This document shows positions 1 to 64,000 of a stretch of 64,000 nt of DNA, one piece after another. Under the pieces are notes generated by a model, which was not told the DNA's origin, did not search any database, and worked only from the letters and a program-made list of their open reading frames with translations. The DNA is taken from the IMG/VR virus record IMGVR_UViG_3300003375_000020, positions 1-64,000 of that record. One strand, given 5' to 3'. The translations under genes were made by a program, and so were the position numbers. Numbering within the stretch: position 1 is the stretch's first letter; the number at the start of each line of letters is the position of its first letter. Source of the stretch: a virus. Lineage: Duplodnaviria; Caudoviricetes.

Positions 1-216
1 AGAGCAAGTAAAGGAATAGTTATATGTGAGAATATAGAAACAGGAGACAAAATAGAAGCGGGATCTGCTCTTCAAATGTCTAAAAAATTAGGCAATATCC
101 ATTATTCAGTTATACACGAAGCTTTAAATGGATCTAACTATGCTAATTATAAACCTAGATCTAAACGCAGCAAATACTATAATTTCCTTCAGACCCATAA
201 AATATACTATAAATAA
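1..216 (+). CDS. Partial ORF (3' end), probable NUMOD1/HTH DNA-binding tail of a homing endonuclease
   Basis: Frame 1 is open from base 1 to TAA 214-216 (RASKGIVICENIETGDKIEAGSALQMSKKLG...), resembling C-terminal NUMOD-type domains. Confidence 0.45.
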   Translation, partial: RASKGIVICENIETGDKIEAGSALQMSKKLGNIHYSVIHEALNGSNYANYKPRSKRSKYYNFLQTHKIYYK

Positions 217-256
217 AAAAATTGTATTTGTATATTTATAATAAACAAAACAATTT

Positions 257-1018
257 ATGTCCGAATCAAAATTTATGGTGCCTACTGAAATGGTAGACTT
301 GCCAACAAAAGGATTATTATATCCTCCAACCAATCCATTAGCATCAGGAAGTGTAGAAATTAAATACATGACAGCTAAGGAAGAAGATATATTGACCAAT
401 GCGAACCTGTTACGTCAGGGCTTAGCTATTGAGAAGATGCTTAAGTCTGTTATTAAATCTCCAATCACTTACGAGGACCTCATTATGGGAGACAGAAACG
501 CTATCCTAATAGCAACAAGGATCATTGGATACGGTAAAGATTACCTTTTAGAGGTAACAAATCCAAACACAGGAGAACTAGAAAAAGTAAACGCTGATTT
601 ACAAACATTAAAATATAAGGAAATTGATTTTTCTGTATTTAATAATGGCGAAGTTACTTACGAATTACCTTACACTAAAAATACGGTAACTTTTAAAATG
701 TTAACTATAGCTGATGATAAAAGAATTGATGAAGATTTCAAATCCATTAAAAAAGTATTGGGCTATGAACCAGGAGCAAGTGAAAGATTAAAATATCAAA
801 TCACTTCAATAAATGGGGATAGAGCTCACAAAACAATTGTTGATTTTATCGATTCAGGTGCTTTATTAGCAAGAGACGCTAATCCCTTAAGAAGATACAT
901 AGCATCAGTTACTCCAGACGTAGATATGACAACTACGGTTACATTAAAGGATGGTACTCAATTAGAAGTCGATGTACCTATGACAGCAGAGTTCTTTTTT
1001 CCCGGATTTGGTTCTTAA
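257..1018 (+). CDS. T4 gp26-like baseplate hub / tail assembly chaperone
   Basis: VDLPTKGLLY and VEIKYMTAKEEDIL motifs; lies two genes upstream of the tape measure gene. Confidence 0.7.
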   Translation: MSESKFMVPTEMVDLPTKGLLYPPTNPLASGSVEIKYMTAKEEDILTNANLLRQGLAIEKMLKSVIKSPITYEDLIMGDRNAILIATRIIGYGKDYLLEVTNPNTGELEKVNADLQTLKYKEIDFSVFNNGEVTYELPYTKNTVTFKMLTIADDKRIDEDFKSIKKVLGYEPGASERLKYQITSINGDRAHKTIVDFIDSGALLARDANPLRRYIASVTPDVDMTTTVTLKDGTQLEVDVPMTAEFFFPGFGS

Positions 1019-1032
1019 TTAATCTAAGGAAT

Positions 1033-1341
1033 ATGGAAAAAATTAAACATTGTCCGTTATTCCCAGGCCCAGAATATAGACGAGTCTTTATGAATGAAGT
1101 CTTCGAACTTACTTATCATGGGGGAGGAGGTTTCAGTTACTCAGAGGTGTGGAATATGCCGGTTTCACACCGTCGTTACAATCTAAAAAAGATTAACGAA
1201 TACCTTGACAAAGTTGAGGAAATGAGAGAACGCGATAAAAAGTTGACGAATAAATCTGATCTAACGGAAGTTAAAATACCTGAACACGTGAATAAAGCTT
1301 CACAGAAAGAGCCCACGTACGTATCTAAGATCAAAAAATAA
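1033..1341 (+). CDS. T4 gp51-like baseplate assembly chaperone (possible frameshift extension of the upstream ORF)
   Basis: FELTYHGGGGFSYSEVWNMP motif; immediately upstream of the tape measure gene. Confidence 0.6.
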   Translation: MEKIKHCPLFPGPEYRRVFMNEVFELTYHGGGGFSYSEVWNMPVSHRRYNLKKINEYLDKVEEMRERDKKLTNKSDLTEVKIPEHVNKASQKEPTYVSKIKK

Positions 1342-1375
1342 TGGTTGATATTTATATCTAAGAAAATAACTTTAG

Positions 1376-3853
1376 ATGGCAGACACTACTCCAAATGAAC
1401 AATCAGGACAACCTGAATTTAATATTTCAGAAGCTAAAGTTCTTAAGACTCTTCTTAAAGACATAGCTAAAGATGGGGGATATTATAAAGATAGTTTAAA
1501 AGAATCTGTAAAAGAGTTAGATAAAGTACTAAAAAACTATTCTAAAATAGGAGCAAAATTATCTGCTATTAATGAGTCAGCTATCAATATAAAAGATTTA
1601 GAAAAAGAGATCAAATCTACTACTGAGAAAAGATGGGAAAATGATAAAAAATTATTATCATTAAGCGATAATTTAAAAACCTCAGAAAAAAAACAAGCTG
1701 AATCTTATTTAAAAAACATATCTGATAGAGCAATTGCTGAAGCAGCTTTTAATCAAGCTAGAATTAAAGATGATTTTTCTTTAATGGAATCTTTAAATAA
1801 AGCTATAAATAGATATGATAAAGTTATTGCAAAAAAAGAGGACATGATGTCCATCGACCAATTAGAATATGCGCAAGCTAAAAAAACTCAAGAGACATAT
1901 GATGAGACTCAAAAAAGATTATTGACTCAAAAAGTCATAGAAAAAGACATAGCGAATCAAATTGGTCTTTCTGGTGGAGCTGTTATGAAATTAGCTAAGA
2001 ATTTTGGTATTGGAGAACAGGCTGCAGAAGCTATGGTCAAAAAAGCCAGAGATCTAAATAAAGAAGGTAAAAAAATATCATTAGCTGATAAATTTAAAGT
2101 TCTTAAAGATGTAGGAAAAGATGCTATTAAAAAAACTTGGGAAGATCCTTTAGGAAGAGCAGCTATAGTTGCTGCAGGATTGGGTCTTGCTTTTAAAGGA
2201 ATTGGAAAAGCTGGGAATCTTGTAGGTTCAACTATAGGAAATGCAGGAAAAGCTATGGGTGGATTAAACGAAAATTCTACAGGTGTAGTATCTAATTTGA
2301 CAAGTGGATTTTCTGGAATGTTAAAATCTCTTCCTTTAGTAGGTGGATTAGTAGGAGGGATTGTAGATGGACTTTCTGGAGTTGCTGATTTATTATTGGG
2401 TGCAAATGATCAAATAATTAAGGCAGGAAGAAATTTAGGTCTAAGTAGGGGTGAGGCAGAAAAAATGGCCAATCACTTCCAAGACGTATCGTTTAGAAAT
2501 AACGATATATACGTTACTTCTAAAAAATTAATGGACACTCAAGTTTCTTTGGGCGCTCAATTGGGAATTAACAATCAATTAACAGACGAACAACTATCAA
2601 CTTTAACCAAATTAAAGGACATAGCAGGAATAGACGAACAAACTCAATTAAGCATAGCGGAGAGCTCTACTATTACGGGTAAAACTGCAAAAGAAACAAC
2701 TCAAGCAGTTTTAGCACAAGTAGTTGGATTACAAAAAGCAACAGGGATAAGTTTAAATCAAAAACAAATTTTAAAAGAAGCCTCTTCGTTGGGCGGTTAT
2801 TTAGGACTTTCTTTCGCTAAATACCCAGGTCAATTATCAAAAGCTTTAGTAACTGCAAAATCGTTTGGTTTAGAATTAAAACAATTGGATTCAATAGCCG
2901 ATTCGTTCTTAGATTTTGAATCAAGTATTTCAAACGAGTTTGAAGCACAATTATTGACAGGAAAGGACATTAATTTAACCAAAGCTAGGGAAGCATTTTT
3001 AAATAATGATTTGGCCACAGCTGCAGGAGAAATAAGTTCTCAAGTTGGTTCTTCTGCCGATTTCATGAAGATGAATAGAATCCAAGCAGAATCATTGGCA
3101 AAAGCCATGGGTATGTCAAGGGATCAATTAGGCGACATGCTTAAAAAACAAGAAATATTAGCCAATATTGGTGCAAAAGAAACTGATAGTTCTGCGAAAC
3201 AGTTCGAACTTGCAAAAAAGAAATACGCAACTCAAAAAGAATTTAATGCCGCTTTAGGAGATGAAGCTTTCCAAAATATGCAAAACGCTTCTACACAAGA
3301 AAAGATTGCTGCGTACATGGATAAATTAAAAACTTCCATCGTTGATTTTGTTGAAAGATCTGGTTTAATTGATAAAATAGAAAACTTTATAAATTATTTA
3401 TCGAATCCTCAAAATATGCAAGGAGTTTTAAATACAATCAAAGGAGTTATTGCTAGTGCAATAGAGTTCTTTGGTGGAGTAGCTTCTAATGTTGCTTCTT
3501 TAATAAGTCATATGCCATTTACTGATACTCAAAAATGGCAAAATATAGCAGATAAAATAGATCAAGGCACAAATATAGCAGCAGAATCAGTTAGAGGAGT
3601 TGGAGGAAATACTTCAATGGAAGGTGGTTCATCTATAACAGATAGAACCGCAAAAGCCATGGCCCTTTCTGGAATTTCATACATACCAAAAAATATTGCA
3701 AATGAAGGTAATTCTGTTGACAAAAGTATAAATTTTCAAATAATACAAAAACCTGGAAATAAACCAGGAGAAATGTTGTATAGAATAATTAATGAAGACG
3801 GAGGTGCAGTATTATATGATTGGCAATCTGGAGTTTACGGATTAACAAAATAA
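1376..3853 (+). CDS. Tail tape measure protein
   Basis: 825 aa, helical and A/K/E/G-rich; DFESSISNEFEAQLLTGKDINL motif; tail module context. Confidence 0.8.
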   Translation: MADTTPNEQSGQPEFNISEAKVLKTLLKDIAKDGGYYKDSLKESVKELDKVLKNYSKIGAKLSAINESAINIKDLEKEIKSTTEKRWENDKKLLSLSDNLKTSEKKQAESYLKNISDRAIAEAAFNQARIKDDFSLMESLNKAINRYDKVIAKKEDMMSIDQLEYAQAKKTQETYDETQKRLLTQKVIEKDIANQIGLSGGAVMKLAKNFGIGEQAAEAMVKKARDLNKEGKKISLADKFKVLKDVGKDAIKKTWEDPLGRAAIVAAGLGLAFKGIGKAGNLVGSTIGNAGKAMGGLNENSTGVVSNLTSGFSGMLKSLPLVGGLVGGIVDGLSGVADLLLGANDQIIKAGRNLGLSRGEAEKMANHFQDVSFRNNDIYVTSKKLMDTQVSLGAQLGINNQLTDEQLSTLTKLKDIAGIDEQTQLSIAESSTITGKTAKETTQAVLAQVVGLQKATGISLNQKQILKEASSLGGYLGLSFAKYPGQLSKALVTAKSFGLELKQLDSIADSFLDFESSISNEFEAQLLTGKDINLTKAREAFLNNDLATAAGEISSQVGSSADFMKMNRIQAESLAKAMGMSRDQLGDMLKKQEILANIGAKETDSSAKQFELAKKKYATQKEFNAALGDEAFQNMQNASTQEKIAAYMDKLKTSIVDFVERSGLIDKIENFINYLSNPQNMQGVLNTIKGVIASAIEFFGGVASNVASLISHMPFTDTQKWQNIADKIDQGTNIAAESVRGVGGNTSMEGGSSITDRTAKAMALSGISYIPKNIANEGNSVDKSINFQIIQKPGNKPGEMLYRIINEDGGAVLYDWQSGVYGLTK

Positions 3854-3864
3854 AAAATTAAAAA

Positions 3865-5766
3865 ATGCCATTAGTAGATTTAAAAACATCTCTAAAAAGT
3901 TTAAAATTTGGAAAAGATAGACGAGGTGGCGGAAATTCTGCACAACCGTATGAAAGATTCTCCATTCCAGATTTACTTGCTACACCACTAATAACAGATT
4001 TTTGGCAGAATAATGATACTAATATAGATTACCCACTTAGAGGAGGAGGATTATATAATGGTCAATCTTATACATTAAGTGGACAAATAGACAAAGATAG
4101 AATCAGTAAATTTTTTAAAGATTCTCCTAGAGGCACTGCTTTTATACAAAAACAAATTGGATTACAAAAATCTAATCCAAAAATGGAAACTGGTACCGCC
4201 AACGTAACTCTTTCTAATATACAAACTTTATTAGGTAGTTTTGGCGCAACATTTGGATTTCCTGCAGGATTGGGATCTACTTATGGTGCTGGAGGAAATA
4301 ATCAAGTTTATAATGATGGAAGAAATACGCTAGCTCAAGTTTTATCTTCAGGAACTGGAGTTCACATTCCAAGAGCAGGAGCAACTCCAATAAATTTATC
4401 TGCTAAATATTATACAGATATAGTTGGAAGTCAGATATACACTACTGATGACATAACAAAAGTTAATAGACTTCTTATTTTACAGAATTTAAAAGTTAGA
4501 TCAAATTTAAAAGCAAATCAAGCTGTTAGATTAACAAATACTAATATGTTGGCTACAGTAACTAATTTTGGAATATCAACTAGAGCTAGTATATTATTTG
4601 ATTATTTGGGTGGCCCCGGATCTACATATGGAGATGGATCTACTATTATTAGAAGATCAACAAATAGCTCTGATGGATATGATTTAACTCAAAGAAGAGT
4701 TGATTTATTTCCTGGAGTATTTACTATGGCCTATGATAAAATAGCGAATAATAAAGAATCTACAAAAAATCCTGGAGAAAGAACAGGATATTCTAGAAAT
4801 AATAGATCTTCTCTTATACAAGATTTTAGACAAGAAATTCCTGGAGTTGATTATTTAGCTTGGGATTCTACTAAAGGAGTTGATTATAGATTTTATGATA
4901 AAGGAACAGATAAATTAAATGCTCATTTAGCGTACGAATTAACATATAATGATCCTTTTACTCAGAATAATAATGAAACTGATGATATGATTAAATTTGG
5001 TTTCGAATGTATGAGTAATGATCAATTTGGATTTTCAACGCCTTTAATATTTAGAGCTTTTTTAAATAAAGGTATTAGCGATAGCAATACAGCTCAATTA
5101 AATCCCTTTAAATATATGGGTAGAGGAGAAACATTTTACACATATCAAGGATTTGAAAGATCAATTTCTTTTGGATTTAAAATAGTCGCGTTTTCAAAAG
5201 ACGAATTATTTCCTTTATATAGCAAATTAAATTATTTAGTTTCTCAAGTTTATCCGGATTACTCTACAACTACCGGAGTCATGAGAGCTCCTTTAATTAA
5301 ATTAACCATCGGTGATTATGTATATAGAATGCCAGGATTTTTATCATCAATAAATTTAAATATTGATGTTAATGCTCCATGGGATTTAAACGAGGATGCA
5401 GATAGCGCTCAATTACCTAAAATTATAGATGTAGATATAGATTTTAAACCAATATTTGATGAACTTCCTAGAAGATCTACTACGTTAGATGAATACGGAA
5501 ATATCAATCAAGCAGTATTAGTAGGAGATCTTTCTTCAAAATCTAAAGTTATTCCTAGAAGTCAAGAAAATGTAATCAGCACTCGTACTCCGATAAGCGG
5601 AGTTCCTCCTGCTGCTAGAACTGATACTAATTTTAATCCCGATTCTAAAAATATTTTAATAAGAAGTCGTAATTTGGGTAATATTGTTAATACTACTTTA
5701 ATTCCTCCAATTAAACCTGTAAATGTAACGCTTCCTTTTACTAATGCAATAATTCCTAATAAGTAA
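3865..5766 (+). CDS. Baseplate / tail-tube initiator-like protein (gp48/gp54-like C-terminal domain)
   Basis: YMGRGETFYTYQGFERSISFGFK...APLIKLTIGD...PWD pattern; follows the tape measure gene. Confidence 0.6.
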   Translation: MPLVDLKTSLKSLKFGKDRRGGGNSAQPYERFSIPDLLATPLITDFWQNNDTNIDYPLRGGGLYNGQSYTLSGQIDKDRISKFFKDSPRGTAFIQKQIGLQKSNPKMETGTANVTLSNIQTLLGSFGATFGFPAGLGSTYGAGGNNQVYNDGRNTLAQVLSSGTGVHIPRAGATPINLSAKYYTDIVGSQIYTTDDITKVNRLLILQNLKVRSNLKANQAVRLTNTNMLATVTNFGISTRASILFDYLGGPGSTYGDGSTIIRRSTNSSDGYDLTQRRVDLFPGVFTMAYDKIANNKESTKNPGERTGYSRNNRSSLIQDFRQEIPGVDYLAWDSTKGVDYRFYDKGTDKLNAHLAYELTYNDPFTQNNNETDDMIKFGFECMSNDQFGFSTPLIFRAFLNKGISDSNTAQLNPFKYMGRGETFYTYQGFERSISFGFKIVAFSKDELFPLYSKLNYLVSQVYPDYSTTTGVMRAPLIKLTIGDYVYRMPGFLSSINLNIDVNAPWDLNEDADSAQLPKIIDVDIDFKPIFDELPRRSTTLDEYGNINQAVLVGDLSSKSKVIPRSQENVISTRTPISGVPPAARTDTNFNPDSKNILIRSRNLGNIVNTTLIPPIKPVNVTLPFTNAIIPNK

Positions 5767-5768
5767 TT

Positions 5769-6077
5769 ATGTTTAATAGATATCAAAATACATACGCTAC
5801 AAAATCTCAATCTACTGGAAGTTTATATTTTGTTAATACTATATATCCCGATATCCCAGTTTCAGATAACGATAATTATGTTATAACAGTAATGGGTGAT
5901 AGATTAGATATACTTGCTCAAACATATTATCATGACTCTGATTTTTGGTGGATATTAGCGTCTGCGAATTCTTTAACTGGGGATTCTTTATATCCTCCAA
6001 TAGGAACTCAATTAAGAATACCTACTGATATATTATCAATAGTGACTAGTTATAATCAAATAAATTCTGTAAGATAG
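5769..6077 (+). CDS. LysM-like / gp53-like baseplate wedge protein
   Basis: GDRLDILAQTYYHDSDFWWILASAN...GTQLRIP motif. Confidence 0.75.
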   Translation: MFNRYQNTYATKSQSTGSLYFVNTIYPDIPVSDNDNYVITVMGDRLDILAQTYYHDSDFWWILASANSLTGDSLYPPIGTQLRIPTDILSIVTSYNQINSVR

Positions 6078-6078
6078 A

Positions 6079-9000
6079 ATGGATAATAAAATATCTAATA
6101 TAATAGGTGCTGCTCTACCTCAATGGTTAAAAAAACAATTGTGGACTAGATACACAGAAAATTCATTGAAAAATAGATCTGATGCTAATTTAATATATCT
6201 AGCTAATAAAACAGCATGGATAAGAGTTGTATCTTCAGTTAATATAAATGGAAGTATAATAGATTCATCTCAGAATAAAGATCTTTCTTTACTTGGAGAT
6301 ATTCAATATTTTAGAGATACTTTGGGACTTACTAATATAAAAGAACCACAAGATTTAGCAAAACAATATATTTTATTTGGCGGAACATCTAAATATCTAG
6401 GAGCAAATAATCAAACTGCAAATTATCAATTAAGATCAGGAATAGATAATGATGGTTCATATGCTATGTTGGGAGAAAATGAAGTTAGTCAATATGGATA
6501 TCGTCCAATGCCTGGAATAACTGGTGCTCAGATAGAAACTCAAGGTAGATTAGGATCAGTTAGAATGGCAACTATAAATTTTAAAGTGTGGGATAAAGTT
6601 CAATTAGATATTATAGACACGCTTTATTTTAAATTAGGATATACTATATTAATAGAATGGGCAAACACTATTTATCCAGTGAAAGATGAAAAAAACGGAA
6701 ACGTAGAATATAATTCATCAGAATTTTTTTCTATTGATCCATTTGCCTTTGGTGCTACTAAAGAATCTATAAATGCTCAGATAGGAATTAATATGAGGAA
6801 ATCTGAAGGGAATTATGATGGTATGTTAGGAATGGTAACTAATTTTAATTTTACTTTTAATCAAGAAGGCGGATATGATTGCTCGATTAAAGTTATAGGA
6901 TTGGGAAGTTTAGCAGATACTATAAAAATTAATCATGCATCATCTTTAGAAGAAGTCGCTAAAGATCAAATTAAAAATTATGTAAATTTAATAGATAAAC
7001 TAGATGCAGAAAAAGCTTATAAAGAAGCTAAAGAAAAACAAGATTTACAAAATAAAATAATTGAAATACAGAATAATCAAAAAGTAGAAGATTTAAAAAG
7101 TAAATCTCCTGATTATATATCTTTAATTAGTCAAAATGCGAGTGCATATACATATTATATAGATTCTTATGGATTTGCAAACAATAAATTTAATTATAAT
7201 ATAGCGCCTTTTTCAAATTATGGAGATGTATATACTGTAGAAAAATTAAAAGCTATAATTGCAACTAACGAAACTTATTTAAAGGGTACTTCTGTAAAAT
7301 TAGACATAGCAAAAGCAAATTCAATCTTTGATGTAATAGTACCAGGCGCAACTATCGCTGATGCATTTTTTACATATGATAAATCCCCTAATCCAGTAAA
7401 AAATAAAAATTTTGGAGTTTATTCTTCTGGAAGTATAGAAGTAAATAAAACTAGTGATAGTAGAGCATTTTCTAAAATTGAATATATTAGTAATAATATT
7501 ACAAAAAAACAATTAGAGTTCGTAAATTTTTCAAAAAATCCAACATTCGCAATAACTTTTGTAATTGCAGGACCTATAGAAATTCAATCTTCTAATAATC
7601 AACCACTATTTCAAAAATATGTAGATGATAGAAAAAATTATACTAAGATTAAAGATACTGAAACAGATCCTCTAAAACGCGGCGATCCTAAATCTTTTGT
7701 AAAATTTAAAGACGGAGATATAATAGCAAAAAAATTATATGATGATCCTGGAACTGTAGAATTTATAAATAAAAAATTTGATTCTGATTACAACAATGGA
7801 AGTTCTATTAAAGAAGTGATTTTTGAAGTAATTAATAATCCTAATACTGAATGGAAAATAAACAATGTTAGTATTTCTTATAATGATTCGCAATTACCAA
7901 ATTTTAGTTTAAAAACAGATATAAAAATAGATGTTCCAGTATTTGCTTTAACAACAATATCAGCCACAAATCAATCGGGATACGCTAATGAATTAAAAGT
8001 AAATAAACAATCAACATTTATAACAGTATTTATTATTATTAATGATGTTGGATTAATAGCTGATATAATTTTTAATAGCGAAAAGCCTCAACAAAGTATA
8101 GATTTTGAAAAAGTTAAAATACAACAAGAAAATCAAAATCAGATTACTCATACGGAAATAAAAATACAAATACCAGATGAAGCAACTAAAACGCAGCAAG
8201 TTGAATCAGCTTTAAAAAATCAATCTAATATAGAATTAGTTCTAAGAGCAATTGAAATGTATTCTCTTAGTAAAAATTTAGCGCAATCTAATCAATCCAT
8301 TGATAATCCACAAATGTCAGCATTTAAATTAACTAGCGCTGATAATCTACTGTTTTTAAAAAATATATTTTCTAATGGAATTTATAGAGAATTTTTTTAT
8401 GATTTAATTTCTTCTAATGGTATTACAATAGATAATGCTTGGGGAAGTGGAGAAACATACATACAAAATTATAAAAAAAGTCCTGATAATGAAAAAATGC
8501 AAGTTCTTGCAAAATATGGATTTGCTAGTGCTATATTAGGAGGAAATGAACAGGGCATAGCAGGAGGTACTGAAGGAGTGCCTAAAGTAGATTACGAAAA
8601 ATTATTAGTTTCTTATGTTATTCCATATAATCTAAATGATTCTACCGCTGGAGATATAAGAATCGTGTATCCTACATATATACAACTAGGATTTTTACTT
8701 ATGATAATAAATGATCTTTGTACTATTTATGAAGCTGGTGAAGATGGAATATCTAAGCATCCAAAACCAATAGTTTATATAGATTATAATCCTGAAACTA
8801 ATAGATGTTTGAGTCAACAAGCTCAATTTAGTACCAATCCATTTGATTTCATGATAAAAAATCAATGTCATGTTCAAAAATATGCAGAACTTTTTCCATC
8901 TTCTATCATAGATAAAAATAATAATCAAATAGCAAAATCAAGTGAAGCTAATTCTACTCCTACAGATTTATTTGATGTGTCTAAAGATGATTACTATTCA

Positions 9001-10404
9001 AGTCAAATGCCTAATTTTAGAGAAGATAACAATTATAGTGGAAAACACATGAGAGTTTTAGTTAGTATAGAATATATTTTAAATATAATAAAAGAGTATA
9101 CTAAAAATGATGGAACTAATAGCGTTTATTTAAAACCATTTCTAGAGAGATTATGTAAAGATATGAATAATTATTTGGGAGCAATAAACGTGTTTAGGGT
9201 TGCTTATTATGATTCTTCTAATACGTTGTGTATAGTTGATGATCAGGTTCAACCTCTACCAAAAGGTCAAACGTCAGTAGATATAAGTAATAAAAATAAT
9301 AACGGCCCTGATTCAGATGAATTACCTTTATATGGACTTACATCTATAGCAAGATCTATTAGTATTCAAACAGAAGTTAGTAGTAAATTAGGGAGTATGA
9401 TCGCTATATCAGCTAATTCTAAAAGTGAAGATCAAGCTTCTATGGGTAAAAATGCAGGAAGTTTTGGATTTTATAATACTGCATATAAAGATAGATATAT
9501 ACCTACAAAAACTACTGCTACAGATAAAACACTAGATGATAAAAAAAATAAAATTGATAATAAATTAGATTCTCTAATTTCAGCTGCGACTATGTTTAAT
9601 AATACTATAAAAAGTATTTATGGAAGTAGAAATCCATCAAAAGATAACATAACGCAAGCTACAAATTTTTATATTGATAGTATAAATAAAGTACAAAACA
9701 ATAATCCAGCTACTAGAGCATCAGTAATGATTCCAGTATCTGTAACATTCACAACTGATGGAATTTCAGGATTTCATATGGGATCAGCATTTACCATTCC
9801 TGAAAAAATGTTACCATATACTTATTCTACTAGAAAAACTCCTGAAATGAGAGAGGGTAAAAAAGTGGGATTTGCATCTGTAGGCGTAAGTCATACTATT
9901 GCGAATAACACTTGGGAAACTTCTATAAAAGGACAAATGATATTTTTAAAAGATCCAAATGAATTTTCTGGAGAAGTATCTCAAATACAATATACTACAA
10001 AAAAACTTCCTTCTACAACCACGAATAATATAATACCAGATACATATGTATCAGCTGGTAATAATGGTATTAGAGCATTAGCTACTGTATATGGATATCC
10101 TGGAGATACTACTGGTGATCCAAATTCTTTAAAAGCGATAGGAAATAGAAATAATAAACTTATAGAAGGATCCTCGGTAGCTTTAAAAGAATCAACAGCG
10201 AAATATTTAAATATACTTTTAGGAGGTAAAGTTAAAGTTACATTTAAAGATAATACTACTGGTATATTTAGTTACGATGATACAATTCCTGAATATGATG
10301 CTGGAGTTAGAGTAGATTTTTATCAACCTAAGATAAAAGCAAATGGTAATATACTTACTGGATTTAAATATAATGGAGATAGTATAATCGTAGAAAAAGT
10401 ATAA
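6079..10404 (+). CDS. Baseplate hub / central spike protein with C-terminal 3D (DPBB) cell-wall hydrolase-like domain
   Basis: 1441 aa; RPMPGIT, LGYTILIEWAN and YDGMLGMVTNF hub motifs; C-terminal ATVYG...YDDT...RVDFY. Confidence 0.6.
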   Translation: MDNKISNIIGAALPQWLKKQLWTRYTENSLKNRSDANLIYLANKTAWIRVVSSVNINGSIIDSSQNKDLSLLGDIQYFRDTLGLTNIKEPQDLAKQYILFGGTSKYLGANNQTANYQLRSGIDNDGSYAMLGENEVSQYGYRPMPGITGAQIETQGRLGSVRMATINFKVWDKVQLDIIDTLYFKLGYTILIEWANTIYPVKDEKNGNVEYNSSEFFSIDPFAFGATKESINAQIGINMRKSEGNYDGMLGMVTNFNFTFNQEGGYDCSIKVIGLGSLADTIKINHASSLEEVAKDQIKNYVNLIDKLDAEKAYKEAKEKQDLQNKIIEIQNNQKVEDLKSKSPDYISLISQNASAYTYYIDSYGFANNKFNYNIAPFSNYGDVYTVEKLKAIIATNETYLKGTSVKLDIAKANSIFDVIVPGATIADAFFTYDKSPNPVKNKNFGVYSSGSIEVNKTSDSRAFSKIEYISNNITKKQLEFVNFSKNPTFAITFVIAGPIEIQSSNNQPLFQKYVDDRKNYTKIKDTETDPLKRGDPKSFVKFKDGDIIAKKLYDDPGTVEFINKKFDSDYNNGSSIKEVIFEVINNPNTEWKINNVSISYNDSQLPNFSLKTDIKIDVPVFALTTISATNQSGYANELKVNKQSTFITVFIIINDVGLIADIIFNSEKPQQSIDFEKVKIQQENQNQITHTEIKIQIPDEATKTQQVESALKNQSNIELVLRAIEMYSLSKNLAQSNQSIDNPQMSAFKLTSADNLLFLKNIFSNGIYREFFYDLISSNGITIDNAWGSGETYIQNYKKSPDNEKMQVLAKYGFASAILGGNEQGIAGGTEGVPKVDYEKLLVSYVIPYNLNDSTAGDIRIVYPTYIQLGFLLMIINDLCTIYEAGEDGISKHPKPIVYIDYNPETNRCLSQQAQFSTNPFDFMIKNQCHVQKYAELFPSSIIDKNNNQIAKSSEANSTPTDLFDVSKDDYYSSQMPNFREDNNYSGKHMRVLVSIEYILNIIKEYTKNDGTNSVYLKPFLERLCKDMNNYLGAINVFRVAYYDSSNTLCIVDDQVQPLPKGQTSVDISNKNNNGPDSDELPLYGLTSIARSISIQTEVSSKLGSMIAISANSKSEDQASMGKNAGSFGFYNTAYKDRYIPTKTTATDKTLDDKKNKIDNKLDSLISAATMFNNTIKSIYGSRNPSKDNITQATNFYIDSINKVQNNNPATRASVMIPVSVTFTTDGISGFHMGSAFTIPEKMLPYTYSTRKTPEMREGKKVGFASVGVSHTIANNTWETSIKGQMIFLKDPNEFSGEVSQIQYTTKKLPSTTTNNIIPDTYVSAGNNGIRALATVYGYPGDTTGDPNSLKAIGNRNNKLIEGSSVALKESTAKYLNILLGGKVKVTFKDNTTGIFSYDDTIPEYDAGVRVDFYQPKIKANGNILTGFKYNGDSIIVEKV

Positions 10405-10407
10405 ATT

Positions 10408-11049
10408 ATGCCCATAAGATATTATCCTACATTTAGAGTTAAAACGAATCAAATTACACGAGGTAAAGAATTTTCCATTAATGGAAAGCCTTATGTTGGG
10501 CTTTATTATTCTACTTACGATGGTAAATTTTTTACAGGACCTAATCCTAATTTAGGACCTAATGAAGAGTTAAGTAAAATATCTTCTTATAATAATTCAA
10601 ATCAAGGATTACAGATTTTACAAAATTCACAAGGAAGTACAAAATTTGTTACTGGATTATCGGCGATTACTGATAACGCAAATAATGTACAAAAAAACAT
10701 TATTTCATTTTTTCCAAGACCAATTCAAAGCGATTATGATTTGGGTTATATAGATAGATTTTTTGTTAAGCAACAAAATAATAGCGGATATATAACAGAA
10801 ATATCTAATTTGCAATACACAGAAATAGTTAATGGCGCAGTTGGATATAATGTATCTTTATTACAAACTTTAAATATAAGATGGAAATTAACAGGACCAT
10901 TAAATTCAAAGAGACTAAGTCAATATGATGTTAGAGCAGGTATAATAGATACGAATAAAAGATTGGTAGAACAAGCTAATCCAAATTTTTTCGGTATAAC
11001 AGAATTTATAGGTGGAAATTACTCTAAATTCGCTAAACCTACTGAATAG
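10408..11049 (+). CDS. Hypothetical virion-associated protein
   Basis: 213-aa ORF ending the structural operon. Confidence 0.5.
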   Translation: MPIRYYPTFRVKTNQITRGKEFSINGKPYVGLYYSTYDGKFFTGPNPNLGPNEELSKISSYNNSNQGLQILQNSQGSTKFVTGLSAITDNANNVQKNIISFFPRPIQSDYDLGYIDRFFVKQQNNSGYITEISNLQYTEIVNGAVGYNVSLLQTLNIRWKLTGPLNSKRLSQYDVRAGIIDTNKRLVEQANPNFFGITEFIGGNYSKFAKPTE

Positions 11050-11078
11050 ATATATTTCTAACTATCATTATGATAGCT

Positions 11079-11086
11079 TATATTTG
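11079..11086 (+). promoter_or_regulatory. Bacteroidota-type -7 promoter box (TATATTTG)
   Basis: Exact TAnnTTTG match 22 nt upstream of the first replication gene. Confidence 0.5.
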
Positions 11087-11108
11087 AATTCAATAAAGGT
11101 TATATGGC

Positions 11109-12416
11109 ATGTATTTCATAGTAGAAACTATAGAACAATTTCAAAAAATGAGCCCAGTGGACGAATGTTTCGTTCACATAATTACGGGCAATGATAAATT
11201 CCACCCGAAATTATCGTATCCAAGTCTATTATATTATAATGATGGCAGTAAAGGATATATATTTCCATTAAAACATTCAGAAGCTTTTTCTCTTGATTTT
11301 AAATTAGTAGAAGATTTTTTATCTAAACATAAAATGATTTATCTTATAGATAAAAAATATCATTCTTATTATTTAAATTTAACTAATACAGTAGATATTA
11401 ATTTTATATATATTGATCAAACAAATAATTATGAAGCATTTGATTGTGAAACTTTATTGCAACATAATTATTATTCAAAATTTTCTAATCTATCTTATAT
11501 AAATGAGATTATTCCAATTTCAAAGCACTATGAAAAATGTCAATGTCTTTATGATATTGTAAAAATTTATTTCGGCTTAGAAGCTGATACGCACTTTCAA
11601 GATAGATTAGTATCTGCTTATAAAAAAGTTGAGCAAAATTCAATTAAAATAGATAAAGAAAAATTTTCTTTAAAATATGAAATAATTAATCCATTATTTT
11701 CAAAACATAAAGAAACAATCTATTCTTATTATAATTTATATAATTTAACTGGGCGTCCTACAAATTCTTTTAATGGAATTAATTTCTTAGCAATACCAAA
11801 AGAAAAGGAATTTAGAGAGTGTTTTATTCCAAAAAATAGTTATTTAGTAGAATTCGATTTTGATGCTTATCATTTAAGATTAATAGGAAAATTAATTGGT
11901 TATGAGTGGCATCAAGAATCCATACATACATTTTTAGGAAAGTTATATTTTAATAAAGAAGAATTAACAGATGAAGAATATTCTGAATCAAAAACTATAA
12001 CTTTTAAACAGCTATACGGTGGAGTTAATAAAAAATATAAGCATATTGAATTTTTTGCTAAAATAGATGCTTATATAGAAGATTTATGGGAAAATTACAA
12101 AAGACAGAGAGCCATATCTTTACCCACAGGAAGAATTTTAAAATACAATTCAGAAATGAATAAGCTTAAGCTATTTAACTACGTTATTCAAAACCAGGAG
12201 ACTCTGGCCAACGTATCTAAAATAGAGCGTATAAACCAATACTTAGAAGAAAAGAAGCTAAGGACGAAGCTCGTATTGATCACCTATGATTCTTTTTTAC
12301 TAGACTTTAGCGCTAATGATGGAAAAAAAACTTTACTAGCACTAAAAACTATTTTAGAAGAAGATGGCATGATCGTAAAACACAAACACGGATTGAATTA
12401 TTCATTTTTAAACTAA
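11109..12416 (+). CDS. Divergent family A DNA polymerase-like protein
   Basis: Motif A-like LVEFDFDAYHLR, motif B-like SKTITFKQLYG, motif C-like ITYDSFLLD. Confidence 0.65.
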   Translation: MYFIVETIEQFQKMSPVDECFVHIITGNDKFHPKLSYPSLLYYNDGSKGYIFPLKHSEAFSLDFKLVEDFLSKHKMIYLIDKKYHSYYLNLTNTVDINFIYIDQTNNYEAFDCETLLQHNYYSKFSNLSYINEIIPISKHYEKCQCLYDIVKIYFGLEADTHFQDRLVSAYKKVEQNSIKIDKEKFSLKYEIINPLFSKHKETIYSYYNLYNLTGRPTNSFNGINFLAIPKEKEFRECFIPKNSYLVEFDFDAYHLRLIGKLIGYEWHQESIHTFLGKLYFNKEELTDEEYSESKTITFKQLYGGVNKKYKHIEFFAKIDAYIEDLWENYKRQRAISLPTGRILKYNSEMNKLKLFNYVIQNQETLANVSKIERINQYLEEKKLRTKLVLITYDSFLLDFSANDGKKTLLALKTILEEDGMIVKHKHGLNYSFLN

Positions 12417-12434
12417 ACTTAATATTTATAAATA

Positions 12435-12881
12435 ATGGTTATGCACGGATTTAAAGACATAGAACTAACCCAAGAACTGCTGATGAACAAACTATTTTGT
12501 AGTTTTGCTACGAAAGATAACTTAGATGATAGGTTACAAGAGATAAATAAACAGTACAAAATAATGTACGGAAAAATATTCGTTTTAGAATCACCTGATT
12601 CAGATGAATACATGTGTACTTATAATATAGAATTAGAAGGATCCACTGCTAAAATTTTAAGTAATACTATTTTATTACATAGAAAAAAAGAATCTAATAC
12701 GCTGTATACAATTAATGCTTTAAATACATTAATCAAATCTTTAAATGGTGGTATTTTAGATACCAAATATGTAATCTCTTGGAAAGATTATAAAAATTCA
12801 ATTTTATTAACCCAAGGAGATGAATTAAGAAGACTAAATACTTCAATTTACAAAATAATAAATGTAGAACTCGAAAATTAG
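12435..12881 (+). CDS. Conserved hypothetical phage protein
   Basis: 148-aa ORF between the PolA-like gene and SSB. Confidence 0.55.
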   Translation: MVMHGFKDIELTQELLMNKLFCSFATKDNLDDRLQEINKQYKIMYGKIFVLESPDSDEYMCTYNIELEGSTAKILSNTILLHRKKESNTLYTINALNTLIKSLNGGILDTKYVISWKDYKNSILLTQGDELRRLNTSIYKIINVELEN

Positions 12882-12932
12882 ATTTTTTCTATATCCCAAT
12901 TAGTTTATATTTAATCAAAATAATATATAGTT

Positions 12933-13769
12933 ATGGACATTTCTGCTCTAAAGCAAAGACTTGCCACGCTTCAAAATCCAAGAGGCGGACAGTCATCAGG
13001 CCTAGCAAAAACGCTATGGTCACCTACAGTAGGTAAACACAATGTACGCATCGTTCCTTCGATGTACAGTAAATCAAACCCATTTAAAGAGTTATTATTT
13101 CATTATGGAATTGGTAACAAAAACACTATGATCTCTTTAAGCAATTTTGGAGAAAAAGATCCCATTGTTGAATTTTCTCAAGGCTTAAGAAAATCTTCTG
13201 TTAAAGAAGATTGGCAATTAGCTAAGAAATTAGAACCAAAAATGAGAATCTACGTTCCTGTAATTGTTAGAGGAGAAGAAGATAAAGGTGTACTTTTATG
13301 GGGATTTGGTAAGCAAGTTTACATGGATTTATTGGCTTTGATCGAAGATGAAGATGTAGGAGATTTTACAGATCCAGTTCAAGGTCGAGATATTATTATC
13401 GACGTGCAAGGAAAAGAAACTACTGGTTTATCTTACAATACATCTAGTGTACGTGTAAGAACAAAAATTAGCGCGTTATCTGATGATGCTGCAAAAGTTA
13501 AACAGTGGTTGACTACACAACCAGATCCAATGACGCAATTCAAAAAATACTCTTATGAAGAAATGAAGAGCGCATTGATGTCTCATTTAAATCCTGAAGA
13601 AGATCTTAAAGAAAACGTTGATTCGGTTGAAGTTAAGACTGAAACAGTCGGTGATTTACCTTGGGAAAAAGAGGAAACTCCAACTCAGGAAACTCCAACT
13701 CCTAAATTTTCACTGAGCACGAAGAAAACGGACGTCGATGCAAAAATCGATGAATTATTTTCATTTTAA
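12933..13769 (+). CDS. Single-stranded DNA-binding protein (gp32-like)
   Basis: LWGFGKQVY and DFTDPVQGRDI motifs; acidic C-terminal tail ending DELFSF. Confidence 0.8.
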   Translation: MDISALKQRLATLQNPRGGQSSGLAKTLWSPTVGKHNVRIVPSMYSKSNPFKELLFHYGIGNKNTMISLSNFGEKDPIVEFSQGLRKSSVKEDWQLAKKLEPKMRIYVPVIVRGEEDKGVLLWGFGKQVYMDLLALIEDEDVGDFTDPVQGRDIIIDVQGKETTGLSYNTSSVRVRTKISALSDDAAKVKQWLTTQPDPMTQFKKYSYEEMKSALMSHLNPEEDLKENVDSVEVKTETVGDLPWEKEETPTQETPTPKFSLSTKKTDVDAKIDELFSF

Positions 13770-13774
13770 TTACT

Positions 13775-13800
13775 AACCCTCCCTAAAAAGAGGGTTTTTT
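13775..13800 (+). terminator. Intrinsic terminator
   Basis: AACCCTC / GAGGGTT stem followed by a T-run after the SSB gene. Confidence 0.75.
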
Positions 13801-13814
13801 AAACACATTTAGTT

Positions 13815-14882
13815 ATGGCAAAAGCTTTAAACAGCAAAATATCATCTGCGATCAAGTCAGAGTTTAATTTGGATAAATTTAAAAAAGCAAAGAATTTATC
13901 TTCAACTTCTGTAAAATTTAAGGAACCTACATGGATTCCATTATCATCAGCATTTCAAGATTCATTACAAATTCCAGGAATTCCAATCGGTCATATTACT
14001 CTATTAAGAGGTCACTCAGATACTGGTAAAACTACCGCATTATTGGAAGCAGCAGTTAACGCACAAAAGATGGGCATATTACCAGTATTCATTATCACAG
14101 AGATGAAATGGAGTTGGGAACATGCTAGAGAAATGGGATTACAGTTCGAAGAAGTGGCAGACAAAGATGGAGTGGTTAGCGATTACAGTGGATTTTTTGT
14201 ATACATAGATAGGGAAAAATTAAATTGTATTGAAGATGTAGCATCTTTTGTATTGGACATTTTAGACGAACAAAAGAAGGGTAATTTACCATACGATCTT
14301 TGTTTCTTTTGGGATTCGGTTGGATCAATTCCTTGTAAGATGTCTATCGAAAAATCAACAAATAATAATGAATGGAACGCAGGAGCAATGTCCCAACAAT
14401 TTGGGAATTTCGTTAATCAAAAAATCGTAATGTCAAGAAAGGAAAGTCAACCTTATACTAACACTCTTGTTGCGATTAATAAAGTTTGGGTTGCAAAAGC
14501 AGAACATATTATGGGTCAACCAAAGATGAAGAACAAAGGTGGAGATACGATGTTCTTTGATTCTTCAATGATAATTACCTTTGGAAATGTAACAAATGCA
14601 GGAACTAATAAAATCAAAGCTAGTAAAAATGGCAAAGATGTTGAATTTGCAAAAAGAACGAAACTATCTTGTGATAAAAATCACATCACGGGTGTTACAG
14701 CCGCTGGTAAATTAATTATGACTGTGCACGGATTTATAGATGATAAACCTTCGGCATTAGAAAAATATAAGAAGCAGTATTCACATCAGTGGCTACAGGT
14801 ATTGGGTTCATCAGATTTTGACATCATTGAAGAACAAGATGCAGATGCAAAAGATATTTTCGAAACATCAGAAAATGAATAA
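13815..14882 (+). CDS. recA: RecA/UvsX recombinase
   Basis: Walker A GHSDTGKT; FFWDSVGS; GNVTN and KNH motifs. Confidence 0.85.
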   Translation: MAKALNSKISSAIKSEFNLDKFKKAKNLSSTSVKFKEPTWIPLSSAFQDSLQIPGIPIGHITLLRGHSDTGKTTALLEAAVNAQKMGILPVFIITEMKWSWEHAREMGLQFEEVADKDGVVSDYSGFFVYIDREKLNCIEDVASFVLDILDEQKKGNLPYDLCFFWDSVGSIPCKMSIEKSTNNNEWNAGAMSQQFGNFVNQKIVMSRKESQPYTNTLVAINKVWVAKAEHIMGQPKMKNKGGDTMFFDSSMIITFGNVTNAGTNKIKASKNGKDVEFAKRTKLSCDKNHITGVTAAGKLIMTVHGFIDDKPSALEKYKKQYSHQWLQVLGSSDFDIIEEQDADAKDIFETSENE

Positions 14883-14884
14883 AA

Positions 14885-15913
14885 TTGGAAGATAGATATA
14901 AACAAATGTTGGAGTCCCTTAGTGATACAAAAATAATAGAAAAGGAAACACCTTTAAAATTAAATGATAGGGTTTTAATCATAGATTCATTAAATGCTTT
15001 TATAAGATCATTTACTATCATTAATCATATAAATAAACATGGTCATCATATTGGAGGGCTTACAGGATACCTAAAATCTTTGGGTTACGCTATCAATCTA
15101 ATTAGACCTACCAGAGTGATTTTAGTGTTCGATGGGCAAGGTGGAAGTACTAATAAAAGGTATTTATTTCCTGAATATAAAGCTAATAGAGGGTATCGCA
15201 GAGTGACTAATTGGGATCTGTTTGAATCTCAAGAGCAGGAAGCAGAATCAATTACTAATCAAATTCTTAGACTAATAGACTATCTTAAGTGTTTACCAGT
15301 TGATTTATTGTCAATTGATAAGATTGAAGCGGATGATGTAATTGGATGTTTAGCGAATAAATTACATGGAGAAATTACGATTGTATCAAGCGACCGAGAC
15401 TATTTACAGCTTGTGAATGATAAGATTACTGTATATTCTCCTATCAAGAAAAAGTTTTATCAAGCAAAACAGATTTTAGAAGAGTATGGAGTTACACCTC
15501 AAAACTTTTTAAATCAAAAAATTCTTTTAGGTGATTCAGGAGATAATGTACCTGGAGTTAAAGGAGTTGGAATTAAAACGGTCACTAAATTATTTCCAGA
15601 ATTAGCTGATGAAGAAATATCTAAATTAGAAGATCTGATAATTAAATCACAAAATGGAAAAGGAAAAGCATTTAAAAGTATTGCAGAATTTGCGTATCAG
15701 TTAAGAATCAATGAAAAATTAATGGATCTAAAAAATCCAAATATTCCTGAAGATTCACTAATAGAAATAGAATATGTTTTGGAAAATCCTAATAAAATAT
15801 TTAGACCAAAAGAGTTTTCAGAATTATATGAAGAAGATGATTTAGGAAAAAGTATAAATAATCTTCAAATATGGTTGTTTGAAAAATTTTCACAACTTTC
15901 AAAATATAAATAA
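14885..15913 (+). CDS. 5'-3' exonuclease / RNase H (FEN, T4 rnh-like)
   Basis: VFDG, EYKANR, IEADD, SSDRDYLQL and GDSGDNVPGVKGVG motifs. Confidence 0.9.
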   Translation: MEDRYKQMLESLSDTKIIEKETPLKLNDRVLIIDSLNAFIRSFTIINHINKHGHHIGGLTGYLKSLGYAINLIRPTRVILVFDGQGGSTNKRYLFPEYKANRGYRRVTNWDLFESQEQEAESITNQILRLIDYLKCLPVDLLSIDKIEADDVIGCLANKLHGEITIVSSDRDYLQLVNDKITVYSPIKKKFYQAKQILEEYGVTPQNFLNQKILLGDSGDNVPGVKGVGIKTVTKLFPELADEEISKLEDLIIKSQNGKGKAFKSIAEFAYQLRINEKLMDLKNPNIPEDSLIEIEYVLENPNKIFRPKEFSELYEEDDLGKSINNLQIWLFEKFSQLSKYK

Positions 15914-15916
15914 GTT

Positions 15917-17317
15917 ATGGCAGTATTAAGTACATTACAGAGTTACGGAAACGGATTTCAAATAAAAGTTTTATCTAGTTTATTAAAGCACAAAGAATTT
16001 TTACAAAATATTAATGATGTATTATCCACAGAGATGTTCGATAATCCAGCTCATAAATGGATAGTGGCAGAAATTCTTAGGTACTATTATAAGTATCACA
16101 CAACACCTTCACCCGAGTCGTTACAAGTAGAAGTAAAGAAAATAGACAATGAAATATTAAAGGTTAGTATTGTAGAACAATTAAAAGAATCTTTAAAAGC
16201 TACTAATGATGATAGAGAATATGTTGAACAGGAATTTGCAAATTTTTGTAAGAATCAACAATTAAAAAACGCTATTTTAGAATCAGTTAAGTTACTAGAG
16301 AAAGGGGAATACGACGACATTAGACACATCATCAACACCGCATCAAAAGCAGGTCAAGACAAAACTATAGGTCACGAATATGAAAAAGATGTAGAGACTA
16401 GATATAGACAAGAACAAAGATCACCAGTTCTAACTCCATGGAATAATTTAAACGAGCTGTTAATGGGCGGTTTGGGTGTAGGAGATCTAGGATTAATATT
16501 CGGGAATCCTGGAGGAGGAAAATCTTGGATGCTAGTTAACTTAGGTGCTATTGCGGTAATGTCCGGATTTAATGTTGCTCATTATACATTAGAACTTTCT
16601 GAAGATTATGTAGGAAAAAGATACGACGCTTTATTTACAGGAATAGACGCTCAACAGATACATTTACACAGGGATAAAGTAGCAGAAGCTATATCTAAAT
16701 TAACGGGTAAATTGATTATTAAAGAATTTCCAATGGGAAAAGCATCGCCTAATACAATTGAATCTCACATTCAAAAATGTAGAGATTTAGGTTACCCTCC
16801 AGATTTAGTTATTATTGACTATGTTGATTTATTAAAAAGCAAAACAAGATCTATAGATCCTAAAGACGCCATTGATGATGTGTACACGGCTATTAAAGGT
16901 ATGGCAAGAGAATTAAAAGTTCCTGTATGGACTGTATCACAAGTAAATAGAATGGGCGCAAAAGACGATGTTATTGAAGGAGATAAAGCAGCAGGATCCT
17001 ATAATAAGATGATGATTGCAGATTTCGCAATGTCGCTATCTAGGAAGCGTCAGGATAAAGTTAATGGAACTGGGCGTATACATATTATGAAAAATAGATA
17101 CGGCGGAGATGGTATGACTTACAGCGCTAAAGTGAATACTCACTGTGGTAAGATTGAGATAGATAAAAATGAAATGGATGAAGATGACCTTGTATTTGAT
17201 AGTGGAATCAATCAAAATGGACCTCCTAGAACTCAATTGACCAATAAATCCTCATTTACACCAGAAGAAAGAAACCATTTAAATCAAAAATTTTATGAAT
17301 TATCTTCCAGTATTTAA
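15917..17317 (+). CDS. Replicative DnaB/gp41-like helicase
   Basis: Walker A GNPGGGKS; IIDYVDLL; SQVNR; MKNRYG. Confidence 0.9.
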   Translation: MAVLSTLQSYGNGFQIKVLSSLLKHKEFLQNINDVLSTEMFDNPAHKWIVAEILRYYYKYHTTPSPESLQVEVKKIDNEILKVSIVEQLKESLKATNDDREYVEQEFANFCKNQQLKNAILESVKLLEKGEYDDIRHIINTASKAGQDKTIGHEYEKDVETRYRQEQRSPVLTPWNNLNELLMGGLGVGDLGLIFGNPGGGKSWMLVNLGAIAVMSGFNVAHYTLELSEDYVGKRYDALFTGIDAQQIHLHRDKVAEAISKLTGKLIIKEFPMGKASPNTIESHIQKCRDLGYPPDLVIIDYVDLLKSKTRSIDPKDAIDDVYTAIKGMARELKVPVWTVSQVNRMGAKDDVIEGDKAAGSYNKMMIADFAMSLSRKRQDKVNGTGRIHIMKNRYGGDGMTYSAKVNTHCGKIEIDKNEMDEDDLVFDSGINQNGPPRTQLTNKSSFTPEERNHLNQKFYELSSSI

Positions 17318-17365
17318 TTGTATTTTATTAAAAGACATCATATTTATTAGAACAAAACAGACATT

Positions 17366-17584
17366 ATGAGTTTCTTTTTAATAGATTTATTTAAAAAAGC
17401 CAAAAAAGGCGACGCCTACAGAGCTCCTGAAACGCCTGATAGATATGCAGATAAGATAGCCGCAGCAAATGCTGGTGGTTTAAGTGCTAGTACAAATACT
17501 AAAGTTACTACCGCTAATTTATCTAAAATTACTGCAACATTTATTCCTGGAGATAATAATCTAGGTAAGATTCCTGGTGCTTAA
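17366..17584 (+). CDS. Hypothetical protein
   Basis: 72-aa ORF preceded by TATTTATT. Confidence 0.45.
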   Translation: MSFFLIDLFKKAKKGDAYRAPETPDRYADKIAAANAGGLSASTNTKVTTANLSKITATFIPGDNNLGKIPGA

Positions 17585-17674
17585 TTAAATTAGAAAATTT
17601 TATTGACTTTCCATTATAGAGTAGCATTATGTGCTCTAATGGCTAGTCTATTTTATAACCTTAAAACAAAAATA

Positions 17675-18649
17675 ATGTCTATATTTGATAAAAGAGTGGC
17701 ATTTAAACCATTCGAATACCCTGAACTTTACGACTTCGTCGACGCAATTAATCACAGTTATTGGATTCATACAGAGTATTCTTACGATTCAGATATACAA
17801 GACTTTAAAGTTAATTTAAATAAAGTAGAGAAAAATGCAGTTAAAAACGCAATGTTGGCCATTTCTCAAATAGAGGTTAATGTTAAAAGATTTTGGAGCA
17901 ATTTATATACGCAATTTCCTAAACCTGAATTTGATGCGTTAGGAAATACGTTTGGAGAATCTGAAGTTAGACATAGTAGGGCTTATAGTCATGTGTTAGA
18001 ATTACTAGGTTTCAATGACGCATTCGATAGTTTAATAGAAAATCCTGTAATTCAAGGAAGAATCGATTATCTTGCAAAATATTTAAAAAATGCAGGATCA
18101 AATAATAAAGAGCTTTATACACTTACACTGACACTATTTTCTCTCTTTGTAGAGAATTGTTCTTTATTTAGTCAATTTTACATTATTAAATCTTTCAATA
18201 AACAAAAAAATACTTTTAAAGGCATTGATAATGTTATTCAAGCTACAATGAAAGAAGAAAAATTACACGCTTTAGCTGGCGCTTATATTATTAATCTAAT
18301 TAAAAAAGAAAATCCGGATTGGTTCAACGAAGATTTTTATAAAACGATTGAAAGAGCATGTAAAAAAGCATACGCTGCTGAAGAAAATATTATTGATTGG
18401 ATCTTTGAACTCGGAGAATTAACTTTTTTATCTAAAGAAATTGTATTAGAATTCACTAAGAACAGATTTAATGAATCTTTAAAAATGATAGGCGCGAATC
18501 CTATATTTGAAATTAATAAAGAGTTATTAAAAGATTCTGAATGGTTTAATTTAGAAGTAGATAGTGAAACTCATACAGATTTCTTTCATAAAACTCCAAC
18601 AGCTTATCAAAAGAAAGCGCAAGCCATCACAGAAGAGGATATTTTTTAA
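17675..18649 (+). CDS. nrdB: Ribonucleotide reductase class Ia beta subunit
   Basis: KPFEYP, SEVRHSRAY and EEKLH di-iron motifs; start taken at ATG 17675 rather than TTG 17603. Confidence 0.93.
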   Translation: MSIFDKRVAFKPFEYPELYDFVDAINHSYWIHTEYSYDSDIQDFKVNLNKVEKNAVKNAMLAISQIEVNVKRFWSNLYTQFPKPEFDALGNTFGESEVRHSRAYSHVLELLGFNDAFDSLIENPVIQGRIDYLAKYLKNAGSNNKELYTLTLTLFSLFVENCSLFSQFYIIKSFNKQKNTFKGIDNVIQATMKEEKLHALAGAYIINLIKKENPDWFNEDFYKTIERACKKAYAAEENIIDWIFELGELTFLSKEIVLEFTKNRFNESLKMIGANPIFEINKELLKDSEWFNLEVDSETHTDFFHKTPTAYQKKAQAITEEDIF

Positions 18650-18671
18650 CATAATATAAACAATAAAGTAA

Positions 18672-20312
18672 ATGAAGATTAGGTGGCTAAACAAGTACTC
18701 TAAATCATTTCTGGAAAAGGATTATCTCCTTCCAGGACAAACAGTACAAGAAAGATTAAAAGTAATTGGGGATGCAGCTCAAAACATTTTGGGAATAGAC
18801 GGATATAGTGAAAAATTACAACAGTACATAGCCAATGGTTGGATTAGTTTAAGTACTCCTATGTGGACTAATTTTGGCACAGATAGAGGATTGCCAATTA
18901 GTTGTTTTGGTGTTTATGTGGATGATAGTGTTGAAAGCATTTTGTCATCAGTTGCAGAAATTGGAACTATGAGCAAATATGGTGGTGGAACTTCTGGTTA
19001 TTTTGGGGCTTTAAGAGGTAGAGGAAGTGCTATTACAAATAATGGCCATAGTAATGGATCTAAAGCATTTTTGGAATTATTTCAATCGTGTGCTCAATCA
19101 ATGAATCAAGGTTCGGTTAGACGTGGATATTTTTCTGCTTACCAAGATATTGATCACCCAGATTTCGAAGAGTGGTTAAATATTAGAGCAGAAGGAGATC
19201 CAATTCAGCATATTACTTGGGGAGTTTGTGTTTCTGATGCTTGGTTGGAAGCAATGAAAAGCGGAGATGCTAAAAAAAGAAAAATTTGGGCAAAAGTAAT
19301 TCAAAAGAAATTTGAAACTGGTTTACCATATATTTTCTTTACAGACAATGCAAATAATCACGAGTCAACTCCTGAGGTATATAGGGGTCAAAATAAGCTT
19401 AAAGCTTCTCAAATGTGCACAGAAATTATGTTACCATCAGATAATGAAAATTCTTTTGTTTGTGATTTAGGTTCTATGAACGATTTCTATTTTGAAGAAT
19501 GGAAAGATACTGACTGTGTAGAGGTTTTAACTTTCTTATTGGACGCTGCAATGACAGAATTTATTGATAAAGCTTCTAAAGTAAAATTTTTATCAAGAGC
19601 TGTTAATTTTTCAAAAAAACATAGAGCATTAGGAATTGGAAGATTAGGATATCATTCTTTATTACAGGGTAAAATGATTCCTTTTGAAAGTTTAGAAGCA
19701 AGGAATTTAAACATCGCGATTCAAAAAAATATACAAGAGAATTCATTAAAAGCCTCAGAAAAATTAGCAAAATTATTTGGTGAATGCGAAATGACAAAAG
19801 GATTGGGTAGAAGAAATACAACAACTCAAGCAATTGCACCAACGACTTCTTCAGCATTTATTATGCAAGTTTCTCAAAGCATAGAACCTTGGATGAGTAA
19901 TTATATGATCAAAGATTTATCTAAAGGAAAGTACATTATTAAAAATGTGTTTTTAGAAAAATTATTAGAATCAAAAGGTAAAAATACTGACGAAATTTGG
20001 GAAAGCATTCAAAAACAGCAGGGAAGTATTTTACATTTAGATTGTTTAACAGAAGAAGAAAAATTAGTATTTAAGACTGCTAGAGAAATTTCTCAAACAG
20101 AAATTATTATACAAGCATCTCAAAGACAAAAATACATAGATCAAGGTCAATCTTTAAATTTATTTATTACAGCTGACACAAAAGCAAAAGAAGTAAATGA
20201 ATTGATGTTATTGGCACATAAAATGGGAATAAAATCTTTGTACTATCAACATAATATTTCAAGCGCGTCGGAATTTGCTAAAAAATTTACTTATTGTGTG
20301 TCCTGTGAATAG
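18672..20312 (+). CDS. nrdA: Ribonucleotide reductase class Ia alpha subunit (no ATP cone)
   Basis: PISCF, SQMCTEI and IAPTTSS motifs; C-terminal CVSCE. Confidence 0.93.
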   Translation: MKIRWLNKYSKSFLEKDYLLPGQTVQERLKVIGDAAQNILGIDGYSEKLQQYIANGWISLSTPMWTNFGTDRGLPISCFGVYVDDSVESILSSVAEIGTMSKYGGGTSGYFGALRGRGSAITNNGHSNGSKAFLELFQSCAQSMNQGSVRRGYFSAYQDIDHPDFEEWLNIRAEGDPIQHITWGVCVSDAWLEAMKSGDAKKRKIWAKVIQKKFETGLPYIFFTDNANNHESTPEVYRGQNKLKASQMCTEIMLPSDNENSFVCDLGSMNDFYFEEWKDTDCVEVLTFLLDAAMTEFIDKASKVKFLSRAVNFSKKHRALGIGRLGYHSLLQGKMIPFESLEARNLNIAIQKNIQENSLKASEKLAKLFGECEMTKGLGRRNTTTQAIAPTTSSAFIMQVSQSIEPWMSNYMIKDLSKGKYIIKNVFLEKLLESKGKNTDEIWESIQKQQGSILHLDCLTEEEKLVFKTAREISQTEIIIQASQRQKYIDQGQSLNLFITADTKAKEVNELMLLAHKMGIKSLYYQHNISSASEFAKKFTYCVSCE

Positions 20313-20364
20313 TCACAGAAATTAAAAATAGCAATCGTATTCAAGTTTTATTTATATTACAGTT

Positions 20365-20571
20365 ATGACATTAGAAAATTTTTATTTGATAATTATTGTG
20401 GCACTTATGATGTTACAAATATACCAATTTAAATTAATTGGTGAAATTAAAAAAGATGCCAACCAAATTTGGGATCAGATGGCAATAATTAGCATGATTA
20501 TGTCTAAAGTTTTAGGTGACACTGTTAATAAGAAAAAACAAGAATCAAATGCAGAAGATACAAAAATCTAA
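20365..20571 (+). CDS. Small membrane protein
   Basis: N-terminal hydrophobic helix. Confidence 0.45.
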   Translation: MTLENFYLIIIVALMMLQIYQFKLIGEIKKDANQIWDQMAIISMIMSKVLGDTVNKKKQESNAEDTKI

Positions 20572-20722
20572 AGGTCTTGGCGATACAGTCGCTAAAGTCA
20601 CTAAATTTTTTAAGTTAGATATTTTAGCAGAAAAAATAGCGCATTTATTTGGAAAAGAAGATTGTGGCTGCACAAGAAGAAAGGACACACTAAATAAGTT
20701 GGTTCCTTATAAGAAAAAATAG
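20549..20722 (+). CDS. Small conserved hypothetical protein
   Basis: SKGLGDTV...DCGC..RK..LN pattern; ATG 20549 preferred as start. Confidence 0.5.
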   Translation: MQKIQKSKGLGDTVAKVTKFFKLDILAEKIAHLFGKEDCGCTRRKDTLNKLVPYKKK

Positions 20723-20725
20723 TTT

Positions 20726-23029
20726 ATGGAAAAAAGTTATGTTTTAGTTAATACAAAGGAACTCGTGCAAGAAATGGCACGACATATATTAGAGAATGAT
20801 CTAATAGCATTCGATACAGAGACCACATCCTTAAATCCAAGAAAAGGAGAAATTATAGGTTGGTCAGTTTCAGCCCAAATTGGTAAAGGTTATTATCTTC
20901 CTACAAAATTATTCGAAAATAACGAATTAATAGATCACGTAATAGATTCAACATCTACATATTTCATTTCTCAAAAAATGATTAGCATGTTAGTTGGTAA
21001 AAAACTAATTATGCACAATGCTTCATTTGACTGTAGATTTACAAAAAATTATTTTAATGTAGATTTACTGCCTTCTTTATATGCTGATACAATGTTATTA
21101 GTGCACACAGTAAATGAAGAAGGCGCTGGATTTGGATCCAATTCTCCGTTTGGTTTAAAAAGTATAGCCAAATCAATTCAAACAGAACTTGGATTAGACA
21201 TAGAGAAAGCGGCCAATGAAGAACAGATTATATTGAAAGAATCCATCAAAAAAAATGGCGGATCAATTACAAGAGATAATTATGAAATTTGGAAAGCAGA
21301 TATAGAAATTTTGTCTGAATATGCAGCGGCCGATACAGATTTAACACTTAGAGTATACAATCACTTTATAAAAGATCTTTATGATCAAGAACTTGATAAA
21401 TTCTTTTTTGAAGATGAAGTAATGCCTTTGTACAAAGAAGTTACAATTCCTATGGAAGAAAAGGGTGTAAGATTGGATATGGATTTAATTCTCAAAACCC
21501 AAGAAGAAGTTACCCAAGCTCTTGAGGATCACAAGAAGAAGGTCGTTGATGAATTGCTTAGTAATGCTGAGGTTAAGTATTGGATCATGCTAAAAGCTGC
21601 CGATGCGTTCCCTGCGAATAACCGAGGCACATTTGCAGTAGAATTAATTAATAGAAGTGGAATAGATTTTCCAAAGTCAGAAAAAACGGGTAAATATAAC
21701 ATCACCAATTCTAACATTCTTAAAATAGAAGCGGGACCTTTAAAAGAATTCTTATTACACGGAGATAAACAAATCTTAGATCCTGATGATGTTACTAAAA
21801 TTCAATTAAAACTTTGGAAAGAGTCCAATGATGGGGATTGGTTTAACATACAATCTAAAGATCAGATGGGTGAAATTGCTTTTGGAGCTTTGGGCATAAA
21901 ACACAAATCGACCACAAAAACAGGAAAGCCACAATTTGACGACGATGTAATTCAAATTATCGGAGACACTGAAGAATGGGCAAAGAATTTAAGAATATAT
22001 AATAAGTTATTAAAAATTAAGTCTACATACGTAGAAAGATTTTTGGGTAATCAAGAAAACGGTCGATACTATTTTAGTTATAAGCAACACGGTACTGTAT
22101 CAGGAAGATACGGATCAGATGCACAACAATTACCTCGACCAAAAGAAGAGGGCGATGACGATCCAATAGTTATCGAATACAATAATAGAGTAAGAGCGTT
22201 CTTTATTCCTGACGAACATAACGTATTCATTGACGATGACTACGAATCATTGGAACCGCATGTATTTGCTCACGTTTCCGGAGACGAAGGCTTAAAAGAT
22301 ATTTTTAGAAATGGATGGGATTTTTATTCAACCATTGCGATAAAGACAGAAAAACTAAATGAATATTCTCCAGATAAAAAAGCAGATAACTATCTAAGAA
22401 AGCTAGCACCAAAATTAAGAAATAAAGCTAAAGCTTACGCTCTCGGTATACCTTATGGTATGGGCGCGTATGCATTAGGAAAAAATATAGAAGTGCCTAC
22501 GAAAGAAGCTAAAAAATTAGTTGAAGGTTATTTGTCTGGATTTCCTGAATTAGAGAAGTGGATGAGACGATCAGAAGATGATGCAAGAACTTTGGGATAC
22601 GTTAAAACACAGGTTGGTAGAATTAGACATTTACCAAAAGTAAAAGCCATCTATGAACAAATTGGAGATGCTATGTTGGATTACAACACAAAAAAACAAA
22701 TGTCTTATTCTCATGGTGAAGATTTTATTAAAAGCATTTCTAGGGATTTTATAAATGGATTAAACAATAGTAAAAATTATCAGATACAAAGTTTATCTGC
22801 TTCTATCGTAAACAGAGCAGCTATACAAATTAATAGAAGATTTAAACAGAATAATATAGTTGGATGGGTTTGCGCGCAAATACACGATCAGCTTATAATC
22901 GAAGTAGAAATTTCAAGATCAGAAGAAGCGATGTTTATAGTTCAAGATTGTATGGAAAATACTACAAAATTAACATTAGATTTAAAAGCAGTTCCTGTAT
23001 TGGCTAAGAACTTCAGAGATGGACACTAA
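20726..23029 (+). CDS. polA: DNA polymerase I-family replicative polymerase with 3'-5' exonuclease
   Basis: Exo I FDTETT; motif A DDDYESLEPH; motif B RNKAKAYALGIPYG; motif C QIHDQ. Confidence 0.92.
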   Translation: MEKSYVLVNTKELVQEMARHILENDLIAFDTETTSLNPRKGEIIGWSVSAQIGKGYYLPTKLFENNELIDHVIDSTSTYFISQKMISMLVGKKLIMHNASFDCRFTKNYFNVDLLPSLYADTMLLVHTVNEEGAGFGSNSPFGLKSIAKSIQTELGLDIEKAANEEQIILKESIKKNGGSITRDNYEIWKADIEILSEYAAADTDLTLRVYNHFIKDLYDQELDKFFFEDEVMPLYKEVTIPMEEKGVRLDMDLILKTQEEVTQALEDHKKKVVDELLSNAEVKYWIMLKAADAFPANNRGTFAVELINRSGIDFPKSEKTGKYNITNSNILKIEAGPLKEFLLHGDKQILDPDDVTKIQLKLWKESNDGDWFNIQSKDQMGEIAFGALGIKHKSTTKTGKPQFDDDVIQIIGDTEEWAKNLRIYNKLLKIKSTYVERFLGNQENGRYYFSYKQHGTVSGRYGSDAQQLPRPKEEGDDDPIVIEYNNRVRAFFIPDEHNVFIDDDYESLEPHVFAHVSGDEGLKDIFRNGWDFYSTIAIKTEKLNEYSPDKKADNYLRKLAPKLRNKAKAYALGIPYGMGAYALGKNIEVPTKEAKKLVEGYLSGFPELEKWMRRSEDDARTLGYVKTQVGRIRHLPKVKAIYEQIGDAMLDYNTKKQMSYSHGEDFIKSISRDFINGLNNSKNYQIQSLSASIVNRAAIQINRRFKQNNIVGWVCAQIHDQLIIEVEISRSEEAMFIVQDCMENTTKLTLDLKAVPVLAKNFRDGH

Positions 23030-23154
23030 AAAATTAAATTTTTTTATAAATGCTAGTTTGCGTATATTTATTAGAAATAATAGGTACTTAGTAGGCCTTT
23101 AGTTATAAAAAATAAACATAAACCGTTCACCAAAAGGGAACACAAAACTAAACC

Positions 23155-23736
23155 ATGGCGATAGTATATCAGCATAAAAGAAAAGATACTGGAGAGATAT
23201 TCTATGTGGGAATAGGAAAAGAAGAGAGTAGAGCTTATGAATATGGTAGAAATTATCTATGGCAAAAAATTGTAGATGAAACTGAATATGATATTGAAAT
23301 AACTCATAGAGATATTATTTATGAAGAGGCTTGTTCAATAGAAAAATATATCATAGCTTTTTGGGGAAGAAAAAATTTAGGACTCGGTCCATTAACCAAT
23401 TTAACGGATGGCGGAGATACAACAGAGGGATATAGACATACAGAAAACACAAAAGAAAAAATAAGCAATACATTAATTGGCTTTAAACACTCTCAAGAAT
23501 CAATTCAAAAAATTGCGGATTCTCATAAAGAAGCGCCATTATCTAATTATCATAGATACAAAATAAGTATCGGAAATTCAAATAAGCCAAAATCAAACGA
23601 ACATAGAAAATCATTAAGTTTTGCTAAATTAGGAGTAAAACATAAGATTGTGATTTGCCCGTGTTGTAATAAAAGCGGGGGAATAGTTAATATGCATAGA
23701 TATCATTTTGAAAATTGTAAATACATAAAAAAATGA
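23155..23736 (+). mobile_element. Free-standing GIY-YIG-like homing endonuclease with NUMOD3 repeats
   Basis: IVYQH...EIFYVGIG; LTNLTDGG; HTENTKEKIS and HSQESIQKI repeats. Confidence 0.8.
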
Positions 23737-23811
23737 CACGTAAATCGGTCACTAGTTATATAATAATTATTTATTAATCGCTCACTAAAAAGGAGCACAA
23801 ATTTTAAAACT

Positions 23812-24243
23812 ATGATAATACAAAAATCATTTGAATTGGACAATTTTGACCTATTATGGCGAGATCTTTTCGACACACAATCAAATTTCTCTGCAATTAC
23901 GCAGAAAGTAACACACCCAGTAGACATTTACGAAACCGAAGACGGAATTCAATTTGAAGTTGCCGCTGTAGGACTTAATCAAGAAGACATAGAAATTTTA
24001 ACCGAAGGAGATTTACTTCGTATTCGTTATGATGGTAAACAAAATAATGATAAATCCCCCATTTATAAGGGAATTAAAAGATCAGGATTCGACCTTAGTT
24101 GGAAAATTTCTAGTAAATTTGAATTATCTAAACTAACTGCTTCTTTAGATAAAGGATTGTTGATTCTAAACATTCCTATTGCAGAAGGTAAAGCAACAAA
24201 GAGAATAGAAATTACAACTCCAAAACAATTATTAAAAGGTTAA
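23812..24243 (+). CDS. Small heat-shock protein (Hsp20/IbpA family)
   Basis: HPVDIYET...EVAAVG and ASLDKGLLILNIP alpha-crystallin motifs. Confidence 0.9.
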   Translation: MIIQKSFELDNFDLLWRDLFDTQSNFSAITQKVTHPVDIYETEDGIQFEVAAVGLNQEDIEILTEGDLLRIRYDGKQNNDKSPIYKGIKRSGFDLSWKISSKFELSKLTASLDKGLLILNIPIAEGKATKRIEITTPKQLLKG

Positions 24244-24268
24244 AATAAGCCTACTAAGTACCTAAGTT

Positions 24269-24460
24269 ATGTTTTCAATTTGCAAAAATTTCATTAAAGT
24301 AAATGATGATCTTTTTCTTGTAAAAAGAACGTTTAAAGAAGAAGACATTAAAAATCTCGATTTAGCTAAAGAACTATTAGGAACTCCTCACGTTTTTAGA
24401 AATAACGGATTATTTTATTTTACTGAAAAAATAGAAGAACTAGAATTAATCACAGAATAA
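24269..24460 (+). CDS. Hypothetical protein
   Basis: 63-aa ORF within the chaperone operon. Confidence 0.5.
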   Translation: MFSICKNFIKVNDDLFLVKRTFKEEDIKNLDLAKELLGTPHVFRNNGLFYFTEKIEELELITE

Positions 24461-24465
24461 ATAAT

Positions 24466-24759
24466 ATGAGTAAATTAAATCCAAAAAATGGTTTCGCTAT
24501 ATTGAAACCGATAGAAGAACAAGAACAGACTTACGGAAATATCGTAATTCCTGATCTTGGAAAAGAACGTCCTGAAATGGGGGAAGTTATAGCAGTAAGC
24601 CAAACTTATAATTGGCACCGTGGAGAATACGTAGATTCTCAATTTGAAATTGGACAAAAAGTTCTAATTCCAAAAATGGGAACTATGAAAACCACAGTAG
24701 AAGGAGAAGATTATTTTATCACAAAAGACACAGAAATTCTATCTGTAATAGAAGACTAA
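24466..24759 (+). CDS. groES: Co-chaperonin GroES
   Basis: GNIVIPDLGKERPEMGEVIAV; adjacent to groEL. Confidence 0.92.
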   Translation: MSKLNPKNGFAILKPIEEQEQTYGNIVIPDLGKERPEMGEVIAVSQTYNWHRGEYVDSQFEIGQKVLIPKMGTMKTTVEGEDYFITKDTEILSVIED

Positions 24760-24763
24760 AATT

Positions 24764-26410
24764 ATGAGTAAAACACAATTCATTAAAGGACAAGAATTAA
24801 AAGAAAAATTATTCGCAGGAATTGAAAAATTAAATACTGCAGTTAGCTCTACATTAGGACCAGGAGGTAGAACTGTTTTAATTAAAGATTCAAACGGAGA
24901 AATTAAAGCTACAAAAGATGGAGTTTCCGTTGCAAAATCATTTGGAGAGTTGGAAGATCCAATTGAAACTATTGGTGCGACTTTAGTGAAACAAGTATCT
25001 ATTAAATCTGCAGACGAAGCAGGAGATGGTACAACAACATCTACTTTATTAGCAACTAAAATTGTTGAAGAAGGATTAAAAAATATCCGTCAGGGTACTA
25101 ATGCGGTTGAGATTAAATCAGGTATTGATGAAGCAGTAGAATTTATTATTAACGAAATTAAAAATAAAGCAGAAGACGTTTCATCTCAAGCACAAATTAA
25201 GCAAGTAGCAACTATTTCAGGAAACAATGATGAAGAAATTGGTAATTTAATTTCTACTGCGATTGAAAAAGTTGGTCGTGAAGGAGTTGTTACTATCGAA
25301 GAATCTAAAACTGGAGAAACTAGTTTGGAAGTCGTTGAAGGTATGCAATTTGATAGAGGATTTAAATCACCTTATTTTGTTACAAACAATACCGATATGA
25401 CTGCTGGCTTAGAAAGTCCATATATTTTATTGTATGATGGAAGAATCTCTTCGGCGCAAGAATTATTACAAGTATTAACTATTGCTAATGCTGAAAATAA
25501 ATCTTTATTGATCATCTCAGAAGACATTGGAGACGAAGCTTTAGCAACTCTTATCGTTAATAAAATGAGAGGAATCGTTAAAGTAGCCGCAGTTAAAGCT
25601 CCTGATTTTGGACCAAGAAAAACATTAATTTTAGAAGATATAGCAATTTTAACAGGTGGTACAGTTATTTCTAAAGATAAAGGACACAAATTAGATAAAT
25701 TAACAGCTGCTCAAATTTCAAGTTTTTTAGGTAATGCGAGAATGGCTACAATTTCTAAAGAAGAAACAACAATCGTAGATGGTAAAGGTAGTGCAGATGC
25801 AATTGAACAGAGAGCTGAAGAAATTAAAGAGCAAATTGAAAAAGCAACCTCTTTCTATGAAAAAGAAAAATTACAAGAAAGACTTGGTAAATTAATTGGC
25901 GGGGTTGCAATCATTAATGTTGGAGGAAATTCAGACATTGAAATTAAAGAAAAGAAAGACAGAGTAGAAGATGCTCTATACGCAACTAAAGCAGCATTGG
26001 CCGACGGTATTGTTGTTGGAGGTGGTGTGGCTCTTTATAAAGCAGCTCAAAAATTAAAATCAACTGGATTATCTTTATCTTCTGAAATCGCCTACGGAAT
26101 TGTAAAGAAAGCATGCGAAGCTCCATTTAAAACTATCTTAGCTAATACTGGAAAAGAAAATTGGTATGAAATTGCTCAAGAAGTAATGACATCGTCGAAT
26201 CTTAACGCTACGTATGATGCAAAAGTTGGTAAAGTAGTAGATGCTATTGAGCACGGATTAATTGATCCGGCTAAAGTAGTAATTACTGCACTTAAAAATG
26301 CGTCTTCAGTTGCCGGAACAATTCTTACTACAGAATCGGTGATCTTTGAAAAGAAAGCAAAAGACGAAACTACCTCAGATCCGATGATGGGTATGGGTGG
26401 AATGATGTAA
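24764..26410 (+). CDS. groEL: Chaperonin GroEL
   Basis: [15 protein letters not shown] and GMQFDRG motifs; GGM tail. Confidence 0.97.
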
Positions 26411-26477
26411 GTTTTAAGTGGAAAGATAAATTTCCTTAATTGAAAATAAGTAGTTATATTAGTATAAATAATAAGTT

Positions 26478-27413
26478 ATGAAAATAGGATTAATTAGCAT
26501 GCTAGGAAATGTTGGTACCACACTAAACTCTCAAGGTGGAGCGTATGGATTAATAGTAACTAGAATGCTTAAAGATAATCATCCGCAAGATGAAGTTATA
26601 GCGAACCCCGATCCAAAAGATTGGGGTTCTTTTGATATACTATACGATTGTGAAGGAGTCAATTTTGTAGCAGGATCTTTTAATATTCCTGGTGGACCAC
26701 GACCCATTCACAAAGAAAAAATGCAAGCCATTGCAGACTTTAAAGGAGTGCTTAGATTCTCTGATATTATATTTGACTATAACAAATTTAATGCTAGATT
26801 AAAAATAGAAAATGTGCAATATCCAGATGTTAATCATATCTCGTGGTATAATACTTTTTTATCACAAGGATTTAAATCTAAAAAAGCAGTGATTGGAGAT
26901 TCTCATGCATTATCAGTGTGGAGACCAAAACATACACTAGACTTTACTCCTGGTAGAACATTGTATGGATTTCTAAAAAGAGAATCTCCAGAATCGTATA
27001 ACGAAACATTCGATGATGTTACACTATATTTTGGAAATATTGATTTAAGATTTCATTTATATAGACAACAAAATCCAGAAGGCGCAACAAAAGAATTATT
27101 TGAAAGATACATTGATTTTGCAAGACAATTAAAAAATCCTACTTTAGTAGAACCTTTACCAATCGAGCATGAATCAAGAAAAATTCCTGGTACAGGATTA
27201 TATAAAAAGCAACCATTCTTTGGATCAAGAAATGAAAGAATGCGATTAAGACAAGTTGCAGTAGACGTATTAAGAAATTCTGGTTTTCCATTAATACAAT
27301 GGCCAGAAGAATGGATAGACGAAGATGGTACTAAAATGCTAGATATTCTAGAGTCTAAAAGTTCAGTGCATTTAAAACCGAAGAATTATCCATTTTTAAA
27401 AGAAATACTATGA
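26478..27413 (+). CDS. T4 beta-glucosyltransferase N-domain-like / SGNH-fold fusion, putative DNA base-modifying transferase
   Basis: N-terminus MKIGLISMLGNV...SFNIPGG resembles T4 BGT; C-half has VIGDSH, YFGNID and a terminal SVH (SGNH-like blocks). Confidence 0.5.
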   Translation: MKIGLISMLGNVGTTLNSQGGAYGLIVTRMLKDNHPQDEVIANPDPKDWGSFDILYDCEGVNFVAGSFNIPGGPRPIHKEKMQAIADFKGVLRFSDIIFDYNKFNARLKIENVQYPDVNHISWYNTFLSQGFKSKKAVIGDSHALSVWRPKHTLDFTPGRTLYGFLKRESPESYNETFDDVTLYFGNIDLRFHLYRQQNPEGATKELFERYIDFARQLKNPTLVEPLPIEHESRKIPGTGLYKKQPFFGSRNERMRLRQVAVDVLRNSGFPLIQWPEEWIDEDGTKMLDILESKSSVHLKPKNYPFLKEIL

Positions 27414-28318
27414 CATTTGAAATTACAACAGATGTAAGAAATAAAGACATTCCAGAAGGAATGAGTGTAGAACAGGCTAAACAATATTATTTAGATATGT
27501 ACGGAACAGGATTTGTTTCGAGAATGCCTAAAGTAATAATAGAACCATTTGAAGATAAGTTTATTGTTCGATGTGATTTATCTTTAGCAGGATTTAAAGC
27601 GTTTGCTGCAGAAAAAGTAATCGCAGAATGTCCTAAAGATACGTTTGTTTACGTAGCACCAAGAGTTGGTCACGCACCCGAAGCAATTGCGAATTTAGCT
27701 CAATTATATGGTAAAAAATGTGTATTCTTTGCTCCTGCTTCAAAAGAAGTTTCAAAGCATCAAGCAGTTGTAATGGCTTACGGAGCTGATCTAAGATTTG
27801 TTAAAACTCCTGCGATGCCGACAATTAATATTTACGCTAAAAGATGGGCAGAAAAAAATAATGCTCAATATTTAAATTTTGGTTTATCAGGAATTCCAGC
27901 AGTAACAGCCGGAATTGTAAATTTTGCTAATGGTATTCCAGAACCACCAGAATTTTGGTGTGCAGTATCAACAGGAACTATGATCAGAGGTTTACAAATT
28001 GGTTGGCCAAATGCTAAACCTTACGGTGTTGCGGTTGCAAGAAATATAAAGAAAGGCGAAATTGGTAGAGCGATTTTAGAAAGCGCAACAATACCATTTT
28101 TAAAACCGCTTAAAGCAGAATTACTTCCTCCGTTTCAAACAACTGCCACCTATGATGCCAAAGCATTCGATGTATTCAGAAGAAAAGCAAAAGCGGGTGC
28201 TTATTTTATTAATGTTGGTGCTGACGCTCAAATAGAAAAAAGAGTTAAAGAAGTAGATATGAAATCAGTAGATTCTCAAAGGGCTTGGGGAGATATGAGA
28301 GATTTAGAAAGAGCATAA
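27410..28318 (+). CDS. PLP-dependent fold-type II (PALP) enzyme
   Basis: AGFK Schiff-base Lys; VSTGT phosphate loop; TYDAKAF. Confidence 0.75.
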   Translation: MTFEITTDVRNKDIPEGMSVEQAKQYYLDMYGTGFVSRMPKVIIEPFEDKFIVRCDLSLAGFKAFAAEKVIAECPKDTFVYVAPRVGHAPEAIANLAQLYGKKCVFFAPASKEVSKHQAVVMAYGADLRFVKTPAMPTINIYAKRWAEKNNAQYLNFGLSGIPAVTAGIVNFANGIPEPPEFWCAVSTGTMIRGLQIGWPNAKPYGVAVARNIKKGEIGRAILESATIPFLKPLKAELLPPFQTTATYDAKAFDVFRRKAKAGAYFINVGADAQIEKRVKEVDMKSVDSQRAWGDMRDLERA

Positions 28319-28329
28319 AATAATGTAAT

Positions 28330-28512
28330 ATGCAAATAGGAACTATAATAATATCTGAACCATACATACAATCTGACTATGATGTATCTAAAAAAGTTTT
28401 ATATATAATGGAATCTAATATTAGAAGAATGAAGCATATGATAGATAATGGATTTTATGTAAGTGAATATTCAGAAAAAGCATGGCAACAATTTAAAGCA
28501 TTAAACGTATAA
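28330..28512 (+). CDS. Hypothetical protein
   Basis: 60-aa ORF, tightly packed with neighbours. Confidence 0.45.
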   Translation: MQIGTIIISEPYIQSDYDVSKKVLYIMESNIRRMKHMIDNGFYVSEYSEKAWQQFKALNV

Positions 28513-28513
28513 T

Positions 28514-28807
28514 ATGGCAACAGTAAAAAAACAAAGTATTTTACAACAAGCGCATGAAATAGTTTTTGAAAGAAATGAAGAGAAAGAACGCATGTACGGT
28601 GACTTTATAGAAGGCATGGAACAAACCGCCAGAATCGCATCAGAGATGTCCAGGAAAGAAATAACTACACAAGATGCTTATAATGTATTAATAGCATTAA
28701 AGCTATCCAGAGCGTCTTGGAATTACAAACAGGATAACTATTTAGACGCTTTAGCATACATGGCGTCATTAGATCAGTATTTAAACACAAAAAATAAAAT
28801 AAAATGA
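28514..28807 (+). CDS. DUF6378-like (nucleotide diphosphohydrolase-related) protein
   Basis: ILQQAHEIV...RMYGD...LKLSR...DNYLDALAY pattern. Confidence 0.7.
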   Translation: MATVKKQSILQQAHEIVFERNEEKERMYGDFIEGMEQTARIASEMSRKEITTQDAYNVLIALKLSRASWNYKQDNYLDALAYMASLDQYLNTKNKIK

Positions 28808-28956
28808 CAGTAGAAGAAAAAGCAGCAATTTATGATCAAATAGATCAATTTTTATCAGAATGTTATGAAGTAGATGAACAAGGAAATCCACTTGATGAAG
28901 ATATGGATTTAATTGTAATTGGTGAAGGAGTTGCTAATATAATGGGATATCTTTAA
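28804..28956 (+). CDS. Small acidic hypothetical protein (not in ORF track)
   Basis: ATGA overlap with upstream stop; 50 aa MTVEEKAAIYDQ...MGYL. Confidence 0.45.
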   Translation: MTVEEKAAIYDQIDQFLSECYEVDEQGNPLDEDMDLIVIGEGVANIMGYL

Positions 28957-28966
28957 AATAAATAAT

Positions 28967-29242
28967 ATGTGCGTAGTATCAATGATAGGTGATCATTATA
29001 ATCATAAATGGAATCAGCCTAATTATCAACAATATTTTACAAATATACATAACATTAGCAGAGAAGAATTTAATACTCTTAAAAAAGAAGTTGAAGAAAT
29101 GAAACAGCTTCTTATAAAAGCTAAAATTTATGATGAAAAAAATAATGAACCTAATTGTGAAATAGAGAACAAAATTGCAACTCTAAAAAAAATAGCGGAA
29201 TTAATGGGTGTAAATCTTAATGATGTTTTTAAAGAAAAATAA
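28967..29242 (+). CDS. Hypothetical coiled-coil protein
   Basis: 91-aa ORF. Confidence 0.5.
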   Translation: MCVVSMIGDHYNHKWNQPNYQQYFTNIHNISREEFNTLKKEVEEMKQLLIKAKIYDEKNNEPNCEIENKIATLKKIAELMGVNLNDVFKEK

Positions 29243-29247
29243 ATAAT

Positions 29248-29484
29248 ATGAATGAATTAGTTTCAAATGATGGTCAACTATTTGTTAAATTAGACCGAAC
29301 AGATGTATTACACATCGATGCCGGAAATTCTCCAGGTATGACTACGTATAAAGGAAAATTAAATTGGGAAGTAGAATATAATTATTTTTTAAAACCTGGT
29401 ACAGGATCTTTGGTTTTAAAAGTACCATTAACAGTATCTGATGAAGATATGATGAATAACTATACAAATTATATAATACACTAA
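29248..29484 (+). CDS. Hypothetical protein
   Basis: 78-aa ORF. Confidence 0.45.
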   Translation: MNELVSNDGQLFVKLDRTDVLHIDAGNSPGMTTYKGKLNWEVEYNYFLKPGTGSLVLKVPLTVSDEDMMNNYTNYIIH

Positions 29485-29485
29485 T

Positions 29486-30040
29486 ATGGAAATAAAACCA
29501 AAAGAAAGGACTTTGCATTTCGCAAAACAAGTAGATCAAGATAGTATTAATCTTTTAACTAAATCTATTTTAGAAATTAATGAAGACGATGAGTATTTAA
29601 TAAAGTTAGCAGGTATTAACGATTTAGTATACATTCCAAAACCCATTAAGATTTATATTGATTCTTACGGTGGAGCAGTGTATCAAATGTTTGGTTTATT
29701 GGGTGTGATAGAAAAATCAAAAGTACCAATACACACAATTGTAACAGGTTGCGCAATGAGTTGTGGATTCATGATCTCTATAACTGGACATAGACGTTTT
29801 GCTTATGATAAAGCTACTTTCTTATATCATCAAGTAAGTACAGGTTTTTGGGGAAAAGCTAAAGACATGGAAGAAGACTTAGCTGAAATGCTTCGTTTAC
29901 AAAAAATGATCGAAGATCAAACATTAGCAAAAACAAAATTAACAAAAAAACAATTAAAAGAGTGTTACGATGGTAAGAAAGATTGGTCTTTCAATGCAGA
30001 AGAAGCATTATCATATCAAATAATTGATGAAATAATATAA
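29486..30040 (+). CDS. clpP: ClpP-like serine protease subunit
   Basis: IYIDSYGG, AMSCG (catalytic Ser) and FLYHQ (His) motifs. Confidence 0.85.
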   Translation: MEIKPKERTLHFAKQVDQDSINLLTKSILEINEDDEYLIKLAGINDLVYIPKPIKIYIDSYGGAVYQMFGLLGVIEKSKVPIHTIVTGCAMSCGFMISITGHRRFAYDKATFLYHQVSTGFWGKAKDMEEDLAEMLRLQKMIEDQTLAKTKLTKKQLKECYDGKKDWSFNAEEALSYQIIDEII

Positions 30041-30041
30041 T

Positions 30042-30434
30042 ATGGAAATTTTAATTATTATTGGATATTTCTTTTTTACAACTTTTGCAATTTTTGGATT
30101 AATTAATTTTTTACATAATAGAAAAATAGACATGAATTTAACAAACGAATTTTACTCAATTAGAGAATGGGCACAAGATAAAGGCATTTATGATAAAGGA
30201 GATGCAAAGACTCAATACATTAAATTATTAGAAGAAACAGGTGAATTGGCGAAAGCAATTCTAAAAGAAGACGAAGAAGAATTTGTAGACGCTATTGGTG
30301 ATTGTGTGGTAGTACTTACCAATCTTGCTAAATTAAAAGGGTATAATATTGAAGATTGCATTAACTCTGCTTACGAAGTTATTGCTAAGAGAAAAGGAAC
30401 CATGCAAAACGGAAGTTTTGTTAAAGAATCTTAA
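30042..30434 (+). CDS. MazG-like nucleotide pyrophosphohydrolase
   Basis: KLLEETGELAKA...DAIGD motif; alternative start at ATG 30132. Confidence 0.85.
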   Translation: MEILIIIGYFFFTTFAIFGLINFLHNRKIDMNLTNEFYSIREWAQDKGIYDKGDAKTQYIKLLEETGELAKAILKEDEEEFVDAIGDCVVVLTNLAKLKGYNIEDCINSAYEVIAKRKGTMQNGSFVKES

Positions 30435-30435
30435 T

Positions 30436-30939
30436 ATGACAAAACAAAAAAGATTAGACATTGTTTTTTTAAACATAGCGAAAGAAGTATCTGCTCTATC
30501 TCACTGTGTTAGAGCTAAAGTTGGTTGCGTTATTGTTAAAGACGGTAACGTAATTAGCTTTGGTTATAACGGCACTCCTACTGGAATGGATAATTGTTGC
30601 GAAGATAAGTTGCGTATGAATGGCGATGAAGGAGGTTGGATCGATCCAGAAACCATTGAAGCTCAATACCCTTTTGAAGATGATCATGGAAGGTACAGAT
30701 TATTTTCTAAACCCGAAGTATTACACGCAGAATCAAATGCAATTCTTAAAGCAGCAAAAATGGGGTTTTCTACTAACGAAGCCACTATGTATTTAACTCT
30801 TTCTCCATGTATTGATTGCGCGAAACTTATTCTGCAATCGGGAATAAAAAAAGTTATATATTCTGAATTATTCTATCGAGATAATGGTAGTGTAGAATTT
30901 TTAAAACAATTTATTGAAGTAGAACACTATGAATTTTAG
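30436..30939 (+). CDS. dCMP deaminase
   Basis: HCVRAKVG, GYNG, HAESNA and SPCIDC motifs; ATG 30436 preferred as start. Confidence 0.92.
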   Translation: MTKQKRLDIVFLNIAKEVSALSHCVRAKVGCVIVKDGNVISFGYNGTPTGMDNCCEDKLRMNGDEGGWIDPETIEAQYPFEDDHGRYRLFSKPEVLHAESNAILKAAKMGFSTNEATMYLTLSPCIDCAKLILQSGIKKVIYSELFYRDNGSVEFLKQFIEVEHYEF

Positions 30940-31570
30940 TAACGCAACAGAAGCATTCGAATGGTTATTTCATCACATAGATATAGCTGGAGAAAGTTTC
31001 GCAGGCACAAAAGCAGTATTTAATCAATCTTTCATTTTATTAGATCCTCAAGATAAAATCATTACTACTCCTGAAAGAAAGTTCAATTTAGAATACGCAG
31101 AGTTTGAATGGAATTGGTATTTAAAAGGCAATCGCGATGCATCAGAAATTGCAGAAAGAGCAAAGATATGGAAACAGATGATGATTCCTGGCACCACAGA
31201 AGTCAATTCTAATTACGGATATTTTTGGAATTATAACGATCAACTAAAAAGAGTCGTAGAAGATCTTAAATCTAATCCAGAAACAAGAAGAGCAATCGTA
31301 GTACATTATTTGCCACACGAAATAGATCGGTACAAATACGATACTCCTTGCAACGATGTATTAAATTTCTACATTAGAAATAATAGATTAGATCTAACAG
31401 TATTCGCAAGAAGCATAGATTTAGTTTTTGGTTTTTGTAATGACCAATTTACTTTTGCAAAATTAATGGAGAAAGTAGCTTATGAATTAAAAATCCCGGT
31501 TGGAGAAATGAATTGGCTGATTACCAATCTCCATGTATACCCAAGACATTATAACTTACTAGAAAAATAA
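30929..31570 (+). CDS. Thymidylate-synthase-family enzyme, dCMP hydroxymethylase type (T4 gp42-like)
   Basis: Catalytic Cys in TPCN; RSIDLVFGFCND has Asp at the nucleotide-specificity position, as in T4 gp42 GFRND. Confidence 0.75.
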   Translation: MNFSNATEAFEWLFHHIDIAGESFAGTKAVFNQSFILLDPQDKIITTPERKFNLEYAEFEWNWYLKGNRDASEIAERAKIWKQMMIPGTTEVNSNYGYFWNYNDQLKRVVEDLKSNPETRRAIVVHYLPHEIDRYKYDTPCNDVLNFYIRNNRLDLTVFARSIDLVFGFCNDQFTFAKLMEKVAYELKIPVGEMNWLITNLHVYPRHYNLLEK

Positions 31571-31620
31571 ATTTTTTTAGCATACTATTATTGAGTATAT
31601 TTAACATATAAATAAAAGTT

Positions 31621-32079
31621 ATGCAAGCATTCTGCGACCGAGAATTTCTCGAAGATCAATTATCACGTCTTACCCAAAAGAGTTACAATAAATTTCATTG
31701 GTGGCGCAGATACGAAATTAGAAAAGAACTAGACAAAAAAACTCCCCTTTACGAAAAGATTAGAAATGGTGATTACGATCATTCTGATTACCTTTATCAA
31801 ATGGAACACGAATTCTATTTGATGAAGGATAAACTAGTTGGTATTATCTATCCTGATGAGAGACATGATATTACTGGACTTTGTTTAGAACGTGCAAGAA
31901 GATTAAACGAAGATTATCAAAAGCACGAAAAGGAGCTCATGGCTAAGATCTATTCTGACTTTCGTAAAACATTCAACATTCAAAAAGAAGAACTAACCAA
32001 GATAATGGAAGACTTCGATGGCACACTATTGGACTTATACGATCACGTTAAAAAACTAAGTAAACATGAAAAAATATAG
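31621..32079 (+). CDS. Hypothetical protein
   Basis: 152-aa ORF. Confidence 0.55.
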   Translation: MQAFCDREFLEDQLSRLTQKSYNKFHWWRRYEIRKELDKKTPLYEKIRNGDYDHSDYLYQMEHEFYLMKDKLVGIIYPDERHDITGLCLERARRLNEDYQKHEKELMAKIYSDFRKTFNIQKEELTKIMEDFDGTLLDLYDHVKKLSKHEKI

Positions 32080-32650
32080 CAAATTAATTGTGCCCAAAGA
32101 TTCTGCGTGGGACAATACTAGATTTCAATGGGGAAGATATGTTAATTGGAGAATTAGATATTTTTTTCAAGGAGTTTGGAACATTATTAGATGGATCCCA
32201 ACAATATACAAAGATAAAGATTGGGATGATGCTTTCATTCTTATGATCTTACAAAAGAAGATAGAACACCAAAGAGCAGAATTGGTAAATGCTAATAGGC
32301 ACACTGATATCGACAATGATAATTTTTGGATGACAGTGGTTCTTAATTTGATAGACAAGGAACTTAACAGTTATTACGAAACGGAAAAATATAATTTTTG
32401 TAAAATTGAAGATAGTTTCGGTGAGCCTGATCAATACGGATCAAGAGAATGGAACATGATACTTACTGAAAATCGTTTGGATGAATATCTAAATTTATAT
32501 CCATCTGCTACAAGAAAAGTGATAAAAAAACACGGTAGAGAAAATGATACTGATTATCTTTCTTTATGTGTATGCATTTATAATCAAAGAAGGTGCAGAG
32601 ATTTAATATTTGAAATTTTAAAACAAAAATCAGCCAATTGGTGGGATTAA
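32066..32650 (+). CDS. Hypothetical protein
   Basis: 194-aa ORF ending in WWD. Confidence 0.55.
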   Translation: MKKYSKLIVPKDSAWDNTRFQWGRYVNWRIRYFFQGVWNIIRWIPTIYKDKDWDDAFILMILQKKIEHQRAELVNANRHTDIDNDNFWMTVVLNLIDKELNSYYETEKYNFCKIEDSFGEPDQYGSREWNMILTENRLDEYLNLYPSATRKVIKKHGRENDTDYLSLCVCIYNQRRCRDLIFEILKQKSANWWD

Positions 32651-32841
32651 AAAATAAGTTATGAAAAAAGAAATCAAAAAAGGAAATCTAAATTACGACG
32701 GATCAGGTAGAGCATACCCCGATAATCCACAAATAAAAAAATTGGAGTTGTATTTGGGAAAATAATGGTAAGTACGAAAACTATCAATCACACCCAGCAA
32801 TTAAAGCACAATTATCTAATTAGGACATATTTATATGTACT

Positions 32842-33093
32842 ATGATAAGATTTGCTAGACATAATAACAAAGACTATGTGATAGTAGATACCAATTTCAT
32901 AATTAATGAATGTGACGAGACCATTGAAGTACCAATTCATATTAGAGTAGATACAACAAATATATCCAAAGATCAAAATTCGTTAGTATTTAAAAAAGCA
33001 GCATTGCTTTTTAATAGATCAATCATAATTAAAAAACAATTAAATAATACGCCAGAAAAATCATGGTGGAATAAAATTTTTAAAAACAATTAA
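32842..33093 (+). CDS. Hypothetical protein
   Basis: 83-aa ORF after TATTTATA. Confidence 0.45.
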   Translation: MIRFARHNNKDYVIVDTNFIINECDETIEVPIHIRVDTTNISKDQNSLVFKKAALLFNRSIIIKKQLNNTPEKSWWNKIFKNN

Positions 33094-33095
33094 GT

Positions 33096-33356
33096 ATGTC
33101 AGTGTTATATTTTTCGGCCACTTGGTGTGGTCCTTGTCGGTCATTTAAACCACTATTACAACAAACTTCAGCAGAACTGGGAATTCCAATAAGTTACATA
33201 GATGTAGACGCAAATGGATCTATGGCTCAAAAATACAACGTTAGTTCAGTACCAACATTATTAATAACAGACACAACAGGAAACGTAGTAAAACGCCAGA
33301 TTGGAGCTAGTTCAGGAAAACACGCACTTATACAATTTCTTTCTAGTGCTAAATAA
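33096..33356 (+). CDS. trxA: Thioredoxin
   Basis: WCGPC active site; VPTL cis-Pro loop. Confidence 0.92.
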   Translation: MSVLYFSATWCGPCRSFKPLLQQTSAELGIPISYIDVDANGSMAQKYNVSSVPTLLITDTTGNVVKRQIGASSGKHALIQFLSSAK

Positions 33357-33412
33357 CTGTATATTTATATAAGACACAATATTACTAACCATAAAGGTTT
33401 ATATGAACGCCG

Positions 33413-33625
33413 ATGACTATAAAACAACTAAATATCCTAAAAGAGATATCACTTATGTTGGCCATGTTCTTCTTGCCATTTGGTTACGATGCCTTATTCA
33501 AATGGATTATGGATATAACTGGTTCATATTGGATCGCAGATATCGTTTTTTATTGTATTTCGGGTCTTTTCTTTACATTTTATATTTTCTCAAAATGGCT
33601 TTTAAATAAAAGATCTACAAATTAA
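33413..33625 (+). CDS. Small two-TM membrane protein
   Basis: Two hydrophobic segments. Confidence 0.5.
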   Translation: MTIKQLNILKEISLMLAMFFLPFGYDALFKWIMDITGSYWIADIVFYCISGLFFTFYIFSKWLLNKRSTN

Positions 33626-33648
33626 GATATTTATATAAAACTATTTAT

Positions 33649-33873
33649 ATGCAATTTGGTATTAAACAATATTGGAGTCCTACTCCAAAGTCTGTAAGAA
33701 AAGTAGCAGATTCTTTATCTGCAGCAGCAATCGCTGTAGGTGCATTTTCATTTGTTAGTGATAATAAAACAGTAGCAGTAGCCGTTTTAATAATGGCAGG
33801 AATTGGAAAATTTATTTCTAATTTATTTGCAGAAGATCCAACTACTATTACTACTGATAGTACTACCAAATAA
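33649..33873 (+). CDS. Holin-like two-TM membrane protein
   Basis: YWSPTPK..RKVAD followed by two hydrophobic helices; preceded by TATTTATA. Confidence 0.45.
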   Translation: MQFGIKQYWSPTPKSVRKVADSLSAAAIAVGAFSFVSDNKTVAVAVLIMAGIGKFISNLFAEDPTTITTDSTTK

Positions 33874-33934
33874 TCATTAAACGGAGCTCCTTTTAGTTAA
33901 AGTTTATATACAATTTAAATACGCAAAATAAATC

Positions 33935-34276
33935 ATGATAAATTTACAAGATTTATTAAAAGAGGAGTTAGAAAAGAGTGAAACTTTTTTAGAATTTTCT
34001 GGTAAAAGATTGAAGGGCGCTACAAAAATAGCAGAAGACGCAAAGAAAAAAGGTGGTCCTTCTATGTTAACTTACCAACATTTTTCTGTAAAATTGCCGT
34101 ACTATAAAAAAGCAGAATCAGGAAAACTTGATATAGAAATAGCAAAAAAAGAGTACGAAAAATTAATTAAAGAATTGTCAAAAACTTCTAAAAATATAAA
34201 ACTCACTCAAACTGAATTTCAGAAATTGGTAGGTAGAATAGAAGTATTGGGAGAATTAATCATTAAAAGTAAATAA
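33935..34276 (+). CDS. Hypothetical protein
   Basis: 113-aa ORF. Confidence 0.5.
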   Translation: MINLQDLLKEELEKSETFLEFSGKRLKGATKIAEDAKKKGGPSMLTYQHFSVKLPYYKKAESGKLDIEIAKKEYEKLIKELSKTSKNIKLTQTEFQKLVGRIEVLGELIIKSK

Positions 34277-34277
34277 C

Positions 34278-34559
34278 ATGAAAAAGATTTTATTTTTATT
34301 ATTTGTAATCTTATTTATTGGATGCGATATGCCTTATAAAATTATTGAAACTTATAAAACAGATACTAACGGAATTACTACAAAAACCGTAGAAAAAATT
34401 TATAGCTCAGGAGAAACATCTATACAAAGTACTATAGTATTAGGATACGATCCATTTTTATTTCCAAGACCTTATTATTTCGGTAGACCATATTATGGTC
34501 CTAGACCAATAATGGTAACACCTACGCCACGAATATACTCTCCAAGAGGAAAACACTAA
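34278..34559 (+). CDS. Putative lipoprotein
   Basis: Signal peptide with lipobox FIGC; Pro/Tyr/Arg-rich tail. Confidence 0.55.
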   Translation: MKKILFLLFVILFIGCDMPYKIIETYKTDTNGITTKTVEKIYSSGETSIQSTIVLGYDPFLFPRPYYFGRPYYGPRPIMVTPTPRIYSPRGKH

Positions 34560-34575
34560 TCTGATATTTATAGGT

Positions 34576-35094
34576 GTGAAAACATTATACGCATTCGACT
34601 TGGATGATACGCTAATAACTTCTAAATCATTAGTGATTGTTAGAAATAATACTACGGGAAAGACTAAAAAATTGAATGCTGCGCAATATGCTACGTACGA
34701 ACCAAAATTGGGAGATAAAGTAGATTTCAGCCAATTCGACAATTTGAATGATCCAGAGATCATAAAAAAGAATTTTGATCTTTTCTCACAGATATTAAAA
34801 AAGACAGTTACATTAAAGAACTCGAAAACTATTATCTTAACAGCAAGGACACCTAAAATAAAGAGCGATGTGTACTCTTTACTTAAATCTAAAGGTTTAC
34901 CATCTTTAAAAATACACGCTGTAGAGAGCTCAGATCCCATGGCTAAAGTAAACATTATCCAGCAATATATAGACTCAGGATATGATCGGGTGCGTTTTTA
35001 TGACGATTCCCCAAAGAACATACAGGCCGTGAATGCGATGAAGAAAGAAAATCCCAGTGTAAATCTTACCTCAAAATTGATATCATCTCACTAA
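34576..35094 (+). CDS. HAD-family phosphatase (RNA-repair/PNK-phosphatase-like)
   Basis: AFDLDDTL, ILTAR and FYDDSPKN motifs; GTG start. Confidence 0.75.
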   Translation: MKTLYAFDLDDTLITSKSLVIVRNNTTGKTKKLNAAQYATYEPKLGDKVDFSQFDNLNDPEIIKKNFDLFSQILKKTVTLKNSKTIILTARTPKIKSDVYSLLKSKGLPSLKIHAVESSDPMAKVNIIQQYIDSGYDRVRFYDDSPKNIQAVNAMKKENPSVNLTSKLISSH

Positions 35095-35168
35095 AAATGT
35101 ATATTTCTCTATCTCAAAAAAGAGTCTTATATTTATATCCTATTAATTATTAATCAAAACAAATAGTC

Positions 35169-35351
35169 ATGAAAAAAGTAGTATTAGCGCTTGCTTTCGT
35201 AGTAGTTTTAATTTCTTGTGGAAGCAATACCAATACTGGTTCTACAACAACAGTAGATACCACAAAAAAAGTAGTAGATACAGTTAAAGTAGACACAACC
35301 TTAAATCCATCCCAAAGTGGCGGTGGAAAATTAAATCAGCCATTGAAGTAA
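35169..35351 (+). CDS. Small lipoprotein
   Basis: MKK signal with LISC lipobox; VDT repeats typical of Bacteroidota. Confidence 0.6.
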   Translation: MKKVVLALAFVVVLISCGSNTNTGSTTTVDTTKKVVDTVKVDTTLNPSQSGGGKLNQPLK

Positions 35352-35433
35352 GCTGACCCCAGCGTCAGAGAGTCTGTCTGCTAAGACTACGTATTTCGAA
35401 AGGTCTTTTATTATATATTTATTATAACATAAC

Positions 35434-35931
35434 GGGGATGCCAGGCATTTGATCTAGATGCGAATGGTAGTATCACATGCAAGACGAGAGAGCGTCAAAA
35501 AACTCTTGAAAAATAAACGCAAACAAAACTGCAAACTTCGACTTCGCAAACAACGTTATCAACATGGCATTTGCTAATGCTCCTGTTGCTTTAGCAGCTT
35601 AGTCTACGGGTTGGTAACTGACCTAGGAACATAATAGTTACAAATCGTGTGAAGACGAGGCGGACTTTGGCCCGTAATTTTAGAGCTTACACAGTAGTAT
35701 GCCAATGCTACAAGTTCTTGGACTTAAACCAAGTGGTGGATTCAAAACTCGTATACCAATACGACCCGTACTAATCAGTTATTGAGCGAAGCATCGGAAC
35801 AGGAACGATAAGATCACACGTAGCCTGATGATAGCAGATTAACTCTTGTCACTGTGTACAGTATGACTAAGCATGTAAGTACGGTATTATGATTACTTTT
35901 AGAGACGTCGGTTCGAATCCGACCATCTCCA
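35434..35931 (+). ncRNA. ssrA: tmRNA
   Basis: GGGGATG / CATCTCC-A acceptor stem with G3:U70; T-arm GTCGG-TTCGAAT-CCGAC; tag ORF 35519-35602 ANKTANFDFANNVINMAFANAPVALAA*. Confidence 0.93.
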
Positions 35932-35977
35932 CTGTCACTTTTTTGTACCTTGAGCATATTTATAATAAACTATAGAT

Positions 35978-36583
35978 ATGCCAAGAGTACAACATAAATA
36001 TCATTTTATATATAAAACTACTAATTTAAAAAATGGTAAATTTTATATAGGAATGCATTCAACTTCTAATTTAGATGATGGATATTTGGGTTCTGGAGAT
36101 AAATTAAGAAGATCTATAAGAAAATACGGAAAAGAAAATTTTAAATTAGAAATTTTAGAGTATTTTGAAAATAGAGAGTTATTATCTAAAAGAGAAAAAG
36201 AATTAATTAATGAAGATGTATTGAAAGATCCAATGTGCATGAATTTAAAAGTTGGTGGAGAAGGTGGATGGCATGTATATGCTAATAAAGCATTTAAAGA
36301 AAAATTAAAAGATATAAAATATAAAGAAAATTTTTCTAGAATATGTATAGAAAGAAATAAAAAATGTTTTGAACTAGGTATTATTAAATCCTGGAATAAA
36401 ACATATGATTGGACTGATAAGTATCATACACCAGAGACCATTAAAAAAATGAAAAATTCTAAAATAGGTCATGGTAAAGGAGAATTGAATTCTCAGTTTG
36501 GAACTTTTTGGATAACTGATGGAAAGTATAATAAAAAAACAAAATATGAAATTCCTGAAGGGTGGTACAAAGGTCGCGTATAA
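35978..36583 (+). mobile_element. Free-standing Seg-like GIY-YIG homing endonuclease
   Basis: FIYKTTNLKNGKFYIGMH, YLGSG and YNLKVGGEG-like motifs; NUMOD3-like HTPETIKKM. Confidence 0.85.
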
Positions 36584-36592
36584 AAATTCTTT

Positions 36593-36658
36593 ATTGATTA
36601 TCAACTAGTTATGGTAATTGGAAACCAACTAGTTATGCTTAACTGGTTGATAACCAAT
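36593..36658. repeat. 18-bp imperfect inverted repeat
   Basis: ATTGATTATCAACTAGTT (36593-36610) vs AACTGGTTGATAACCAAT (36641-36658). Confidence 0.6.
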
Positions 36659-36762
36659 ACTGAGACTTTAAAAATAAATTTTTTTATATCAAAAATTAGT
36701 AGTAAGTTTACTATATCACAATTACAAAAAGCGTTTTATTATAAATGCACATAATTATTAGC

Positions 36763-36906
36763 ATGAAACAACATTTATTACATACAGCGACATGGCAAAT
36801 AGAACGTAGACATACGTTATCCCTAGGCTATTGTTTTATGTCGATTAATGATGTGCAAGGAAAACCTAGTAATTCACCGGGGCTTAATGATACAAATTGG
36901 GGATGA
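36763..36906 (+). CDS. Candidate attenuator leader peptide (47 aa, not in ORF track)
   Basis: MKQHLLHTATWQIERRHTLSLGYCFMSINDVQGKPSNSPGLNDTNWG*; all 20 amino acids; overlaps the antiterminator arm. Confidence 0.7.
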   Translation: MKQHLLHTATWQIERRHTLSLGYCFMSINDVQGKPSNSPGLNDTNWG

Positions 36907-36940
36907 AAAATCTCTAAATAAAAATCAAAAATTAAGCCTC
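36879..36940 (+). promoter_or_regulatory. Antiterminator helix
   Basis: GGGGCTTAAT (36879-36888) pairs over 10 bp with ATTAAGCCTC (36931-36940), which overlaps the terminator 5' arm. Confidence 0.7.
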
Positions 36941-36970
36941 AACTCAAAAAAAGTTGAGGTTTTTTATTTT
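36934..36970 (+). terminator. Intrinsic terminator immediately upstream of the tRNA array
   Basis: CCTCAACT / AGTTGAGG stem, 7-nt loop, long T-run; first tRNA starts at 36972. Confidence 0.85.
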
Positions 36971-36971
36971 T

Positions 36972-37043
36972 GGTAACATAGCTGAGATGGATTAGCGTAA
37001 GTCTGAAAAACTTGAGGACTCAGCTCGGAACTGAGAAGTACCA
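36972..37043 (+). pseudogene. Degenerate tRNA-Phe(GAA)
   Basis: D and anticodon arms intact; T-loop CTCGGAA; only 4 acceptor pairs. Confidence 0.6.
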
Positions 37044-37059
37044 CATAAATAAAGCATAA

Positions 37060-37200
37060 ATGACAAATAAACAAATTGAAGAACAAATAGCAATTATTAA
37101 AAAAGTTACAGCTGAAGCTTGTAAAAGCAAAAAAACAGCTAGAAAGTTTTTAACAGATGCAGGAATAATAAAAACAAATATGAAGAAAAATAAAAGATGA
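37060..37200 (+). CDS. Small basic protein (not in ORF track)
   Basis: 46 aa MTNKQIEEQIAIIKK...KNKR. Confidence 0.45.
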   Translation: MTNKQIEEQIAIIKKVTAEACKSKKTARKFLTDAGIIKTNMKKNKR

Positions 37201-37228
37201 AGATCTCTCTGAAGCAGGAGGGACATAT

Positions 37229-37302
37229 TCCCTCTTAGCTCAATTGGTAGATGTACGTGGCTTTTAACCATGGGGTTGTGAGTTCGAATCTCACAGGGGG
37301 CA
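37229..37302 (+). tRNA. tRNA-Lys(TTT), imperfect D stem and 1:72 mismatch
   Basis: CGTGG-CTTTTAA-CCATG; GTGAG-TTCGAAT-CTCAC. Confidence 0.7.
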
Positions 37303-37323
37303 CATAAAAATAAAATAAATAGT

Positions 37324-37548
37324 ATGTCAATTTACGCAACAAATTACATAATTGATGAAGAAACACGTGAACCAAAACTTGTTAAACATTTAAATCAAAC
37401 AAGAATTGATAGAGGTACCGCAAAAAGACCACCTGGAAAGTGGAATAAAAATGGTGCTAATCAAAAAGAAAGAAAACGTTGGAGTAAAGGAGATTCAAAA
37501 AAAGAATTTAAATTAGACAAAATGAAAAAAGACTTTGAAGGATTGTAA
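37324..37548 (+). CDS. Small basic hypothetical protein inside the tRNA array
   Basis: 74-aa K/R-rich ORF. Confidence 0.5.
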   Translation: MSIYATNYIIDEETREPKLVKHLNQTRIDRGTAKRPPGKWNKNGANQKERKRWSKGDSKKEFKLDKMKKDFEGL

Positions 37549-37567
37549 GGACTAAAACCTTACAACA

Positions 37568-37879
37568 ATGACAAACACAAGAGAATATCGTACAACAACA
37601 AACAGAAGTGTTTATAACAAACTGTATAAAGAATATAATGCTCACTGTTCTTACTGCAAATGGCATGGACCATCATCTGAAAATGATAGATATAAATGTT
37701 ATTATATAAGAGAATGGAATAATAAAAAGAAAGCTAAATATCCTAACTGGAAATTAGTATCAAAAAATCAAAAACAGTGGATGAAAAAACCATTGATTTT
37801 TAAATCAAGTATTAATCCATACAGTCCTTGGACTTATTGGATTGATATTGAATGGCCTAGTAAAATTAGACCAAAATAG
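37568..37879 (+). CDS. Basic, aromatic-rich hypothetical protein with CxxC..H
   Basis: 103 aa; CSYCKWH. Confidence 0.5.
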   Translation: MTNTREYRTTTNRSVYNKLYKEYNAHCSYCKWHGPSSENDRYKCYYIREWNNKKKAKYPNWKLVSKNQKQWMKKPLIFKSSINPYSPWTYWIDIEWPSKIRPK

Positions 37880-37885
37880 AAAAAC

Positions 37886-37954
37886 GTCGAGTTGGTGCAA
37901 TGGTAGCATACCTGATTCCAAACCAGTTGATGAGGGTTCGAATCCTACGGTGGG
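37886..37954 (+). pseudogene. Degenerate tRNA-Trp(CCA)
   Basis: TTCCAAA loop and TTCGAAT T-loop; several stem mismatches. Confidence 0.55.
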
Positions 37955-37962
37955 TGCAAAAT

Positions 37963-38034
37963 AGACTTGTAGTTTAACGGATAGAATGATTGGCTACGGA
38001 CCAATTGGTGGGAGTTCGATTCTCTCCAAGTCTA
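37963..38034 (+). tRNA. tRNA-Arg(ACG)
   Basis: AGACTTG / CAAGTCT acceptor; ATTGG-CTACGGA-CCAAT. Confidence 0.9.
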
Positions 38035-38060
38035 CAATTAAAAAATTAAAAATTAAAGTT

Positions 38061-38603
38061 ATGAGAAAGAAAATTATTTTTATTGATGTTGATGGGCCAT
38101 TGGCTTGGGCAACATGGTACGATGGTAAAGTGAAGATAAACGAAAATACTATGAATGAGTTTACAATACCTTACCCATTAGTAAAAGAGGATTGTGAAGC
38201 ATTGCAAGAAATTTGTGACAAGACTAATGCAGAATTAGTATTATCATCAGATTGGAAGTTACACTTTACTCTTAGACAAATGAGTGATACATTTATTGAG
38301 TTTGGTATTCATGCTCCATTGATTGATATCACAACACATATGAGTAGTAGAAAGCTGGGAATTTGGAATAAGATGAGTAATCCATCCTTAGAGTTTGAAA
38401 GAGCACATCAGATTGTAAAATGGGTTAAAGATAATAAGATTAGTAACTGGATTGCAATTGATGATATGAAATTAAGTGCAGAGTTCAAATGGATGAAACA
38501 TCGTATCCCAATGTGGAGGCATGTACAAGTTGATGGAGATTTTGGACGTGGTGGAAGATTGAGAGATAAGGTAGATGAATGTATTAATAAACTAAACCGA
38601 TAA
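38061..38603 (+). CDS. HAD domain protein of the Swiss-Army-knife RNA-repair type
   Basis: FIDVDG, VLSSDW and WIAIDD motifs; ATG 38061 used because the longer ORF overlaps tRNA-Arg. Confidence 0.75.
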   Translation: MRKKIIFIDVDGPLAWATWYDGKVKINENTMNEFTIPYPLVKEDCEALQEICDKTNAELVLSSDWKLHFTLRQMSDTFIEFGIHAPLIDITTHMSSRKLGIWNKMSNPSLEFERAHQIVKWVKDNKISNWIAIDDMKLSAEFKWMKHRIPMWRHVQVDGDFGRGGRLRDKVDECINKLNR

Positions 38604-38676
38604 GGCGAGTTGTCCGAGTGGATAAAGGCACAGCACTGCAAACGCTGTTACGTGAGTTCAATTCTCACCTTAACCT
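38604..38676 (+). pseudogene. Degenerate tRNA-Cys(GCA)
   Basis: CTGCAAA loop; T arm intact; 3 acceptor mismatches. Confidence 0.6.
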
Positions 38677-38705
38677 CTTTTGGATCTTTGACATATGGAA
38701 TTTAT

Positions 38706-38781
38706 CGAGATGTGGACCAATTGGCTAGGTCGCTTCATTTGGGATGAAGACATCGTGCAAGTTCGACCCTTGTCATCTCGA
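38706..38781 (+). tRNA. tRNA-Pro(TGG)
   Basis: CGAGATG / CATCTCG; CTTCA-TTTGGGA-TGAAG. Confidence 0.9.
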
Positions 38782-38872
38782 CTAAAGCTAATTTAATTCT
38801 TTTATCCCTGCTTGGAGTAAAAGTATGAAATAAACATAGTGCTTTATAACATAAAAGATAGAATTAGTATTT

Positions 38873-38947
38873 GGGGAGTCATGTACCAAGGCTTGGCGAT
38901 GCTGCTTTGCAAGCAGCGTGTGGACGGTTCGATACCGTTACTCTCCA
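38873..38947 (+). tRNA. tRNA-Ala(TGC)
   Basis: GGGGAGT / ACTCTCC with G3:U70; GCTGC-TTTGCAA-GCAGC. Confidence 0.85.
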
Positions 38948-38976
38948 CTATAGGGTGTAATTATACCTACAACAAA

Positions 38977-39027
38977 GGGAAGTTTCAGAGATGGTTCCTA
39001 ATCGCACTCTTTCAAATGCGATGGATA
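38977..39027 (+). pseudogene. Truncated tRNA remnant (TTC loop, no T arm)
   Basis: GGGAAGT...TGGTT...CGCACT-CTTTCAA-ATGCG running directly into tRNA-Val. Confidence 0.35.
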
Positions 39028-39028
39028 T

Positions 39029-39104
39029 GGGCGCTTCGCTTAGCTGGTTTTAAAGCGTCACTCTTACAAAGTGAAGATCATCCGTTCGACTCGGATAGTG
39101 CCTA
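39029..39104 (+). tRNA. tRNA-Val(TAC)
   Basis: TCACT-CTTACAA-AGTGA; ATCCG-TTCGACT-CGGAT. Confidence 0.9.
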
Positions 39105-39159
39105 CAAAGAGGACAAAATGTATAGTAGCCTCAAGGATGATATCTCCTACTATACTCAT

Positions 39160-39231
39160 GCAGCAGTAGCTCAAAGGAAGAGCGTCACATTGCCAATGTG
39201 AAGGTTGAGATTTCGAAATTCTTTTGCTGCT
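39160..39231 (+). tRNA. tRNA-Gly(GCC)
   Basis: GCAGCAG / TTGCTGC-T; TCACA-TTGCCAA-TGTGA. Confidence 0.85.
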
Positions 39232-39236
39232 CATAT

Positions 39237-39308
39237 TGCTTATTAGTATAACGGCTAGTACATTTGGTTTTGGTCCAAATAGTTGGGGTTCGAATCCCTG
39301 ATAAGCAT
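39237..39308 (+). tRNA. tRNA-Gln(TTG)
   Basis: TGCTTAT / ATAAGCA; TTTGG-TTTTGGT-CCAAA. Confidence 0.88.
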
Positions 39309-39313
39309 CATAA

Positions 39314-39395
39314 GGAGAGTCCTAAAGGAGTAGTTAGCTGTCTTGAAAACAGTGAAGAGGTAACACTTGTGAGGGTTCGAGTCCGTCACTCTCCG
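39314..39395 (+). tRNA. tRNA-Ser(TGA), poor D arm
   Basis: GGAGAGT / ACTCTCC-G; CTTGAAA loop; long variable arm. Confidence 0.7.
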
Positions 39396-39499
39396 CTAAA
39401 ACATTCCGAAACCCAGGCACAAATTGTTGGTGGAGTATGATACGTAAAGTATCCCGAGACAGCAGGGGAAATAACGTTAAGAGGAATGTTTTTTAATAT

Positions 39500-39571
39500 G
39501 GGTCTTGAAGCTTTAAGGTGAAGTGCATGTTTGTGGCACATGAGAACTCGGTTCGATACCGTGCTAGACCC
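39500..39571 (+). tRNA. tRNA-His(GTG) with encoded G-1
   Basis: G-1:C73; CATGT-TTGTGGC-ACATG. Confidence 0.85.
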
Positions 39572-39654
39572 CGGCACCATGATAAAACTTGGTACGTAAC
39601 AAGTGGATAGAAGATTATGTCTAGGCTAGATAGGTTTTGCTTTTATCAAATTTT

Positions 39655-39739
39655 GGAAGTTTGCTCGAAAGGTAAGAGGCCAGTTTGCTAAACTGAAGCC
39701 TGGGTAAAACCAGAAGTGGCTCGGTACCACTAACTTCCG
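39655..39739 (+). tRNA. tRNA-Ser(GCT), non-canonical T loop
   Basis: GGAAGTT / AACTTCC-G; TTGCTAA loop; variable arm; T loop CTCGGTA. Confidence 0.78.
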
Positions 39740-39811
39740 CTACTTTACACAAAGTGTATGGTGCTGGCAAGACTTAAAAATGGTCTCGAAGACAATGCCT
39801 AAAGTTGTCCT

Positions 39812-39836
39812 CTCTACCTACGGGGTAGAGTTTTTT
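39812..39836 (+). terminator. Terminator-like hairpin inside the tRNA array
   Basis: CTCTACC / GGTAGAG followed by TTTTTT, directly before tRNA-Ile. Confidence 0.65.
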
Positions 39837-39908
39837 GGAGATATAGTAGAATGGTAAGCACACATGACTGATACTCATGGAATCCAAGTTCGAGCCTTGG
39901 TATCTCCA
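39837..39908 (+). tRNA. tRNA-Ile(GAT)
   Basis: GGAGATA / TATCTCC-A; CATGA-CTGATAC-TCATG; weak D stem. Confidence 0.78.
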
Positions 39909-39918
39909 CACAATATAA

Positions 39919-40006
39919 GGACGGGTTGCTTTAGAGGCCGAAAAGTCTAGACTGTTAATCTAGTGTCGAAAGACCATCGTGAGTTCGAATCTCACCTCGT
40001 CCTCCA
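39919..40006 (+). tRNA. tRNA with Asn anticodon (GTT), long variable arm and encoded CCA
   Basis: CTAGA-CTGTTAA-TCTAG; variable arm GTC-GAAA-GAC. Confidence 0.85.
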
Positions 40007-40015
40007 CATTTATAA

Positions 40016-40097
40016 GCCAACGTCGCATAGTGGCAATTGCAGCAGACTGTAAATTTGTTCTCTTCGGAGTTCGAAGGTTCGAGTCCTTCCGGTGGCA
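40016..40097 (+). tRNA. tRNA-Tyr(GTA)
   Basis: CTGTAAA loop; variable arm CTC-TTCG-GAG; A73. Confidence 0.88.
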
Positions 40098-40134
40098 CAT
40101 TAAAAATATAGTTTTTATATACAGCTTAATGTAG

Positions 40135-40142
40135 TATATTTA
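40135..40142 (+). promoter_or_regulatory. Possible internal promoter (-7-like TATATTTA) within the tRNA array
   Basis: AT-rich 60-nt spacer with a TAnnTTTA box 16 nt before tRNA-Glu. Confidence 0.4.
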
Positions 40143-40158
40143 CTATATATTAAACAAT

Positions 40159-40230
40159 GCTCTTGTCATCTAATGGTTAGGATGTCAAATTTTCGATTTG
40201 AAAATGAGGGTTCGATTCCCTTCAAGAGTA
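40159..40230 (+). tRNA. tRNA-Glu(TTC)
   Basis: GCTCTTG / CAAGAGT; TCAAA-TTTTCGA-TTTGA. Confidence 0.88.
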
Positions 40231-40256
40231 CTTTTAAATCACTATACAATAAATAA

Positions 40257-40333
40257 CGAAAGTGGGGCTGCTAGGCTGTGGCCGCTGGATTGTCACTCCA
40301 GATATCAGGCGAGTTCGAATCTCGTACTTTCGG
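40257..40333 (+). tRNA. tRNA-Asp(GTC)
   Basis: CGAAAGT / ACTTTCG-G73; CTGGA-TTGTCAC-TCCAG. Confidence 0.85.
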
Positions 40334-40407
40334 CAGAATGTTACCTATTGGAATAACCAGCGCATGACGTGGTTGGCGTCCGACTTGGAGAGTAGGTAAT
40401 TTTTCAT

Positions 40408-40481
40408 TGATCCTTAGCTCATCAGGTTAGAGCAAGTGACTCATAATCATTAGGTGACCAGTTCGAGTCTGGTAGGATCAA
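40408..40481 (+). tRNA. tRNA(CAT): Met or Ile2
   Basis: TGATCCT / AGGATCA; AGTGA-CTCATAA-TCATT. Confidence 0.88.
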
Positions 40482-40490
40482 CTTTAATAT

Positions 40491-40560
40491 TGCGAGGAAG
40501 TGAATAGGTATCACGCTAGTCTCATAAGCTAGAGAACCGGATCAATACCGGCGATCGCAA
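40491..40560 (+). tRNA. Atypical tRNA(CAT), fMet-like body
   Basis: CTAGT-CTCATAA-GCTAG; T loop ATCAATA; two acceptor mismatches. Confidence 0.6.
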
Positions 40561-40783
40561 CTAAAATTTTGCTAGAAAGTAAATGAGTGATGTAGTTATA
40601 GAAGTGTAAAGACTATCGCATTACAGTAGTATCAGCTACGTTCATTTATTAGTATAGGTAGTTAGCTTGGGCGGTTGGCTGAAACGAAGTAATTCGTAGT
40701 CATATTAATATAAGGATAGGTTAAATTCCTATACGGTTCTTTCTAACTTACTACACTCTGATAAGTGTACAAAATTTTAAAAT

Positions 40784-40855
40784 CGCATTATGGTGAAAAG
40801 GCTATCACAGAGTCCTCATAAGGCTTTATTCCAATTTCGAGTATTGGTAATGCGA
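40784..40855 (+). tRNA. tRNA(CAT): Met
   Basis: CGCATTA / TAATGCG-A; GAGTC-CTCATAA-GGCTT. Confidence 0.85.
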
Positions 40856-40860
40856 CATTT

Positions 40861-40935
40861 GGTTGATTAGTTCAGCTGGTTTAAGAACACTTGCCTTGTA
40901 AGCATGAGACTTCGGTTCGAATCCGAAATTGACCT
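40861..40935 (+). tRNA. tRNA-Thr(TGT)
   Basis: GGTTGAT / ATTGACC; CTTGTAA loop; TTCGG-TTCGAAT-CCGAA. Confidence 0.85.
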
Positions 40936-41028
40936 CCCTAGTTATACCAGAGAAGTTAGGTAGTATAAACAGCCCTCCTGTCCACAGGTCACCGCGAGGA
41001 GGTTGGTTGGTGACGAGGCTTCTCAAAT

Positions 41029-41100
41029 GCAGATATCGTATAATGGCTATTACTCCATCCTTCCAAGTTGGAGATGTAGGTTCGATTCCTATTATCTGCT
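41029..41100 (+). tRNA. tRNA-Gly(TCC)
   Basis: GCAGATA / TATCTGC-T; CTTCCAA loop. Confidence 0.88.
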
Positions 41101-41320
41101 CACGAGCTGGTTATAAATAATCAACAGCTAGTTCCATCCTGAATGATGAGAAGCGGAGGTGATGCCCGTATGGATTCCTAGAGTGTAGTAGGGGAACACT
41201 TAAAGCTCATCAAGCTTGTACCTAATAAAGTCAAATTGATTATTCCTAACTTATTCGGTTTGGAACCGGGTAAGGACAGCTAAGACACCTGTGAGTTGGA
41301 TAAATAAAGGTGTCACTTTT

Positions 41321-41396
41321 GGTCCTGTAGCATAACGGATTAATGCAACAATCTTCTAAATTGTTTTTTATAAGAGTTCGAATCTCTTCAGGACCT
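41321..41396 (+). tRNA. tRNA-Arg(TCT)
   Basis: GGTCCTG / CAGGACC; ACAAT-CTTCTAA-ATTGT. Confidence 0.9.
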
Positions 41397-41412
41397 CTAA
41401 AAATGAAAGAAT

Positions 41413-41616
41413 ATGATTTGGTTAATTGAACTGATTTGGTTATTAAGTATTGTATATGTCATTCATAGAATGATAGGAAGTAATAATAAAAAATCTTTAG
41501 ATGGTGTTATAGGAAACACGCCAGGATTTGATGCAATAATATTTGTATGGGGAGCACCATTTTTTGCATTAGTTGATTTAGGTGCAAGATGGATTTCACA
41601 CATGAAGCATAAATAA
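41413..41616 (+). CDS. Small two-TM membrane protein
   Basis: Two hydrophobic helices. Confidence 0.5.
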   Translation: MIWLIELIWLLSIVYVIHRMIGSNNKKSLDGVIGNTPGFDAIIFVWGAPFFALVDLGARWISHMKHK

Positions 41617-41620
41617 AAAT

Positions 41621-41650
41621 TGTTGAGTGGCGAAATTGGCAGACGCACCT
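41621..41650 (+). pseudogene. Orphan 5' third (acceptor strand + D arm) of a tRNA-like gene
   Basis: TGTTGAG-TG-GCG-AAATTGGCAGA-CGC-ACC, then the endonuclease ORF. Confidence 0.7.
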
Positions 41651-41684
41651 TTTTGTTAATTTATAATATTTATCATAAAGAGGT

Positions 41685-42350
41685 ATGAGTGCTATAATTT
41701 ATGAAACGGTAAATTTATTTAACAAAAAGAATAACATACTTCCTTATAGGTATATTGGAAGTGATCAACACAACAAACCTAGCTATTTAGGAAGCAGTAA
41801 AGAACTATGTGTAGATATAAAAAAACTAGGAGTAGATCAATTTGAAAAAAGAACTCTTTGTGAATTTAAAGAGGAGATTTCTAATATACTGCTAAGAAAA
41901 ATAGAATCTCAAATTCAAACCTATTTAGGAGTAGCAAAAGATGAAACTTATTACAACAGGACAAATAGCTCTCTTAGAGGTTATGAGGAAACTGATGAAC
42001 AGAGAGAAGCTAGAAAAGTTAACTTGTTAAAGAATAGAAAAATTTGGTGGGAATCTCTAACTGAAGAACAAAGGGAAGAAGAAAAAAAGAAAAGTGGAAA
42101 GTTTTTAGCCGCTTATAATAGATCAACTAAAGGAAAAACTTATGAGGAGATTTTTGGAGCAGAAAAAGCAAAGCTTAAAAAAGAGAAACACTCAGGAGGC
42201 AACAACAGTAATGCTAAAAAAGTATTACATAAGCCTTCAAATAAAATTTTTAATTCTGCTTTGGAGGCAATGAACTTTTTTAGCATAAAAAGATATGGAA
42301 GTTTGTATACAAGAATTAAAAAAGGTGAATTTGAATTTTTAAAAAGCTAA
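41685..42350 (+). mobile_element. Seg-like GIY-YIG homing endonuclease
   Basis: IIYETVN...RYIGSD...YLGSS; YYNRTN; KGKTYEEIFG; C-terminal HTH-like region. Confidence 0.8.
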
Positions 42351-42354
42351 ACAC

Positions 42355-42509
42355 TGTTTCCTGGCGAAACGCTGAAAAGCTTGGCAGACGCGCTCCTCTT
42401 GTCTCGAGGGTGTGGAGCAACTAATAAAGATTGGATAATGGGTTGACCACAAAGCGCGCAATGTCCTCTTCCTAAAGTCCACGTCATGGTTCGAATCCAT
42501 GGGAAACAG
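42355..42509 (+). ncRNA. 155-nt tRNA-like RNA with extra D-loop hairpin and about 74-nt variable arm
   Basis: TGTTTCC / GGAAACA acceptor; GCG/CGC D stem; TCCTC-TTGTCTC-GAGGG; CATGG-TTCGAAT-CCATG. Confidence 0.75.
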
Positions 42510-42588
42510 CAATAGTACGTTCGTAAGTAGCCGGTTTAAAACTATTCAAATAAGGAAACACGGCCTCCCTAAAAATGGGGGACATCAA

Positions 42589-42661
42589 GCACCTGTAGCC
42601 CAACGGGAGAGGCAATAGACTTAGGATCTATTCAGTGTCGGTTCGAATCCGACTAGGTGTA
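42589..42661 (+). tRNA. tRNA-Leu(TAG), short variable loop
   Basis: ATAGA-CTTAGGA-TCTAT; 5-nt variable loop; A73. Confidence 0.88.
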
Positions 42662-42769
42662 CAAAAGAAACAGAAGTGTTTAATGAATGTAGTTTTCTCA
42701 TTATGTTTCTTCCGGCCGTAGTTAGACTTCAAGATAAACTCATTCAAAGCTGGGTCGCTCCCAGTGCAT

Positions 42770-42844
42770 GCCTGTGTGACGTAAATGGCATACCGTATCA
42801 GACTTAAAATCTGAGTCATGTGGGTTCGAATCCCATCACTGGTA
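42770..42844 (+). tRNA. tRNA-Leu(TAA), short variable loop
   Basis: TCAGA-CTTAAAA-TCTGA; 5-nt variable loop; A73. Confidence 0.85.
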
Positions 42845-42876
42845 CTTTTAATATTTATTAAAAAAAGGAGGTTTAC

Positions 42877-43341
42877 ATGGAAAGGCAATTTAGAACATTA
42901 GAAAAGCGCCAACCAATTGATTTGATTCCGTATGTTAAAGATCATTTAATAAAATTCCCAGATTCTGAGATTTTAGTTGGATGTGATTCTCAAAATCAAG
43001 GAAGAAAAACTATTTACGCAGTAGTAATTGGTATGTACAACCCAGGTAAAGGAGCTCATGTATTATTTGCGATGTTCGACGAACCAAGAGTAAGATTGAC
43101 TGAAAACTCAGTTAGATTATTAAATGAAGTTTGGTATTCAGTAGAAGTAGCAGAAAAATTAAAATCAGAATTAGGAATAATTGCAAAATGGATTGATATA
43201 GATTTAAATCCAGATCCTAAATGGCAGTCTAATAAAGCATTAACTAACGCAGTTGGTATCGTAACTAGCATGGGTTACCATGTTAGACACAAAGGACTTT
43301 CTCCAGTTATGACTTATGCTGCTGACAAATTAGTTAAATAA
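42877..43341 (+). CDS. YkuK/DUF458-like RNase H-fold protein
   Basis: ILVGCDSQ, RLLNEVWYS, IDIDLN and YAADK motifs. Confidence 0.8.
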   Translation: MERQFRTLEKRQPIDLIPYVKDHLIKFPDSEILVGCDSQNQGRKTIYAVVIGMYNPGKGAHVLFAMFDEPRVRLTENSVRLLNEVWYSVEVAEKLKSELGIIAKWIDIDLNPDPKWQSNKALTNAVGIVTSMGYHVRHKGLSPVMTYAADKLVK

Positions 43342-43422
43342 TTTAAATGAATATTAATGTATCTTAAAAAATAGTACTATATTTATAAAGGAACCTTCCC
43401 TAAAAATATAGTACTATTTTTT

Positions 43423-44481
43423 ATGTCAGAAAATAAAATCCTTTTTATCTTAAAAAGAAAAGAAGACTATCATTCGGTTATAGACTCTCACATTGGCCTA
43501 AGTACAGGTCTTTATAATTCAGCAAATTTTATGAATGAAATGCTCCAAAAAGCAGGACGTAATAGTAAATTAGTTGTTGTTATAGATAATAATGATATAG
43601 ATAGAGAAGTTAATTTATTTAAGCCAACTCACGTTATTATAGAAGCTCTTTGGGTTGTTCCTAGTAAATTTAGTGTACTTTGTAAATTGCATCCTAATGT
43701 TAAATGGATTATCAGATTGCATAGTGAAGTTCCATTTTTAGCAAATGAAGGTATCGCATTTGATTGGATTGCAGACTATGCTAGATTTAACAATATTGTT
43801 ATTGCTGCTAATGCTCCAAGAGCTTTAAAAGAAGTAAGAATGTATGTTAAAAGAGTATTAGATTTAACTACTCAAGAAGTTGAAGATAAAATTATATACC
43901 TTCCAAATTTTTATCCACAAGAATATAAATCTAAGATTCTTGATAAGAAAAAAGATACTATAGATATAGGTTGTTTTGGAGCGGTAAGACCTTTAAAAAA
44001 TCACATGCTACAAGCAATTGCTGCAGTTAAATTTGCAGATAAAATAGGAAAGAAATTAAACTTCCATATAAACGCAGGTAGAATTGAAATGAAAGGAGAA
44101 CCTGTTCTTCATAATTTAAAAGGATTTTTTACTCAGTTATACCCAACTGGTCATAGATTAATAAATCATGATTGGCAACCTAGAGAAGAGTTTATTAAAA
44201 CATGTGCAGCGATGGATCTAGGAATGCAATGTTCATTTTCTGAAACTTTTAATATAGTTGGTGCTGATTTAATAAGTCAAGGCGTTCCTTTAATTGGATC
44301 AACAGAAATTCCATGGATAGATTCTACATGGTGTGCGAATCCTGTAGAAGTAGATGAGATATATGATGCTTTATTAAAAAGCTATAATATTTATAAGCTG
44401 AATGTATTTTTTAACAGATGGTATTTAAAAATGTACACTTCTAAAACTAGAAGAATCTGGAAAAGATACTTTAAAAAATAA
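43423..44481 (+). CDS. GT-B glycosyltransferase-like protein
   Basis: GCFGAVRPLKN; SFSETFNIVGADLISQGVPLI (GT4-like E-x7-E variant). Confidence 0.7.
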   Translation: MSENKILFILKRKEDYHSVIDSHIGLSTGLYNSANFMNEMLQKAGRNSKLVVVIDNNDIDREVNLFKPTHVIIEALWVVPSKFSVLCKLHPNVKWIIRLHSEVPFLANEGIAFDWIADYARFNNIVIAANAPRALKEVRMYVKRVLDLTTQEVEDKIIYLPNFYPQEYKSKILDKKKDTIDIGCFGAVRPLKNHMLQAIAAVKFADKIGKKLNFHINAGRIEMKGEPVLHNLKGFFTQLYPTGHRLINHDWQPREEFIKTCAAMDLGMQCSFSETFNIVGADLISQGVPLIGSTEIPWIDSTWCANPVEVDEIYDALLKSYNIYKLNVFFNRWYLKMYTSKTRRIWKRYFKK

Positions 44482-44492
44482 AATATTAAAAA

Positions 44493-44699
44493 ATGGCACA
44501 TCACAATCACAAATTACAGATCTCTTTTTGGGAAAATGGACACTTAGTACATGAAGTATTTGAACATCCTACCCAAGATGGTGTATATCGTAAATTAGAA
44601 GAGTTTCAAAAACGTACTACTCAATACACATTTAAAGTTTATAATGGTGAAGATGAATTATTAGAATCTAAAGGAGTAGAAATAGACACTTACGCATAG
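44493..44699 (+). CDS. Hypothetical protein
   Basis: 68-aa ORF. Confidence 0.45.
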   Translation: MAHHNHKLQISFWENGHLVHEVFEHPTQDGVYRKLEEFQKRTTQYTFKVYNGEDELLESKGVEIDTYA

Positions 44700-44752
44700 T
44701 AGTATCTTATTTACATATATACTAAGTATATTTATTAGAAATAATAATTTAC

Positions 44753-46669
44753 ATGGCTCAATTCAACATTTCCAATCCAAATTATGGATTTAGTGGTACA
44801 TCATTAGCTGATGGAGGATATTCTCTTCATACACAACCTTCTGAAAAAACTGCTGATAATTTCGGTCGTCAAAAAGTAACTATACATCAAAATGTATATG
44901 AAGCTGATTTTGAATACGGATCCCAACCACTACGTTGGGAAGCTTTATTATATGGATCAGCTTCAATTCAACAAGTTCCAAGTTTAGGAGGTGTTGTAAT
45001 GCAAGTTGGTACAGGTTCTAATGATACTGCTATTCGACAATCTAGACCATATCATAGATATCAGCCAGGAAAGACAATGTATATGGCTGCAAATGCTAAC
45101 TTTGGTGGTCCTATTAATGGCAACTATCAAAGAGTTGGTTTTTTTGATGATTCAAATGGTGCATATTTTGAACAAGGTTTACCTTCTGTAAATAATCCAT
45201 ATGGAATGTATGCGTGTGTTAGATCTGATGCTAGTTTAACAGGTAGTTTACCAACATCAATTAAAATTCCTTTAAATCTATGGAATGGAGATCAATCTTA
45301 TATATCTACAATTAATTGGTTGAACGTTCAAATGATTTGGATTGAGTATGCATGGTATGGTGCAGGAACTATTAGATTTGGAGTTACAGCTAATAGTGAA
45401 CAATACATTTTACATACATACAACACTGCAAATATAGGTCAGGGGCCATGGTCAAGAACTGGTAATTTACCTGTTAGATATGAAGTAAGAAATAGTGGAT
45501 CTTTTTTATCAGCTAATACAATAGTTACATCGTCTTTTACAAATGGATCTTCTTTCCAATTATCAGGCTCAATTAGTGGAACATTTTTTACAACATCTAG
45601 TACTGGATTAGTTGCAAGTGGTAGTGTCCCTCCAAGATATTATGTTGCAACCGGATCATCTTTATACGCTACTTATCAAAATATAGCTACAGCAATCAAT
45701 GCGTCTTCATCTGCATTTGGAATAATAGCCTCTGCATCATCTACAACTCCATCATTATTATTATCAGCGAGTCTTCCTTTATCTAATAATGGAGCAGTTT
45801 CAGCTAGTTATGGATTAAATTTTTCTTATGTAACAGGAAGCGTATCTCAATCTTTTGTTGGTATTACAGCAGGTACCACATTTGTGCATTATGGAGTATC
45901 AGTAGTTGTAGAAGGCGGAAGAGATGCTCAAAGAGGTTTTACTTATGCTTATGGAATTAATCCACAACAGCCTAGAAGATTAGTAAATGCAGGAGCTTTT
46001 AGATTTCCAGTATTGTCTATTCAAAATAGACCTATGGGAACTCAAGAATACACTCAAGCTTCTGCAGCAATAACTTCAGCTACGACTTCAAGTATTACTG
46101 TTTCAGGTACTCCATGGACAAATAATCAATGGCTTGGAAAATCAATTTATTTTCCTACAGGATCACAAGTTGGACGTATATTAAGTAATACAAATAATAC
46201 TATTAATTTCGTAGATCAAGTTATAGGATTACCTATGACTCAATCTGCTCAAAGTGCAGGAAATGTTTATACAATAGGATTAATTAATAGAGGTCAAATT
46301 TTACCTTTAAACTTAGTAATTTCTTCTGACCAATTATGCGTAGTTGAATTAATAGCAAGTATACCTAATAATCCTATAATATTAACTGGATCATCTTTTG
46401 TTCCAATGAATACTTTAGGATCACCTAACTCATTCGTAACAAGAGATATATCAGCTACGCAATTAAATTCAGGATCTGGAGAAGTAGTATATGCGTTCGT
46501 ATCGCCTGCTGGTGGATCTGGATTACAAACAATTGATTTAAGTAATTTCTTCCCTTTATATAATACAATTAGAGGTAATTTACCTGATATTTTAACTGTA
46601 GCTGTTACAACTTCTACTACTGGTTCAAGTGTAGGAGCTCATTTAATTGGACAAGAAGCGATGTCTTAA
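44753..46669 (+). CDS. Putative virion structural / fibre protein with lectin-like beta-sandwich and S/T-rich insert
   Basis: RQSRPYHRYQPGK, GFFDDSNGAYFEQ and YAWYGAGTIRFG motifs; preceded by TATTTATT. Confidence 0.55.
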   Translation: MAQFNISNPNYGFSGTSLADGGYSLHTQPSEKTADNFGRQKVTIHQNVYEADFEYGSQPLRWEALLYGSASIQQVPSLGGVVMQVGTGSNDTAIRQSRPYHRYQPGKTMYMAANANFGGPINGNYQRVGFFDDSNGAYFEQGLPSVNNPYGMYACVRSDASLTGSLPTSIKIPLNLWNGDQSYISTINWLNVQMIWIEYAWYGAGTIRFGVTANSEQYILHTYNTANIGQGPWSRTGNLPVRYEVRNSGSFLSANTIVTSSFTNGSSFQLSGSISGTFFTTSSTGLVASGSVPPRYYVATGSSLYATYQNIATAINASSSAFGIIASASSTTPSLLLSASLPLSNNGAVSASYGLNFSYVTGSVSQSFVGITAGTTFVHYGVSVVVEGGRDAQRGFTYAYGINPQQPRRLVNAGAFRFPVLSIQNRPMGTQEYTQASAAITSATTSSITVSGTPWTNNQWLGKSIYFPTGSQVGRILSNTNNTINFVDQVIGLPMTQSAQSAGNVYTIGLINRGQILPLNLVISSDQLCVVELIASIPNNPIILTGSSFVPMNTLGSPNSFVTRDISATQLNSGSGEVVYAFVSPAGGSGLQTIDLSNFFPLYNTIRGNLPDILTVAVTTSTTGSSVGAHLIGQEAMS

Positions 46670-46699
46670 TCACATAGATTTTATATTTTATACTTTAAT

Positions 46700-46753
46700 A
46701 GGTATACCTTATATTAGTAGAATATCTACAATATTTGGTATACCTTTTTTTTA
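46700..46753 (+). terminator. Long-hairpin intrinsic terminator
   Basis: AGGTATACC..ATATT.GTAGA / TCTAC-AATAT..GGTATACCT followed by a T-run. Confidence 0.7.
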
Positions 46754-46767
46754 TTTAAATTTAAATT

Positions 46768-47028
46768 ATGCAACAAACAAGATCACAAGTAAGTGTATCC
46801 ATTGACAAAACAACACCAATAGTTTGTGAAGAATGTAAAAATCAAGCTTTTTCTGAAGCAGTAATGATTAGAAAAGTTAGTAAGTTTTTAATTCCAGGCG
46901 GCTCTGCTCAAGACGCTATATCTTCAATTCAAGTTTTTGTGTGCTCTAAATGTGGTCACCTTAATAAAGAATTACTACCACCAGAATTATCATCACAATT
47001 AAAAGTAGAAGCAGAAGATGGCAACTAG
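46768..47028 (+). CDS. Small Zn-ribbon protein
   Basis: CEEC...CSKCGH. Confidence 0.6.
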   Translation: MQQTRSQVSVSIDKTTPIVCEECKNQAFSEAVMIRKVSKFLIPGGSAQDAISSIQVFVCSKCGHLNKELLPPELSSQLKVEAEDGN

Positions 47029-47278
47029 AGATTTTGATGATAAAGTGATTGTTTATGATGAAAAAAATTCTAGAACTATTTTAAAAACTGATTCTATAGT
47101 TGATTCTATAGTTGATTCTTTTATCGATAGAGCTAAATTTGGAAAATTAAAATATAATACAGATTTAGATAGGTTAGATTTATCTTTATCAGATTGGCTA
47201 CAACACGCAATAGAGGAACACATGGATGCAATACTATACTTAAAAAAAATTAAGAGTATAGTAGATGGAAAAAAATAA
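47018..47278 (+). CDS. Conserved phage protein, MazG-like helical fold
   Basis: GKLKYNTDLDR.DL...WLQHAIEEHMDAILY. Confidence 0.55.
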   Translation: MATRDFDDKVIVYDEKNSRTILKTDSIVDSIVDSFIDRAKFGKLKYNTDLDRLDLSLSDWLQHAIEEHMDAILYLKKIKSIVDGKK

Positions 47279-47281
47279 GTT

Positions 47282-48181
47282 ATGGCAAAAAGGGAATCCA
47301 CTATAAATTATGCTTACCAAAAGTCTGTTTCGTATTCTCAGTATTCAATGTATAAACAGTGTAACTTTAGATGGTATTTAAACTATGTAAAGAAACAAAA
47401 AGTATTTAAACCAAGTATTCATACATTATTTGGTACTAGTTTCCATGAAACAATACAAGAATATTTAAGACTAATGTACGAAGAGTCTGTAAAAAAATCC
47501 GAAGAATTTGATTATGAAGCTTTCTTGAAAGAAAGAATGATAGTCAATTACTCAGAAGAAAAAGAAAAAAATAAGAGTGAACACTACGTAAGTAAAGAAG
47601 ATTTTATGGCCTTCATACAAGATGGTGTTAACATTCTTTCTTGGCTAAAAAAACATAGAAAAAAATATTTTACTACAAAGAGAGTAAAGCTAATTGGAAT
47701 CGAAATTCCAATGGAACAATATATTGTTGATGATATTCCAAATGTCATTATGCAAGGATATATAGACATTATTTTTTACGATGAAGATTTAAAGAAATAT
47801 AAAATTATTGATTTTAAAACAAGCACAGGTGGATGGAAAGATTCTGATAAAAAGGATGATCTAAAATTAAGTCAAATACTATTGTACAAGCATTTCTATT
47901 CAAGAGCTTTAAAAATAACTCCTGAAGAAGTCGATGTTTTATTCATGATAGTAAAAAGACGCCCATTTATTAGTGAAGAATTTCCAACTCACTGGGTTCA
48001 AGAAATTATACCCGCTCAAGGAAAATCAAAATTAAAAAAGTCTGTAGAAGAATTTGAATCTTTTGTTAGAGAGTGTTTTACTAAAGACGCAAAATATATA
48101 GACAAAGAGTACCAGAAAAATTTCAATGGATGTAAATGGTGTGAATTTAAAGATCGACCTGATCTTTGTTCAAAATCTTAA
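47282..48181 (+). CDS. PD-(D/E)XK (RecB/Cas4-like) nuclease
   Basis: SYSQ...C, GYIDII, IIDFKT, QILLYK and CKWCEF...C motifs. Confidence 0.85.
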   Translation: MAKRESTINYAYQKSVSYSQYSMYKQCNFRWYLNYVKKQKVFKPSIHTLFGTSFHETIQEYLRLMYEESVKKSEEFDYEAFLKERMIVNYSEEKEKNKSEHYVSKEDFMAFIQDGVNILSWLKKHRKKYFTTKRVKLIGIEIPMEQYIVDDIPNVIMQGYIDIIFYDEDLKKYKIIDFKTSTGGWKDSDKKDDLKLSQILLYKHFYSRALKITPEEVDVLFMIVKRRPFISEEFPTHWVQEIIPAQGKSKLKKSVEEFESFVRECFTKDAKYIDKEYQKNFNGCKWCEFKDRPDLCSKS

Positions 48182-48242
48182 ATTATTTTTATATATATAG
48201 ATATTTAACTTGTATATGTAGATATTTATAGAAAAGAATACG

Positions 48243-48461
48243 ATGACACAAAAACCAAAAAGATCTACAACGTCTCTGAAGATACCAGAGACTCTATACG
48301 AGGACTTCAAAGTAACCTGTATAAAATCTAAGATGAACTTACAAGAGGTGGTAGAAAGAGCTCTATATCTCTACATGACAGATGAGGCATTTAGAAAGAC
48401 AATATACAATCAAATAAACACACATTACACTGGATCAGAAAACCCAGGATTAGTAAAATAA
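48243..48461 (+). CDS. Ribbon-helix-helix DNA-binding protein
   Basis: TTSLKIPETLYEDFK...LQEVVERAL. Confidence 0.6.
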   Translation: MTQKPKRSTTSLKIPETLYEDFKVTCIKSKMNLQEVVERALYLYMTDEAFRKTIYNQINTHYTGSENPGLVK

Positions 48462-48474
48462 ATTAAAGCTCGTT

Positions 48475-49956
48475 ATGATAGAAGGTTATATACCACAAAA
48501 GGACAGAAAAAAAATTCTGTTATTATGCGATGATATTAGAATGACAAGTGGAATTTCCACTATGGCAAGAGAAATTGTAGTTAATACTGCGCACGTTTTT
48601 AATTGGGCAAATTTAGGCGGCGCAATCAATCACCCAGATCAAGGAAAAAGATTAGATATCTGTGAAGATACTAATAAAATATTAGGAATTAATGATGCTT
48701 ATGTGTTCGTTTATCCAATCAATGGTTATGGTAGTCAAGAATTGGTTAGAAATCTAATCGAAATAGAAAAGCCAGATGCATTGATGATGTTCACTGATCC
48801 AAGGTATTGGACATGGTTATTTCAAATGGAGAACGAGATTAGAAAAATGATTCCTATGATCTATTTAAATATCTGGGATGATTTACCTGCGCCACTATAT
48901 AATAAAGCATATTATGAATCATGCGATGCTTTGTTAGCAATTTCAAAACAAACTAAAAATATCAATGATCTTGTTTTAGGAGAAAAAGCAAAAGATAAAG
49001 TAATTAAGTACATTCCACACGGAATTAACGAAAAACATTTTTATCCCATCGATCCAGAATATATGTTAGAAGACTATTTAAAAGTTCAAGACATGAAAAA
49101 AGATCTTTTTAAAGGAAAAGAGTACGAGTTTGTTTTATTCTATAATGCAAGAAACATTAGAAGAAAATGTGTTTCTGATTTAATTGCTGCATGGTCACAT
49201 TTTTGTGATGAGATTGGAGAAGAAAATGCTGCTAAATGCGCTTTATTGTTGCACACTCAAGCTTTAGATGAAAATGGCACAGATTTACCTGCAGTGATAA
49301 ATTTACTTTGTTCAGAAGATCATAAGAACGTCATTATTAATGATAGTAGACTTCCAGTAGATCAAATGAATTTAATGTATAATCTTTCTGACGCGGTGGC
49401 TTTAATATCTTCTAATGAAGGTTGGGGATTGAGTTTAACAGAAGGCATGATGTGTGGAAAACCAATCATTGCTACTGTAACTGGTGGAATGCAAGATCAA
49501 ATGAGATTTGAAGATGAAGATGGAAATTGGTTTACGCCGTCAAAAGAAATTCCTTCTAATCATTTTGGTACCTATAAAAAACACGGCAAATGGGCATTCC
49601 CAGTATTTCCTAGCAATATGAGTTTGGTAGGATCAATTCCAACTCCTTACATTTGGGATGATAGAGCAGATTTTAGAGATATTACTATTCAAATTCAAGA
49701 AGTGTATGCATTAAAAACTGATCAACCTAAATATGGTTCCTTAACTAGAGGTTTTGAAACATATGAAGATGTCTGTAAAGCTGCTAGAGAATGGGTTACA
49801 TCAGATGAATCAATGATGAGTGCGCGATTAATGGCTAAAAATGTAATTGAAGGCATCAACGAAACTTTTGATAGATGTAAACCAAGAAATAAATTCGAAT
49901 TCAATAAAATAGAAGATTTAAAACCAAAAAGTATACCACACCCTTTAACATATTAA
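48475..49956 (+). CDS. GT4-family glycosyltransferase
   Basis: YIPHGIN, RNIRRK and NEGWGLSLTEGMMCGKPII motifs. Confidence 0.85.
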   Translation: MIEGYIPQKDRKKILLLCDDIRMTSGISTMAREIVVNTAHVFNWANLGGAINHPDQGKRLDICEDTNKILGINDAYVFVYPINGYGSQELVRNLIEIEKPDALMMFTDPRYWTWLFQMENEIRKMIPMIYLNIWDDLPAPLYNKAYYESCDALLAISKQTKNINDLVLGEKAKDKVIKYIPHGINEKHFYPIDPEYMLEDYLKVQDMKKDLFKGKEYEFVLFYNARNIRRKCVSDLIAAWSHFCDEIGEENAAKCALLLHTQALDENGTDLPAVINLLCSEDHKNVIINDSRLPVDQMNLMYNLSDAVALISSNEGWGLSLTEGMMCGKPIIATVTGGMQDQMRFEDEDGNWFTPSKEIPSNHFGTYKKHGKWAFPVFPSNMSLVGSIPTPYIWDDRADFRDITIQIQEVYALKTDQPKYGSLTRGFETYEDVCKAAREWVTSDESMMSARLMAKNVIEGINETFDRCKPRNKFEFNKIEDLKPKSIPHPLTY

Positions 49957-49962
49957 TAGTCT

Positions 49963-51270
49963 ATGAAGCAGTACGCAGTTATATCGTGTCCAATTGATAC
50001 ATACTCAGGATACGGAGCAAGAAGTAGAGATTTTGTAAAAGCTCTTTACGAATTAAAAAAAGATGAATGGGAAATTGAAATTTTGCCTCAAAGATGGGGA
50101 TCAACTCCATGGGGATATATAGCAGACAATAAAAATGAATGGGGATGGATGATTCCTTTATTTAATAACTCAGGACAAATGAAAAAACAACCTGATTTTT
50201 GGTGTCAAATTACTGTTCCCAACGAATTTCAACCTGTTGGAAAGTACAATTTAGGACTAACGGCTGGTATAGAAACAACTATTTGTCACGCTAGTTGGAT
50301 TGATGGAATCAATCGAATGAATTTAACTTTAGTGTCTTCTGAACATGCAAAAAATGTTTTTAAACAAACAACCTTTCAAGAAAAAAATCCTCAAGGTCAA
50401 ATAACAAGAGAGATTAAATTAGAAAAGCCAGTAGATGTATTATTTGAAGGCGCAGATTTAAACAAATACTTTTTTATAGAAGACGACGCAATAGAAGGTA
50501 CTGATTTAGTTTTAAAGCTAGACGAAATTAAAGAGAGTTTTTGTTATTTAGTCGTAGGTCATTGGTTACAGGGAGATTTAGGAGAAGATAGAAAAAATAT
50601 AGGGTTAACAATTAAAACATTCTTAGAAACTTTTAAGAATAAAAAGAATAAACCCGCTATGGTACTTAAGATCTCAAGTGGCGGCGCAAGTATAATGGAT
50701 AGAGAAGCAATTTTAGAAAAGATTGATTCAATTAGAAAATCAATTGATTCTAAAGATTTACCAAGTCTATATTTACTTCATGGAGAATTAGATGATCAAG
50801 ATATGAATTATCTTTATAATCATGGAAAAATTAAAGCCATGGTTAGTTTAACTAAAGGCGAAGGATTTGGTAGACCTTTATTAGAGTTCAGCTTATCAAA
50901 GAAACCTATTATAGCAACAGCATACTCAGGTCATACAGATTTTTTATTTATGGAATACACAGCAATGGTAGGAGGTCAAGTAACTCAAATTCATCCATCC
51001 GCAGTAGTAGAAAATATGTTAATTCCAGAATCAGGATGGTTTTCTGCTGATATTAAACAAGCAGAATTTTATCTTAGAGATGTTTTTGAAAAATATCCTA
51101 AATATGTAGAGAAAGCAAAACAACAAGCTCATAAATCAAAAACAATGTTTTCTTTTGAAGAAATGAAAAATAAATTAGGTTTATATCTAGATAAAGTTCC
51201 TAAACAAGTTGGATTAAAATTACCAACCTTAAAAAAGATAGAACTTCCCACAATTAAAAAAGACGAATAA
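49963..51270 (+). CDS. GT4-like glycosyltransferase
   Basis: TYSGYG; KGEGFGRPLLEFSLSKKPIIAT. Confidence 0.85.
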   Translation: MKQYAVISCPIDTYSGYGARSRDFVKALYELKKDEWEIEILPQRWGSTPWGYIADNKNEWGWMIPLFNNSGQMKKQPDFWCQITVPNEFQPVGKYNLGLTAGIETTICHASWIDGINRMNLTLVSSEHAKNVFKQTTFQEKNPQGQITREIKLEKPVDVLFEGADLNKYFFIEDDAIEGTDLVLKLDEIKESFCYLVVGHWLQGDLGEDRKNIGLTIKTFLETFKNKKNKPAMVLKISSGGASIMDREAILEKIDSIRKSIDSKDLPSLYLLHGELDDQDMNYLYNHGKIKAMVSLTKGEGFGRPLLEFSLSKKPIIATAYSGHTDFLFMEYTAMVGGQVTQIHPSAVVENMLIPESGWFSADIKQAEFYLRDVFEKYPKYVEKAKQQAHKSKTMFSFEEMKNKLGLYLDKVPKQVGLKLPTLKKIELPTIKKDE

Positions 51271-51722
51271 TGATAGACACTACTTTAATGCTATGTCCTC
51301 TTTGTAAACAAGATGAATGTTGCAACATAGAACCAATAAATGAATTTCATAACAAGTATTCTTGTATTGCGTGTGGATTTGAAACAACCGATTTAATGAG
51401 AGAAGGTGAGTTTGATTTTTTTGCTTATGAAGAAGATGATGCTTTTCCCATGTTATATAAAGATATTAAACAAACAGATGAAATTAAAAGAGTTTGGTAT
51501 CCAATGACAATAAACATCAAAGGCAAAGGTACTGTTTATCCATTTGGAAAATTTGCAGATGATTGGCAATGGAGAGCAACTAAAAGTATTAGGTTAACAG
51601 AAGAAGAATTAAAATTACCTAAATACAAAGGACAATCACATAAGTCTGATGCATCTTCTACTCAAGATTTTGGAAGAGATTTTTACGCTGCGTGTGATTA
51701 TATAAATTTATTTGATATATGA
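51270..51722 (+). CDS. Hypothetical protein with N-terminal Zn ribbon
   Basis: CPLC...CIACG. Confidence 0.5.
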   Translation: MIDTTLMLCPLCKQDECCNIEPINEFHNKYSCIACGFETTDLMREGEFDFFAYEEDDAFPMLYKDIKQTDEIKRVWYPMTINIKGKGTVYPFGKFADDWQWRATKSIRLTEEELKLPKYKGQSHKSDASSTQDFGRDFYAACDYINLFDI

Positions 51723-52345
51723 ATAGAGTAAGTATCAGTTATGCTATTACAGCATGTAATGAACACATAGAATTAAAAAGATTATTAGATCAATTATTAT
51801 CTTATATTGAGGATAATGATGAAATAGTTGTACAATTAGATACAACAGCTACAGATGAAGTTATATCTACGGTGAAAGAATATTTTGATAGGGTTACATT
51901 TACTCAATATTCTTTGAATAATGATTTTGCATCATTTAAAAATAATTTAAAATCTAATTGTTCAAAAGAGTATATTTTCTTTATCGACGCAGATGAGTAT
52001 TTATCAAGTTCATTAATATCTCACTTAAAAACTATTTTAACAGAAAATAGGCCAATAGAATGTGTACACGTTCCAAGAGTTAATACTGTAACTGGATTGA
52101 CCAAAGAACACATCGAAAAGTGGAGATGGAATGTAAATAAAAAAGGGTACATCAATTGGCCAGATTATCAGACAAGGATAATTAAAAATCAACCATCTCT
52201 AAAATGGGAAGGTAAAGTTCATGAAAGAATTTGTGGTTGTCAAATTTATACTTACTTACCAGATTCTGATGAAACATGGGCATTATATCATCCTAAAGAT
52301 ATTAAACGACAAGAAAAACAAAACAGTTTATACGATACAATATGA
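51719..52345 (+). CDS. GT2-family glycosyltransferase
   Basis: ISYAITACNE, FIDADE and WPDYQTRI motifs. Confidence 0.85.
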   Translation: MNRVSISYAITACNEHIELKRLLDQLLSYIEDNDEIVVQLDTTATDEVISTVKEYFDRVTFTQYSLNNDFASFKNNLKSNCSKEYIFFIDADEYLSSSLISHLKTILTENRPIECVHVPRVNTVTGLTKEHIEKWRWNVNKKGYINWPDYQTRIIKNQPSLKWEGKVHERICGCQIYTYLPDSDETWALYHPKDIKRQEKQNSLYDTI

Positions 52346-53325
52346 GTGAAAAAGTTGCGTTAATAACAGGAATAAATGGACAAGACGGATCTTATTTGAC
52401 TGAATATCTTATTGGCTTAGGGTATGAAGTTCATGGTACTTTAAAAAGAAATTCTGTCGCTGAAAATCAAACTTCAAGAATAGAAGATGATTATCCATAC
52501 ATTAAAAACAATTTGCACTATGCAGATATGACTGATCTTTCTTCTTTAATTAGAGTAATTAATAAAGTTGAACCAGACGAGATATATAATTTAGCAGCGC
52601 AGTCTCATGTTAGAATTTCTTTTGATCAACCTATATATACAGCTAACGCAACAGGTTTAGGTGTTCTAAACATGTTAGAAGCAATAAAAGAAATTAATCC
52701 TAAAATAAAATTGTATCAAGCTTCTTCATCTGAAATGTTTGGTAACTCAATAGATTCAGACGGATTTCAAAGAGAGACCACTCCAATGAATCCTGTATCA
52801 CCATATGGATGCGCTAAATTATTTGGTTATAACATAGCAAGAAATTATAGAAATTCTTATGGATTGTTCGTGTCTAATGGAATTTTATTTAATCATGAAT
52901 CTCCAAGAAGAGGTACTAATTTTGTAACAAATAAAGTTTGTAAAGAAGCTGCTAAAATTAAATATATATCGTCAAATAAATTACTATTAGGAAATTTAGA
53001 TGCCGCAAGAGATTGGGGCCACGCTAAGGATTATGTAAAAGCAATGCATATGATTTTACAGTTAGATCAACCAGACGATTTTGTATGTGCTACAGGAATT
53101 TCCCATACAGTAAGAGAATTATGTGAATTAGCATTTAATGAAATTGGATTAGATTATAGAAAATGGGTTGATATTGATGAAAAATTTCTAAGACCCGAAG
53201 AACTTAAATCTTTAAAAGGTGATGCTTCAAAATTAAAAGCCGCCACAGGATGGGAACCAAAATACGATTTTGAAAGTATGATAAAAGAAATGATCGATTA
53301 TTGGGTAAGAGAATATGCATTTTAA
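52342..53325 (+). CDS. gmd: GDP-mannose 4,6-dehydratase
   Basis: GINGQDGSY, NLAAQSHV, SSSEMFG and FNHESPRRG motifs. Confidence 0.95.
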   Translation: MSEKVALITGINGQDGSYLTEYLIGLGYEVHGTLKRNSVAENQTSRIEDDYPYIKNNLHYADMTDLSSLIRVINKVEPDEIYNLAAQSHVRISFDQPIYTANATGLGVLNMLEAIKEINPKIKLYQASSSEMFGNSIDSDGFQRETTPMNPVSPYGCAKLFGYNIARNYRNSYGLFVSNGILFNHESPRRGTNFVTNKVCKEAAKIKYISSNKLLLGNLDAARDWGHAKDYVKAMHMILQLDQPDDFVCATGISHTVRELCELAFNEIGLDYRKWVDIDEKFLRPEELKSLKGDASKLKAATGWEPKYDFESMIKEMIDYWVREYAF

Positions 53326-53326
53326 T

Positions 53327-54226
53327 ATGAAAAAATTAATTACTGGTGGAACTGGATTAATAGGATCTGCTTTTGAAGAAGGAGAAAAAGTTGGATCTAA
53401 ATATAATTTAGTTAGTTTATTTGATACTGGATTAATGTTTAGAGATTACAAACCAGACGTTGTAATTCACTGCGCGGCCAAAGTAGGTGGTGTAGGCGCA
53501 AATATGAATTATCCAGCAGAATTCTATTATAAAAATATTATGATGAATACAAACATCATAGATACGTGCTATAGAAGAGAAGTAAAAAAATTAGTTTGCT
53601 TTTTATCAACTTGTGTATTTCCAAATGATGTTGAATATCCTTTAGATGAAACTAAAATACATTTAGGAGAACCACATTTTACTAATGCTCCTTATGCTTA
53701 TGCTAAGAGAATGGCTGATGTACAAATTCAAGCTTACAATAAACAATATGATACCAAATATTTTTCTGTTATTCCTTGCAATGTTTATGGTCCAAACGAT
53801 AATTACAATTTAGATAACGGTCACGTTATACCAACATTAATTCACAAGTGTTATTTAGCGAAACAAAATAATACACCATTTGAAGTTTGGGGTGATGGAA
53901 CACCATTAAGAGAATTTATATTTTCTAAAGACGTTGCGAATATTGTGGATTTATTACTAGAAAAGTATGAGGGAACTGATCCTGTCATTATTTCTAATCC
54001 TACTGAGTATACTATCAAACAAGTTGTAGATCTTATTGTTGAGCATCTGGGCTTCGATGGAGAAGTAAAATGGTTAACTGATAAACCAAATGGACAATAT
54101 AGAAAACCTTCAAGCAATAAAAAATTATTAAGCATAATAGGTGAATATAATTTTACCACCCTAGAAATAGGTTTAAAAGAATCAATAGATTGGTTTATAT
54201 TAAATTATCCAAAGATTAGAAAATAA
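53327..54226 (+). CDS. fcl: GDP-L-fucose synthase
   Basis: HCAAKVGG, STCVFP, YAYAKR, NVYGPNDN and WGDGTPLREF motifs. Confidence 0.93.
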   Translation: MKKLITGGTGLIGSAFEEGEKVGSKYNLVSLFDTGLMFRDYKPDVVIHCAAKVGGVGANMNYPAEFYYKNIMMNTNIIDTCYRREVKKLVCFLSTCVFPNDVEYPLDETKIHLGEPHFTNAPYAYAKRMADVQIQAYNKQYDTKYFSVIPCNVYGPNDNYNLDNGHVIPTLIHKCYLAKQNNTPFEVWGDGTPLREFIFSKDVANIVDLLLEKYEGTDPVIISNPTEYTIKQVVDLIVEHLGFDGEVKWLTDKPNGQYRKPSSNKKLLSIIGEYNFTTLEIGLKESIDWFILNYPKIRK

Positions 54227-54897
54227 TGACTAGAGAATTGGTTATAGCAGCATACGATAATTATCTAGATTGGTTAGATAAAATAAATTCTAACATTAAA
54301 ATAACAGTATATAGAAAAGGAGATGAAGCATCTCAAAGAGACGCAGAAATTAAATTACCCGTAAATAAAGGAAGGTGCGTACATACATTTTTTAATCATC
54401 TATATTTAAATTATGATAATTTATCAGACATCACTTTCTTTGCACAAGATTATCCCTTTGATCATTGGCAAAATATAGTAGAAGTTATTAATAATAAAAC
54501 TGAAGATGAAGAATGTCAATTAAAAATAGGTGGGTATTATGGATTTCACTTTAATACCATAACAATACCAGGGCCTAAGGGAGGTAGAATGTGGAATTTA
54601 AAAAAATCAAATCAACATGGAAACGGAAATGTATTAATCTGTCAAAGTAATGGTCAACCACAAGACGCAAATCCTAATATAAATGTTGATAAGTATTGGT
54701 TTAAATTCTTTGAATCACTTCATCCACAAGAATATGAGTTTATGCCAGGAGGACATTTCGGAATTACTAAAGAACATGCTCAATTAAGATCTAAAGATTT
54801 TTATAAAAAAGTGTGTGATCTTTTATTAGAAGAAGAATCTGCTCCATGGAATATAGAAAGATTAGAATGTTACATATTTAACCCAAAAATAAAATGA
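54226..54897 (+). CDS. DUF3431-like protein
   Basis: LVIAAY, KGRCVHTFFNH and ITFFAQDYPFDH motifs. Confidence 0.6.
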   Translation: MTRELVIAAYDNYLDWLDKINSNIKITVYRKGDEASQRDAEIKLPVNKGRCVHTFFNHLYLNYDNLSDITFFAQDYPFDHWQNIVEVINNKTEDEECQLKIGGYYGFHFNTITIPGPKGGRMWNLKKSNQHGNGNVLICQSNGQPQDANPNINVDKYWFKFFESLHPQEYEFMPGGHFGITKEHAQLRSKDFYKKVCDLLLEEESAPWNIERLECYIFNPKIK

Positions 54898-56180
54898 TAC
54901 AATTAGAAAATATACAATCATTAGTAGGAAACCACGTAGCACCCTACATATATAATGCTAAAAACTTTGAACCCGGTAAAACACCAGTTTATTATTCTGG
55001 ACCTTATTGGGACAATAAAGAAACTGAAGCCGCTATAGAATCTTTTTTAAATGGTAAATGGATTACCGCTGGAGAAAAAGTATACAAATTCGAAAATGCT
55101 TTTAGTAAGCGCTTTAATACTAAGCATTCTCACATGGTAAATTCTGGTAGTTCCGCTAACTTAGTACTTATTGCGGCGTTGAAGAAAAGATTTGCTTGGA
55201 AAGACGACGATGAAATAATTGTATCTCCGGTAGGTTTTGCAACAACTATATCGGTGCTTCACCAAAATAGATTAAAACCTGTATTTGTTGACATTGAATG
55301 GGACACATTGAATTTTGATGTTGATCAAATTGAATCAAAAATTACAGATAAAACAAAAGGTATTTTTGTATCTCCTGTGTTAGGAAATCCTCCTGACATG
55401 GATAAGTTAAAAGCGCTTGCACTAAAATACGATTTAAAATTAATTGGAGATAATTGTGATAGTTTAGGAACTGTATGGGGACAACAATTATTAACTGATT
55501 ATTATGTGGCCTATTCTAATTCATTTTATCCTGCTCACCATATTTCTACTGGAGAAGGCGGAATGATCTGTACTAATGATGATGAATTAAAAAAATTATT
55601 TGTTAGCTTAAGTTGGTGGGGTAGAGATTGCTATTGTATAGGATCTGCTAATTTACTTGCTTGTGGAACGTGTGGAAATAGATTTGATAAATGGTTAGAA
55701 AACTATGATGGAATAATTGATCACAAGTACGTATTTAGTGAAATGGGATATAATTTAAAACCATTAGATTTACAAGGCGCAATCGGTTTAGTTCAATTAG
55801 ATAAACTATCAGAAATAGAAACTAATAGAAGAAGATCTAATCACATTATATCTAAAATATTTACAGACAATATTCCAGGATTAAGAACTCCGCTAACATT
55901 AGAACACGCAAAACCTTGTTGGTTCGGTACACCATTCATTTGTGATGAACCAGGATTAAAACATAGATTAGTTGCTTTTTTAGAAGAGAATAAAATTCAA
56001 ACTAGAAACTATTTTGCAGGAAATATTTTATTACACCCAGGATACGAATTATTAGGAGATTATAGAGATTTTCCTGAAGCAAATAAAGTATTGGATAAAG
56101 TATTTTTTATTGGAGCTGCTCCTCATTATACAGAGCCAGTATTCAATTATATAGAAGAAACTGTTAAAAAATTTAAATAA
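54894..56180 (+). CDS. rfbH: CDP-4-keto-6-deoxyglucose 3-dehydrase (RfbH/DdhC-type, DegT fold)
   Basis: SFYPAHHISTGEGG (His in place of the Schiff-base Lys); GRDCYC...CGTC Fe-S motif. Confidence 0.85.
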   Translation: MIQLENIQSLVGNHVAPYIYNAKNFEPGKTPVYYSGPYWDNKETEAAIESFLNGKWITAGEKVYKFENAFSKRFNTKHSHMVNSGSSANLVLIAALKKRFAWKDDDEIIVSPVGFATTISVLHQNRLKPVFVDIEWDTLNFDVDQIESKITDKTKGIFVSPVLGNPPDMDKLKALALKYDLKLIGDNCDSLGTVWGQQLLTDYYVAYSNSFYPAHHISTGEGGMICTNDDELKKLFVSLSWWGRDCYCIGSANLLACGTCGNRFDKWLENYDGIIDHKYVFSEMGYNLKPLDLQGAIGLVQLDKLSEIETNRRRSNHIISKIFTDNIPGLRTPLTLEHAKPCWFGTPFICDEPGLKHRLVAFLEENKIQTRNYFAGNILLHPGYELLGDYRDFPEANKVLDKVFFIGAAPHYTEPVFNYIEETVKKFK

Positions 56181-56998
56181 TGATAGAAGTATTTGGAGGA
56201 ACTGGATTTATAGGTTCGGAATTTTGTAAAAAATATCAATCAGAATGTCATATAGTTCCTAGAGAATCTTTAGAAGTACCACAAGATTCAGCTATATTAT
56301 ATTTAATTAGTACAGTTGATAATTATAATGTTTTAGATAATCCATTTATTGATATTGAAACTAATTTAATTCATCTAATGAAAGTGTTAAATGCTAACAA
56401 AAATAAAAATGTAACATTTCATTTTGTTAGTTCGTGGTTTGTATATGGAAATGTAAGATTACCGGCAACTGAAACATCTAAATGTAAACCTAAAGGGTTT
56501 TATTCTATCACAAAATTGGCGGCAGAACAACTAATAGAGTCTTATTGTAAAACTTTTAAAATTAATTATACAATAATTAGATTAGCAAATGTGGTTGGAA
56601 AAAGCGATAGCAAAGTATCAAAAAAGAAAAATGCATTACAATTTTTAATAGAAGAAATGAGAGAGCATCGTGATATTAAGCTATATCATTCAGGAAAATT
56701 TTATAGAGATTTTATACATGTTCAAGACGTTATAGATGGTCTTAGATTTATAATAGATAATGGAATTAGTGGAGAAATATATAATTTAGGATCTACAGCG
56801 AAACCAACTGCATTTATTGATGTTATAAATTATGTGCATAAAAAATTAAATTCTAAAAGTAAAATTGGTAGCATGAAACCTACTGAGTTTCATAGTATAG
56901 TACAAGTAAAAGATATGTATTTAGAATGTAGTAAATTAACTAATTTAGGATTTACACCTTCAAAAACAGTCTACGAAACTATAGATACATTAATATGA
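56180..56998 (+). CDS. NAD-dependent epimerase/dehydratase
   Basis: GGTGFIG; YSITK. Confidence 0.85.
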   Translation: MIEVFGGTGFIGSEFCKKYQSECHIVPRESLEVPQDSAILYLISTVDNYNVLDNPFIDIETNLIHLMKVLNANKNKNVTFHFVSSWFVYGNVRLPATETSKCKPKGFYSITKLAAEQLIESYCKTFKINYTIIRLANVVGKSDSKVSKKKNALQFLIEEMREHRDIKLYHSGKFYRDFIHVQDVIDGLRFIIDNGISGEIYNLGSTAKPTAFIDVINYVHKKLNSKSKIGSMKPTEFHSIVQVKDMYLECSKLTNLGFTPSKTVYETIDTLI

Positions 56999-57051
56999 TA
57001 ACGTATAAAGAAATAGGACATTTTGGTCAGTAGATTAAAATTTAAAACAAA

Positions 57052-57900
57052 ATGATTTCATTCAAGTACATAGGAAAGCATGGCCGACTCGGAAATCAAA
57101 TGTTTCAATTCGCTGCAACAGTTGGTATCGCTAGAAAAATAAACAAAGGCTTCGCATTTCCAAAAGAGAACACAGAAATACCAAGCGTAGAAGATTTTAA
57201 AGACGGAGTTACGAGAGAAGTATATTTTGATTTACCAAAATATTTTCCCAATGTAGCAATGACCTTAGCTCCACTAAATCAGATAGAAACAAATTATGTA
57301 GCGCAAGAACCAGGGTTTCATTTCTTTCCAGAATTTTTTGCTATACCTAATCAGACCAATTTGATGGGATACTTTCAGACTGAAAAGTACTTCGAACACT
57401 GCTCTGATTTAATATTAGAATTTTTTCAATTCGATAGAGAGATAAAGAAAAAAGCAGAGAATGTATTACCAAAAATACCTGGAAACCCTGAACTAGTATC
57501 GGTTCACGTTAGAGTGGGAGATTACAAAGCACTACAACAGTTTCACCCAGTAATGAATGCAAATTATTATTTCAGCGCAATGATGGAATTCAGTGACGAA
57601 GATCATAACACAGACAAGTACTTTGTAGTATTCTCAGACGATATAGAATACGCCAAGAGCTTATTCGGAGAATCGGAATGCATAATCTATATGGAAAATA
57701 ACGAACCCGAAGTAGATATGTGTGCAATGAGTATGTGCCATCATAACATAATAGCGAACAGTTCATTTAGTTGGTGGGCTGCATGGTTAAATAAAAATCC
57801 TAATAAAAAAGTAGTAGCTCCTAAAAATTGGTTTGGTCCAGCGTATGAAGGAGTTCACAATACAAAAGACTTATACCCAGAATCATGGATAATAGTTTAA
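57052..57900 (+). CDS. GT11 alpha-1,2-fucosyltransferase
   Basis: GRLGNQMFQ, HVRVGDY and NSSFSWW motifs. Confidence 0.9.
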   Translation: MISFKYIGKHGRLGNQMFQFAATVGIARKINKGFAFPKENTEIPSVEDFKDGVTREVYFDLPKYFPNVAMTLAPLNQIETNYVAQEPGFHFFPEFFAIPNQTNLMGYFQTEKYFEHCSDLILEFFQFDREIKKKAENVLPKIPGNPELVSVHVRVGDYKALQQFHPVMNANYYFSAMMEFSDEDHNTDKYFVVFSDDIEYAKSLFGESECIIYMENNEPEVDMCAMSMCHHNIIANSSFSWWAAWLNKNPNKKVVAPKNWFGPAYEGVHNTKDLYPESWIIV

Positions 57901-58607
57901 AACCACTTTTTAGTATTGCTATCCCTACGTGGGAAATCAATGGTAAAGGAGCAGAATATTTAGAACATTCTTTCAATATATTAGCTCAACAAACATTTCA
58001 ATACTTTGAAATAGTTATTTCAGATCATAGTTTAAATGATGATATAAAAGATGTGTGTGAAAAATGGCATCATCCAACATATCTTCTAAATATAGTTTAT
58101 CTAAGAAATGATATTGGTAGAGGTAGAATAGCACCAAATATAAATAATGCTATAAAAAATTGTAATGGAGAATATATTAAAATCTTATTTCAAGACGATT
58201 TTCTATATAATGTAGATTCTTTAGAAATAATATTTAATAGCATAGTTCTTAATTTAAATCAAAAATGGTTTATTACAGGATGTGCTCATACAAAAAATTG
58301 TATTGATCTTTATGATCCTATGGTACCTTATTATCATGATAGAATTTATGCAGGCGTAAACACTATTAGTTGTCCGTCTGTATTAACTATCAAGAATGAA
58401 GATCCACTACTGTTTAATGAGACTCTGAATTGGTTGGTTGATGTAGAATACTATAAACGATTGTATGATAAGCACGGGTACCCGACAGTGATAGAGAGCA
58501 TTTGTACTGTAAATAGAGATTCAGATGTGAGAACTACTACAATGATAACTGAACAACAGAAAATAGAAGAAACACAAAGAGTAATAAGTTGGTATGAAAA
58601 TAAATAA
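57885..58607 (+). CDS. GT2-family glycosyltransferase
   Basis: SIAIPTWE, ISDHS and LFQDDF motifs. Confidence 0.8.
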   Translation: MDNSLKPLFSIAIPTWEINGKGAEYLEHSFNILAQQTFQYFEIVISDHSLNDDIKDVCEKWHHPTYLLNIVYLRNDIGRGRIAPNINNAIKNCNGEYIKILFQDDFLYNVDSLEIIFNSIVLNLNQKWFITGCAHTKNCIDLYDPMVPYYHDRIYAGVNTISCPSVLTIKNEDPLLFNETLNWLVDVEYYKRLYDKHGYPTVIESICTVNRDSDVRTTTMITEQQKIEETQRVISWYENK

Positions 58608-59250
58608 TGTTACAATTGCTGGTGTAGCAGGCACAAAAGCTTTAGAAACTTTAAAAGCTATCAAGTATTCAATGAGAGAGTTAGAGTTCAACAGAGCAAT
58701 TCTAATCACTCCAGAAGAAGTACAAGATGATGAAGTAGAAATAATAAAATGTGAACCTTTAAACTATGAACAATACAATCATTTTATAGTGTACAGATTG
58801 CATGAGTATATTAACACTACTCATTGCTTATTAGTTCAAAACGATGGATATGTAGTCAATCCTGATATGTGGAAAGATGAATGGTTAGAATACGATTATA
58901 TAGGCGCTGCGTGGCCTTTACCTCAAGACGATTTTTCTTTCAGGGATTCTGAAGGTAATTTACAAAGAGTGGGTAATGGAGGATTTACACTAAGAAGTAA
59001 AAAATTATTGGAACTTGCAAATATATTAAATTTAGAATGGAAACAATATTATGGGTATTATCATGAAGACGGATTTTTTTGTTGCCACAATAGAAAGGCA
59101 TACGAATTAGAAGGTTGTAAATTTGCACCACTAGAAGTAGCAATAGAATTCAGTCACGAAGAAATGATTCCAGAAAACTATGGAAATATACCATTTGGTT
59201 TTCATGGCAAAAATAATTTTTATTACAAGTTAACACAAAAAAGTTTATAA
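58594..59250 (+). CDS. DUF5672-like glycosyltransferase-associated protein
   Basis: VQNDGY, YDYIGAAW, GNGGFTLRSKK and EDGFF motifs. Confidence 0.7.
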   Translation: MKINNVTIAGVAGTKALETLKAIKYSMRELEFNRAILITPEEVQDDEVEIIKCEPLNYEQYNHFIVYRLHEYINTTHCLLVQNDGYVVNPDMWKDEWLEYDYIGAAWPLPQDDFSFRDSEGNLQRVGNGGFTLRSKKLLELANILNLEWKQYYGYYHEDGFFCCHNRKAYELEGCKFAPLEVAIEFSHEEMIPENYGNIPFGFHGKNNFYYKLTQKSL

Positions 59251-59828
59251 TGATAAAAGAAGAAAGATTACAAGAGTTATTTAAAATACCAAGAATGGGA
59301 CACGCTGCGCTAGAAGATCATAACAGTGTAAGAGGATTATATGAATTAGTAAAAATTCACGTTAATGAAAATACAGAAATGGTAGAAATTGGATCTTTTC
59401 AAGGAGTTTCTACGATGTTATTTTCTATGTTTGCTAAAGTAGTATACAGTGTTGATTGTTATGATTACGTAGTACCTGCAACAGGAAGAATTCCTTCTCA
59501 TGATCAATTATTTGTTGACGCAGAAAAATTATTTTTAGAAAGAACATCTCACATAGAAAATATTATTAAAATCAGAAAATCTAGTGTAGAAGCATCGAAT
59601 GATTTTAAAGATGAATCATTAGATTTGGTATATGTAGATGCAGAACATGATCCAATTAGTGTTAGATCAGATATTAATGCGTGGAAAAATAAAATTAAAA
59701 GTGGAGGTATTTTATGTGGTCATGATTTTTATCTTCCACACATATACACAATTTTATACGAAGAAAATCTAATAAATGATTTAGTAACTTACCCAGACAG
59801 TTCATGGTCTGTAATAATAAAAAGATAG
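59250..59828 (+). CDS. Class I SAM-dependent methyltransferase
   Basis: VEIGSFQG, YVDAEH and GILCGHDF motifs. Confidence 0.85.
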   Translation: MIKEERLQELFKIPRMGHAALEDHNSVRGLYELVKIHVNENTEMVEIGSFQGVSTMLFSMFAKVVYSVDCYDYVVPATGRIPSHDQLFVDAEKLFLERTSHIENIIKIRKSSVEASNDFKDESLDLVYVDAEHDPISVRSDINAWKNKIKSGGILCGHDFYLPHIYTILYEENLINDLVTYPDSSWSVIIKR

Positions 59829-59835
59829 TAATTAT

Positions 59836-60831
59836 ATGAAAGTATTAATAACAGGAGTAGCAGGATTATTAGGATCTAGATTAGCAGATTGGATTTTATT
59901 ATATCATCCAGAAGTTGAAGTAATCGGTATTGATGATTTGTCTGGAGGATACATAGAAAATATAAATCCTAAAGTAAAATTTTGGAAACGTAATTTAGTA
60001 GATTCTGAATTAGATTCTATTTTTAAAGAGGGCATAGACTACGTATTTCATTTCGCTGCATACGCGGCTGAAGGATTATCACCATTTATAAGAAGCTATA
60101 ATTATCAAAATAATTTAGTTGCGACTGCAAAAATAGTAAATAATTGTATTAAGTACGATGTAAAAAGATTAATTTTTACTTCTACATTAGCAGTATATGG
60201 TCATGGATATGGAGGAGTATTTGATGAAACTCAAATTCCGGCCCCAATAGATCCTTATGGAGTTGCAAAATATGCATGTGAAATGGATATTCAAATCGCA
60301 GGTGAACAACATGGATTAGACTGGTGTATTATTCGTCCTCATAATGTGTATGGTAAAAATCAAAATATTTGGGATAAATATAGAAATGTATTGGGTATTT
60401 GGATGTATCAGCATTTAAATGGATTACCAACAACAATATTTGGAGATGGCTCTCAAACTAGAGCATTTAGTCATATATTTGATATTTTACAACCACTGTG
60501 GAATTCAGCTATATCTTCAAAAGCGTCAAAACAAATCATTAATTTAGGAGGTATAGAAGAATGGACTATAAATGATGCTAATATACTTTTAAGACAGGTG
60601 ATAAATGAAAATGAATACACTGTAGAATATAAAGAAGGAAGACACGAAGTTAAACATGCAATTCCTACATGGAAAAAATCAATGGGTATCCTTGGATTCG
60701 AACATAGAATTTCATTAGAAGACGGATTGCGAGATATGTGGCGTTGGGCAAAAGAACAACCAAAAAGATCTCAGTTTGTTTGGGAAAATTACGAAATAGA
60801 TAACGGTATTTATTCATTTTGGAAAAAATAA
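59836..60831 (+). CDS. NAD-dependent sugar epimerase
   Basis: GVAGLLG, YGVAK and HNVYG motifs. Confidence 0.88.
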   Translation: MKVLITGVAGLLGSRLADWILLYHPEVEVIGIDDLSGGYIENINPKVKFWKRNLVDSELDSIFKEGIDYVFHFAAYAAEGLSPFIRSYNYQNNLVATAKIVNNCIKYDVKRLIFTSTLAVYGHGYGGVFDETQIPAPIDPYGVAKYACEMDIQIAGEQHGLDWCIIRPHNVYGKNQNIWDKYRNVLGIWMYQHLNGLPTTIFGDGSQTRAFSHIFDILQPLWNSAISSKASKQIINLGGIEEWTINDANILLRQVINENEYTVEYKEGRHEVKHAIPTWKKSMGILGFEHRISLEDGLRDMWRWAKEQPKRSQFVWENYEIDNGIYSFWKK

Positions 60832-60833
60832 TT

Positions 60834-61727
60834 ATGATTTATACATCTTTTCTTTTCGGTCAAGGATTTGGAAATCAATTAGCATGTTATGTAACTACTA
60901 GAGCTATAGCTAAAAAAAATGGTTATGAATTTGGTTATATGGGTTTAGAAAATTTTGGAGATAGAAGATACAATGATAAAGGCGTGTATTTCATGGATAT
61001 AAATTTAGGTAAAGAAGTAAAAGAATTATATCATGATACATACACAGAAAAAGAAATAAGAATTAAATTTAACCATTCTGAACATGATCGTACTCATGGT
61101 TGTGATATAAGATTGATCGATCAAAATTTATTAAATGTACCTGATAATACAAAAATTATGGGTATTATGCAAGGAGAAGATTATTTTTGGGATTATAAAG
61201 AAGAAATTAAAGATTGGTTAAAAGTAAAAGAAGAATTTGATTGTAAAGATTTTAGAAGCGATGATATATGCGTTTTAAATATTAGAGACTATGAAGCTGA
61301 TCCTATTTTATTTTTATCAAGAGATTATTGGGTTAGATCGATATACCACATGTTGAATATCAATCCTAATATGCAGTTTTTAATTATCACAGAGAATCCT
61401 GATACCGCAAAAAGATTATTGCCAGAATTAGCTGATAATGTATATCATTTTGATTTAGCAAAGGATTATTCAATCATTAAAAATGCAAAGTGGTTAGTTA
61501 TATCTAATTCAAGTTTTGCATATTTTCCTACATTTTGTTCTGACGCTAATTTAATCATAGCACCTAAATATTGGTCAAGGCATAACGTAAGTAATGGATA
61601 TTGGTCTTGTGGATACAATATTTCTCGTAAATTTACTTATATGGATAGAGAAGGAAAATTACAAACTTATAATGAGTGTTTAAGAGAATTTGAATTATAT
61701 AAACAGCAATCAAAAATATATGGCTAA
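60834..61727 (+). CDS. GT11-like glycosyltransferase
   Basis: GQGFGNQ and ISNSSF motifs; ATG 60834 preferred as start. Confidence 0.7.
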   Translation: MIYTSFLFGQGFGNQLACYVTTRAIAKKNGYEFGYMGLENFGDRRYNDKGVYFMDINLGKEVKELYHDTYTEKEIRIKFNHSEHDRTHGCDIRLIDQNLLNVPDNTKIMGIMQGEDYFWDYKEEIKDWLKVKEEFDCKDFRSDDICVLNIRDYEADPILFLSRDYWVRSIYHMLNINPNMQFLIITENPDTAKRLLPELADNVYHFDLAKDYSIIKNAKWLVISNSSFAYFPTFCSDANLIIAPKYWSRHNVSNGYWSCGYNISRKFTYMDREGKLQTYNECLREFELYKQQSKIYG

Positions 61728-62577
61728 AATATATGATATTTTTACTTTCTATAATGAATTAGATCTATTAGAATTAAGATTGGAAATGCTTAATGATTAT
61801 GTTGATAAATTTGTTTTAATTGAATGTGTACAAACTTTTTCAAGAAAACCAAAAGAACTTTATTTTGAAAAAAATAAGAACAGATTTGAAAAATATAAAG
61901 ATAAAATAATTCATCATATTACATACGATCCTCCTCAATCATACGATGATTTAAGACAGAGGATTTTAAATCCTGATATAGACGATTTAACTAAACAAAT
62001 TTGTATGCAGGCTTTGACAACTTCAAATGTGCCTCCAGGAGAATTACATTGGTTAAACGAATTTTATCAAAAAGAAAGTATTCGTAAAGCTTTAGTTGGA
62101 TTAGAAGATGATGATTTATGTTTTATAACTGATTTAGATGAATACTGGAATCCAGAAATTTCTTACAACATAGAAGATAATAAGATATACAAATTAAAAC
62201 AATTAGTATATTCTACTTATATGAATGTAAGATCTAATGAACCATGGGCAGGAACTTTGTTGACTAAATATAAAAATATTAAAAATGCGTGTTTAAATCA
62301 TTTAAGAACTCCGTCAAAAACGCAGTATGAGTATATTGATAATGGAGGTTGGCACTTTACATTCATGGGTGGAGTAGATCAAATAAAATTAAAATTAGAA
62401 GCTTATGGACATCAAGAATACAATAATGATAATATTAAAAATCAAATAGGTAATAACTTATCTGCTACTAAAGATGTATTAGGAAGATCAGAATTTAAAT
62501 TTTGGTTAGATGCATCTAATTTACCTACTTATATATTAAATAATAAGCAAAAATATAAACAATTTTTTAAATGCTAA
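61720..62577 (+). CDS. GT17-family GlcNAc transferase
   Basis: FTFYNELDLL, FITDLDE and GGWHFTF motifs; ATG 61720 preferred as start. Confidence 0.85.
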   Translation: MAKIYDIFTFYNELDLLELRLEMLNDYVDKFVLIECVQTFSRKPKELYFEKNKNRFEKYKDKIIHHITYDPPQSYDDLRQRILNPDIDDLTKQICMQALTTSNVPPGELHWLNEFYQKESIRKALVGLEDDDLCFITDLDEYWNPEISYNIEDNKIYKLKQLVYSTYMNVRSNEPWAGTLLTKYKNIKNACLNHLRTPSKTQYEYIDNGGWHFTFMGGVDQIKLKLEAYGHQEYNNDNIKNQIGNNLSATKDVLGRSEFKFWLDASNLPTYILNNKQKYKQFFKC

Positions 62578-63713
62578 CATTTTGCATCCCTTCGAAAAAT
62601 AATTTAAGGTATTTAAAACCTTGTATACAATCTATTAAAGATAATTCTTATTATAAAGATAATGAGATACTTGTTTACGTAGATCAAGACAATGATGGAA
62701 CTTGTGATTGGTTAAAGGATCAAAGAATTAGATTCATTAAAAATGAATACATTGATCCATTGGGAATCGGGCATGCTTATGATGAAATGTTTTTAGAAGC
62801 TAAATACGATTACGTAATCGCATTCCACGCAGACATGATATTAGGTCCAAATGCAGATAAACATTTACTAGATTTAAAAACTAATAACAATGTCGTATGC
62901 GCTACACGAATAGAACCACCTCTCCATCCAGAAGGAATAGAAAAAATAGTTAAAGATTTTGGTATGTGGCCAGAAGATTTAAAGATTGAAGAATTTAATC
63001 AATTTGTAAAAGAGAATGGAAGTGATAAGATAACTAAAAGTATCTTTGCTCCATGGCTAATACATCGTGATCAGCATTTAGGGCACGATCCCATATTTTT
63101 ATCTGTTTTTGAAGACGCAGACTTATTTAGAAGAATGAAGTTAGCGGGATACGATCTAATTCAATCTTGGAAAGCCATGGTATACCATCTAACTTGTAGA
63201 GGAGGTCAATTTGCTCACGCAGAAAAAATGGAAGATTTTCAAAATAAAAGTGAAGATTGGAATAAAAACAATGCAATTTCAATGTACGAATACATTAGAA
63301 AATGGGGAGCATTTATTCAACATTCTAGTACATTGGATCCAATACCAAATATTAAATACAATATAGGTATCGAAATAAATAATTGTAAGAGCGAACAGAT
63401 ATTAAGTGTAGAACCTTATTTTGATCACATTAAAATTGATAACATTGATATTAAATCTTATTGTGATTATATTCAACCTTATACATCGTTTGATATAGCA
63501 TCTAAATTTGTAAATGAATTAACCGATGATATTATATTAATTGTTGATTATAATGATATGATCAAACCTGAAAATATGTTTCAAGCTTTAATAGGAAACT
63601 TACAAAGTCTAATTCATCATGATGCAGACGATTTAGGAATATATGAATTAGGACCATTTAAATTAAACATAAAGAAAAAAGAACCACAACAACCAAGATT
63701 AAAATTATGTTAA
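62571..63713 (+). CDS. GT2-family glycosyltransferase
   Basis: FCIPSKNN, FHADM and FEDADLF motifs. Confidence 0.8.
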   Translation: MLTFCIPSKNNLRYLKPCIQSIKDNSYYKDNEILVYVDQDNDGTCDWLKDQRIRFIKNEYIDPLGIGHAYDEMFLEAKYDYVIAFHADMILGPNADKHLLDLKTNNNVVCATRIEPPLHPEGIEKIVKDFGMWPEDLKIEEFNQFVKENGSDKITKSIFAPWLIHRDQHLGHDPIFLSVFEDADLFRRMKLAGYDLIQSWKAMVYHLTCRGGQFAHAEKMEDFQNKSEDWNKNNAISMYEYIRKWGAFIQHSSTLDPIPNIKYNIGIEINNCKSEQILSVEPYFDHIKIDNIDIKSYCDYIQPYTSFDIASKFVNELTDDIILIVDYNDMIKPENMFQALIGNLQSLIHHDADDLGIYELGPFKLNIKKKEPQQPRLKLC

Positions 63714-64000
63714 CACAAAAAGACGTTACATTGGTTATACCTGCTTACAATAATTTAAGACATTTAAAAAATGCGTATGATAGTATTAAAAGAAACGCAC
63801 CAGAAGTAAAAGTAATTTTATTAGATGATGGATCTACAGACGATACATTTGAATGGTTAAAATCTTTAGAACTCGATAAACAAATCAGTGTAATTTATAG
63901 ATCAGAAGAAAGAGTAGGTCACACAATTTTATACGATAAAGGTATGGCATTAGCTAGAACTTTAATTGTAGGAGTATTACATGCAGATATGATCATAGGT
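63707..64000 (+). CDS. GT2-family glycosyltransferase (partial, runs off the window)
   Basis: LVIPAYNN...LDDGSTD...LHADM. Confidence 0.8.
   Translation, partial: MLTQKDVTLVIPAYNNLRHLKNAYDSIKRNAPEVKVILLDDGSTDDTFEWLKSLELDKQISVIYRSEERVGHTILYDKGMALARTLIVGVLHADMIIG

Follow-up and report, generated by a model that had tools for sequence, protein, structure and literature searches.

The locus considered here lies in a 64,000-nt stretch of phage DNA (the window), and the question that it raises is what kind of RNA is encoded by a gene that has the outline of a tRNA and, at the variable-loop position, an arm of giant size. The first-pass annotation had called this gene a tRNA mimic with perfect acceptor and T arms and a Leu-type D arm. 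Reading of the sequence confirmed the mimic, whose coordinates had been placed exactly (Table 1), and gave a full cloverleaf: 7-bp acceptor and 5-bp T stems, each backed by covariation, with U8 and G9 preceding the D stem, A14, G18G19 and a T loop that fits GTTCRA. CCA is not encoded, and G73 is followed by CA. We conclude that the RNA gene is genuine and conserved, that its product resembles in shape an aspartate tRNA bearing a folded extra arm of 71 nt, and that the phage element belongs to an uncatalogued RNA family of Bacteroidota bacteria and their phages.

Table 1. Positions in the window of the tRNA-like RNA gene, its parts and its upstream neighbours.
Feature	Position	Strand	Description or basis
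Whole tRNA-like RNA gene	42355..42509	+	155 nt, positions 1 to 73; R1 covariance model
Acceptor stem, 5' strand TGTTTCC	42355..42361	+	pairs with GGAAACA (42502-42508); G73 at 42509
D arm	42364..42391	+	3-bp stem GCG (42364-42366)/CGC (42389-42391); class II Leu-like loop AAA ... UUGGCAGA
D-loop inserted hairpin	42371..42380	+	GCU-GAAA-AGC; phage-type feature
Anticodon-position arm	42394..42410	+	TCCTC (42394-42398), loop TTGTCTC (42399-42405), GAGGG (42406-42410)
Giant variable arm, 71 nt	42412..42482	+	RNAalifold on MAFFT alignment
Near-invariant 11-nt apical word GGGUUGACCAC	42440..42450	+	includes GAC
Apical palindrome GCGCGC flanked by A's (AAAGCGCGCAA)	42454..42459	+	candidate kissing-loop dimerisation site
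T arm CATGG-TTCGAAT-CCATG	42485..42501	+	canonical T loop
Orphan 5' fragment	41621..41649	+	second allele of the same RNA gene; sequence
221-aa ORF	41685..42350	+	between the orphan fragment and the complete RNA gene

The proof that this structure is not due to chance comes from comparison among homologues and not from folding energy, as the single sequence folds no better than its shuffles (z = -0.71, an uninformative value). Across 96 homologues, 97.3% of the cells at consensus pairs were paired (75.9% in shuffles), 26 of the 34 consensus pairs showed compensatory changes, and the covariation score was 0.605, as against 0.187 for shuffled and 0.08-0.17 for slid alignments. Covariation was present in all four arms of the cloverleaf. 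Compensatory changes occurred in all seven acceptor pairs (99.9% of cells paired in the homologue alignment) and in three of the five T-stem pairs (100% paired); two of the three D-stem pairs covaried, with G18, G19, A14 and A21 conserved; and the anticodon-position stem was paired in 100% of cells, one of its pairs being compensatory in 55 sequences. U1-A72, G2-C71 and U3-A70 are conserved across the family, the loop consensus is YYGUCUM, and G73 is present in 206 of 207 sequences among the matches listed. The window copy carries the family signature (U1-A72, G2-C71, G73, the YYGUCUM loop and the apical GGGUUGACCAC) and matches R1, the covariance model that defines this giant-armed family, over its full length including the three arm helices (model positions 1-155, 128.7 bits, E 3e-33; this score is not independent, the window sequence being part of the seed). 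Relatives outside the seed that R1 found in genomes scored 86-138 bits.

Viral matches came from at least 118 contigs (at least 98 distinct sequences) and bacterial matches from at least 120 genome contigs (at least 109 distinct sequences) in Bacteroidota, with carriers including Chitinophaga, Saprospiraceae, Cyclobacteriaceae, Cytophagaceae, Aquirufa and Flammeovirga; of the 151 Bacteroidota genomes sampled, about 14 yielded strong members to R1 alone. The RNAs are 140-210 nt long. In bacteria (Chitinophagales, Cytophagales, Saprospiraceae and relatives) the RNA is a stand-alone, single, conserved chromosomal gene, and in phages it sits inside the tRNA arrays of large genomes, 3-6 nt from the flanking tRNAs in relatives. 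Among the matches listed, the label phage or bacterium changed only four times on a tree of 206 rows, as against 68 times with shuffled labels, and the sequences indicate that the separate history of the RNA in phages is long. In several Bacteroidota orders the RNA retains a constant chromosomal neighbourhood, and their large phages have maintained the RNA independently; the family is a marker of phages with Bacteroidota hosts.

The family is also a blind spot of tRNA annotation tools. ARAGORN made no tRNA call at the locus, and Rfam 15 left it uncalled, with no match at E<=10 to RF00005, Y RNA, YrlA, introns or ribozymes; the sole permissive Rfam matches, to the rimP leader and HOTAIR_3, lay on the opposite strand and were rejected as chance. 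Against 50,697 GenBank phage records, blastn of the element alone gave zero matches, and blastn of its 2.4 kb context returned ordinary tRNAs only. The family was not found in Rfam 15 or in the literature searched. Class II tRNAs (tRNA-Leu, tRNA-Ser and tRNA-Tyr; RF00005) share with the element the 7/5 stems, U8, G9, the 3-bp D stem, a Leu-like D loop (AAAUUGGCAGA), G18G19, a canonical T loop, a helical arm at the variable position and a location in tRNA arrays. However, their arms measure 13-21 nt, compared with 71 nt here and up to about 130 nt in bacterial members, so that the window copy exceeds the limit of about 21 nt for such arms; and the element differs further in its invariant arm sequence, three-helix arm, pyrimidine at position 37, frequent C33, combination of G73 with a GUC 'anticodon' and extra D-loop hairpin, as well as in being invisible to ARAGORN and RF00005.

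The arm proper lies within the 74 nt that separate the anticodon and T stems. It folds into helix V1a (GTGG/CCAC) followed by a 4-nt 5' bulge, helix V1b, an internal loop, helix V2 (AAGA..GGATA with TGTCC-TCTT) and the apical loop; V1b has 3 bp in the family consensus, ACT (42420-42422) pairing with AGT (42476-42478). The arm helices proposed at first pass were for the most part correct: GTGG/CCAC was right, and AAGA/TCTT and GGATA/TGTCC jointly make up V2, but V1b had been missed, and the U placed in the proposed GTGGA/TCCAC pairing belongs to V1b in the family consensus. Family arms measure 70-130 nt; their three-helix architecture is fixed, their internal loop conserved and their apical word near-invariant, and 13 of the 14 pairs in helices 4 to 6 showed a compensatory change. 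This covariation speaks against the possibility, allowed for at the outset, that the arm is unconserved and unstructured, and supports a giant arm that is both structured and conserved.

Such an arm could in principle be an intron, or a mobile insertion, whose removal leaves a normal tRNA. Insertions are indeed frequent in this gene (D-loop hairpins and extra apex hairpins), and an ORF resembling a homing endonuclease targets the locus. However, the arm occupies the variable-loop position and not 37/38, is smaller than a group I intron would be, in addition to lacking Rfam intron or ribozyme matches, and holds the most conserved sequence of the family; moreover, the core is that of a class II tRNA, and short-armed members display a continuum of ordinary long arms. 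Splicing out of the arm is therefore disfavoured, if indirectly, by its conservation and structure, and we regard it as very improbable.

What the apical word is for is a separate matter. GGGUUGACCAC was present in all nine long members found by the model alone at protein-anchored loci, with rare variants in a set of 17 bacterial members that the model identified; in the large sets GTCT and GGTTGACCAC owe part of their invariance to the scan pattern, which required GGTTGACCAC. It had been suggested from the window sequence that the GAC of this word pairs with the GUC of the molecule's own anticodon-like loop, i.e. that a lock holds the molecule closed and hides the 'anticodon'. Both GUC and GAC are near-invariant in long-armed members, one bacterial member (L349) has GAU opposite GUC and so is still wobble-paired, and the rough geometry permits contact, given the length of the arm and an internal loop that possibly bends it. 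Against this, the short-armed phage (L068-L073) and bacterial (L354, L359-L361) members keep the loop (as YUGUCUC) in the absence of GAC, and the members found only by the model include combinations of GUC with GAU and of UUC without the apex motif, with no compensatory double change seen. A scan for middle-base variants of the apical GAC found none and so provides no covariation test. The contact would comprise 3 bp at most, for which a conserved word of 11 nt is far longer than required, and U37 is conserved too; the word and U37 point to recognition by something else. We consider the lock quite unlikely.

The same GUC... and UUGAC words had been likened to the Ro-binding helix of Y RNAs, which would make the element a tether of the YrlA type for a Ro60/Rsr protein. 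YrlA RNAs do mimic tRNA (PMC4201824), and Y RNA/YrlA and the element are alike in being tRNA-mimicking non-coding RNAs. However, the YrlA arrangement is permuted: its ends form the Ro-binding stem (PMC4201824), whereas those of the element form an acceptor stem, and in the element each of the two words has its own hairpin loop instead of sharing one bulged helix. TROVE (PF05731) was absent from the phage record (about 53% complete) and from three carrier genomes, while the positive controls, D. radiodurans and B. thetaiotaomicron, were found. Together with the absence of any Rfam match at E<=10, this largely refutes the Ro60 link, and a tether of this kind is hardly credible.

Does the RNA then decode? 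The window copy has the loop UUGUCUC, i.e. U33, G34 U35 C36, U37 and C38: it has the U33 of a decoding loop, but U37 in place of the purine. Position 37 was U or C in every member read, and C33 was found in 58 of 98 phage copies as against six of 109 bacterial copies (among the matches listed). An ordinary tRNA-Asp(GUC) coexists with the element in the window, in a near-identical relative (L001) and in three carrier bacterial genomes. These observations support the earlier description of the element as a non-decoding tRNA mimic, and on the evidence of its sequence the RNA is unlikely to be an ordinary decoder.

A working decoder would be a long-armed tRNA that reads GAY, is charged with Asp or (as a missense tRNA) with Ser, and is possibly tuned for inefficient or frameshift-prone reading. 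The full tRNA core, the 7-nt loop with GUC at 34-36 and the presence of U33 in the window and in 103 of 109 bacterial copies are in keeping with this reading, and G73 with a long arm is the identity set of SerRS (PMC7609411). There is also a precedent in the allo-tRNAs, which are long-armed, G73-bearing Ser-type bodies with non-serine anticodons, GUC being among the commonest. Found in phages too, they were proposed to suppress missense mutations and/or to be non-coding RNAs with a regulatory role (Mukai et al. 2017, PMC5389517). The element shares with them the long variable arm, G73 and a non-Ser anticodon, but it has 7/5 acceptor/T stems instead of 8/4 or 9/3, and allo-tRNA arms are of ordinary class II length; the text searched reports none from Bacteroidota (PMC5389517). 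Further points against decoding are the pyrimidine at 37 throughout and C33 in 59% of phage copies, the normal tRNA-Asp that is always present as well, the 11-nt invariant word and fixed arm architecture, which decoding does not need, and rejection by both ARAGORN and the Rfam tRNA model. We judge this reading unlikely.

With a probability of about 0.6, we favour the reading that the element is a phage-borne member of a tRNA-shaped RNA family which is not a routine decoder, whose arm is a docking domain and whose phage palindromes allow dimers. The RNA would share a transcript with the tRNAs beside it and undergo tRNA-type maturation (RNase P, 3' trimming and CCA addition), in line with its spacing of 3-6 nt from flanking tRNAs in relatives. 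It may be aminoacylated. The main Asp identity marks are kept (GUC, C38, G73 and G2-C71); G73 and the long arm, features read by SerRS, are also present. Because AspRS, a class II enzyme, approaches tRNA from the side of the variable loop, the 71-nt arm might block it. In the favoured reading the RNA would not be employed in routine decoding, and the conserved arm would dock a conserved partner. Three observations count against it: U37 reduces decoding efficiency but leaves decoding possible, G10 is replaced by A in most bacterial copies, and GUC gives way to UUC or GGU in a few members. No conserved protein partner was found beside the RNA gene in phages, where the top cluster consisted of short ORFs abutting RNA or tRNA genes, and class II aaRS catalytic domains and a CCA-adding enzyme were absent from the phage record (about 53% complete). 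Should the RNA be charged yet not decode, the tRNA machinery would be seen, in one more case, to serve a different process; should it bind the ribosome or a synthetase, a phylum with unusual translation control would gain a new regulator.

Alternatively, the RNA might be a decoy or inhibitor of host nucleases or toxins that attack tRNA-Asp or tRNAs with GUN anticodons, i.e. a phage counter-defence. It sits in a phage tRNA array, and a polynucleotide-kinase-like gene and a tmRNA are present in the window as well; some anticodon nucleases read motifs such as the YGU of the loop, and phage copies have moved further away from the shape of a decoder. However, in bacteria the RNA is present as one conserved chromosomal copy, at a locus of housekeeping type where a bacterial copy adjoins an Lrp/AsnC-family regulator followed by sufBCDS with no defence island, which argues against a pure anti-defence decoy, and a decoy has no need of an elaborate conserved arm. 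This explanation seems improbable.

The favoured reading also includes a change specific to the phage copies. Phage lineages would have added the D-loop hairpin, often lost U33, and replaced the U-rich linker after GACCAC by a perfect palindrome of variable sequence, here AAAGCGCGCAA. Among the matches listed, a D-loop insert was present in 65 of 98 phage copies versus two of 109 bacterial copies, and a perfect apex palindrome of at least 6 nt in 92 of 98 versus 19 of 109; the phage palindromes comprise 27 different sequences, and shuffles give 16%. Among the matches listed, 45 phage palindromes are just 6-8 nt long (e.g. GCGCGC and AGCCGGCU), and are therefore too short for hairpin folding. 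The idea that hairpins in these phages generally mutate to perfect palindromes was rejected on the basis of control class II tRNA arms from the same loci, of which only six in 91 had a palindrome. The median predicted self-duplex energy was -16.9 kcal/mol for phage copies and -2.0 kcal/mol for bacterial copies, with -13.9 kcal/mol for the window segment; GGUUGACC is also self-complementary when G-U pairs are allowed (-12.0 kcal/mol).

Such palindromes suggest that the phage RNAs may form kissing-loop dimers, in which two RNAs would join through a loop-loop duplex. The palindromes could instead be local hairpins (in the 10-12-nt cases) or a DNA-level signal. The HIV-1 DIS is a kissing-loop dimerisation site whose loop, AAGCGCGCA, presents a purine-flanked GCGCGC, and phi29 pRNA, ROOL and GOLLD are self-assembling natural RNAs. 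As in these systems, the element presents a purine-flanked, GC-rich palindrome of 6-12 nt, in the window a self-complementary hexamer, in an exposed apical loop that is predicted to be unpaired, and self-complementarity is kept while the sequence varies; occurrence in phage genomes near tRNAs is a further likeness. The differences are that the carrier is tRNA-shaped, that bacterial members lack the palindrome, and that the dimer here is predicted from duplex energies. A tentative extension, to which we give a limited chance of being right, is that the phage RNAs self-assemble through one or two orthogonal self-complementary loops into dimers, chains or rings that cluster a GGGUUGACCAC-binding partner, the monomeric bacterial ancestor being a tRNA mimic, charged or not, with a housekeeping function in the control of translation. 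The candidate loops are the arm apex, in nearly all phage copies, and the D-loop hairpin, which is palindromic in about half of its carriers (only 35 of the 65 inserts at >=8 nt). The palindromic loops raise the question of natural RNA self-assembly on a tRNA scaffold and, if such assembly occurs, it would be a tRNA-derived counterpart of the RNA-only ROOL and GOLLD assemblies.

A comparable case is that of the stable tRNA-like RNAs of phage tRNA clusters, the species 1 and 2 RNAs of T4 (rnaC/rnaD); the T4 tRNA region has an element of this kind at L214:3867-3958. Like the element in the window, species 1/2 combine a tRNA-like acceptor and T arm with a longer RNA body, beside phage tRNAs and a Seg-type homing endonuclease; they differ in lacking an anticodon-type arm and a conserved giant arm, and no bacterial counterpart of them is known. 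Homology was rejected: the place is of the same kind, but the T4 RNA gave 14 bits with R1 and the sequences are unrelated.

Upstream of the element, R1 gave a weak match at 41621-41725 (20.9 bits), at the start of which lies the orphan fragment, consisting of an acceptor strand (TGTTGAG), a hairpin-free D arm and the two bases with which the anticodon stem begins. The 221-aa ORF had no Pfam or PHROG match, and L001, the near-identical relative, does not have it. At its N-terminus the ORF product is similar to T4 SegB (32% identity over 68 aa, pairwise E 0.001), and from this similarity the product is possibly a Seg-like GIY-YIG homing endonuclease.

Re-reading of the window sequence placed the tRNA-like RNA exactly where the first-pass annotation had put it, to the base. 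Standard searches of the window passed over it: ARAGORN called 22 tRNAs, this RNA not among them, and Rfam 15 reported a tmRNA and 20 tRNAs with nothing at the RNA even at E≤10. The single-sequence folding energy was no better than that of shuffles (z = -0.71), and the window sequence taken alone is little proof.

Features of the window and of related loci (L-numbers are other contigs or loci compared; empty cells, nothing reported)
Feature	Locus	Position	Strand	Details
tRNA-like RNA	window	42355-42509	+	155 nt
 acceptor stem	window		+	7 bp, TGTTTCC/GGAAACA, then G73
 U8 and G9	window		+	present
 D stem	window		+	3 bp, GCG/CGC
 D loop	window		+	class II, Leu-like, with inserted GCU-GAAA-AGC hairpin
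 anticodon-position arm	window		+	5 bp, TCCTC/GAGGG; loop UUGUCUC (G34 U35 C36, U37, C38)
 spacer, anticodon stem to T stem	window		+	74 nt
 T arm	window		+	canonical
67-aa ORF	window	ends 41616
Orphan 5' fragment, other allele of the RNA gene	window	41621-41649		after 67-aa ORF
221-aa ORF	window	41685-42350		between fragment and complete RNA gene
tRNA-Asp(GUC)	window	40257-40334		ARAGORN
Polynucleotide-kinase-like ORF	window	34576-35094		beside tmRNA
Phage-encoded tmRNA	window	35434-35934		Rfam, 70.7 bits
Homing-endonuclease-like ORF	window	35978-36583		beside tmRNA
Weak Rfam tRNA matches	window	37893-37948, 38604-38676, 40491-40560		29-31 bits, at gathering score
No assigned feature, inside tRNA array	window	40560-40784
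RNaseH_like protein	window	42877-43341		154 aa; PF04308, E 4e-16; phrog_11311
Short family form	L068, L069, L070, L071, L073	5045-5151, 6126-6232, 5703-5808, 1137-1242, 6196-6301 respectively
Second tRNA-like family	L096	e.g. 8619-8747, 10114-10245		six copies
Second tRNA-like family	L009, L017, L019, L020, L026	2085-2196, 5198-5324, 3998-4100, 4200-4302, 9021-9223 respectively
Unannotated tRNA-like element	L214 (phage T4_ev151)	3867-3958		gap after tRNA-Arg

Two near-identical viral contigs were found via an exact 27-mer, and diverged copies were recovered by nhmmer in loci anchored on neighbouring proteins; GenBank phage records gave no blastn match to the RNA. A word pattern drawn from the diverged copies (GTCT.G.GGG ... 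GGTTGACCAC ... GGTTCGA) matched at least 118 contigs of IMG/VR and, in bacterial genomes, at least 120; the matches listed reduce to 98 different sequences from viruses and 109 from bacteria, labelled as in the source collections and with GTCT and GGTTGACCAC fixed by the pattern. Among the matches listed, nearly all bacterial records are named Bacteroidota, i.e. Chitinophaga isolates (one a complete chromosome), Aquirufa, Flammeovirga and MAGs of Saprospiraceae, Cyclobacteriaceae, Cytophagaceae and Ohtaekwangia, and a Bacteroidota host is therefore most likely for the window phage. The covariance model alone, used without the word pattern, found a strong full-length member in ∼14 of 151 sampled Bacteroidota genomes. 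The family is very probably real and conserved.

We aligned 96 viral sequences with MAFFT, without fitting to any structure. RNAalifold predicted 34 pairs on this alignment, with compensatory changes in 26 of them; standard pairs filled 97.3% of cells (75.9% when shuffled) and the covariation score was 0.605 (0.187 shuffled, 0.08-0.17 slid), values reached by none of 500 shuffles. The arm consists of helix V1a (4 bp; GTGG/CCAC in the window), a 4-nt 5' bulge, helix V1b (3 bp; ACT/AGT), a conserved asymmetric internal loop, helix V2 (7-8 bp) and an apical loop that starts with the near-invariant GGGUUGACCAC. The consensus largely keeps the arm helices of the first-pass annotation (its GTGGA/TCCAC as GTGG/CCAC, and its AAGA/TCTT and GGATA/TGTCC together as V2) and adds V1b, which that annotation had missed. 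This fixed, strongly covarying plan disposes of the view that the arm is unconserved and unstructured. A short form of 106-107 nt has the usual core and the UUGUCUC loop, with a plain 10-bp hairpin lacking GGGUUGACCAC as its arm. In many bacterial copies (L350-L353, L356, L357, L362, L363), one more hairpin lies on the 5' side of the apex word, between repeats of the word CCGAC(C) (e.g. AGCCGAC ... GGCCGACCAGGGUUGACCAC), and bacterial arms reach ∼130 nt. Some genomes hold two or three tandem copies (L216, L232, G042, G146).

With its 7/5 stems, the core makes up a full class II tRNA. All members read have a pyrimidine at position 37, and C33 is found in 58 of 98 phage copies versus 6 of 109 bacterial copies. 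An ordinary tRNA-Asp(GUC) is also present in the window, in its close relative L001 and in three carrier genomes (3, 4 and 1 copies), and it is likely that the RNA is not a routine decoder. Because flanking tRNAs lie only 3-6 nt away, the phage RNA is presumably processed as they are. The RNA retains G34, U35, C36, C38, G73 and G2-C71, the main Asp identity marks in E. coli. It also has the G73 and long arm that are read by SerRS (PMC7609411). The nearest published kind, the allo-tRNAs, shares GUC with the RNA, this anticodon being common among them, but is defined by 8/4 or 9/3 stems (PMC5389517) rather than 7/5; the RNA is classed with tRNA-derived non-coding RNAs. An IMG/VR candidate RNA, DNAVirus_1850, overlaps one tRNA-Asp call (Fremin et al. 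2023; PMC10690425) and is a possible member of this family.

The apical GAC had been proposed to pair with the GUC loop of the same RNA in a 3-bp contact. Both words are indeed nearly invariant among long-armed members, but the loop is kept without any GAC in short-armed phage copies (L068-L073, 106-107 nt) and short-armed bacterial copies (L354, L359-L361). Furthermore, the loops of members that only the model recovered include CUGUCCC (opposite GAU at the apex), CUUUCUC (UUC) and CGGUCUC, none with a compensatory double change; a pattern scan for middle-base variants of the apical GAC found none; and conservation at the apex covers a word of 11 nt, with U37 conserved too. These results weigh against self-pairing and, on the same grounds, we read the apex word and U37 as a putative site of recognition by an external partner. 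The suggested analogy to Y RNAs and Ro60 is not supported: neither the phage record nor any of three carrier genomes has a TROVE domain (positive controls were found), the lack of any Rfam match extends to the Y RNA models, and the 5' and 3' ends pair as the acceptor rather than as a Ro-binding stem.

Among the matches listed, 77 of 118 bacterial loci have a divergently transcribed 155-aa Lrp/AsnC-family regulator ∼159 nt from the RNA, followed by sufB, sufC and sufS-type genes; downstream genes vary (AMP-binding enzyme, TrmB and peroxiredoxin among them). With its conserved synteny, the bacterial RNA resembles a housekeeping gene that stands alone rather than part of a defence island, and this locus therefore weighs against the RNA acting purely as a decoy. 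No conserved protein neighbour was found in phage loci.

Phage copies are remodelled. An extra D-loop hairpin occurs in 65 of 98 (bacterial, 2 of 109), and where bacterial copies have a U-rich linker after GACCAC, phage copies carry a perfect palindrome, of at least 6 nt in 92 of 98 (bacterial, 19 of 109) and at least 8 nt in 77 of 98 (bacterial, 10 of 109). Shuffled phage apex segments reach these lengths in 16% and 3% of cases, and the bacterial rate is not above chance (shuffles, 23%). The palindromes comprise 27 different sequences (e.g. GCGCGC, AGCCGGCU, GCUUGCAAGC, GCUAGCUAGC, UGCAUGCA). In the same phage loci, only 6 of 91 variable arms of ordinary class II tRNAs have such palindromes, so these are not a general property of hairpins in the genomes concerned. 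The median self-duplex energy of the palindrome segment is -16.9 kcal/mol in phage copies, -4.8 kcal/mol in their shuffles and -2.0 kcal/mol in bacterial copies; the window segment AAAGCGCGCAA gives -13.9 kcal/mol. Palindromes of 6-8 nt are unable to fold back on themselves, and in longer ones the central four bases (the would-be hairpin loop) are self-complementary in every case. Of the 65 D-loop inserts, 35 contain a palindrome of at least 8 nt, usually with a sequence unlike that of the apex; the window copy has a GNRA hairpin as its insert, U33 and the palindrome GCGCGC. We tentatively propose that phage RNAs could form kissing dimers via their palindromic loops, or larger assemblies given two palindromes. 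The invariant GGUUGACC can likewise pair with itself if two G-U pairs are included (-12.0 kcal/mol); its invariance argues for a specific recognition role rather than mere self-pairing. The combined picture of maturation, a docking arm and phage dimers has, in our estimate, a probability of about 0.6. In a FastTree tree of 206 short sequences the phage/bacterium label switches 4 times, versus 68 with shuffled labels, which indicates that the phage copies are old lineages, not recent captures.

The 67-aa ORF directly precedes the RNA in L001, which is missing the ORF insertion found in the window between it and the complete gene. In the orphan fragment the 5' strand of the acceptor differs, the D arm lacks the hairpin, and the following stem is represented by two bases. 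The N-terminus of the 221-aa ORF weakly resembles SegB, a GIY-YIG endonuclease of the T4 tRNA region (pairwise E 0.001), and the ORF gave no Pfam or PHROG hit; this arrangement of ORFs, fragment and complete gene would fit a Seg-like mobile endonuclease targeting the RNA gene.

A second, different tRNA-like family occurs in related phage tRNA arrays, with none in the window. Its acceptor (AGUCAGG/CCUGACU) is conserved, and its class II D arm and T arm enclose a hypervariable middle of 40-150 nt in which an anticodon arm is not evident; it looks like a putative tRNA scaffold with variable cargo. The element in phage T4_ev151 combines an acceptor-type stem of 7 bp with a perfect T arm and adjoins the SegB endonuclease gene, in the region where T4's stable RNAs are said to map. 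The window tmRNA carries insertions, since it spans 501 nt versus 374 model positions. The window array as called is without Cys, Phe and Trp tRNAs, which L001 partly has, and the three weak Rfam matches have no ARAGORN call. The RNaseH_like protein lies directly downstream of the tRNA array, a position beside the array that is conserved in 14 related contigs of viruses.
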